64,000 nt of DNA, taken from Octopus sinensis (lineage: Eukaryota). The notes under the pieces are model-generated. The model had not been told where the DNA came from. It saw nothing but the letters and a program-made list of their open reading frames with translations, and made no database searches. The DNA is taken from assembly GCF_006345805.1 (NCBI RefSeq), contig NC_043011.1:13838464-13902463 (forward strand). Direction: 5' to 3'. The number at the start of each line of letters is the position of its first letter. The stretch's first letter is position 1. The translations under genes and the position numbers were made by a program. Below are positions 1 to 64,000 of this stretch, in pieces.

Positions 1-242
1 TGGGGATGTAAACACACCAACACCTGTTGTCAGGAGGTGTTGTGAGGCAGACAAACACACACATAGATATATATACCTATTATGGGCTTCTTTCAGTTTC
101 TGTCTACCATATCCACTCACAAGGCTTTGGTTGGCCTGAGGCTGCAGTAAAAGACTCTCGCCTAAGGTATCACTCAGTGGGACTGACCCCCAGAACCATG
201 TAGTTAGGAAGCAAACTGCTTACTACACGAGCCATGCCTGCA
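1..242 (-). mobile_element. tRNA-derived SINE family A, partial diverged copy
   Basis: Reverse complement of the head and core seen in the 20773 and 21786 copies. Confidence 0.8.
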
Positions 243-259
243 CTTATGTATTTTATACT

Positions 260-486
260 TTAACCCTTTAGCATTTAAACCAGCTATATCCGGTCAAAAT
301 TTTCAACCTATTTTAAGTTCAAACACGCCAGATCCAGCCTCTCGCACCCATCCTACAATGTCATTCAGCAAATAACATTCAGATCATCCAAATTGCAAAG
401 CTACAAGATAATGCAAGATTAATTCAGAACAACTTGAAGAAATAAGTATTATATTTGACAGAGCAATTTGAACACTAAAAGGTTAA
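260..486. mobile_element. TTAA-flanked piggyBac-type MITE (related copies at about 15020-15206, 19302-19520, 23180-23398, 27239-27466, 30451-31025)
   Basis: TTAA-CCCTTTAG ... CTAAA(A/G)GG-TTAA termini and a shared internal sequence. Confidence 0.7.
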
Positions 487-769
487 ATCTACATATTTGA
501 AGTATTACTGTTTATTTCTTTAGAAAATGTAATGACATTCATGTTTGGTATTGGTGTTCTGCTTCACTGGTGTCTGTGTTGTATTTTAAATTTGAGGCCA
601 TCATATGATTCTTGAGCGTTTTTATTTCCTTCATTGTCCTGATAGCTTTGTCTTCAATGTCTTCAACTCTTGCTTAATGTTTTGTTTGTCCCTAATGACA
701 GCAAAACAAAATGTTGGCTGTGATCGACAGCATAGTGTGGAGCCCATCTCCTTATCTAATATTGTTTGC

Positions 770-1066
770 TATCGAAATCGATCAAAATCAATGGAAATTG
801 TAGTTGTGATACCAGTGCCGATGGCACGTAAGAGAACCATCCAAACATGACCGTTGCCAGCCTCGTCTGGCACCTGTGCCAGTGTCACGTAAAAAGCACC
901 CACTACACTCACGGAGTGGTTGGCGTTAGGAAGGGCATCCAGCTGTAGAAACACTGCCAGATCAGACTGGAGCCTGGTGCAGCCTCCTGGCTTCCCAGAT
1001 TCCGGTCAAACCGTCCAACCCATGCTAGCATGGAAAATGGACGTTAAACAATGATGATGATGATGA
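770..1066 (+). mobile_element. 5'-truncated RTE-LINE 3'UTR element (family C)
   Basis: Core AGGAAGGGCATCCAGCTGTAGAAAC and a (GAT)n tail; same family as 8679, 20117, 30015, 31238, 34795, 35607 and 52728. Confidence 0.75.
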
Positions 1067-2732
1067 TATATGATGGGCTTCTTTCAATATCTGTCTACCA
1101 AATACACTCACAAGGCTTTGGTTTGCCCAAGGCTGGACTGAACCTGGAAGCCATCATTCCAACCACTCTGGTCATAAAATGACAAAAAGACCCAAAAAAA
1201 AAGGTCTCCAAATTTGAGGTCAGGATTTTTAATCTTGCCTAAATATACCACAAGACCATATTATTGAAATGCAAGTGATATTCTCATAGTCTGATGTGAT
1301 ACTTTTACTCTTGAGCTCATGAAACTTCCTCATAAACACATATATATTCATGCATAAAAGGAACTATGTACTCAAGAAATTCATCTGCAATTACATCCTG
1401 TCTTCTACATGTGTCCACACCTACATGAAGGCACTTCTTCGAGAAAGAAATGACCTGACCCATTACACTTAGAAATCCTTGCAGTATGGAAAACAGACAT
1501 AAAAAGATGATGATCATCATTGTTGTAGCAACTTTCTTCATGTTGGCATGAAATACACAGGCTTCTCGGGGTAGCATTCTATGGCCAGATGCCCATCCTG
1601 ATTCTAACCTATATTTGTTTCCATCTCTCTCTTGGGACAAATATATTCAGTCCATTGCATATCGACTGTTTGCAAATTTTTTGCACCTGAGATTATTTTG
1701 TGTCTCTAAAAGCCACTATTTGACCTTGCATTAAATATTGCTGTCATCTTTGAGTGTCTTGTTCGATTGAATACCTCGCATTGAATATCACTGTCAAGTT
1801 GTTAAGATAGTGGTTACTTTTCTTTCTACTGCTGCATCATGGAAATGTATCTTTGTTGTGTCTTTCCCATATTTTCATGATCATTAATCACACCTAACGA
1901 AGATAAATTCTATAATTAATCCAAGAAAAAGAAATGTCTGTACACTAAGAAATATCAAGCTATTCTGACATTGATGAGACAGTTACATAATACAAGAAAC
2001 CATGTATTTGAAATACTGTAACATTCTATTTGTGAAGCTCATAAATACATCTTATAGGATCCTCACTTAACATTGGCCATTTATTTTAATTAACAACCGT
2101 TGCATTGTTTTAGAATTCTGTCTCTTTCTTAAACTACCTGTTCTCAGTTTTGCTCTTAAGTCTACATTGTACAAACAGCATCATAGTTCAAGCCTCATAT
2201 AATTTGCTTTATGCGGAAAGGAAACAAACCTTTGTTGTCAGCAGTAATAATTAACAATAATTTCGTGCCCCTCTTGTTCTAATTAGATTAATATGTATTA
2301 GAAATTATTACCCTGAGTCATGGATTTTTAATCTATAAGCTGTTTGTGTGATTTACTCCAGTGCACTAAAGCTAACATAAAAATTACAAAGTTCTATTTT
2401 GCTATTAACTAATATGATTGTGACTTTGTAATGCTTAAGCTTTGAGTAAATTCCTGGGCAACTTAAGATTAGCTTTTTTTTTCTGTTTTTATGACTATTT
2501 CCCCCTCTAGTGTGATTTTAAAATTTGTGAACTTAAATATAAGTGTATTATTACACATCATCCCCTTCCAATTGTGGATTGTGGGAGTAGCACCCAATTT
2601 TTATTTGGTCAAGTGGTGTAATATAACTTGATCAATTGTCCAGCACCTTAAATTCTGGAATTTATTGTGTAGTGTTATGTGTTGTATTAAAATGTTAATT
2701 TTGTATGTGTAATATTGCAAGTCAAGTCTATT

Positions 2733-2749
2733 TATATATATATATATAT

Positions 2750-2781
<32 letters not shown>

Positions 2782-2800
2782 ATATAATATTATATTATAT
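2733..2800. repeat. (TA)n microsatellite
   Basis: Interrupted TA dinucleotide run. Confidence 0.9.
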
Positions 2801-2893
2801 ATTTGTAAAATATTTTTTTCTTTTTCCCTTATTGTTTTCCAATTTAGAATATTTGTTCACTGAATAGTTTTTTTACATTTGCAATTATTTCAG

Positions 2894-13329
<10,436 letters not shown>

Positions 13330-13349
13330 CTCAGGTAAATAACTTCTTA

Positions 13350-13553
13350 GAGTAGCGAGCTGGCAGAAGCGTTAGCACGCCGGGCGAAATGCCTACCGGT
13401 ATTTCGTCTGCCGTTACGTTGCGAGTTCAAATTCCACCGGGGTCGATAAATTAAGTACCAGTTACGCACTGGGGTCGATGTAATCGACTTATTACCTATG
13501 TCTGTCCTTGTTTGCCCGCTCTATGTTTAGCCTCTTGTGGATAATAAAGAAAT
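13350..13553 (+). mobile_element. SINE family B inserted in the ILF2 3'UTR intron, 17-bp TSD
   Basis: TSD AGGTAAATAACTTCTTA at 13333-13349 and 13554-13570. Confidence 0.9.
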
Positions 13554-13635
13554 AGGTAAATAACTTCTTACTCATCTCTTTATCTAATTTCATTTTATGA
13601 AATTATGAAGGACAGCTTACTTTAAAATAGCCTTT

Positions 13636-13863
13636 TTAACCCTTTTGTTATCAGCCCGGCTGCAACCGGCCCTAGCTCTGAGTACAAATGTCTTGTTTTC
13701 ATAAGTTCTGAATTAAAATCTTCCAGCAAACTTTATTCACAATATATGTTCCTAACACTAGCTGAATGATAACTAAGTTATTTTATTAAATTCCTTGTTA
13801 TATTTAGAGTAATTGAAAGAAACACAGAGCATCTCAAAATAAATACAGTAACGAAAGGGTTAA
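13636..13863. mobile_element. TTAA-flanked piggyBac-type MITE, second subfamily (also 15720-15939 and 29510-29737)
   Basis: TTAA-CCCTTT(C/T)GTTA ... TAA(C/T)GAAAGGG-TTAA; three similar copies of about 225 bp. Confidence 0.8.
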
Positions 13864-14121
13864 AGAGAAACCCAGTTTCTTTCTAACACCAGAAGACATT
13901 CTGAGACTGCTTATGTATAATTTAGTTTTTTTTTTTAAGAGGTGGTGAAAGTTTCCTTTTGTTTAATATACCTGTCACATGTAAATAATTACTTTTTCAG
14001 TCGCATTTTATTATTTGACAGATGCTGATTTATTTTTCTCTTTTTTGCAGACATTTTGGTGTTAAACTAGTTAGCAGTTGAGAAACTCATCAGTATTCCA
14101 CCATCATTTTATTCATTTCAA

Positions 14122-14127
14122 AATAAA
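14122..14127 (+). terminator. Putative ILF2 polyadenylation signal
   Basis: AATAAA in the predicted terminal UTR exon, followed by a GT/T-rich tract at about 14147-14180. Confidence 0.55.
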
Positions 14128-14244
14128 CATTAGTTCATTTTATCCAGGTTGTTTGTTGGGTTTTTTTTTTTTTCTTCTTTTAGATTCTACCCTTGTTTTA
14201 AGTAATTAAATATAAACAGCTCAACAATAGATTGCAAAAATGTG

Positions 14245-14250
14245 TTTATT
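14245..14250 (-). terminator. Putative MCMBP polyadenylation signal
   Basis: AATAAA on the minus strand 10 nt after the stop codon; a second minus-strand AATAAA lies at 14108-14113. Confidence 0.45.
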
Positions 14251-14260
14251 AAGAATATTT

Positions 14261-17200
14261 CTAATGAGGTTGAGGTGTAGGGGTTTGCTGTTGTACTCGT
14301 TCTCTGCGTGAGGTTTCTAGAACTTTGGCACGTTGCCACACTTCTGTTGTTGGACCAGGAATGCCCCAACTCATAGTGAGAAGTCTGAAAAGAAAAGAAA
14401 TTACTTAGTAGTAGTCTAAACATTCATACAATATTTCGGATCTTTTCGGCAGTTTTTAACATAATTTCTAGGTAACTAAAAATGTTTAAATAAACTTTGT
14501 ATACTGGTAGAATGTGTTTATAAAACATCTTTTTCTCTTGGCTTTATTGAGAAAATTCTATAGTTTGTAAGATATTTGTTGTTTTTTTTCTTCAATTTCC
14601 GCAATTTCAACCAACTGCTGACGTCCATTGAGGTAAACAACATTATGTCCCTCGTTTGAAAAACAGATTGGGTTTATTTACATTTCTAAAGAAAAAAAGA
14701 TACCCTTCCCCCCAACCCTAAAACAGATTGAAATGCAATAGATTGATACTAGGGTCATAATTATGGGTGACAATTTCATATGACACCACTAGAAAAAAAC
14801 TGCTGTTCAAACCGAAAATATCCCAATATTTCTTTAAGAATACTACAAAGGTGTTACATACCGTGTAAGATTAAGTAAAGAATGTAATCCATCTTCAGTA
14901 ATACTTTTACTGTCATTTTTTCGCATACTAATGAAATCATTCTGAACATACTAGGGAAATAGAAAAACAATTAAATTAGTTTGAATTTTTTTTTTTTATT
15001 CTCAAGTGTCTAAGAAAGTAAACTTTTTAGTGTTCAGATTACTCTGTCAAATGCAATGCTTTATTTCTATTCAGATTGTTTTGACTAATCATGCATTATC
15101 TTATAACATAGAGGTTTTGATGATGTGATTGTTTACTTTTAAGGTGTGAGAGGTTAGTTGTAGAACATTTGAGTTGGATTTGGTCAGTTTAAATGTTAAA
15201 GAGTTAATTATCATTTTCTTACCTGTTCAAATTCCTTATTTAGAGTATATTCCATCATTTTCACCAAACCAAGGTAGATTTGGAATTTTTTTACCAGGTT
15301 TGGAGTCAGTTCATTATTCACACGAGAAAAATAACTGTCCAAGTCTTCATATCTTATGCTAATGTCAAGTGGAATGTGAACATCTGCCTAAAGAAATGAA
15401 CAGAAGATTAAGAAATTATAGGCGTCAGGGCCAGTACACAACTTACATTTATATGCTCATTTTAATGACCACCACCCCATGCTGGCAATGGCTTGAAATT
15501 GATTTTGAGGCAAAAGTTTAGATTCTCTTTCTGTCACTATTTACATGTTATTTTAAGGGAACTTTTTCCCCACTGGTTTTTAAAACTGTAGCTTATACCA
15601 ACAATAGGCTGCTTACAATTTCCTTGAATCAAATTCACTCATAAGGTATTGGGGCAGCCAAAGATAGTTACAAAATAGCCCAAGGTGCTGCACAACAGAA
15701 TTGAGCCTGAAGACACTTCTTAACCCTTTCGTTACCAACCCAGCTCTGGCTCTGTAGTACAAATGTCTTGTTTTCATAAGTTTTGAGTTAAAATCTTCCA
15801 CCAAACCTTAGTCACAATTTATGTTCCTAACACTAGCTGAATGATGATTAAACTATTCTACTAAATTCTTTGTTATATTTAAAATTAATTGAAAGTAACA
15901 CAGAGCATCTCAAAATAAATACGGTAATGAAAGGGTTAAACAATCCAGCTGATTGAAAGAGAAAATCATTAATGTCTGCATCCTCTACAGAGAGATTACT
16001 TACAGGTAAAATAGATTTTCCTTCAGAAATGCAAAGGACTTCAATATTAGATTCATATTCTCGTTGGTAGAAGCCAAAATCATACTCTATCTTCTGAAAG
16101 CGAATAACATTTTCTAATGCTTTGATGTTTTTATGACCTGAAAAATATATTAAAAAAAGATTTCTAGCAAATACTCAGAGAATAAGACAAAACTGGAATG
16201 AAATACAACTATAACTTGAAAACTTACCTTCAACATTGAGCTGCCCAGCTTCTAGTTGTGTTTCATCAAGTATGAAATGAGTCTGTTTGCTCATTTGTAA
16301 TACACCTGTCTTTAAACGATTCTTGGAATAGTCTTTCTGAGGGCTGAACAGCTTGCTGTTGAGATAACTCAGGCTCAACGGCAGCATGTAACACTGGAAA
16401 ATAGATTGCAAATGTTTAGATTTGAAGAATTATTTTAAAACCTAGAATACACAGGCATGGCTATACGGTAAGAAATTTGCTTCCCTACCACACGGTTCCA
16501 GTTTCGGTCCCACTGCATAGCACCTTGGGCAAGTGTTGTCTTCTATAGCCTCAAGTTGACCCAAAGCCTTGAGAGTGAATTTGGTAGACAGAAACTGAAA
16601 GAAGCCCGTCATATGTTTGTCCCCAACCACCACTTGACAACTGGTGTTGGTGTGCTTCTGCCTCCATAACTTAGCAGTTTGACAAAAGAGACTGATAGAA
16701 TAAGTACCAGGTTTAATAAAATAAGTCCTGAGATTGATTTTGTTTGACTACTTCAAGGCAGTACCCCAACATAGTCAAATGACAAACAAATAAAAGTATT
16801 TCAAACCATTAAAAAGTTTAAAACTGAACAACAGAGCCAAAATCACCATGGCAAATTTTTTTTCTGTAAACTCCAAATGAGATTTTAGACCAGTGCTTTT
16901 CAACCTTTTTGCTGGAGTGGAACCCCAAGGAAACATTCCACTGGCTCGAGGAACCCCTGTGCAATAATTTAATTGTCTTATGCACACATATCTGCACAGG
17001 AGAATTAAAAATTACTGCCGATTTTAGCAGTTTTGTAACTTCTTGCAGAACCCTGGTTGAAAACCACTGTTTTAGACCATAATGACCCATGCAAGCATGG
17101 AAAAGCAGGCTTAAAATAATAATTACAATTAATTAATGTGATCTAATTACCTTGGTAACAAGGGAAGAAATAAACTGGTGCAGCAGTTTGGCATATCCAA

Positions 17201-20200
17201 GGGATGTGGGAACTCGGCTCAGATTTAAAGAGAGTTTACCAACAGGAAGAAGGCCGGATGAAAAGTAACTGAAATTTAAAGTTAAGCAAGGTTTTTATAT
17301 TCTAAAGTTTGGAGTAGAAAAAAAATTCAAAATAACATACATTTGCAGTAGTATGGGGACATGTGCTGTAACAGTTTGTTGGTGATTCCCTACTGCTCTT
17401 TGTGGATGATGCTTTTGCACCACTCAGGCGACAACCCTCCAACCCATGGGTCTGTTTGGGTAGTCATTGCTGGTAAGGGTTTTATGAGGCTGGAGTACAA
17501 ATCCCGGATCTTTTCGGTTCGAGAACGTCAGTTTTTAAAAATAATATCCACATAACTAAACACTGGTAGAATGTGTTTATAAAACATCTTTTTCTCTTGG
17601 CTTTATTGAGAAAATTCTATAGTTTGTAAGATATTTGTTGTTTTTTTTCTGCAATTTCAATGCAAATTCAATGACGTCTATTGAGGGGAAAACATTCTGT
17701 GCCGTATGAAAATGTCCCTCGTTTAAGAAACAGATTGGGTTTATTTACATTTGTGAAGAAAAAAAGATACCCTTCCCCCTACCCTAACCCTAAAATAGAT
17801 TGAAATGCAATAGATCGATACTAAGGTCATAATTATGGGTTACAATTTCATATGACACCGCTAGAAAAAACTGCCGTTCAAACCGAAAAGATCCCAAATC
17901 CTACTGCAACTTCTTTTAGTTGCTTTCATGACATGTGGAGGAAATGTTGAGTGTATTCTTTGGCATGCTACTCCCTGTAAAGCACTAGAGTTATGTGAAA
18001 TAAATGAAGTGTTTTGCTCAAGAACACACCATGCTACTGGCAACTGAGAGTGCAATACACTGAAGGAAGTAAATGAGAGAGACGCATTCAGTGTGGTTGC
18101 ATACTATGTGCAGAGTAAATGAAAGAGAAATGTTCCATTGACACAAACATTGAAGAGCTAAATGACACAGGTAAGTTTCATATGGTCATGGAGAGTAGTA
18201 TTCCATAAATATCTTGGTGGGTGGAAGATATTAAGCGACTAGAATCCTTCGATCACCTGTCTAAGTCGCATCCTTTGTGTCTGATGGCATCACTTTGTCT
18301 CCAACAATTGGTGCGACACCAGTGCAGAATCACCTCCCTCCGACAAGTCATCCTAACGAGACGTCTGCATTGGCTGGGTCATGCCCTCCGTTGTCAACCA
18401 GGAGAATTCATCTACGAAGCAATTGCCCCAGCTCCCCTTCAGGGTTGGCGAAAGCGACGTGGTGGACAACAAAAAACCTGGCTGATGACAGTCAAGGCTG
18501 ATCTGGAACCCAACCTAGGCCCCCATATCCACGACGTTCGCCGCTGGAATAAGGAGTGGTTGGAGATCATGCGGTCGTTAGCCTCAAATCGCCAGGTCTG
18601 GTCAGCATTTGTGAGAGATGCAGCATTGAGGATGAATGAAGCCAGCTCAACCCACCCTAGGTGAATGCTGTCTCAAGTCAAGTCAAGTCAAAGTAGTATT
18701 CCATAAAGGTGAGAATATGACTTATGTGGTGGCATACATACATGGAGGAAATTAAATGACAGAGGAGATATTCTGCAGCCAAACTGTCTCCAAGTGTCAC
18801 CTGTTGCAACAGTTCCAAAAGACGTCTTCGGAGTGTCTTCAGATCTTCTCCAACTTCTGCAAGAACTGAAAAACAAACAATATTAAATAGAATACATGTA
18901 ACATTAGATGACCATAAACATTAACAAAAAGGATTGTATGCAATTAGAGTGGAAATGATAAATTTGTAATATACACAAAATACATTTAGAGAAAATATAT
19001 CAGAATAATTTCAAAAAACTATATAAATATATAATATTAAACAATGAATCCACTTAATGTGGACAAGAACACTGACCCAAACATCAGACCAAATTAAATG
19101 CTTTAGTAATCAAATATTTCATGAAATACACTAACCAAGTATTTTAATTAATTTTTTTTTTTTTTATAATAACTTGGAGAAGTAACTTTTCATTAAAATG
19201 GAGTTTGAAACAAGTTAAAGTTTTCAACATAAAATTGTGACAAGGATTTAATCTAAACATGAACCACTGTAAAATGGATGATTTATTTTTTTTTTTTCTT
19301 TTTAACCCTTTAGTGTTTGCATTATTCTTCCAAAATTAATGCTTTTTCATCTACATTGTTTTGAACTAATCATGCATTATCTTGTAGTTATGAGATTTTG
19401 ATGAGGTAGCTGTTAATTTTTAAAACGATATTGTAGGGCAGGTGTGAGAGACCAGATCTGGCCAGTTTGAACAAAAAACAGGCAGAATACTTTTGGCCGG
19501 TTTAAATGCTAAAAGGTTAAATCAGAAAACCAGGTGCATATTAATGTGATATATAAAAAAAGACAAAGCTATTGGCAAACTGCAGTTCATAATTCAACCA
19601 AAATACTGAGGTGAACTTTCATGAACTCTGCTTATTAATTGGAAAGCAGAAGACTTTCCTCCTCAGAGTAGTAGTGTTTCTGTGTCTGAAGCCTCAAAAG
19701 GAAGATATTAAGTTACAAATTATGTTCGTGTTTATATAAATTATTTCAGAAGAACTCTCAAGTTGCTTATTAAGAGATTCTATTTCTTTCTGAAAAGCAG
19801 CTAGCATGTTTAGGATTTATTTTTCTTCAACTGTCAAGAAATAAGAGGGAATCAAGAGCTACTAATCAATTGTTGAGGCTGGTGTAAACCCGTACTACTC
19901 ATATGAGGTGGGCCTGTGGAGACTGAAAAGACAGACAGGGAATAGGCAAATTGTTGTGTTTGATGTAATTAAGACAGATTTAAAATTGTCCAGCAACATC
20001 ATGAAGAAAGAACGATATGAGTGCAAACTCTAGTCTTCTTACTAATGAAGCAGTAGATAATAGGGTAAACCACAGATTACTTAATCTGCTTTGATCTATT
20101 TTTGTTATTTTAAACAGCCGCCTGACTGGCGTCCGTGTCGGTGACACGTAAAAGCACCAACCGATCGTGGCCATTTGCACGTAAAAAACACCCACTACAC

Positions 20201-23200
20201 TCACGGAGTGGTTGGCATTAGGAAGGGCATCCAGCTGTAGAAACATTGCCAAATCAGACTAGAGCCTGGTGCAGCCTCCGTGGCTTACCAGACCCCGGTC
20301 GAACCGTCCAACCTATGCTAACATGGAAAACGGACATTAAATGATGATGATGATCCAATTAGCATGGTACTAAACAATATTAGTCAGTGAGGATAATAAA
20401 CAATAGGATTAACCAAACATTAGTAGTATTAACAAGATCAACAAACACTAATAGTGGTTTTTATAGAGAAAGTCAGAGTAAACAGAAATACAAACTTTTT
20501 TCTTGACTATCTTTGTCAAGAGAATTAGTAAGCCAAGGATTGTTATGGTTCACTTTGTTGACCATCACTGCATGTATTCGTGGAACCAGAGATGGTGGTG
20601 GTAAATGTTGTTCAACAGCTGTAGAATTCATTCCTTCTTCAATGTCACCTGAGCTAAAAATACAGCAAAGGAGAAGTTGAAAGATCTATTATGGAAAAGC
20701 AAAAGAATTTCTGCCGGAAAATACAGGAAAAAGAAAAAAAAACCAACAAGTAAAAAAGAAAAAAAAACAAACGCAGGAGTGGCTGTGTGGTAAGTAGCTT
20801 GTTTACCAACCACATGGTTCCGGGTTCAGTCCCACTGCGTGGCACCTTGGGCAAGTGTCTTCTACTATAGCCTCGGGCCGACCAAAGCCTTGTGAGTGGA
20901 TTTGGTAGACAGAAACTGAAAGAAGCCCGTCGTATATATGTATATATATATATATGTGTGTGTGTGTTTGTCCCCCTAGCATTGCTTGACAACCGATGCT
21001 GGTGTGTTTATGTCCCTGTCACTTAGTGGTTCGGCAAAAGAGACCGATAGAATAAGTACTGGGCTTACAAAGAATAAGTCCTGAGGTCGATTTGCTCGAC
21101 TAAAGGCGGTGCTCCAGCATGGCCGCAGTCAAATGACTGAAACAAGTAAAAGAGAGAGTAAAGAGTAAACGACTTACAAGTCTGATGAATCAGCTACCAT
21201 GGAAGGGTCTATAGATAATATACCTATCACTTCAAGCATATCATTTACTTTCAAGGTTTCAATTTTGTCATAAATCTACAAAAAATGCAAATATTTAGTT
21301 TATTAGGTTGTAAAGAAAATGTAACCAAAAATGTCGCAAGCATCAAATTCTGCCAGCATTCGAAAAACAAAAACACAAATCTCTCCCAATTGTATTTAAC
21401 AAGCTCCATCATGTTTTGAGGGGAAAAAAGCAACAAACACACACATTTACCCAAAGTTAATTTTGCTGAGTGGTTTATAATCCATATATTGTCTCATCCT
21501 ATTCCATTCAATATGTGTCTTTATTTAACTATCGTTATGAGCTAGTGTCTTCTGTTAAATTTTTATGTTATTTACCAAAGAAGGCAGGGACTTATATAAT
21601 AGTATAATTAGATTTATATTATTATGTAAATAAATCAAAAAGTTTAGAATAAAGAACAAAATTCATTACAATTTAAATTTTAAATAAAATACTAATTTCA
21701 TTCATTCACCCTAGTAGTAAAACTAATATCTTATTTCCAATTTAAATTGTAAGGAATTTTGTTCCTTGTGCTAAATTTATTTATAGGCGCAGGAGTGGCT
21801 GTGTGGTAAGTAGCTTGCTAACCAAGCACATGGTTCCGGGTTCAGTCCCACTGCGTGGCACCTTGGGCAAGTGTCTTCTACTATAGCCTCGGGCCGACCA
21901 AAGCCTTGTGAGTGGATTTGGTAGACGGAAACTGAAAGAAGCCCGTTGTATATATGTATATATATATATATGTGTGTGTGTATGTGTGTTTCTGTGTTTG
22001 TCCTCCTAGCATTGCTTGACAACCGATGCTGGTGTGTTTATGTCCCCGTCACTTAGCGGTTCGGCAAAAGAGACCGATAAAATAAGTACTGGGCTTACAA
22101 AGAATAAGTCCTGGGGTCGATTTGCTCGACTAAAGGCGGTGCTCCAGCATGGCCGCATTCAAATGACTGAAACAAGTAAAAGAGTATACACAATTATATA
22201 TGTATGTGCATGTGTGTGTGCATGTACATACCAAGTAATTGAAGATATTCAACAAAACATCTACTATATAAATGTGAGGGTATGTGGTTATGTATATATG
22301 CGTTTAGCCCCTAAAGGCCCTGAAATGGTACATCCTCAAAAAAAATGAATTTTGATTTTCTAAATCTGTGTCCCAAAGAAGTTGTCCGTAAATAATAATC
22401 AAAACATAATTTTCTGTGAGAAATAACTTAACTTTTAGATTGACAAATCTCCCACTCTCTATATATCATCACGTTTTCTCTCTTTTATGCTTTCCCCCTC
22501 TCTATATATTTACCACATTCTTTATCACTCTTTTTGTATATAAAATAATAATAATGAAATTATTGTATACAGTGCTCAGGTGCACCACAACTTGTCAAAA
22601 AGTGCATATAAAGCATATGCAGTAATGTACAAATGTCTGGAAAGCGAACAGTGTATGAGTCAGATACATGCTTGTGTGTGTATGGAGGGGAGAAAATCAG
22701 GTGTAGTGTTGGAAAATATCAGGAAGCATGGAAGTTTTGAAAGATGCAGTGCTCCGACAACTAACAACTGATGCCAGCAGTCTGTTCCATGCTTCAGCAA
22801 CTCTTAGCGTGAAAAAATGTTTCCGAAAGTCATGGGAGCTGTGCTGTTTTCTGACTTTATATACATGTCCACGGGTGTTAGACAGGTGGAGTTTGAAAAG
22901 GTGCTCAGAGTTATTGTTAGTAAGATGGTTAATAATTTTATGGGCGTCTGCCAAGTCAGTTGCCAGACGTCGGAGTTTCAATGTGTCCATGCCCCAGGGA
23001 AGTAAGGTGTTTTATTTCTCACACATTCTGTCCCCATCTCTCTTTTTTCATTACATAATTGCTTTCATTTTGTTTAAAACTTGTGTTATAATGTTTACTT
23101 CCATTTTATGATTGATAGCTATCACACAAAAAATGCTAGCTTCCAAATTCTGTTCTCAGATTGGGTAAAATATCAAACTTTAACCCATTAGTGTTTAAAC

Positions 23201-26200
23201 CGGCCCAAATATTCTACATGTTTTATATTCAAACTGGCAATATCTAGCCTCTCGCACCTGACCTACATTGACATTCTAAAAATAAACAATCACATCATTG
23301 AAACCTCAAAGCTATGAGACAATGCAGAATTAATTCAAAACAATTTGAGTAAAAAAAATATTACATGTAACAGAGTAATCTGAATACTAAAGGGCTAAAC
23401 TTCTCTACCATTTTTTTAAAACTTTTCTGGAATAAATGAATCACAAAATCGAATTCAGCATGAAAAAGTACATCAATATACAAAATTTGAAAATTATTTC
23501 AACATCTGTGACAATAGAAAAGATCTCTCTAGTTGTCTATCTCTTTCATTTTTCACTCAGTAAACTTTCCCCTTTCTATATACGTTTACCACTCTCTCTC
23601 TCACTGTCTGTACACATATATTGCTCACACTGAGTGTATGTGTGTGTTTATGCATACATGTAAGGAATTTTATTAGGGCAACAGTGATTTAAAAAGAGTA
23701 TGTGAAAGATAATCTATTTTAATATCATACTTTTCTGTTGGTATGTTTTTTCCTTACACACATACACTCACTTTGTGCAGGGTGGGAGTAAAAAAAAAAA
23801 AAAAAAAGAAAATTACAAATCCTTATTTTGTTATTGCTAAAATCCCAGTATTTTCATAATTATAAAATAACCAGTAGCAACCTTAAGCTTGAAACAGTTA
23901 CATTTCTGCTCTATGATTAACACAATGTCCCCACTAATCTAATCTTGATAATGATTTTTTTGGAAAATATGTTTAAAATATATTTAACTTTACCTTAACT
24001 AAACATGCAGGACCAGTCTCACCTGGAAGAGGAAAGTTCAAATCAAGTGGAGAAGTAGTTGATATCTGGCCTGGAAAAAAAACAAAAAAAAACAAACATT
24101 ATTAACTCAGAGAGAAACCATTTAACAAAGTTCTTCCAAATTCGACTCTAAAAAGAATTAAAGTTTAAAACCTTCAGAGATATTTTGTCTGCTGCGTTTG
24201 TCTTCGGGATTCATTTCTGTGTCATGAGTATTTGTACATTCCATATCTTCAGCATCATCCACATCATCATGGGGTCTCTTCAGGGATCCACTAGCACTTG
24301 CACTAAGCTCAGAAGACACTGTGTTTTCCTTCTCAGCATATCCTTGGAAAGAGTTAAGTACTAAAAGCTTTCACACAGGGAAATTAGAAAAAAAATCACT
24401 CAAGCTTTGAGACATAATTTTCAATGTTTTTGTTTCATTTTTCTTATTTAGAACCATTTTCAGAAATGTCAGGTTATAGTTCTGATATTAGTTCTAAATA
24501 AAAAATTTAGAACAAGGAACAAAATTCCTTACAATTTAAATTGGAAATAAGATATTAGTTTTACTACTAGGGTGAATGAATGAAACTAATATTTTATTTA
24601 AAATTTAAATTGTAATGAATTTTGTTCTTTATTCTAAACTTCAGAAATTAGTTCTGATCACAAGTCAAAATACTGTGATAGTAAAAAGGGGTCCTATTCA
24701 AAGTATATCTCTAAACTTACAGTAGCCATCCTTGTCAACATGAAACCCTATCCAACCATAAGGTTAGCACTAAGGACAATTTGTAAAGATGAAAATAAGC
24801 AATGTCATATAGCAAAGTAGTGGCGGTGGTGTTGGTGGTTGGGGTCATTGAGAACTAACAACTTTATTAGAGAAAAATAAATGTAAACAAGTTGTTGGCT
24901 TGCGATTTAGAAATCGAAAGTGCATATTTTGTTATTTGTGTTGTTCGAAAAACTACGTAGATTTACAAACCTCCAGCATTAAGCTATATAACAGAAACAT
25001 TTTAATAAATAGCAGAACCTGTATTAGGTTAAACCTGTCTTTTACAGAACCAAATTAGATTAAAAGAACATTCACTTCTATTCTGGTAGGACAGATATTA
25101 AAGACTTTTACTACAAAGAATAGAATTTATAGAATAATCAGAAAAAGTTATTTAGGTCATAAAATCGTAGATCAATGGTAAAGGATATTTTTTTCACCCA
25201 TTGTGTCTCGGCTGGAATTGGAATACAGTAAAGGGTTTGCCGGTCAAGCATCACAATTTGATTACTATCAGTTATAATTTCTTCGGGCTAAAACAAAAAT
25301 ATAACATATATAAAAGTTTCTATCAAATATTTTAATAACTAGCACGATGACCTGGCAACGCCGGGTCATAGTGCTAGTGCATGCATATACAGCTGCGTGC
25401 GTGCGCACATACATGTGAGTACTGTCCAAATCTCTGACCAATCACATACAGCTAGCTGGCATTCAATTGGCATATCAAGTTTTGGGCATATTGATTGGGT
25501 TTTGAATAGAAAATTCACAAAAAAGTCACTTCTATTGTTTTTTTAATGGCTTTGTGGGGTGACTGGGGAAATGTAAAGATGTGCACGACCACCCTTGGAT
25601 GGTTTTCAATGACCATAGAAAGTGCGAGCCTCAAACTGAAAAATTGTGGATTTGTATAAAGAACACACACACAGACATTTTGCTGTTTATATATATAGAG
25701 ATATAATAATAATTATAATGAAGTTATTATGTATAGTGTTCAGGTGCACTACAACTCATCAAAGGTGCATGTACAGTGCATAGAATTATGTACAAAAGTC
25801 AGGAAAGTTAACAGTGTATGAGTCATGATACACATGTGTGCATGCGTATGGGGCGGGATATCAGGTGTAGTGTTGGTGAATTTCAGGAAGCATGGCAGTT
25901 TTAAAGGCTGCAATGTCTCAGCAACTAACAACTGATGCAGGTAGTTTGTTCCATGCTTCAGCAACTCTGAGTATGAAAAAATGTTACCGAAAGTCATGGG
26001 AGCTGTGCTGTTTTCTTTGTAGACGTGCCCACATGTTAGGCACATGGAGCTCAAAAAGATGCACAAGGTAGTTGTTGGCACAGTAGTTTAATAATTTTGT
26101 GTCAGAACTCCAATGTATCTAAGCCCAAGGAAGCAAGGCATTCAGAGTATGGAGGGTGTTCGCTTGGTTGCACGCCTCTGAACAGTTTCCAGGTCAATGT

Positions 26201-29200
26201 CCTGAGCAAGATAAGGGTTCCAGACTGGTGATGCAAATTCCAAGTGTGGCCACACCAAAACCATATACAGCCATAAATAGATAGCTGGAGAGTGGCTGAC
26301 AAAGGTCTTGCAGAGTGATGCCAAGACACCCTGGGCCTTCTTGACAGTTTTAGAGATGTGCTTTGTCCAGCGCAAATTGCTGCTGAGAGTAATGCTCAGG
26401 TCACGTTCACAAGAAAACTTCTTGATATTAGTGTTGTGGAGAGAGTATGTGGATGCTGGGTTTTTCCTTCCAAAATGTATGGTGGTGCACTTGTCCACAG
26501 CCAGCTTGTAATCCATTGTTGCATTGTGTCCAGGTCTAATTGCAGGAAAGATCTATAGTGTTCAGGATCTGTCCTTTTTATCTCAAGGTACAGCTTGATG
26601 TCATCTGCATATTTCAGCACTATGGCATTCTTTAAGTTAGCATCTATGTCATTAATGTATGCAACAAACAAAAGGGGACAAAGAACAGATCCTTGCAGTA
26701 CATCAGATGACATCTCATAAGGCGAAGAATGCTGTCCTAGAACCATGACTACCTTTTTTCAGTTGAGAATGAAGGACTCCAACCAGTTAAAAAGATCATC
26801 TTTCACACCCATTGCCGAGAGTTTTGCCATAAGTCTTTTGTATGGCACAGAATTAAAAGCTTTAGTAAAGTCAAGGTAAACAACATCTACCCTTAAGCCG
26901 CCATCAGTGACCCGGGTGACGTCTTCGAGAAACTCGATAAGTTGACCACAGCAGCTGGAGATAGGGATAAATCCAAATTGCGAGGGCTGAATAACTCTGT
27001 GAGAATTCCAGATGTTGCAGAGTGTTTCTCGCAATACAGCTAGTAAGACTGACTGGACGATAGTTGACAGGTGACATGCGGTCACATGTTTTGAACAGAG
27101 GAATGACACTAGCAGAATAGTTTAGCTCAAAAGGTTTCTTTGTGGCACATTAAAATATTCTCTTGTGATATAGGCTTCATGAATCTACAATATGGGTTTT
27201 GCAAAACATCTTTAGCAAGCACTACACTCAATAGTGACTTAACCCTTTAGTGTTTAAACTGGCCATATCTGGCCCAGATATTCTACATGCTTTATGTTCA
27301 AGCTGGTCAGATCTGGTCTCTCACACATAATCTACATTGACATTCTAAAAATAAACTATCACATCATTGAAACCTCAAAGCTATAAGATAATGCATGATT
27401 AATTAAAAACAATTTGAGTGAAAAAGTATTACATTTAACGGAGCAATCTGAACACTAAAGGGTTAAGCTCCATAATAGCTGTTTCTAACAGAGGAAATGA
27501 CAAAGGACCGAGATATTTAGCACAAGAAGACTTGTCCGACACAGCAGAATTGATACCAGTGCTGGTTTTGCATAAAAACACCCAGTACACTCTGTGGAGT
27601 GGTTGGCATTAGGAAGGGCATCCAGCCATAGGAACCATGTCAAAACAGACAATAGAGCCTGGTGCAGCTCCTGCCTTACCAGCTCCGATCAAACCACCCA
27701 ACCCATACCAGCATGGAAAACAGATGTATAATGATGATAATGATGAACAAGGCCTGCAATTTTGAGGGGAGGGGGGTTACTTGATACCAACAGCCTCGGT
27801 ATTTGACTGGTACTTTATTTTATTGACCCCGGAGGGACGAAAAGCAAAGATAACCTTGGAAGGATTTGAACTCAAATCAAGTTGTGTAATGTGCTAACTT
27901 ATTCAACATATTGCCCAAAACTTCAGAAGTGGGGGCTTTCATGCAATTATACATAATGATATTAGGCAATAAATACATTATAAATTGTCTCTGCTGATTG
28001 AACAAAAGAAAATCTTTTTAAAACTCACCTTGCATTCTGCCACATCACGATACATTCCACACTTAACAAATGTTTGTTTTGTGCAGGAGTCCTTTATTTT
28101 GTATGTCCCCATGTAAAATTCGGGATCAAACATATCTTGAACCATACATCGATAACGCACTAAAGAGTTGGGAATCAGGTCGTGAAGTGCTGTGGAGTTG
28201 ACAGATTTCACCTAAGAAAAAACAAAACATCCCATGTTCACATTGTACAAAGAAATTTTATAGGTGCAAGTGTGGAAAGAAGCTTGCTTCCCAACCACAT
28301 GGCACCTTGGCCTAACCAAAGCCTTGTGAGTGGATTTAGTAGACAGAAATTGAAAGAAACCCATTGTGTGTACATATATGTAATTGAAACAAATTAGAGT
28401 CAATAAGAAGGAGTACAGTTGGACATTTACCAATATTCCTTCAGCAACAACACACCCTGATAAACTCAGTGACTGCTACTAAATTCAGGCCACGACAGAC
28501 AGAGAGGATGCTCTTGACAATATTTACATAACACTTGAGGAAACACAACTACATCTCATAATGTAGGGAAACGTTTGGCTTTCATCAGTAGGTGCTGGTG
28601 CCATGTAAAAAGCAACCGGTACACTCTTTAAAGTGGTTGGCATTAGGAAGGGTGTCTAGCTGTAGAAACCAAACCAAAACAGACTCTGGAACATAGTGTG
28701 GCCTCTGGCCTTGCCAGTTCCTGTGAAGCCATCCTATGCATGGAAAATGGATATCAAATGTTGGATGATAATTTCTAATGTAATATGTTTCAATTAATTT
28801 TTTCTGAATAATCAACAAAAGAACTGTACATAAATACATGATGGAAAATTTTAATATAAACATGAAGATGAGAAATTTAAGTTTTGTATCATAGATCTAT
28901 AGGTAGTTTTCAGGTATGTTGTTATCAAAAAATTAATTTAATATTGTTTCAAGATCCTATTTAAAAAGAGAACTGTTTACAGTTATGAACATTCGTGGGT
29001 CTACTATATTGGAAAAACCCAAAGATGTGTGAAGCCATACAATCTCTGATAATTCTAATATAACACAGCCAAAACATCAATTCCATCAACCTTGCCAACC
29101 TATAATCATGCTCGCACAGGTGGGACAGAATTAGCTGAGGCAGATTTTCAGTGGCTGAATGTTCTTCTTGACACCTAACCTCACGGGTTACCATGTAAGA

Positions 29201-32060
29201 GATTATGTTCTCCATTAACCAGACATGTTTTCATGAAAGACCAGAAATGAAGGACACCACTTGTATGATGGTGACTCTCGCTTACAACACATGATGCTCA
29301 CGCAAGGAGACAGTAATACATACACATGATGGGCTTCTTTTCAATTTCTGCCAACCAAATCCACTCATAAGGCTTTAGTTGGGCTGCGACTATAATAGAA
29401 GACACTTATCCAAGGTGCCAACCAGTGGGACTGAACGTGGGATCAAGTGGTTGGAAAGCTAAAATTCTTACCACACAACCATAAATATTCTTCCTTCTCT
29501 ACTCAATGATTAACCCTTTCGTTACCAACCTGGCCAAAACCTGCTCTGGCTCTGTGGTAAAATGTCTTGTTTTCATAAGTTTTGAATTAAAATCTTCCAC
29601 CAAACCTTAGTCTCAGTTTATGTTCCTAACACTAGCTTAATGATAACTAAGTTATTTTACTAAATTCTTTGTTATATTTAAAGTAATTGAAAGAAACATA
29701 GGGCATCTCAAAATAAATACAATAATGAAAGGGTTAATTAGAAAATATAATCTCCAGCAATAATCCTTCCGTGACTCAGGAAATTTAAAGAATAAATCCA
29801 TAAAACACTAGAAAGAATGAAAGAAGAAACTTACTTGTGCTGCAAGTGATGGCTTTTCTAGTTCTTTCCTAAAATAGTCTGAAACTGATTCTGGTTTCAA
29901 TGAACTTTGTTGATCTGAAAGTATTTTGGGAAATAATAGGTAAAAAAAAAAAAGCATTCAAAATTTATAAGTAAATAACTTTTCATGCAAGAGTTGAAGA
30001 GACAAATGTATAATGATCCAAACATGGCCGTCGCCAGCGCCGCCCCGGCTGGCCTCCGTGCCGGTCGCACGTAAAAAGCACCAATCGATCGTGGCCGTCG
30101 TCAGCCTCGCCTGGCGCCTGTGCCACTGGCACGTAAAAAGCACCCACTACACTCACGGAGTGGTTGGCGTTAGGAAGGGCATCCAGCTGTAGAAACACTG
30201 CCAGATCAGACTGGGCCTGGTGCAGCCTCCTGGCTTCCCAGACCCCAGTCGAACCGTCCAACCCATGCTAGCATGGAAAACGGACATTAACCGATGATGA
30301 TGATGATGATTATTTGGATATGGCTTGTAAGACAGAGGTGGTTAGCTTGTGGAAGGATAGATATTTATGAAATGGCTGTTTACTCATTCTTTTTAAATAT
30401 CTTCAAGTTATAGCTATACAACACTTCCTTTGCAACTTCACTTAAGTCGATTAACCATTCAGTCAGTCCTTTAGCATTGTAACTGGCTATATCTGGCCCA
30501 AATATTTTACATGTTTTTTTGTTCAAACTGACCAAATCTGGCCTCTTACATCCTACAATGTCATCCTAACGAGACGTCTGCGTTGGTTGGATCATGCCCT
30601 CCGTCGTCAACCAGGAGAATTCATCTACGAAGCAATTGCCCCAGCTCCCCTTCAGGGTTGGCGAAAGCAATGTGGTGGACAACGAAAAACCTGGCTGATA
30701 ACAGTCAAGGCCGATCTGGAACCCAACCTGGGCCCCCATGTCTACGGCGTTCACCGCTGGAATAAGGAGTGGTTAGGGATCACGTGGTCGTTAGCCTCAA
30801 ATCGCCAGGTCTGATCGGCGTTTGTGAGAGATGCAGCATTGAGGATGAATGAAGCCAGCTCAACCCACCCCGGGTGAATGCTGTAAGAAGAAGAAGAATG
30901 TCATTCTAAAATATACACAACCACCTCATCAAGGAAATCTTTAAGCTGCAATGCATGATTACTTCAAAAGCATAAATAAATAAGCATTAAATTTGATGGA
31001 GTAATTTTAAATGCTAAACGGTTCAGGTGAGTTTAGCAAAACATACTCTATAGCAAGCATTTGGAGCAGAGCACTGTTGACATCATCATACAGTTATAAT
31101 TCTCATTACTTGACGATTGTGAAGTTCATTTTCAGTCTCCTATTTTATGTATACTGGGACTGCATGCACTAAGCAAATTTTATTTTTAACCCTTTTGTCA
31201 TCTGAAATACATTAATTTTGAAAATAATCATTACAAACGTTGCTACACTGGCTCCTGTGCCGGTGGCACGTGTAAAAAGATTCGAGCGAGGTCATTGCCA
31301 GTACCGCCTGATTGGCCCCCATGCCGGTGGCACGTAAAAAGCACCCACTACACTCTCGGAGTGGCTGGCGTTAGGAAGGGCATCCAGCTGTAGAAATTCT
31401 GCCAGATCAAGATTGGAGCCTGGTGCAGCTATCTGGTTCGCCAGCTCTCGGTCATTCGTCCAACCCATGCTAGCATGGAAAGCGGACATTAAACGATGAT
31501 GATGATGATGAATGAAGAATTTATTACAATAATTTGTCATTATTAAACTTAAGTTGGGAACATAAATTAGCATGCAATTTAGACGCAAGACTTTAATTTA
31601 GATCATTTTAAAATGGGAAGTTTTTATGATAGAGCCAGGTACCAAAAGGTACTGAAATTTCAGAAGTAAATAATTGGAAAAATAGCAATATGATGTATCT
31701 TTCAGAGTGTTTGCGCTATTAACAATAAAGCCGAAGTAGTGTTTTGACACTCCAAAGTCAAGCAAAGTCGTACCAACCACCTCTAGTTTTGAATGATCAC
31801 AAAATGTGTAAATGCTTATCATTTGGTTTAACCCTTCAGTATCCAAGTTACTTTGTCAAATGGAATGCTTATTTTTTCACTCTGTTTTAAATTAATCATG
31901 CATTATCATGCAGGAGTGGCTGTGTGGTAAGTAGCTTGCTAACCAACCACATGGTTCCGGGTTCAGTCCCACTGCGTGGCATCTTGGGCGTCTTCTATAG
32001 CCTCGGGCCGACCAAAGCCTTGTGAGTGGATTTGGTAGACGGAAACTGAAAGAAGCCCGT

Positions 32061-32097
<37 letters not shown>

Positions 32098-33627
32098 ATA
32101 TGTTTGTCCCCCTAGCATTGCTTGACAACTGATGCTGGTGTGTTTACATCCCCGTAACTTAGCAGTTCGGCAAAAGAGACCGATAGAATAAGTACTGGGC
32201 TTACAAAAGAATAAGTCCCGGGGGTCGATTTGCTCGACTAAAGGCGGTGCTCCAGCATGGCTGCAGTCAAATGACTGAAACAAGTAAAAGAGTAAGAGTA
32301 TCTCACAGCTTTGAAATTTTGATAACGTGATTTTTTATATGCAGAGTGAAATTAGAGGGTGGTAGGTGTGAGAGGGCAGATCTAGAATAGATTTCGTGAA
32401 CAGAAACTGTGACGAAGCATGTGATAGGAGCAGGTGCTAAAAAGTTCCTGGCACGGAGTAAAAGAGAATACAGAAGAAACAGTTAATTATGATTTCATTC
32501 ACCATATTCCCCTCTCAGATTCACACACACTTATTGTAGTGGTCCTTCAGTTTTTCTAAGCCCTGCAAAACAACTCAAAAGATTGGGCTTCCAACCAGGA
32601 CTTTTGCAATACTCTGAAAGCCAGGAACTTTTCAGCACTACCTTGCATATATATATGTGTGTGTATTTGTTTGCCCTCCCAGATCCCCAACAAATGGTGT
32701 CGGTTTGTTTACGTTCTCATAAAATTAGCAGTTCGGCAAAAGGCAGAATAAAATACCAGACTTTAAAATTATGTACTGGGGTCTTTTCGAGTTAACCCCC
32801 CACACACGCACCTGCACATAAATGCACGTGGATAGACATGGACGAAGTCTCATTTTGGGAGTAAATTATTCCTTTATTTGTTTCAGTCATTTGACAGCGG
32901 CCATGCTGGAGCCCCGCCTTCAGTCGAACAAACCAACCACAGGACACTTATTCTATCGGTCTCCTTTGCCGAACCACTCGATTACGGAGACGTAAACATA
33001 CCAACATCGGTTGTAGCGGGGTTGGGTGGTCAAACACACAAATACATACATGTATATTGAAGTGAACATTTTGGAAATTGTGGAGGGGGGGGGATTTAAA
33101 TTTTGAAATGCAGATTTTTTTTTTTCTTTTTGCAGATTCGGAATCTCCGCACTCGATATAGTGGGTTCCTGTAAAAAAAAAAAGAAAAATAAGAAAACAT
33201 CCCAAAGGGTGTGCGGTCCATTGTCTTTACCTCTGCCAAATATACTTATACTCATCATATTTTGAGTTCTATTTTCGGCGGAGGTAAAGAATACGTACAC
33301 CACCCGTTTTCGGCGTGACAAAAACCCTAACCCCAACCACCGGGTGTACGTATTCTTTACTTTCGCCGTATATTTTTATTATTAATATTTAGTAGAAGCA
33401 ACAGATTGACTCAAGGGCCGAGAGTTTCGTGTGTTGACACTTATGAACTATGTATATTTCATCACTTCAATTCTCGATTTTCTTAAACTTTTACTATAAG
33501 AAATACTATGAAAATATTTAGTCCGATTTTCCATAACACCACCTGTAAATAAAACAAGCTGTTACTTACCGAACAATTTTTGTATTATTTGAAGTGGTTG
33601 GTTAACGTAATCGAACAATCCAGGCAT
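14261..33627 (-). CDS. MCMBP: Mini-chromosome maintenance complex-binding protein, complete 15-exon CDS, 1845 nt / 614 aa
   Basis: Minus-strand exons: 33627-33570, 29914-29835, 28211-28029, 25287-25189, 24343-24172, 24070-23994, 21275-21178, 20653-20496, 18865-18742, 17268-17151, 16393-16228, 16137-16004, 15387-15223, 14950-14862, 14384-14261 (TAG). Motifs [115 protein letters not shown]. Frame is continuous if intron 4 is spliced as U12 AT-AA. Confidence 0.95.
14438..14823. mobile_element. MITE family D, 9-bp TSD
   Basis: TIRs, with CAATATTTC on both flanks. Confidence 0.85.
16452..16780 (+). mobile_element. SINE family A, diverged
   Basis: Head and core similar to the 20773 copy. Confidence 0.75.
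16891..17069. mobile_element. hAT-type MITE with 8-bp TSD (related ends at about 3573 and 61290-61524)
   Basis: CAGTG(C/G)TTTTCAACC TIRs; TTTTAGAC on both flanks. Confidence 0.85.
17506..17894. mobile_element. MITE family D
   Basis: TIRs; flanks CAAATCC(C/T). Confidence 0.85.
18210..18691 (+). mobile_element. 5'-truncated RTE-clade LINE with (CAAGT)n tail and 16-bp TSD
   Basis: ORF2 C-terminus [11 protein letters not shown]...RRGGQQKTW; TSD AGTAGTATTCCATAAA at 18194-18209 and 18692-18707. Confidence 0.85.
20117..20354 (+). mobile_element. RTE 3'UTR element (family C)
   Basis: Family core and (GAT)n tail. Confidence 0.75.
20773..21166 (+). mobile_element. tRNA-derived SINE family A, full length
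   Basis: A-box-like TGGCTGTGTGG, B-box-like GGTTCAGTCCC, internal (TA)n(TG)n tract, GTAAAAGAG tail. Confidence 0.9.
21641..21778. mobile_element. 138-bp AT-rich MITE; inverted near-identical copy at 24503-24640
   Basis: Imperfect TIRs of about 37 bp; the two copies differ at about 3 positions. Confidence 0.8.
21786..22184 (+). mobile_element. SINE family A, full length
   Basis: Near-identical to the 20773 copy. Confidence 0.9.
22543..23000 (-). mobile_element. CR1-clade LINE 3' fragment (shorter copy at about 59036-59265)
   Basis: ORF 22697..22990(-) has [26 protein letters not shown], a CR1 ORF2 C-terminus; (ATT)n tail. Confidence 0.85.
24344..25188 (-). other. MCMBP: U12-type (minor spliceosome) intron, MCMBP intron 4
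   Basis: 5' end ATATCCTTT (25188-25180) is the U12 donor consensus; branch-site-like TACTTAAC (24360-24353) ends 9 nt before the in-frame 3' boundary. Confidence 0.9.
25339..25701 (-). mobile_element. Non-autonomous Helitron-like element
   Basis: Minus strand A|TC...CTAG|T insertion with no TSD and a GC-rich terminal hairpin at 25338-25378. Confidence 0.75.
25703..27110 (-). mobile_element. Decayed CR1-clade LINE reverse transcriptase and 3' end
   Basis: Frameshifted segments [64 protein letters not shown]. Confidence 0.9.
30015..30310 (+). mobile_element. RTE 3'UTR element (family C)
   Basis: Family core, two internal repeat units, (GAT)n tail. Confidence 0.75.
30561..30897 (+). mobile_element. 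RTE LINE 3' fragment nested in a TTAA MITE
   Basis: Highly similar to 18348-18670; (AAG)n tail; AATGTCAT repeated at both ends. Confidence 0.85.
31238..31510 (+). mobile_element. RTE 3'UTR element (family C variant)
   Basis: Family core and (GAT)n tail. Confidence 0.75.
31909..32299 (+). mobile_element. SINE family A nested in a TTAA MITE
   Basis: Full SINE A sequence; MITE sequence ...catgcattatc resumes after the tail as tatctcacagctttg. Confidence 0.85.
32431..32640. mobile_element. Mariner-like MITE
   Basis: Inverted ends GTGCTAAAAAGTTCCTGGC and GCCAGGAACTTTTCAGCAC. Confidence 0.55.
33276..33368. repeat. 93-bp fold-back mini element in MCMBP intron 1
   Basis: CGGCGGAGGTAAAGAATACGTACACC ... 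GGTGTACGTATTCTTTACTTTCGCCG; the loop contains CCCTAA. Confidence 0.7.
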
Positions 33628-33684
33628 GATGGTAGGCACAACAAAAGTTTTCTTCGAGATCCACCTTGTTTACAGCTCAAGAAT

Positions 33685-33835
33685 GGCGGGAAATATTCTG
33701 TAATACTTGCTGTTGCACGTGGTTTCTTTCTCTTCAGCCACACTTTCGTATTTTTTATTTGTCAAACTTGTGAAAGAGGATTTAATTTTCAATATTGGCT
33801 TCGAACTATAAGTTTACAAATGAGACGATGATTGG
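33685..33835 (-). promoter_or_regulatory. MCMBP proximal promoter motifs: E2F site, E-box, two CCAAT boxes
   Basis: TTTCCCGCC on minus strand (33693-33685), CACGTG at about 33716-33721, CCAAT on minus strand at 33798-33794 and 33835-33831, all within about 210 bp of the ATG. Confidence 0.6.
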
Positions 33836-33847
33836 ATAAAGCAGTTC

Positions 33848-34260
33848 GGATCTTTTCGGTTTGAACGGCAGTTTTTAAAAATAATTTCCACATAACTAAA
33901 CACTTTTAAACTTCGTATACTGGTAGAATGTGTTTATAAAACATCTTTTTCTCTTGGCTTTATTGAGAAAATTCTATAGTTTGTAAGATATTTGTTGTTT
34001 TTTTCCTTCAATTTCTGCAATTTCAACCAATCAATGACGTCTATTGAAGTGAAAACATTCTGTGCTGTATGGATATGTCCCTCGTTTAAGAAACAGTTTA
34101 GGTTTATTTACATTTCTGAAGAAAAAAAAAGATACCCTTCCCCCCACCCCTAACCGTAAAACAGATTGAAATGCAATAGATCGATACTAGGGTCATAATT
34201 ATGGGTGACAATTTCATATGACACCACTAGAAAAAACTGCCGTTCAAGCCAAAAAGATCC
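33848..34260. mobile_element. MITE family D, 8-bp TSD
   Basis: TIRs; AGCAGTTC on both flanks. Confidence 0.9.
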
Positions 34261-34794
34261 AGCAGTTCTAAATGTTTGAGGTTGTAAAAATAAATAAATG
34301 GTCAGGACTAGAATGTGTCTGATCATAGGTCTACTCAATCAGAGCTAACCGTGGGCTAAACAATCGTTGCTTATTTTATTATCTCCGTGTAGGAGATCAA
34401 TAAAGCCAAAGTTAAACTCGGCAGAATTTTATCTCCAGAACCTAAGAGGAAATTACAAAATATTGATTTCTGGAACATGCACACCACACTCTTCTTCAGA
34501 TCTATGAAGCTGACAACTTCGGTTGTAACACTCCGACCAAACTCATCTTCATATATCTAGACCAGATCTTCTAATCACACCTACCATTTTTCAGTTCCTC
34601 CTGTTCATTGGCCTTCCAAGATTCTTTTCATTCTAGACATCAAATTCCCGTTTTCTTGGATTCCTCACGCTGTTGGTTTCTTGGTTCTAAAACATTTTAT
34701 TCAACATTGTACTATGCTAGAACCCAGCACCCCCATTTTTTATCGCATCGTTGGACAGACAATCTTGGAGTTGTTCCATGCAGAAAATCAAACC

Positions 34795-35100
34795 ATCATC
34801 ATCATCATCCTCATCGTTTAACGTCTGTTTTCCATGCTAGCATGGGTTGGACAGTTCAACTGTGGTCTGGGAAGCCAGAAGGCTGCGCCAGGCCAAGTCT
34901 GACCTGGCAGTGTTTCTACAGCTGGATACCCTTCCTAACGCCAAACACTCCGTGAGTGAAGCGGGTGCTTTTTACGTGCCACCTGCACAGGTGCCAGACG
35001 AGGCTGGCAAACGGCCACGATCGGATGGTACTTTTTACGTGCCACCGGCACGGGGGCCAGACGAGGCTGGCAACGGCCACAATCGGGGCAATGGCCACAA
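34795..35100 (-). mobile_element. RTE 3'UTR element (family C)
   Basis: (CAT)n start on the + strand, family core, two units of about 63 bp. Confidence 0.75.
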
Positions 35101-35357
35101 TAGACCGTTGTAAACCATAACTCTACAAAACAGCAGTCGATATGATGATTTCTATGCTTTCTTCGTATTATGGATATCGCAAAAAGTTTTGATTGTCCAT
35201 TTTTCTTAATCAATGATGTAGTTTACTTGAACAAGTTGAGCAGATTCGATGTAATTCGCATCGTCTTGTATTGGTCACATACATGACAACCTGTGGGATA
35301 ATCCCATATGTGGAATAATTTCATTAGGTACCCTGTGGTAGTTCGACATTGTGTCTT

Positions 35358-36036
35358 ACTTACTCTCTTTTCACTCTTTTACTTGTTTCAGTCATTTTTT
35401 TTACTGCGGCCATGCTGGAGCACCACCTTTAGTCGAGCGGACTTATTCTTTGTAAGCCCAGTACTTATTCTATCGGTCTCTTTTGGCGAACCACTAAGTG
35501 ACGGGGATGTAAACACACCAGCATCGGTTGTCAAGTAATGCTAGGGGGGTCAAACACAGATACACAAACATATACACACACACATACAAATATATATATA
35601 TATACCATCATCATCATCATCATCGTTTAACGTCCGTTCTCCATGCTAGCATGGGTTGGACGGTTCGACCGAGGATCTGGGAAGCCAGAAGGCTGCACCA
35701 GGCTCCAGTCTTATCTGGCAATGTTTCTACAGCTGGATGCCTTTCCTAACGCCAACCACTCCGTGAGTGTAGTGGGTGCTTTTTACGTGCCACCCGCACA
35801 GGTGTCAGGCGAGGCTGGCAACGGCCATGGTCGGATTGGTGTATATATATATATATATATATATACATATATACGACAGGCTTCTTTCAGTTTCCGTCTA
35901 CCAAATCCACTCACAAGGCATTGGTCGGCCCAGGGCTATAATAGAAGACACTTTCCCAAGATGCCACGCAGTGGGACTGAACCCGGAACCATGTGGTTGG
36001 TAAACAAGCTACTTACCACACAGCCACTCCTGCGCC
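35358..36036 (-). mobile_element. SINE family A interrupted by a family C element (about 35607-35840)
   Basis: SINE tail 35358-35605 and head 35841-36036 flank the insertion, which sits in the internal (TA)n tract. Confidence 0.85.
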
Positions 36037-37246
36037 TACTTGTGAAAGTACCATAAACATAGTAGGATAAATCTGGATGATTTTTACATTCACAAAACAT
36101 GGTTGTAGTGGAAAAGGTGTAGTAAAAGATGTTGACGTAGCAGATGAAATAGGCATGTGGATGACATCAAAGCAAAACAATGTGAAAGCATCGGATTGTG
36201 GTTTAAATAATTTATTTAATTGACACTTGCATTTACTTGTTGTACACACCAAAAAATTCATTACATGACATTGCCAACTTGCTTCGAGTTGGTGAAGAAG
36301 AAAATAAACAAGGGAAAAACTGTGTCGATGTGATGAGATAGAACTGGGCATGTTTTGTGTCTGTGTGTGCGTTGGTCATTCGGTGGTGTCTGTTAATGTT
36401 CTGCGATTGCTACTGAGTTGGGTCATTCATGCTGAATGTGTGGTTCTATGTTGGCTGCTTGACTGGAGCAAGTTACTTACTGGCTGTCTTGCTTGTTGAT
36501 GGCTATCTTCAGTCCCTTGATGGATTACTATATTTATAATGTTCATCACAGCTAGAAGGACAGATATACCACAGGAGTAATTTCTACTTATGGAGAACGG
36601 ACATTAAACGATGATGATGATGATGATGATGTAGGTTGCTTCCTATCCACTTGAACCTTAAATGACATAGCTCAAGTTCGAAGTTGGTAGACAAGCTACT
36701 TACCACACAGCCACTCCAGTGGTTCCCAACATTTTCACTACTAAGGACCCCATTTATTTAAATGAGTTTTCCCACGGACCCCAGGATATTAAAACGTCAG
36801 GTCGAAGGGAAATCCATCCCTCATTTTTTAACAGGACAAAGAAATTTCTATTGCGCCTGTTTGGCCAGTGGCGGATCAGACGAGTGAGAATCCTTAGATT
36901 CGGTTTCGAATCTCAGCTCAGAAAAAGAAATGTTAGTCTTTACATGGTGATGAAATAATGATCTGAAAAATTTTAGTATTTTTCAAATATAATTATGAAA
37001 AAATATAATTTAGTCACGTTACAAAAACCTCTGTGGATAGTTTTGAAATCAAATGTTTTCTGGTGCACATAAAGTAATCTCCAATGGAAAAATCTTTCTT
37101 GACCAGTGTTACTGGAATGTGATTATAACTACATGGAAACATAATCTGTACTGTTAAAGGCATCTTGAAAATTTGTACGGAGGAAGCGGTTCTCGCATCA
37201 GTGAAATTTCTGGCTGTTAGCTATATGTATCAAATACATACGTGTT

Positions 37247-37412
37247 CAGGGCCCACTCAAGGTACCGGCAACTCGGGTAGTCGCCCGGGGCGCCATGTGC
37301 TAGAGGGCACCAAGGAGGGCATGACAAAGACAAGGACATTTCCATGACCGTCAGCTTGTACACGCCGAAGTTCAGCTTGCCCAGGGCACCAGCAACCCCA
37401 ATGCCAGCCCTG
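37247..37412. mobile_element. hAT-type MITE with 8-bp TSD
   Basis: CAGGGC...GCCCTG termini; TACGTGTT at 37239-37246 and 37413-37420. Confidence 0.8.
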
Positions 37413-38237
37413 TACGTGTTATATATGTAATAAAAGCTGTTAGTTTCACGAGCAATATCACCATATTACATAATATTCTTCAAGATCGTCATGAGAATAA
37501 CTGGTCAATTGGTAGAATTATTAGAATGTCAGATAGATTGCAATACTTGTTCAGGCCTTCTGCGGTCTGAGTTGAAATTCTACCGAGATCACTTTGCCTT
37601 TCATCTTTTTATATGGATAAAGACAGTCCGGTGCTGGGACAGGCTTCTTACTTTCCAGTTGTCGTATTTTCGATGTTCAATTAACCCTAACCCTAAAACA
37701 GATTGAAATGCAATAGATCGATACTAGGGTCATAATTATGGGTGACAATTTCATATGACACCGCTAGAAAAAACTGCCATTCAATCCGAAAAGATCCAAG
37801 TAATCTGGGAAGTATCTAAAAAAAACAAATGTCTTGACGATTTCATTCTCTGAACTGATAACTCAGTGAAAAGTTTCTTTCTAAGCATGATGTATGCATC
37901 GAATATGGTATAGCACTTAACACTAAGTATTTACTGCAGACGAAGTGTAGTTTCCGGGTTTTTAAATAACACTAAACCATGCCTTTTTTATGTAGCAGAT
38001 ATTTACAAGCAATTATGAATTTCCTTTCATCTAATTCTCATACGCACATGTTTCGGCTTTGTTAACCAAGTTTCCTGTACATTCAATAAGGAAACCAATG
38101 CTTAAACCAGACACAGCTATCCATAGGCATCATGGGTTTAAAAAAAAACAATTTCAAGAAGCAAAGCAAAAAAAAAAAACTGATGCTGAGTTTGAAAAGG
38201 ATGAACGAATATTTGATAATGCTAAACATACAAGTTT

Positions 38238-38667
38238 GGATCTTTTCAGTTTGAACGGCAGTTTTTAAAAATAATTTCCACGTAACTAAACACTTTTAAA
38301 CTTCGTATACTGGTAGAATGTGTTTATAAAACATCTTTTTCTCTTGGCTTTATTGAGAAAATTCTATAGTTTCTAAGATATTTGTTGGTTTTTTTCTTCA
38401 ATTTCTGCAATTTCAACCAATCACTGACGTCTATTGAGGTAAAAAAACATTCTTTGCTGTATGAATATGTCCCTCGTTTAAGAAACAGATTGGGTTTATT
38501 TACATTTCTGAAGAAAAAAAGATACCCTTCCCCCCACCCCTAACCCTAACCCTAACTAAACCTTAAAACAGATTGAAATGAAATAGATCGATACTAGGGT
38601 CATAATTATGGGTGACAATTTCATATGACACCGCTAGAAAAAACTGCTGTTCAAACTGAAAAGATCC
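38238..38667. mobile_element. MITE family D (partial copy also at about 37680-37797)
   Basis: TIRs, internal CCCTAA repeats, CAAGTTT flanks. Confidence 0.9.
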
Positions 38668-39874
38668 CAAGTTTGTTTACGGATTGGTCAGGAGAAAGAA
38701 TTGGCGTCTGGTTTTTCTAAAAACATTACAGTTGCTTTTAATAGAAACTTTCTATTATAAAACTGGCTGATACATAACTGATCGGTACTCAGCTTTATAC
38801 ACTCAGCTGAGTCAAGATAATACGAATAAAAGAAGCTCTGGCTTTAAGATGATGCCCTCAATAAAGCTAGATATTTTATCCAAGGATACGGCTACCTCGC
38901 TATTGCTACTGGATTCAAACCTCTTCTAAGAATCTTCAGTGCCAAGACCAACTGAAAATACGGTAAACTCGTCACCCAGCAGGAAATATTCAGGAAAATG
39001 AACTGCACTTTAGAAATGACATACCTTCAATCATAGAAGAAATATATAATCAATATAATTTGATAATTGCACTTCCACTAATTACCAGCTTTCATAAATC
39101 ATTTTTGGCTACTGTTCGTTGCGTGGCATCATTTTCCAATGCTGTCGATGACCTGGTAAACTGCTCAATAGTTTCAGAGTTTAAATCCCTACACTTCGTT
39201 GCCTCGTCTCATTCCCTTCGTCACTTCTTGTTTAGTCCCGAGTTGGATCTGATTGAACAGATATGATCAAAGACATCCCAACAGCGACCATTCCGTCTTT
39301 CTTCCCAGACATAATGGACTCTACGTGTATATCACAGGATAGAGGTTTTTCTATTCTGTATATAAAAAAAGTTTGGCTACTTTTTCTAGCAGGTCATGCA
39401 ACCACATAAAGGCTCCATCGTTAGTCTGTCTCAGGAATAATTTTGTTGTTATTTAGCCTCAAATCAACCCTGATACAGCAAACCTGTGTTGCTATAAAAA
39501 CATCTCTAGTTATTAAAGAAGGGTTTTGTTAGGGGAGTGGACACGGATGTTGTTGTTCGCAAACAGCAGCAGTAATTTTCTTCAGCTGAATACACGTCAT
39601 TGATTGGTTCAAATCACCCAAATACGACAACTTTAACACGAAATAACTTCTAAAATACAAAATTTTGTCAAAAACGTTAAGAGTAAGCCCTGTTCTATGA
39701 GATAAATTCTACAAGTATCTGAAGTTTCAAAATGTGTAGTTAAAAAAAAAAATTAATTAAAAAATCTGTCGGTCAGATTGAAAAGACCCGACAGACGTTT
39801 TAATATCCTGGGGTCCGTGGGAAAACTCATTTAAATAAATGGGGTCCTTAGCAGTGAAAATGTTGGGAACCACT

Positions 39875-40284
39875 GGAGTGGCTGTGTGGTAAGTAGCTTG
39901 TCTACCAACTGCATGGTTCCGGGTTCACTCCCACTGCGTGGCACCTTGGGTAAGTGTCTTCTACTATAGCCTCGGGCCGACCAAAGCCTTGTGAGTGGAT
40001 TTGGTAGACGGAAACTGAAAGAAGCCCGTCGTATATATGTATATATATATATATATGCGTGTGTGTGTTTGTGTGTCTGTGTTTGTCTCCTAGCATTGCT
40101 TGACAACCGATGCTGGTGTGTTTATGTCCCCGTCACTTAGCGGTTCGGCAAAAGAGACCGATAGAATAAGTACTGGGCTTACAAAAGAATAAGTCCCAGG
40201 GTTGAGTTGCTCGATTAAAGGCGCTGCTCCAGCATGGCTGCAGTCAAATGACTGAAATAAGTAAAAGAGTAAAAGAGAGAGAGT
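39875..40284 (+). mobile_element. SINE family A
   Basis: Near-identical to the 20773 copy. Confidence 0.9.
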
Positions 40285-40707
40285 ACGTGTTTGTAGACAA
40301 TTATTTAAATTACGGTCTATTGGTGTAAGTCGTTATGTTTGTCATCACATTAATTAATTGTCATATGTACATTGGCTTTGTGAGAAAAATGTTTGATTTA
40401 TACCAAATGAAGTTACAAGCTGTTAAGCTTGTTTCTAATTTAGGTACAAGGTCAGTAGTTTTGAGTGGGTGGGTTAGTCGAAACCACCAACCCTAGCTCT
40501 TGATTTGCAATACAATAAATTTTGAACTCCTTTACATTGTTTTGTAGACAAATGTAGGATTAAGTATTGAGCACATTCTATTCGATGGAGTGGCAGAATC
40601 GAAGTGTAGGTCAAAATATTTCGTAGTATTATTTGTTTCAGTCGAAATCCCTCCGAGATCAGCTTGGTCTTTTATCCTTTCAAGGTTGATAAAATAAATT
40701 ACCAAAA

Positions 40708-41109
40708 GGATCTTTTCGGTTTGAACGGCAGTTTTTTAAAATAATTTCCACGTAACTAAATACTTTTAAACTTCATATACTGGTAGAATGTGTTTATAAA
40801 ACAACCTTTTTCTCTTGGCTTTATTGAGAAAATTCTATAGTTTGTAAGATATTTGTTGTTTTTTTTCTTCAATTTCAACCAATCAGTGACGTCTATTGAG
40901 GTGAAAACATTCTGTGCTGTATGAATATGTCCCTCGTTTAAGAAACAGATTGGGTTTATTTACATTTCTGAAGAAAAAAAGATACCCTTCCCCCACCCCT
41001 AACCCTAAAACAGATTGAAATGCAATAGATCGAAACTAGGGTCATAATTATGGGTGACAATTTCATATGACACCACTAGAAAAAACTGCCGTTCCAACCG
41101 AAAAGATCC
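40708..41109. mobile_element. MITE family D
   Basis: TIRs and shared internal sequence. Confidence 0.9.
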
Positions 41110-41516
41110 CGGCTCCTTATTTCTCCAAGTCAAAATCCTGCCGAGATCAACTTGGTATTTTATCCTTTCAAAGTTGATAAAATAAATTACCAAAATACTG
41201 GGGTCAATTTAACTAATGAAACCCAGCCATACTCCGGATTTTCTGGCCTTGGGCTTATATATATATATATATGAAAATATTATTGAAATGAAATGTCATT
41301 GTGAAAATCATCTTTTATGTTTGCCTCTAAGCTTACATGACAATTAGTTTTATAAAATAAGTTATACTACATTACCAACATTTACAGAGGTGCTGGTTTT
41401 TAGGCGATAGAGTCGACAGCATGCTTTGCATTTCCTACTTCCCTTTTAACTGAATATGAGTCACACCCAGCTGTCACTGGTAGTTAAGACATTAGTAAGA
41501 TTATAACCTATCAATA

Positions 41517-41911
41517 GGCGGAGGAGTGGCTGTGTGGTAAGTCACTTGCTTACCAACCACATGGTTCCGGGTTCAGTCCCACTGCGTGGCACCTTGGGCA
41601 AGTGTCTTCTACTATAGCCTCGGGCCAACCAAAGCCTTGTGAGTGGATTTGGTAGATGGCTACTGAAAGAAGCCTGTCGTATATATGTATATATATATGT
41701 GAATGTTTGTGTGTCTGTGTCTGTCCCCCCAACATCGCTTGACAACTGATGCTGGTGTGTTTACATCCCCGTAACTTAGCAGTTCGGCAAAAAGAGACCG
41801 ATAGAATAAGTACTGGGCTTACAAAAGAATAAGTCCCGGGGTCGAGTTGCTCGACTAAAAGGCGGTGCTCCAGCATGGCCGCAGTCAAATGACTGAAACA
41901 AGTAAAAGAGT
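41517..41911 (+). mobile_element. SINE family A
   Basis: Full head, core and tail. Confidence 0.9.
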
Positions 41912-42360
41912 ATCACTATGTTTTAGTGTATTAAGGATATGATGAAACATGTATACTATGACGACTTATTGCACAGTCACTTGCACGCACTATCATAAAA
42001 TATAATTATCAAGTAAGGAAAGAAAAAGACGAATCATGTATTTTACCATTTATAAGTAAATATCTACATCCTAATGAGGATATTACAATTTCCATGAAGA
42101 GTTATGCATAATTTGTGCTCCGGGGTCTGAAGCAGGTCTTGTCCTGGTGTCATCTGGTGATCTGTGGTCCTGCAGCTAAGTCACATCTGGTTCAAATTTT
42201 CAATGAACCGGAGGAGGTCCATGTATTTAAACAAACATTAGAATTGATATATAATTTATGAAACCTATTGAACATGCTGTTGTTATTATCAAGTTTATGT
42301 GACTGACCCTCCTCCGCCTCACATTCAACAGCACTAAAAGGAATGGGTAGGGAACAGGTC

Positions 42361-42572
42361 TAGCTGGCAGAAACGTTAGCATGCCGGGCAAAATGCGTAG
42401 CCGTATTTCGTTTGCCGTTACGTTCTGAGTTCAAATTCCGCCGAGGTCGACTTTGCCTTTCATCCTTTTGGGTTTGATTAAATAAGTACCAGTTACGCAC
42501 TGGGGTCGATATAATCGACTTAATCCGTTTGTCCTCTCTGTGTTTAGCCCCTTGTGGGTAGTAAAGAAATAG
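42361..42572 (+). mobile_element. SINE family B
   Basis: Similar to the 6532 copy. Confidence 0.85.
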
Positions 42573-42640
42573 GTACTACAATCATGATCCTTCATGATTT
42601 CTGAATGCATTCATTAAAGAGGGAAGGGAGCTTAAATGCC

Positions 42641-42644
<4 letters not shown>

Positions 42645-42695
<51 letters not shown>

Positions 42696-42708
42696 TACAG
42701 AGAGAGAG
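42645..42708. repeat. (AG)n microsatellite
   Basis: Long AG dinucleotide run. Confidence 0.95.
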
Positions 42709-43912
42709 ATGGCATTGCAGCTTCTCCATAACTAGGCTGTATTTCAGCATAACAACAACAACCTTTATCAAGAACGTATTTCACTTACGATTTACATATA
42801 GTTTCAAGTTCAACTGTTTGAGAACCTTTCAAGGATGTCATTGCAAATACACAGGACTGTAAATTATTTATAAAACCAATAACAAACAGTAGATGAATAA
42901 TGGAGGCATTTTCTTGCTGTTTGTTTAGGTAATTTTGCCAAACTCCCCCTTTTTCACTGCCTCTTGAGCCTCAAGTTTTGTATCAGGTTGTTCTTTCAGT
43001 TTGTAGCAGAACTCAGGATTTGAAACCCTGTCAGTCCAGTATTGGGAAAAAGCCATAAAATATCAAGTTTCCAAATTTGGTGGCAACGGCTATTGTCCTT
43101 ATCAAGTGAATTGGATCTATTCCATCTTAGTCAGATTTTTTAATTAATTATTTTTAATTAAACAGTTTGAAACTTCGAATACTAGTAGAATTTCTCACAT
43201 AGAACACTGTTTACTCTAAACGATTTTGACCAAATTTTGTGTTTTAGAAGTTATTTCACGTTAAAGTCGTCGTATTTGGGTAATTTGAACCAATCAATGA
43301 TGTGTATTCGGTTGAAGAAAGAAATTCTACCAGTATTCGAAGTTTCAAACTATTTAACACAAGCTAAGTACTCAGTGCTCCGAATACGGCTTATTTTGTG
43401 AATTTATTCTTCTAGTTGAGAGGAAAAATTAATCAGTTCTTTTTGATGTAGAATACAGTTTAACCATATTTTACTTGAAAAGGATTAATTCCAAGAATTT
43501 CTCTCACTGAATCACCTTGTGCAGTTCTAATCTGTGATAAAGACTGCCAAATTATTATGTAGAGATTAAGTTCCTCGAAAATTATTGTAGCACCAGATTT
43601 AATAGCAAGCATTTTGCTTGCCCCATCTCTAGTAAATTCCATCATAAAGTCCACGGTTGATGAAATACTTCAATAGATGCTTAGCAGCTGTTTCTGATTA
43701 GGCAGTTCAATTAGGTCTACAAACATGATATGCTCTGGTCTGTTGATTCCTTAACAAGAAAAGAAATTCAGTCATTTATCTGCTGGTAAATTGTTATTTT
43801 CATGCGTGATTGTCAATAATGTAAAAGTGGGCATATTTCTTAAAAATGAACTGGCGATAGTCGTTCAAACTGCTCATGTTGGCAAAGTAACTCTTCCTCT
43901 ATAGCCCTTTAC

Positions 43913-44327
43913 GGATCTTTTCAGTTTGAACTGCAGTTCTTTAAAATAATTTCCACATAACTAAACACTTTTAAACTTCGTATACTGGTAGAATGTATTT
44001 ATAAAACAATTTTTTCTCTTGGCTTTATTGAGAAAATTCTATAGTTTGTAAGATATTTGTTGTTTTTTTCTTCAATTTCTGTAATTTCAACAAATCAATG
44101 ACGTCTATTGAGCTGAAAACATTTTGTGCCGTATGAATATGTCCCTCGTTTAAGAAACAGATTGGGTTAATTTACATTTCTGAAGAAAAAAAGATACCCT
44201 TCCCCCCACCCCTAACCCTAATCCTAAAACAGATTGAAATGCAATAGATCGATACTAGGGTCATAATTATGGGTGACAATTTCATATGACACCGCTAGAA
44301 AAACTACCGTTCAAACTGAAAAGATGC
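43913..44327. mobile_element. MITE family D
   Basis: TIRs and shared internal sequence. Confidence 0.9.
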
Positions 44328-44349
44328 CCATTTTTCTTATTGTATTCAT

Positions 44350-45500
44350 TGCAGGCAAATAATAGCTTCCGAGAGGGAATAACATGCCATCATTGAGCTC
44401 TTGAGAAAGGAGGCTAACTGACAACCACAGAAAGCTACATGTTGTTTATGAAGATACCGTTGACAAGCACATGCATGAAGTTGAAACAAGAAGGAACCAA
44501 CATTGAAGACAAACTATGCAGTAGGAGACCATCAACTGTGATCGCAAATAGGTAACGTCACTGAGTGAATGATTTGATTCGCGTGGACAACAAGTCACGA
44601 TCCGTGCGCTTGCTGCACGCTTGGACTGCAGTCACTGTACATCACAGAAGGGTATCGGAAAGAGTGTACAAAGTGGATACCTTGCAGAAGACGCCACTTT
44701 TAAAAGAGAGAAGGGTAGAAATTTGCTTTGATTTGCTGGTAACGTTAGAAGCCAATGAATATACGTTTCCCAATCTTCTGATCTGGTGACAGGAAATGAA
44801 AGTGGCCATATTGGATCTTTTCAGTTTGAACGGCAGTTTTTTCTAGCGGTGTCATATGAAATTGTCACCCATAATTATGACCCTAGTATCGATCTATTGC
44901 ATTTCAATCTGTTTTAGGGTTACGGTTAGTTAGGGTTAGGAGTGGGGGGAAGGGTATCTTTTTTTTCTTCACAAATGTAAATAAACCTAATCTGTTTCTT
45001 AAACGAGGGACATATTCATACGGCACAGAATGTTTTCAACTCAATAGATGTAATTGATTGGTTGAAATTGCAGAAATTGAAGAAAAAAAACAACACATAT
45101 CTTACAAACTATAGAATTTTCTCAATAAAGCCAAGAGAAAAAGATGTTTTATAAACACATTCTACCAGTATACGGAGTTTAAAATTTTTTAGTTACCTAG
45201 AAATTATGTTAAAAACTGCCGTTCAAACCGAAAAGATCCGGCTATATCATTATGATCTGGAAACGAAGGTTCGCTCTATAGAATGATATTACGCGTTTTC
45301 TCTAAGGCCTAAGTTCAAGAGCCAGCGATTGGCACAGAAAGTCATGGTAGTTTTTTGGGGCTGAACGGGGGGTCAACGGTGTAATTCTTTTCTGGATCAT
45401 TGTTGTACTGTGAAGAGCTGGCAGTACAATGGAGTCACTAAAAAAGCTTTGAGAATCCATTGGGCAGAAGTGGCCTGAGCAAGCTTCTGAAAACAATTCA
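44350..45500 (+). pseudogene. Decayed mariner-type transposase split by a family D MITE
   Basis: Degenerate motifs: KECTKWIP (KVCARWVP-like), VTGNES just before the MITE, YHYDLETK and KFKSQRLAQKVM after it; many stops and frameshifts. Confidence 0.6.
44813..45239. mobile_element. MITE family D, opposite orientation to the 43913 copy
   Basis: TIRs; imperfect 9-bp flanks GGCCATATT and GGCTATATC. Confidence 0.9.
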
Positions 45501-46166
45501 CATTGACCATGACAATGTGTGGCTGCACAAATCATTAGTAACAAATCAGGCAATCGGTAAAATGTGATGATCAGTGGTCCCCCCCCTTTTATTATGCATC
45601 CCGAATTTAGCATCCCCTCACTACCGCCAAGTGAAAGTGTCTGTGAAGAAATGGGCGCAGTAGTGAACACCTAAATTAATATAATAACAACGCTCACTTT
45701 TGAACTATTTTCGGCGCAAACCCTAGTATGAGTGGTTATATGATCAAACATTTCTGTTTTCTCTAATTAGCAATGTAATCTGCTTGCATGCATATATATG
45801 TATTACATTATGATGTTTTTGATAATAAAGGAGGAATTACAACCGTGTTTCGTGGTCTGCTACCACAACAGCTCCTTTATACGATCCAGTTAGCTCAAAA
45901 CATCATCAGGAGGAACCACGTTCGGTTTCGGCCCCTACTCCTCTACTCTGGTGTTGGGTAGTATGCCATGCTAAACTAGTAATTCTTAGATGATGCACTG
46001 CAAGATGTATCTAAATCCGCTGTGGATTTTTAAAAATATATTTTTATGATTTTAGAAAATCATATTAGTGTCAGAAAAAAAAATCTTACACATAATTTTG
46101 TTACACACAAATATAACGAATAAAAAACGATAGTCAACAGCTTTCTATATTTTTTAATGAATTTTT

Positions 46167-46589
46167 GGATCTTTTCGGTTTGAACGGCAGTTTTTAACAC
46201 AATTTCTAGGTGACTAAAAAATTTTAAACTTCGTATACTGGTAGAATGTGTTTATAAAATGTCTTTTTCTCTTGGCTTTATTGAGAAAATTCTATAGATT
46301 GTAAGATATTTGTTGTTTTTTTTCTTCAGTTTCTGCAATTTCAACTAATCAATGACGTCCACTGAGGTAAAAAACATTCTGTGCCATATGAATATGTCCC
46401 TCGTTTAAGAAACAGATTGGATTTATTTACATTTGTGAAGAAAAAAAGATACCCTTCCCCCCACCCCTAACCCTAACTCTAACCGTAAAACAGATTGAAA
46501 TGCAATAGATCGATACTAGGGTCATAATTATGGGTGACAATTTCATATGACACCGCTAGAAAAAACTGCCGTTCAAACCGAAAAGATTC
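46167..46589. mobile_element. MITE family D, 8-bp TSD
   Basis: GAATTTTT at 46159-46166 and 46590-46597. Confidence 0.9.
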
Positions 46590-46963
46590 GAATTTTTAAC
46601 TTCAAAACCTGTTCAATTTTGTTTTGTTTTGTTTTATTTCTTCGATGCGGAATGCGCCAGTGATTTCTTAAAATTTGATCTGCAGTGCGTCACCAAGTCA
46701 AATAGACAGAGAACCACTGCCAGACAATTTATGGTTGAAAGTTTGGATCAATATGTCCAGTGTCTTTTTTTTTTACTCCATATCCATTCTGTTTTGATAT
46801 AACTACAGTTTAGTGCCTTTCGCACTATTTTGCTTTCTCATAACTTTCTTAATATCTCTAAGGAAATTTGATTGAGGCAAATTTTCGAACGCTAAATTTT
46901 AATAATGTTCATGAAATATAAAAATAAAAATTACTTTTTTTTTTGTCAGAAAGAGAAACACTC

Positions 46964-47372
46964 GGATCTTTTCGGTTTGACCGGCAGTTTTTTCTAGCGG
47001 TGTCATATGTAATTGTCACCCATAATTATAACCCTAGTATCGATCTATTGCATTTCAATCTGTTTTTGGGTTTGGGGTAGGGGGAAGGTATCTTTTTTTT
47101 CTTCACAAATGTAAACAAACCCAATCTGTTTCTTAAACGAGGGACATATTCATACGGCACAGAATGTTTTCACCTCAATAAACATCATTGATTGGTTGAA
47201 ATTGCAGAAATTGAAGAAAAAAAACAACAAATATCTTACAAACTAGAATTTTCTCAATAAAGTCAAGAGAAAAAGATGTTTTATAAACACATTCTACTAG
47301 TATACGAAGTTTAAAATTTTTTAGTTACGTGGAAATTATTTTTAAAAACTGCCATTCAAACTGAAAAGATCC
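46964..47372. mobile_element. MITE family D abutting the SEC23IP promoter
   Basis: TIRs and shared internal sequence. Confidence 0.9.
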
Positions 47373-47437
47373 CAACAATTGCTCATCGAACCAATTACTT
47401 AGGCTAATTAAATAACAGTTTACATTTGATGAGTGAA

Positions 47438-47520
47438 ACACGTCAAATGACAATTGAAATCCCGACTAAACGTTTCTAGTTCCGCTTCCGGTTCTGTGAC
47501 GTGGTTCATAGCAATGGCGG
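47438..47520 (+). promoter_or_regulatory. SEC23IP proximal promoter motifs: two TGACGTG(G/T) sites, ETS site, YY1-like site
   Basis: ACACGTCA 47438-47445, CTTCCGG 47485-47491, TGACGTGG 47497-47504, AATGGCGG overlapping the ATG; local CpG enrichment. Confidence 0.55.
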
Positions 47521-50500
47521 ACCGAAGCCGCAAAGAAGCAACTCCTCCGCCTTTACTGCTTATGCCAGCTAATGGAGGACTTACGCTTAACCCACCCGAG
47601 CAGCCCAATGTGTTAATGCCTGTCGTGCAATCAGAAACCGCTCCTTTGTTTTGTTCAGGTACGTCATGTAATTTAGATATTTGTATATATAAACACACGT
47701 ATACATCCCCCCCGACTCGTCATCTCTCACCTTCAACAAACTGACCATCTGTCACACGAATTACAGATTATCACCTCCAATGTCCACTCGGGTTGCGATG
47801 GAAAACAAATTGTTTAATGAAGCTTTCATAATTATAACATTTTTTCGAAGCATTTGTCCTCATGCTCAACATTATTTCATTGTTGTTCAGTATTATCACG
47901 AGTACACATGATGCTCGCACAGAACCTCGCCCCCTTAACACTACAAAGTATGTTTACTATCATAACAACCCCTTCTAAATTTCCCCAGGACGCACACACA
48001 CAAAAAAGGGGGCTCTGTAAAAGCGTAAAAGTTGGGTATTTAAAAAAAAAACTATTCTATCCATCTCATGTCACGGGTGTAATAATACTAAAAGGGATGT
48101 CAGAAAAGGGCACGACATGGGGGAAGGATGTAAAAAATTAAATTTTTTAGACATATTATTATTTCACAGAAGGGAATAAATAACCCTTGTTCTCTTTTCT
48201 TCTCTGTGAAGTAGTGATAGCTCTTCTGAATGTCCACTGATCAGAGAGAGATTACATTTGTCTCAGACGTATGTAATGATAAAAATGTACCGTTACTTGA
48301 CCTATTACCTAACGATGTAATATTTGATGATTTTCCCCTCATGCTTATCAAATATATAGTCTTCTATCATTAGCTTGTGACGATAACTGTGAAAAAAAGA
48401 CAATAGTATAATATATAAATACTATTTATTATCCGTTTTTTTCATCTGCCAAAATATATTGGTTGTTTGAAATTCTATATAATAATAATAATAAAATCTA
48501 GCTGAGATGTTATTTTTTTTTCATGAATCGAAATATACTTTAATTATCCTCGAGAAGAACATCTTATATCAAATATATTCATAATCCCTTAATATTTTGA
48601 TATGAAAGTTTGTGACACGACTACTTAATCTTGACAGTGTCAGCTGTTACACACTTTCTCAGCTGACCATTGATTTTTATGTCATATTTTTATATTGTCA
48701 ACTAAGTTATGTGGAAACTAGTATTTCTCCTTTTTTCGCTTTCTGTTCTATTCTGAAAGGACGCACCTTTTTTTTCTTTCTCTCTCCGAGGAAAGAGGTC
48801 TGTTTGAAACACCGGAAACTTCCCCTCGTAATGACATACCAACTTCAATAACTTTTTATACTATTAAATACAATTTTTACCGACTCAAAAACCACTACTC
48901 GACTCTTTGGATTTCTATCTTATCTCGAACCGAAATTTTATTCTATCTTCCAGCATTAGGTCATATTTCGTTTACCAAGCTATGGCAGCGCAGATGTCAT
49001 CTTATCTAGTATCAATTAATTTAACTCATTCACGACGTCATTTGACCATATTAACTGAAAAGTCACCTCCTTATGATGATGATGTTGGCCACTATTGTAG
49101 ACATTGTGTAGAGATTTTAGGTTTTGGCAACTGTGGTTTGTTAAACAAGCCAATTCACCAATCGTAACCTATCATATTTCCCATGGATAATTCGTGTTTA
49201 AGATAAATATCTTTCATCTCTTAATATCTAGCACAAGTACAATAATTCGGTAGCATACCGTAACGCTATTTCTTTCTTTTTTTTTTTGCATTCTTAACCA
49301 TACCTTAATTTTTCTATGATGATGAGTAAAAGACTTGTCACCAATTATTTTGTTAACGCAGACGTAAGCTTAAGAAGGAAGAACAACTTACAGAAACTCG
49401 TCATTATCAGCCAAAGTTTGATAAATAAAATTACTTAGAGCAGCATATTTATATGATGTAATATAATTAGAATTTACTGAGACTATGGCCAGCTATAACG
49501 AAAATCAGTTCAGTAGAAACACCTTAACGTGCAATTAAAAGGTTCCGATTATTATTATTGAGAGAGAGCAGCGCAAATATACCCGTCTGATAAGGGTACA
49601 CCAGGCATATACATCACGACCATGTGTGCGTGGCTTTTATGGGTTTTTCCACGAGTAACCTTTCGAAGTGCCTCCTCCTATTGGGAGTTTTAATTGTTAC
49701 TTATATTTCGTTGTTATCCTGCTTTTGTACACGGACTTTTCCAAACGGACAAAACCCTTTGTAACTTTCGTCCTGTGTTTTGTCCCTTTGTGTTTTAATT
49801 GATTCTTGTTAGCCCCTGTGGCCAGTAAACGAACTAATTATTATTGAAGACGTCACACAGTATCCAATATAGTCGAGTTGTAGATTGGAGATATTGTAAA
49901 TTTACCGAAGCTGTTGTGTGTTCCAGGGGTTTGTACTGTTTGTCAAGTCACAACAAGGACCTCAGACAGTACTTTACGCAATATGCGTGCAGTTCCACGT
50001 AATGCCGACTTTTGCAATACACCAATATTGTAGGGTATTTCTAAAGGGTCCCCTTCAGATTGGGTGGTATTGAACCCAATGCTCCGATGACAACAGAGAC
50101 AACCTTTATGTTTGACTCACGCAACTGCCACATCTTGGCAATCTCAATTCTCAGGTCTCCATATCTGTCGACCTTGTCTTTCGTCATAATATGTTAATCA
50201 CCCGGCACTGTCACGTCCATTATTAGTCATTCTTGTTTGTCCCTCCTGAAGGTTACTATATCCGGCCTTATTATTATTAGTGGCATTTCTTCCGTCCTTA
50301 CGTTCTGAGTTCAAATTCCGCTGAGGTCGACAAGTTAAATACCAGTGAAACACTGGGGTCGACAATCGACCCGTCCCTTCCCCCCAAATTGCAGGCCTTG
50401 TGCCTTTAGTAGAAAGGATTATTATTGTTGTTGGTGTTATGTATAATAGAGCCAGGCATCGAGCATATTAGTCTTCAAAAAGAATACCCATGTTCGAGGC

Positions 50501-53500
50501 TAAGATTATTTTCCTCATCATGGAGCACTAACATTAAAATTATATTTTTGAATGCCATATCGCCATTGTATTTTTAGAGAAGTTATGTTAATTTGATGAT
50601 TATTGTTTATTGTATTGCGTTGTTATTTAACCACAGGTCTGTTCTGATGGAGCAGACCTTTATTGAGGTTTGAAATGTTGCATCAGTCTAACTGGCTGGG
50701 GACTAATTAGGATAATTACATTAACCTTTCATTGACTACGGCAGTGGTTCTCAACCTTCTGTACCTCAACCTTACCCCCTGCTTTTCATCAGCTGACATC
50801 TTGCAAATACCCTTCACTTATTATGTTTTGTCTTTTTTTTAAATGAGGCAAAATTCAATCAGCCTTTTTCATAGTTTATTGTCCCTATTTTCTATGCTGC
50901 CTACGCATCATGTGCTCCTATTTTGATATTCATGTGAATTAGTGCTCCCCATGTCATTTGTATGGAATTGCTAAAGAAGACAAGGATATATCTACAAAGT
51001 TTTAGATTTTGTTCTCCAATCAGCTTTCCCAAACTGACCAACTCCCTCAGCCCATTCTTATTGATGATGCTCCTCTACTGCAAGCACACTCCTGCTATCT
51101 TAGAAGCACAATCTCTGACACTGAACTCCTTGCACCGAATCAACTTGGCCTCTGCAACTTTCAGGAGACTCAATAAACTGTTCTTTCAAAACAAGAACCT
51201 TAGAGCGAGTACAAAAATCTTTGTTTATCAAGCAGTCTGTGTATCCAACCTCTTGTATGGGTGTGAGTGCTGGACCCTTTATCGGTGCTAGATCAGACAA
51301 CTAGAAATGTTCCATATCAGATCACTCCAAAATATCCTTGGTCTTGTGTGGAAGGACAAGATGCCTCATACTGAAATCCTCCTGAGGGCTGAGAGCTATA
51401 GTACTGAGGCTTGTATCCTTCGTCATATTCTCTGCTGGGTTAGCCATATGATTCAGATGCCTGGTCACTGGCTCCCAAAGACAGTCCTCTTCAGTGAGAT
51501 CGAGACTGGAGGTAGGCCTCATGGATGTCCAAAACTTCGTTTTGATGATCATCGTAATTAAGCAGTCTTATTTTTATTCAGTGTCCCTCCCAATTGATTG
51601 GAACCTCTGGCTGTTAACCAGAAGGTATGGGTGTCTGTGTGTGATGCTGGAGTAGAGCGCTTTGAAACCAAATGCAAGAGACTGTATGAAGAGAGGACAA
51701 GACATCATCATCAACCTGCAGTTGTTTGGTGCCCTCAGTGCCACAGTATCTGCTGATCTTGTGTTCGTCTTGTCAGCCATGTCGTCTGCTCTCATGAGAA
51801 ACAATATGCTGGAGGTAGAGGTGGCTGAATGTCTTGGATTGATGCTGTCATCACGTTTGATGGACTGATATCAGTGTAAGCAAATAATATATACATCTCT
51901 AGTGTTATATTTGGGAATGGTCTTATTTTTGCCAATTAAACACATGCGTTATATAGTGGTTTTCACTTCAGCTTTATTATTTTAAGTGTCCTTTGTCTAT
52001 GCTCTTTCATCAAACCTCTTGTAGCCTTTCCTGTGACTCTTCATCCCACGTGTCTCTTCCAATTCTATTTGTGTGATAAAAGAGCTTAGACAGAAGGCGC
52101 TAAAATATTAATAATAGTAATAAAGTTGAAGTGAGGTGAATAACTGGCAAAAACATGACCATCCTCAAAAAAAAAAAAAGCCTGTTTCAACACAAGATTT
52201 CACAATAGGAATATTGTAAAACAACTACATAAACATGTGTGTATGTATATATATCCAAATTAAGAGATGTGGATTAAATCCAGGCTACATATGTTTCCTT
52301 GCTACTCATCAAGCTGAAGATACCTTAGTTAAATGAAGGCTAAGCATTTTAAATCACATCTCCTGCAAGTTAACTCAGGATCCCTTGACTTGATGAATAG
52401 CTAGTGGAGTACTCCTTGTTGAGTAGTAATCATTACTTCTCAGGTTCTGCTAGCTAGGAAACATACGGAGCCTGGATTTTACCTGCCCCCATTTCCTCTC
52501 TTTGGATTTTAATTTACATTCATAGCAGCCCTAAATACTAACTGTGAACTGTAAAATAACTTTTTACAGGTTATCAAACTTTGATATGAGAAAAACCTAC
52601 AACCTTCTACACCAATAAACTATTATTGTTCTTGAAAGTTGTTTCTTTCTGCCTACTATGAACTGCTTGAAGCTTACTAACTTACTACACCTAGATCCTT
52701 GGATCTTAAAATTGCATACCAATATATCATCATCATCTAATGTCTGTTTTCCATGCTGGCATGGGTTGGATGGTTTGAGGTCTGGAAAGCCAGCAGCTAC
52801 ACCGGTCTCCAATCTGATCTTGCAATGTTTCTACAGCTGGATGCCCTTCCTAATGCCAACCACTCCGAGAGTATAGTGGGTGCTGTTTACATGCCACCAG
52901 CACAGGAGTCAGTCAGGTGGCCCTGGCATCGATCACGTTTGGATAGCGCTTTTTACATGCCACCAGCACAGGAGCCAGTCAGGGGTCACTGGCATCAGCC
53001 ACATTCGGATGATGCATTTTATGTGCCACTGGCACAGGAGCCAGTCAGGCAGCATGGCATCAACCACGTTCAGATGGTGCTTTTTACATGCTACTGAAAC
53101 AGGAGCCAGTCAGGGGGCACTGACCACAGCTACGATTTTGGTTTTACTTGACACAACAGGTTTTCTCAAGCATATATCAGCCAACAGGTCATTTAAAAGT
53201 TAAATGGGCCGGACATGCAACATTGGCCATGGCTGCGATCTCACTTTAGTTGCCGGGTCTTCTCAATCACAACATATCTCCAAAGGTCTTGGTCTTCTGG
53301 CATTGCCTCTGAGGTTCAACATTCAAAGGTCATGCTTCACCACTTCATTCCATGTCTTCCTGGGTCTACTTCTTCCACAGGTTCCTTCCATAGTTAGGGT
53401 GTGACACTTCCTCACACAGCTGTCCTCATCCATACGTAACACATGATCATACCAGTGCAGTCGTCTCTCTTGCACATCACATTTGATGTTTCTTATGTCC

Positions 53501-56500
53501 AACTTTTATCTCAGTGTGCTTACACTGTCATGTATGCACACTGGCATTACACATCCAGCGGACCATACTAGCTTCATTTCTTTCAAGCCTACGCATGTCC
53601 TCAGCAGTTATGGCCCATATTTCACTGCTGCGTAGCATGGTATTTCGCATACATGCATCATACAGTCTACCTTTCATCTTGAGCGAGAGGCCCTTAGTTG
53701 CCAACAGAGGTAGGAGCTCTCTGAACTTTGCTCAACTATTCTTATTCTAGCTGCTACACTTTCAGAGCAATCACCCCCACTACAGATTTGGAAGCAAATT
53801 GTGAATGTTGGACATAGGCATACCTATTTCTTTATTACCCACAAGGGGCTAAACATTAGAGGGGACAAACAAGGACAGACATAGGTATTAAGTCGATTAC
53901 ATCAACCCCAGTGCGCAACTGGTACTTAATTTATCGACCCCGAAAGGATGAAAGGCAAAGTCGACCTCGGCGGAATTTGAACTCAGAACGTAATGGCAGA
54001 CGAAATAGAGCTACGCATTTTGCTTGGCGTGCTAATGTTTCTGCCAGCTCGCCAAGCATACCATCAGTTAATGTTTCACCTCACTGTTAACCCAACGTCA
54101 CTGATATTCTAATCCTGATGCAGAGTTTTTAAAAAATGTGTTTAAAATATAAGAAATGTATCTGATTTGAATATTTGATTTTAAAGCAAAATCATGTCCT
54201 TTCTAAACATGCAGCACATTTTGACATTTGCTGTTTCTTTGTTAGCTTATATCACCCCATGTGGGAGGTGAAGGGGGAGTCTTGAAGATAACCCAGGTTA
54301 AAAAACGCTATCTCAAAGGGTTACAACACTGTGTTGGCCATATTTTCCAGCATCCAAGCCAGCACTATATACAGTGTAAGCATTCAAATATTGTCTCTAT
54401 CTTCACAAATCCAGCTGCATTTCTCATTTCGTTTTTTATTTTTGTTCCTTCTCGAGCCATGTCTGGCTCATAAGGGCTGGTTTCCTGGTTTCTTGGCGTA
54501 TAGGTTCCCAACCTGGATGGGACCCTGGTCCATTGCAGGTGACCTGAACAATGCAGGGCAAAAGAGTTTTCGGAACATACATTTAGAGCTTATGTTGATT
54601 TAGTTTTGAGTTTTTTTAGTTGACCAACAAAGTTGCTGATTAGTTGTACGATAGGGATGATGTGATAGTAACAGTATGACATTTCAACCGATTGTCAGCT
54701 TTATGGAATTTAAAGAATTTGATTTGAAGGCTGACATAGTTCTCAGTTTTCACTGGATTTAAGTGGACTTAATTGTTGAAAAGTTATAATTGCTTTTGTG
54801 TTTATTTCATTTTATTTTATATATATATATATATATAAATACAATAAGAGGCTTCCAAATAGGAAAGCGTTGTGCTAGAAAGAGCAGTAGAAATCTCAAA
54901 GACCACAAAAATAGGATAAATTCTCTAAAGGAATGAAAATTAAAAACGTTTACCATCTCAACTATTTCCCAGACCATGGTTTCTAACTATTTCTAGCAAA
55001 AAAATATTCGCTGAAGGCCAGTTTTCATCCGTGGGATAGCCTTTAGATTTCAGACATACAGACAGCCAGACCCACACGTAGAACTAATGGTTTTGTATAT
55101 CCTAACTTTTCAAACCACTGCGCAGACGCAGATTATACCTGGTGACAGAGAGGATGCTGATAAAAATATTTGTTTAAATTATGTATTATGTTTATATATA
55201 TATAGGTGCAGGAGTGGCTGTGTGGTAAGTAGCTTGTTTACCAACCACATGGTTCTGGGTTCAGTCCCACTGCATGGCACCTCGAGCAAGTGTCTTCTAC
55301 TATAGCCTCGAGTTGACCAAAACCTTATGAGTGGATTTGGTAGATGGAAACTAAAAGAAGCCTGTCGTATATATGGATATATATAGATATATATATATAT
55401 GTATATGTATGTGTGTGTGTGTATATGTTTGTACATCTGTGTTTGTCCCCCCAACATCACTTGACAACCGATGGTGGTGTGTTTAGGTCCCTGTAACTTA
55501 GCAGTTCGGCAGAAGAGACTGATAGAATAAGTACTAGGCTTACAAAGAATAAGTCCTGGGGTTGATTTGCTCGACTAAAGGCAGTGCTCCAGCATGACCG
55601 CAGTCAAATGACTGAAGCATGTAAAAGAGTATATATATATATACTCTTCATCATTATTGCTTTAATGTCCACATTTCCATCATTCTGATATATTTGTAAG
55701 ATGAAACTTATTGAGGTAGTTTTCTTTTAAGATGACCATCCTGGATTATAATTCCAATTTCTAAGATTGCTATCATTATTATTACTGTTGCAAGGAAACC
55801 TACTGATGATGCTTGATTTTGCTGGATGTGTATCTATTTGTTAAACCACATAAGTTTTTGTAGAAAAATAATATCCTCGATAAATGCCTATCCACCAACC
55901 TCCCTAAGCTATCCTCCCAGTATAAGAAGCTATTATGTGCTGCCTTTGCTTTTTTTTTTCTGTCACTATAGTCTTCTTCATGACTTATATATCATCATCG
56001 TTTAATGTCTTCCTTCATAAGAGCAAGGTCATCAGCATAGAGGAGCTCCCAGGGGCAGCCTGTCTTGAATTCCTCTGTTATTGCCTGGAGGATTATGATA
56101 AATAGGAGGGAGCTGAGGACTAAACCTTGGTGGACCTCTACCTGGAATCCTTCACTGTACTCGTTGCCAACACTCACCTTCCTGACAGTGTTTAACCATT
56201 CATCTATTCCTAGTTTCCTCATTGATCACAAGATAAGGGATCAGGAGACCCTGTCAAAGGCTTTCTCCATATCAACGAAAGCCAGGTATGGGGGTTTATC
56301 TTTGGCTAGGTATTTATCTTGCAGCTGTCTTACCAGAAATATAGCATCAATGGTGCTTTTCCCTGGAACAAACCCAAACTGCATCTTGTCTAGACCATGT
56401 ATATGTACTATTTACATGCATACCAAACTAGTTTCAACAATATTTTTTGTTTATTAATGGTAAAAGTTTAAAATTATAAATGAGAAAAACAACTTTGAAA

Positions 56501-59500
56501 ATTTCAATGTTGAGAAGTAAAAATGTTTCAGTGTTGACAGATTAAATTGTTCATAACTGACAAATTTAGAATTATGAATTAGGAGGACAGGTACAGGCAT
56601 TTCATTGTTGACAAGTTTATTGTTCATAGTAGTCAATAATATTAAAACTGTACTTCAGTTTGTTTGAATGTACAGAGCTCATTAATGTTAGTAGTAATCG
56701 ACAAGAAATGAGTATCATCAAATTTTCAGTCATACTGAGTTAAGAAGAGGGGAAAAAAACAAGGGAGGAATGAAGATAATAAAAAAAAGGGAATTTGGCT
56801 TACAGTTTCTCTGATCCTCTTTCCATAGACGGTTTCGCTTGTAGTGGTACGTTTTGGAATCAGGTGTATTTATAATTTTTTGTGCGAGCGGATCCGATTT
56901 TTGATTCGTTAAAATACTTGTTTTTCCAGTGGTCAAGTTTGTCATTCTGCCTGGTTGGCTTCCCTGTGGGGAACGGTCATCAGTCGTTCCAGTTGGTCGA
57001 TTCTCTTAAAGGGTCATTTCGTATTTGCTGAAGTTCGATTTTGATTGGTCTAGAGTTAGGTGATGTCAGCAACTGGTGTTTGTAAAATTTTATTGGCCTA
57101 GAGGTAGGTGATGCCAGCAACTCTTGTCTGTATGGTGAGTCGGAGTTGCGGTTTCAAAACTTGGGTGGAAGACTGTTATTAAAGATTTTTAAAAATTGTT
57201 TATTGTTCCTGGTTATTTTTTGTGGAGAAATTGAGTCTTCTTTCCTTTTTCTTTTGACTGCTTTTTCCTTCTTTCTAAAGGATACTCAGCTGTGGTTTAT
57301 ATTTTTTAATGAGTATGCTTTCCTTATTTAAACGGAATTAGGTTGAAGTGTTTCCAGGGCATTGATAGAGAGGGAAGATGTCTTACAGGGCATTGGTCTA
57401 AGTGCTTGCTTACTGGAATTTTCCTAGTTGTGGGGTCTCTGATTTGTTGCTGTGCACTGTAAGACACACTTAAAACTTTATCTTACATATCAACACACCA
57501 TCCAAGGAACATTGAAGCATATAACATCATCCACTAAAACATAACCCTCCTTATGAAGGACCCGTGAATGAAAAAGGCACTGGAAACACACAGGATTATT
57601 AAAAGCTAGAGATAACCACAATCCCTAAAAAAGTTACTCACCAGCACCAAATTACCCACCAAAAATACAACCCCAATAGTCAAAAAGTGCAACCGCCCTA
57701 ACCACGGAACTTGCATCTTCCTTTTAGAGGGTTCAACATACAAATTTAAGTCAGGTCGAATTTTTACCATAAAAAAATCACTTCACCTGTGCTTCGAAGA
57801 ACTTAATCTATGTTCTCAAATGTGGAGGGTGTGGTGGAGAGTACATAGGTCAAACTAGCTTAACTTTAAAGGATAGACTTACTGTGCATAGGCAACAAAT
57901 CCAGTACCCCATGACTAGGAAAATTCCCGTAAGCAAGCACCTAGATCAATGCCCCGTAGACATAAACCCGAAATACCAAATCTTCCCTCTCTGTCAATGC
58001 CCTGGAAACACTTCAACCCAATTCTGTTTATAAACCTTAATAATTACCACCGTCCTAACTACATTAATGTGAACAAACCTATAAATGGTGGCAACATAGC
58101 CCATAACTATAATTAAAGATTAAAATAGGAACATTCAAGCAACAAACAGAGAAAAGAGGAATAATCAAAATAAGATAATTTACTATAATGATATGAACAA
58201 CCATAATACTCTAATTAGTAAGGATAGGAACAACATTGTAACAAAGAAATCTATACCATGTATGAAAAGATTTGACTCTCTGAATACAACCCAATTCTTT
58301 ACCAAAGCAGACAACGAGAAAACCATTTGGGTGGTAGTTTAATAAAAGATACAGTGATGAATTATCTGTTTTGTATTATTATTATTATTATTATATGAAG
58401 TTTCAAATTTTTTTTTTAATGCAGATGAGGAGGCAGAGGCTGATAGCTTTGTTGGACAGAATGTACCAGAAAATGCCACTTCTTCAGCCAGTCAGCAAGC
58501 AAGCCCTTTTAATATGTTTCAACAATCTAATTCTGCAAGTGTAGACCCTTTCTCACAAGTTGGTCACAATCTTCCTTCTACGTCACAACAGAAGACCATT
58601 CCAAAGACGGATGCTCCTGTAATGTTTACATCAGCTTCTTTTCCAAATATGCCATCTGTTCCTCAAAAGCCTCCCGATCCTGTTACAACAAGTACCATAC
58701 CAGACAGGAGCAAACCACCATCTATGTCATCTTTTGTTGCAGTTAGTTCACCAGAAGCTAGTAAGACTTATTTACCTATAATCCAACATATAACACAGTC
58801 ATTGGTTCAATAACTTGCATGATAATTCATTTATTTGTTGTTTTTGATTTTGAGCGTTTTTTTAGCACCACTTTCATTTAAAAAGAAATAAAAATTTTAT
58901 TTAAAATTTGAATATATATTTTATATACAAGCATGGGCATGGCTGTATTGATCCTGGGTTTGATCCCACTGCAGTACTTTTGATAAATGTCTTTTGCCCA
59001 AACCTCAGGTTGACAATGCCTTGTAAGTGAAATTTATAATAATAATAATAATGAAATTATTGTATACAGTGCTCAGGTGCACCACAACTTGTCAAAAAGT
59101 GCATATAAAGTATATGCAGTCAGATACATGCTTGTGTGTGTATGGAGGGGAGAAAATCAGGTGTAGTGTTGGCGAATCTCAGGAAGCATGGAAGTTTTGA
59201 AGGATGCAGTGCTCCAACAACTAACGACTGATGCCGGCAGTTTGTTCCATGCTTCAGCAACTCTCTATGCTGAAGCCTGTCTCACATATATGTAATGGTT
59301 AAAAAGTTGCCTTTGAAATCACTTAGCTTTGGGGTTCATCTTTCTGTGTGTCACCTCGTAGGGCAAGTGCCTTTTTTTTTTTTATTACAGTTTCAGGCTG
59401 ACTCTTTACTCTCTTTTACTTGTTTCAGTCAGTTGACTGTGGCCATGCTGGAGCACCGCCTTTAGTCGAGCACATCGACCCCAGGACTTATTCTTTGTAA

Positions 59501-62227
59501 GCCTAGTACTTAATCTATCGGTCTCTTTTGCCGAACTGCTAAGTTACGGGGACGCAAACACACCAACATCGGTTGTCAAGCGATGTTGGGGAGACACACA
59601 CAAACACACACACATGCATACATACATATACAGATATACGACGGGCTTCTCTCGGTTTCCGTCTACCAAATTCACTCGCAAGGCTTTGGTCGGCCTGAGG
59701 CTATAGTAGAAGACACTTACCCAAGGTGCCACGCAGTGGGACTGAACCCGGAACCATTAACTAATATTGCTTTTTCTTCTCTGCATAATTATTATTGTTT
59801 TTTTTTTTATGACCGTTGTAGTAAGTTAACATAACTTAATTGAAAACATCTCAGAATTATTTCATAATAATTGTTTTTGTATCTGTCTGTAGAAAAAAAA
59901 AGAAAAAAGATTGCCTGATATCATTTTTTGAGATTTGTGTCACATTCATAAACATAGATCAGAAGCAAGTTTGTAATAAGATAGGATTTCATATTTAGAT
60001 GAAACAGCTGACATAACAGTGCAACATAGGCAAACAACCCTTCATTATTATTTAATTAGTTTTGCTTGTGGCCATGACAGAATCTAGATAAAACATATGG
60101 ATGCTAATATCAGTAAACTATTAAGGTGGTGAGCTGGCAGAATCGTTAGCGTGCTGGGCAAAATGCTTAACAGCATTTTGTACATCTTTTTGTTCTTAGT
60201 TCACGTTCCACCAAGGTCAACTTTGCCTTTCATTCTTTTGGGGTCGATAAAATTAGTACAAGTTGAACTCTGGGGGTCAATGAAATTGACTCCCCCCCTC
60301 CCATAAAATTGCTGACCTTGTGCTAAAATTTGACACTAATACTATTTACTCTTACTCTTTTACTTGTTTCAGTCATTTGACTGCGGCCATGCTGGTGCAC
60401 CGCCTTTAATCGAGCAACTCGACCCTGGGACTTATTCTTTTGTAAGCCCAGTACTTATTCTATCGGTCTCTTTTGCCGAACCGCTAAGTAACGGGGGACA
60501 TAAACACACCAGCATCGGTTGTCAAGCAATGCTAGGGGGACAAACACAAACTCATATACACACATATATACGACGGGCTTCTTTCAGTTTCCGTCTACCA
60601 AATCCACTCACAAGGCTTTGGTTGGCCTGAGCCTATAATAGAAGATACTTGCCCAAGGTGCCACGCAGTGGGACTGAACCCGGAACCATGTGGTTGGTAA
60701 ACAAGCTACTTACCACACAGCCACTCCTGCGCCTGATATCTGTAAACTGTTATTTAATCTTCTAGAATATTAAACACTATTATTTAATCTTCTAAAGGAA
60801 GGTTTGTAGACTTTTAGTATTTCAGTGACTAGCTTTTTTTTTCTCTTTTTTTTTAACTTTATTTTCAGCTTCAACTCCCAACAGATACAGACAAAAGGGC
60901 CCTTTACGATACGCTCCACCACCAGCTGAAACTTACTCTCCTGCACATCCAAAGAGCTATAGGGCCCAGTCACAAGTAGGTCCTCCTCCCAAAGTCGGAG
61001 AAATGCCCATGTACGCAACTACTTCCTCTGATCCCAGTATGTTTCATCAAAGCCAACAAATGACATCTGTTAATTACCAACCACCAGTGGATTGCAACGC
61101 TTCGTTTTACCAGCCGGTTCAAGCCCATTGGTGTTTTTGCAAAAGAATTGAAAACCGTGAAGTTTGGTTCCCATTTTCAATTGTTGATTCAATTAGGCTG
61201 GAGAATGCATTCCAGAATGGTAAATATATTAATGCCTCTTTGGAGGATTTTCATAATTGTCTACAATCTAGCTACATGTTGTTTTTGAGTAGTGCTTCTC
61301 AACCATTTTTTTTGCCTGTGGACCCCTTTAATTCCTATTTTACTCTTCTGGGCCTCCATAACCATTCAATGGACATGGAAAAATCCTACTGTATTTTTAT
61401 AATTAAATATTATTAGGAATTGTCTAAAAAAAATGTTTTATGTATTTGTAGAACTAAAAGCAATTTTATTGCACATAGATTTTAACAACAAAATCTTATA
61501 CAGACCCCCAGTTTAGAACCACTGTTTTAGAGTTTTGATTTTAACATGTTCAGAAGTGTTCTCAGCTCTACCTGCATCTATGTCTCCCAGTATATCCAAC
61601 CCAACAAATGGTAATTATTTATATTTATAATTTCTGAACCACAGGTTGTGCTGACGGTGAGGTGGTTGCCACTGATGGTGGCCGTTATGACATTCAAGTG
61701 GATCAGAGGATTCGTAAAGCTGTCTATTGGAGCGAAGATCATACCCATGTCCGTCGAAGTACTTGGTTTTACAAGCGAGAAGGAGACAACAAATATGTGC
61801 CTTATACTGAAGCATTCGCTCAAAAACTTGAGGTGAATTTTTATTTTACAAATTTCTTTTCTGAATTTTATGCTGTTGTAAATGAATCCCAGGTTGACCA
61901 AAACCTTTTCAGTGGGTTTCTGAAACAGAAACTAAAAGAAGCCCATTGTGTGTGTGTGTGTGTGGTTGTGCGTGTGCTAGATACACTTTTGGGCCCCAAA
62001 TTTCTGTGGTGCACCGATACTTATCGATATTGGGCGTTTCAATTAACAGATCAAAAAGGCATATTTTTTCTTTGTATTTCCAGGAAGAATATAAAAATGC
62101 TATTTTTAACAATTTATGGCATAAAAAACTTGAATTTCCTGGCGGAGAAACCATTGTAATGCACAATCCTAATGTGATAGTTCATTTCCAGACTTCCTCT
62201 CAACCAGATGAGTGGGGCACTATAAAT
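47514..62227 (+). CDS. SEC23IP: SEC23-interacting protein (p125, DDHD/iPLA1 family), 5' part; gene continues beyond the window
   Basis: Phase-consistent GT-AG exons 47514-47658, 58425-58760, 60869-61219, 61645-61832, 62084-62227. Pro/Ser-rich N-terminus with [11 protein letters not shown], then [70 protein letters not shown], typical of SEC23IP/DDHD2; the long Pro-rich N-terminus favours SEC23IP. Confidence 0.92.
49836..50270 (-). mobile_element. R4/Dong-like non-LTR retrotransposon 3' fragment (restriction-like endonuclease)
   Basis: Minus strand RPDIV...MDVTVPGD...KVDRYGDL...[10 protein letters not shown]...[17 protein letters not shown]; both ends lie in (TAA)n tracts. Confidence 0.75.
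51050..51870 (+). mobile_element. Decayed RTE (BovB-like) LINE ORF2 C-terminus
   Basis: [64 protein letters not shown] and a terminal CPQC; in-frame stops. Confidence 0.85.
52728..53780 (-). mobile_element. RTE LINE 3' fragment with minisatellite-bearing 3'UTR (related to family C)
   Basis: Minus strand [27 protein letters not shown]...[16 protein letters not shown], then four units of about 66 bp, the family C core and a (GAT)n tail. Confidence 0.85.
53824..54054 (-). mobile_element. SINE family B
   Basis: Reverse complement of the 6532 copy; GCATACC on both flanks. Confidence 0.85.
55205..55630 (+). mobile_element. SINE family A
   Basis: Full head, core and tail. Confidence 0.9.
55990..56395 (-). 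mobile_element. RTE LINE reverse transcriptase fragment joined directly to a 3' tail
   Basis: [43 protein letters not shown], followed immediately by GACATTAAACGATGAT. Confidence 0.85.
56750..58050. mobile_element. Penelope-like element relic (GIY-YIG endonuclease) with an inverted partial copy
   Basis: + strand about 57600-58030 reads [11 protein letters not shown]...[25 protein letters not shown]...RLTVHRQQI...VSKHLDQC with stops and a frameshift; 57328-57456 is an inverted homologue of 57884-58030. Confidence 0.8.
59401..59756 (-). mobile_element. SINE family A, head-truncated
   Basis: Reverse complement of family A. Confidence 0.85.
60346..60733 (-). mobile_element. SINE family A
   Basis: Reverse complement of family A, full length. 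Confidence 0.9.
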
Positions 62228-62500
62228 GTATGTATAACCTCACCTTCCTTTTTATCTTTCATTTCTATTTCAACTGCATCTTACTTTATATATTTCCTAT
62301 AATGTAATATTGTTGTCTGTGTGTTTCATAGACATTTAGAAATCTGTAATTTTTGACACAGTTATTGAATTTAATTGTCACTATTCATATATTTTTGTTA
62401 ATGTTTGAAAATCCATGACTGCCAAAAGAAGAGAGGAGAGTGTAGAATTTATTTGACTTTTTAGGTTATGTTTTATGCTTTAGTTTATTTCCACTTCCAG

Positions 62501-62539
62501 TTGTCCCCGTCTAATGAATCCCAATATGCCGGGCTACAG
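62501..62539 (+). CDS. SEC23IP: Candidate 39-nt symmetric cassette exon of SEC23IP (LSPSNESQYAGLQ)
   Basis: Acceptor tttatttccacttccag, donor CAG|GTATGT, 13 open codons in phase 0 matching the preceding phase-0 intron. Confidence 0.5.
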
Positions 62540-63469
62540 GTATGTTCGGCACTTGCAGCTTCTCTTGGCCTTGCTAGGTGTCATTTTTCTCCCACTTAAA
62601 TTCAAAATATATATATATATATATATCAGTTGTGTGTGTTTGTGTGTATTCATGTGTGTACTTGTGATACCACAAGTATTTTCCCTTTAATTTGTGCCAC
62701 TAACCTAGACTTACACTCTTTTCTAATTAATGGAGATATAAACCCTCGTTAGCTGTCAATTCTATTTGATGTTGCTATTGTTTCTGTTAATTAGATTTAT
62801 CACTTTAACCAAAAATCTGACATAACCACATGTAAACTTTTGTAAGTTTTCCTTAAATATTTATTAAATGATAGCAATATTAGAAATAATTAGGTAAATT
62901 AATTCTTAATCATATTACTTTCATTATCTGCTATTCATTTATAATTAGTTGTCTAATAGAAGGGATTCAGAAATGCAATAAAATTACTGTAGTGAAATAG
63001 CTAAATCTTTTTTTATAAATGGTACTACTAAGGTATTTGCTTTAACTTGTATTTTTCTTATTCAGATCATGTTCATACTAGTTATATTCCTAATATAGTG
63101 AGTGTCAATAGATTTGGTATTTCTCTAAATGAATTCTTGGTGAATATTATGTGAAAGAATCTTTTATAAGAACCATTTAACTTTGATATGTAATGAGATG
63201 AAATATTTAAGGATATTTTACCAGAACTTAGACAATGGTACAGTTGTAAGAGTATTGGACTAAATATCTTTTAGTATTTGTTCTAGTTCTTTGTATTCTG
63301 AGTTCAAATCCTGCCAAAGTCAGTTTTGCCTGCCATCCTTTTGGGTTACTGAAGTACATATGAAGAACTTGGATTGATTCAATTCCTTCAAAATTGCTGG
63401 TTTTGTGTCTAAATTAGAAATTATTATTATCTTAGACAAGTAGCTAAATTAAAAGAAAATTAGACAATC

Positions 63470-63826
63470 AGGCACAGGAGTGGCTGTGTGGTAAGAAGCT
63501 TGCTTACCAACCACATGGTTCCGGGTTCAGTCTCACTGTATAGCACCTTGGGCAAGCGTCTTCTACTATAGCTTTGGACTGACCAAACCCTTGTGGGCGG
63601 ATTTGGTAGATGGAAACTGAAAGAAGCCCATCATATATATGTGTGTGTGTGTGTGTATTTGTGTCTGTGTTTGTCGCCCCACCATCGCCTGGTGTGTTTA
63701 TATCCCTGTAACTTAGCAGTTCAGCAAAAGAAACCAATAGAATAAGTACTAGGCTTACAAAGAATAAGTCTTGAGGTCAATTTATTTGACTAAAAGGTGG
63801 TGCTTCAGCATGGCCACAATCAAAAG
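63470..63826 (+). mobile_element. SINE family A, diverged
   Basis: Head, core and partial tail. Confidence 0.85.
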
Positions 63827-64000
63827 AGAAATCAGAATTATTTCACTGAAACTCTGTTTTTGAATTAGTTTCTAGTTGTAAGGATTTGTTCATCTCAACC
63901 TAACTTCAAGTATTTCCTATATTGACTTATTATGGAAATGAAATTCGTAACCATACTGAATGAATCCTCTCCTAATTGGATTGAATATACTTGTGGTATT

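What the first reader, a model, noticed from the sequence alone, without database searches (positions are those of the whole stretch)
24344..25188. Minor-spliceosome intron in MCMBP with apparent rare AT-AA termini
Seen: exon 4 ends TGG GTG AAA AAA and is followed by ATATCCTTT with no usable GT; the far end reads TACTTAAC TCTTTCCAA|GGA TAT GCT. Cutting after AA keeps the frame; the AG one base later gives a frame that stops after 20 codons, and there is no in-frame AC at a usable distance from the branch site. Established: ATATCCTT plus a CCTTAAC-like branch site defines U12 introns, whose 3' end is set largely by branch-point distance; AT-AA ends are rare. Inference: automated annotation likely mis-models this gene, and AA/AG competition could create a productive versus NMD isoform pair. 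I recall vertebrate MCMBP being a minor-intron gene but cannot verify that here.
Basis: partly seen in the sequence, partly recalled or inferred. Interest (0 to 1): 0.75.

Follow-up and report, generated by a model that had tools for sequence, protein, structure and literature searches.

The report
Octopus MCMBP AT-AA minor intron
An intron in an octopus DNA-replication gene (MCMBP) is cut out at the rare ends AT and AA, most likely by the minor spliceosome; it is the octopus form of a known human minor intron, a real but known kind of variant that some gene-prediction pipelines get wrong.

Summary
Observation confirmed. The 845-nt intron 4 of octopus MCMBP (minus strand, 25188-24344) begins ATATCCTTT and ends TACTTAAC-TCTTTCCAA. 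Contigs of 4 of 4 putative RNA runs (3 studies) join 25189 to 24343. Contigs of 3 of 4 genomic-type runs span the T7 run without an indel; the fourth does not reach it. The T8/AT-AG refutation therefore fails. The intron sits where human MCMBP has its catalogued AT-AC minor intron, and all four minor snRNAs are in the genome. Of 36 metagenome orthologues, all have the AT donor; 27 acceptors could be called by frame: 24 AC, 2 AA (both clam-like), 1 AT. Two of four Octopus annotation sets mis-model the junction; RefSeq has it right. No AG isoform was seen, but contigs drop rare forms, so the AA/AG NMD switch is unsupported rather than excluded. AT-AA is a known subtype (1.1% of conserved animal minor introns). 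An earlier scan note reported this same intron lacking AC in another genome (unchecked). Verdict: real, well supported, modest interest.

The parts
25189..25287 (-). MCMBP coding exon 4 (33 codons, ends W-V-K-K, phase 0)
   Evidence: RefSeq O. sinensis protein P0122 residues 108-140 map exactly; covered by RNA contigs
24344..25188 (-). U12-type (A-class) intron 4, 845 nt, AT...AA
   Evidence: sequence; joint 24343^25189 in 4 of 4 putative RNA runs
25180..25188 (-). U12 5' splice site ATATCCTTT
   Evidence: predicted duplex with this genome's U11 (-6.5 kcal/mol) and U6atac (-6.3)
24353..24360 (-). U12 branch site TACTTAAC; inferred branch A at 24354, 11 nt from the intron end
   Evidence: predicted duplex with this genome's U12 (-5.9 kcal/mol); branch nucleotide not mapped
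24344..24346 (-). 3' splice site used: CAA
   Evidence: frame
24343..24344 (-). competing AG one base later (AAG, branch A at -12); frameshifting; not seen used
   Evidence: no such joint listed
24172..24343 (-). MCMBP coding exon 5 (starts G-Y-A-E-K-E)
24280..24282 (-). TGA that would end the AG-shifted frame, 108 nt upstream of the next junction
25196..25197 (-). exonic GT used as a false donor by two gene models
   Evidence: P0001 and P0126 both leave the true frame after Q-W
24368..24369 (-). intronic AG that explains the O. vulgaris model's inserted L-L-V-L-N-S-F-Q
   Evidence: window translation from 24367 equals the insert in P0001
24500..24641 (.). 142-nt palindromic, MITE-like insert inside the intron (not part of the splice signals)

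Best explanation
This is a real, constitutively removed intron of octopus MCMBP with AT-AA ends, most likely spliced by the minor (U12-dependent) spliceosome and likely derived from an ancestral AT-AC intron by a change of its last base. Shown: the ends, the spliced joint, the orthologous position of the human AT-AC intron, and the presence of U11, U12, U4atac and U6atac genes. Inferred: U11 and then U6atac read ATATCCTT; U12 reads TACTTAAC and bulges A24354; the cut falls on the A-N dinucleotide 11-13 nt from that A. Two candidates lie in that range, CAA (-11) and AAG (-12). CAA likely wins because it comes first, has a pyrimidine at -3, and lets the intron's first A face an A rather than a G. 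AG use is expected only as low-level splicing noise, which a premature stop would send to decay.
For: Joint 24343^25189 in 4 of 4 putative RNA runs from 3 studies, depth 33-229. T7 and acceptor unchanged in independent genomic-type contigs. RefSeq proteins read WVKK-GYAE. Human orthologue is AT_AC at W-V-K-E|A-Y and is retained on CENATAC depletion, PSI 0.058 to 0.43 (PMC8280824 supplement rows). Minor snRNAs over the Rfam cut-off in G000. 36 of 36 metagenome orthologues start ATATCCTT although the pattern allowed G. In the 27 with a called acceptor, 24 end AC, the branch A is at -11 to -13, and -3 is a pyrimidine in all 27. -3 is also a pyrimidine in 10 of 10 human U12 AT_AA rows. Passages: optimum distance 11-13 nt and AT-AG disfavoured (PMC3584512); first-last base pairing and -3 pyrimidine preference in the yeast P complex (10.1101/212811).
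Against: Dependence on the minor spliceosome was not tested in octopus, and the branch nucleotide is not mapped. The RNA label of the runs is the tool's guess, though the contigs join exons. The joint can slide by 2 bases. The -3 pyrimidine rule is not absolute: the human intron ends AAC. The 27 orthologue acceptors were called by reading frame and by eye near a branch motif, without RNA, so their distance range is partly circular; 9 of 36 could not be called. The A.A terminal pair is my extrapolation; the paper only models A.C.
Confidence: 0.92

Rival explanations
1. The AA and the adjacent AG are both used in a regulated way, giving a productive mRNA and an NMD-targeted one that tunes MCMBP levels.
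For: AG lies at -12 from the branch A, inside the 11-13 range; its frame stops 108 nt before the next junction. Two clam-like orthologues also have AA followed by G. NMD would hide the product. U12 3' site choice is described as error-prone (PMC3584512 passage).
Against: Only the AA joint is listed in 4 of 4 runs. All three RefSeq O. sinensis isoforms use AA. G follows 21 of 24 AC orthologues, so it needs no special explanation. AAG has a purine at -3, and AT-AG is described as disfavoured.
Confidence: 0.06
2. The terminal A is edited A-to-I in the pre-mRNA, so the spliceosome sees AI (read as AG) at the same position.
For: It would give the same mRNA joint. Heavy A-to-I editing in coleoid cephalopods and AA-to-AI acceptor creation by ADAR are recalled, not checked here. 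A whole-intron fold puts A24344 about 70% paired.
Against: Not needed: unedited AT-AA introns are catalogued in human. The same AA occurs in two clam-like contigs. No long duplex covers the site; the 142-nt inverted element starts 156 nt away. No T>C (+ strand) differences were listed in the RNA contigs, but none of them covered the intron's last bases.
Confidence: 0.02
3. Assembly error (T8 instead of T7, or a miscalled last base) hides an ordinary AT-AG or AT-AC intron.
For: A homopolymer adjoins the donor.
Against: No gap at the T run in contigs of X3, X4 and X6, and no change at the acceptor in 4 of 4 genomic-type runs. The RNA joint reads six A then GGATAT, i.e. K-K-G-Y rather than K-K-R-Y.
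Confidence: 0.005
4. The major spliceosome removes the intron at nearby GT-AG sites, as the O. vulgaris and UniRef O. bimaculoides models assume.
For: In-frame GT (25197) and AG (24368, 24332, 24329) sites exist.
Against: No such joint in 4 of 4 runs; these models break the W-x-K-x-x-Y register found in 53 of 126 proteins.
Confidence: 0.01

Closest known systems
Human MCMBP U12-type AT-AC intron (chr10:119853195-119857337; PMC8280824 supplement rows)
   Same: Same codon position and phase 0 (W-V-K-x|), same ATATCCTTT donor, CTTAAC branch site close to the end.
   Different: Ends AA instead of AC; 845 nt instead of about 4.1 kb; 9 instead of 12 nt between the branch motif and the end; an AG lies one base downstream.
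Non-canonical AT-AA U12-type introns (Sheth 2006 Tables 2-3; Larue and Roy 2023; human rows)
   Same: Same ends and signals. AC/AA differences between orthologues are documented (MSH3: human AT-AA, mouse AT-AC). AA followed by G occurs in 2 of 10 human U12 AT_AA rows (ABHD18, THOC2).
   Different: Only the gene and lineage. My searches of the held library found no paper naming this intron in a cephalopod; O. sinensis is among the species of Larue and Roy, whose per-intron data I could not see.
CENATAC-dependent A-type (AT-AN) minor introns (PMC8280824, passages)
   Same: AT-AN class; the human orthologue is a member.
   Different: CENATAC dependence not tested in octopus.

Membership tests
U12-type intron | 5' splice site RTATCCTT | tested here: met
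   ATATCCTTT at 25188-25180
U12-type intron | CCTTAAC-like branch site able to pair with U12 snRNA | tested here: met
   TACTTAAC, core CTTAAC intact, upstream bases differ from the recalled consensus; predicted duplex -5.9 kcal/mol with this genome's U12
U12-type intron | branch A 11-13 nt from the 3' end | tested here: met
   -11; range from PMC3584512 passage; branch base inferred
U12-type intron | no distinct polypyrimidine tract | tested here: inconclusive
   only 7 pyrimidines lie between branch motif and end, unlike the longer T-rich tracts of most other introns of the gene
U12-type intron | U11, U12, U4atac, U6atac present in the genome | tested here: met
   all four over the Rfam cut-off; their expression not tested
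U12-type intron | orthologous position to a known minor intron | tested here: met
   human MCMBP AT_AC row; protein register
U12-type intron | splicing depends on the minor spliceosome | not testable with these tools
   needs knock-down or antisense block
U12-type intron | intronIC/PWM score above threshold | not tested
   no intronIC or matrices on hand
AT-AA subtype | spliced in vivo at AT...AA | tested here: met
   4 of 4 runs; 2-base slide alternatives lack any splice signal
Regulated splicing-coupled NMD switch | unproductive isoform exists | tested here: inconclusive
   not listed; contigs drop rare variants and no raw-read run was offered
Regulated splicing-coupled NMD switch | premature stop more than 50 nt upstream of a junction | tested here: met
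   108 nt; the 50-nt rule is recalled and untested in molluscs
Regulated splicing-coupled NMD switch | decoy site conserved beyond coding constraint, or regulated | tested here: inconclusive
   AA|G in 2 clam-like orthologues, but G also follows 21 of 24 AC orthologues

The most novel reading that the evidence does not exclude
Molluscs have repeatedly turned, or have long kept, the ancient AT-AC minor intron of MCMBP as AT-AA|G (octopus plus two clam-like lineages), creating a one-base AA/AG choice in which any loss of minor-spliceosome precision frameshifts the mRNA into decay: a built-in fidelity sensor on a DNA-replication factor.
Probability: 0.06. Interest if true: 0.65.

Novelty: new member of a known kind. 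Interest (0 to 1): 0.3.

Why it matters
Modestly. It is a clean natural case of an A-type minor intron choosing AA over an AG one base away, both inside the allowed branch distance, so it can test how the first intron base, the -3 base and distance set the U12 3' end. The same intron ends AC, AA or AT in different animals, which makes a ready natural series. Practically, the junction is wrong in many public proteins: 32 of 126 read into the donor as I-S-F/L and 16 carry an L-N/L-K insert consistent with reading in from the acceptor side.

Tried and rejected
T8 homopolymer or miscalled base: rejected. Nearby GT-AG route: rejected as main route. Donor-acceptor pairing (the donor octamer is the exact reverse complement of 24345-24338): pairing probability 0.001 in a whole-intron fold, and not shared by L027 or L036, so treated as chance. 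No run on record as RNA and none with raw reads was listed, so isoform shares could not be measured; this is no evidence either way. A protein search with L027's exon after the intron found nothing at E <= 1. Dietrich 2001, Dietrich 2005 and Levine and Durbin 2001 are not held; I saw them only as citations. PMC11347168 and PMC7367187 passages gave nothing on this intron; their supplements and the intronIC/MIDB/IAOD databases, which may list it, were not seen. File 13 of the PMC8280824 supplements was not searched. Nine of 36 metagenome loci were dropped from the acceptor count because the contig ended or no candidate was found (L020, L021, L022, L024, L029, L033, L039, L041, L042).

Full report
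Gene and organism. The minus-strand gene is MCMBP. Exon 28211-28029 finds an Octopus vulgaris protein at 98% identity. The RefSeq O. sinensis protein in the same cluster (P0122) maps to the window in 15 exact blocks covering 611 of 614 residues; the three left over lie at exon borders. The window is therefore O. sinensis or a very close relative. A search with exon 4 gave one match in G000.

Observation. The sequence is as described. Intron 4 runs 25188-24344 (845 nt, phase 0), starts ATATCCTTT and ends TACTTAAC TCTTTCCAA. With the inferred branch A at 24354, AA ends at -11 and is in frame, AG ends at -12 and stops at codon 21, an in-frame AT ends at -17 and the first in-frame AC at -32. The joint chance of donor and branch motif at those places is about 3e-7 from window counts. 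The gene's other 13 coding-region introns start GT.

RNA and DNA evidence. No listed run was on record as RNA, and all were contigs. I laid 4 of the runs guessed to be RNA (X11, X12, X13, X19; 3 studies). All four show one joint, 24343 to 25189, skipping 845 nt with ends that read AT..AA on the gene strand; the same contigs continue into exons 3 and 7. The joint can slide two bases, but those cuts have no splice signal. I laid 4 further runs of genomic type from 4 studies, leaving out the two best holders as possible sources. X3, X4 and X6 span the T7 run without a gap, X8 does not reach it, and all four span the acceptor with no listed change. Contigs drop rare variants, so minor AG use is not excluded.

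Machinery. U12, U6atac, U11 and U4atac all score over the Rfam cut-off in G000. The donor is predicted to pair with this genome's U11 and U6atac 5' ends and the branch site with its U12. That is compatibility, not proof of use.

Orthologues. A supplement row of PMC8280824 lists human MCMBP with an AT_AC U12 intron at the same codon boundary, retained after CENATAC depletion (rows and passages seen, not the whole text). PMC7612377 mentions U12 intron retention in MCMBP in RNPC3 patients (one passage). A pattern scan of metagenome contigs returned 36 loci in 25 distinct donor groups; all 36 begin ATATCCTT although G was allowed. I could call an acceptor by frame in 27: 24 AC, 2 AA, 1 AT; by distinct group that is 15, 2 and 1 of 18. 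The two AA cases (L027, L036) align without gaps to Mya and Dreissena MCMBP at 72-80% when cut at AA, so they are probably heterodont clams; no RNA confirms them. A mis-modelled freshwater-mussel protein (P0010) reads L-N-F-A-Y before exon 5, which suggests an AC or AT end there (inference). AC is thus probably ancestral, and AA arose either more than once in molluscs or once with reversion; these data cannot tell which.

Why AA rather than AG (inferred). A review passage gives an optimum of 11-13 nt and says AT-AG appears disfavoured (PMC3584512). The yeast P-complex preprint shows the last intron base pairing with the first and a preference for a pyrimidine at -3, and models an A.C pair for minor introns (10.1101/212811, passages). 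Here the choice is CAA against AAG. A pyrimidine stands at -3 in all 27 called orthologues and in 10 of 10 human U12 AT_AA rows, two of which also have G next. Against a strict rule, the human MCMBP intron ends AAC, and my orthologue calls were made near a branch motif, so their spacing is partly by construction.

Annotation. RefSeq O. sinensis (3 isoforms) and RefSeq O. bimaculoides read WVKK-GYAE. The O. vulgaris model replaces VKK with LLVLNSFQ, and a UniRef O. bimaculoides model deletes eight residues. Across the 126 proteins then in hand, 53 have the intact W-x-K-x-x-Y register, 32 read into the donor as I-S-F/L, 16 carry an L-N/L-K insert, 10 are other and 15 lack the motif (a crude pattern count, mostly bird models). 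The I-S-F read-through also shows the AT donor in an oyster, a chimaera, reptiles and birds.

NMD idea. The AG product would carry a stop 108 nt before the next junction. It was not seen, and the G is the usual first base of exon 5 (21 of 24 AC orthologues), so nothing points to selection for a decoy. I give it 6%.

What is known. AT-AA minor introns are catalogued: 3 human and 4 mouse in Sheth 2006, including an AA/AC difference in MSH3 (tables), and 823, or 1.117%, of conserved animal minor introns in Larue and Roy 2023, where AT-AA is the commonest non-canonical type and both Octopus species were surveyed (passages and supplement rows). Searches for MCMBP + U12 + intron (2 papers), AT-AA + U12-type (10) and minor intron + cephalopod + U12 (0) showed no title or abstract on this intron; databases such as MIDB and IAOD could not be consulted and may list it. 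An earlier scan note (e1-7591371, unchecked) describes the same MCMBP intron lacking AC in another animal.

Verdict. Real and well supported; a new member of a known rare class, already modelled correctly at protein level by RefSeq. The new scraps are the AC/AA/AT variation of one ancient intron and the clean AA-over-AG choice. Interest 0.3.

Noticed in passing
window 24500-24641 and 21640-21781: A 142-nt palindromic, MITE-like element in intron 4 has a 97% inverted copy in intron 6; the pair flanks exons 5-6 and could form a long pre-mRNA duplex (possible editing substrate).
   Followed up: partly
window 25188-25181 and 24345-24338: [quoted passage not shown]
   Followed up: yes
G000, many contigs: 43 U6atac-like matches over the Rfam cut-off, against 5 for U11, 3 for U12 and 1 for U4atac; probably dispersed pseudogene copies.
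   Followed up: no
L027 (intron 1263 nt) and L036 (intron 394 nt): Clam-like MCMBP orthologues whose minor intron also appears to end AA followed by G.
   Followed up: partly
L016 and L019: Intron-poor MCMBP orthologues that keep this minor intron at only about 80 nt; L016 appears to end AT.
   Followed up: no
window 24171-24071: A 101-nt GT-AG intron with a weak donor (GTTTTA) follows exon 5; it is absent from the RNA contigs, and L027 seems to have an intron at a similar place.
   Followed up: partly
window about 25900-27100 and 22700-22950: Decayed LINE-like reverse-transcriptase fragments and many short interspersed repeats in the introns, judged by eye from the sequence.
   Followed up: no
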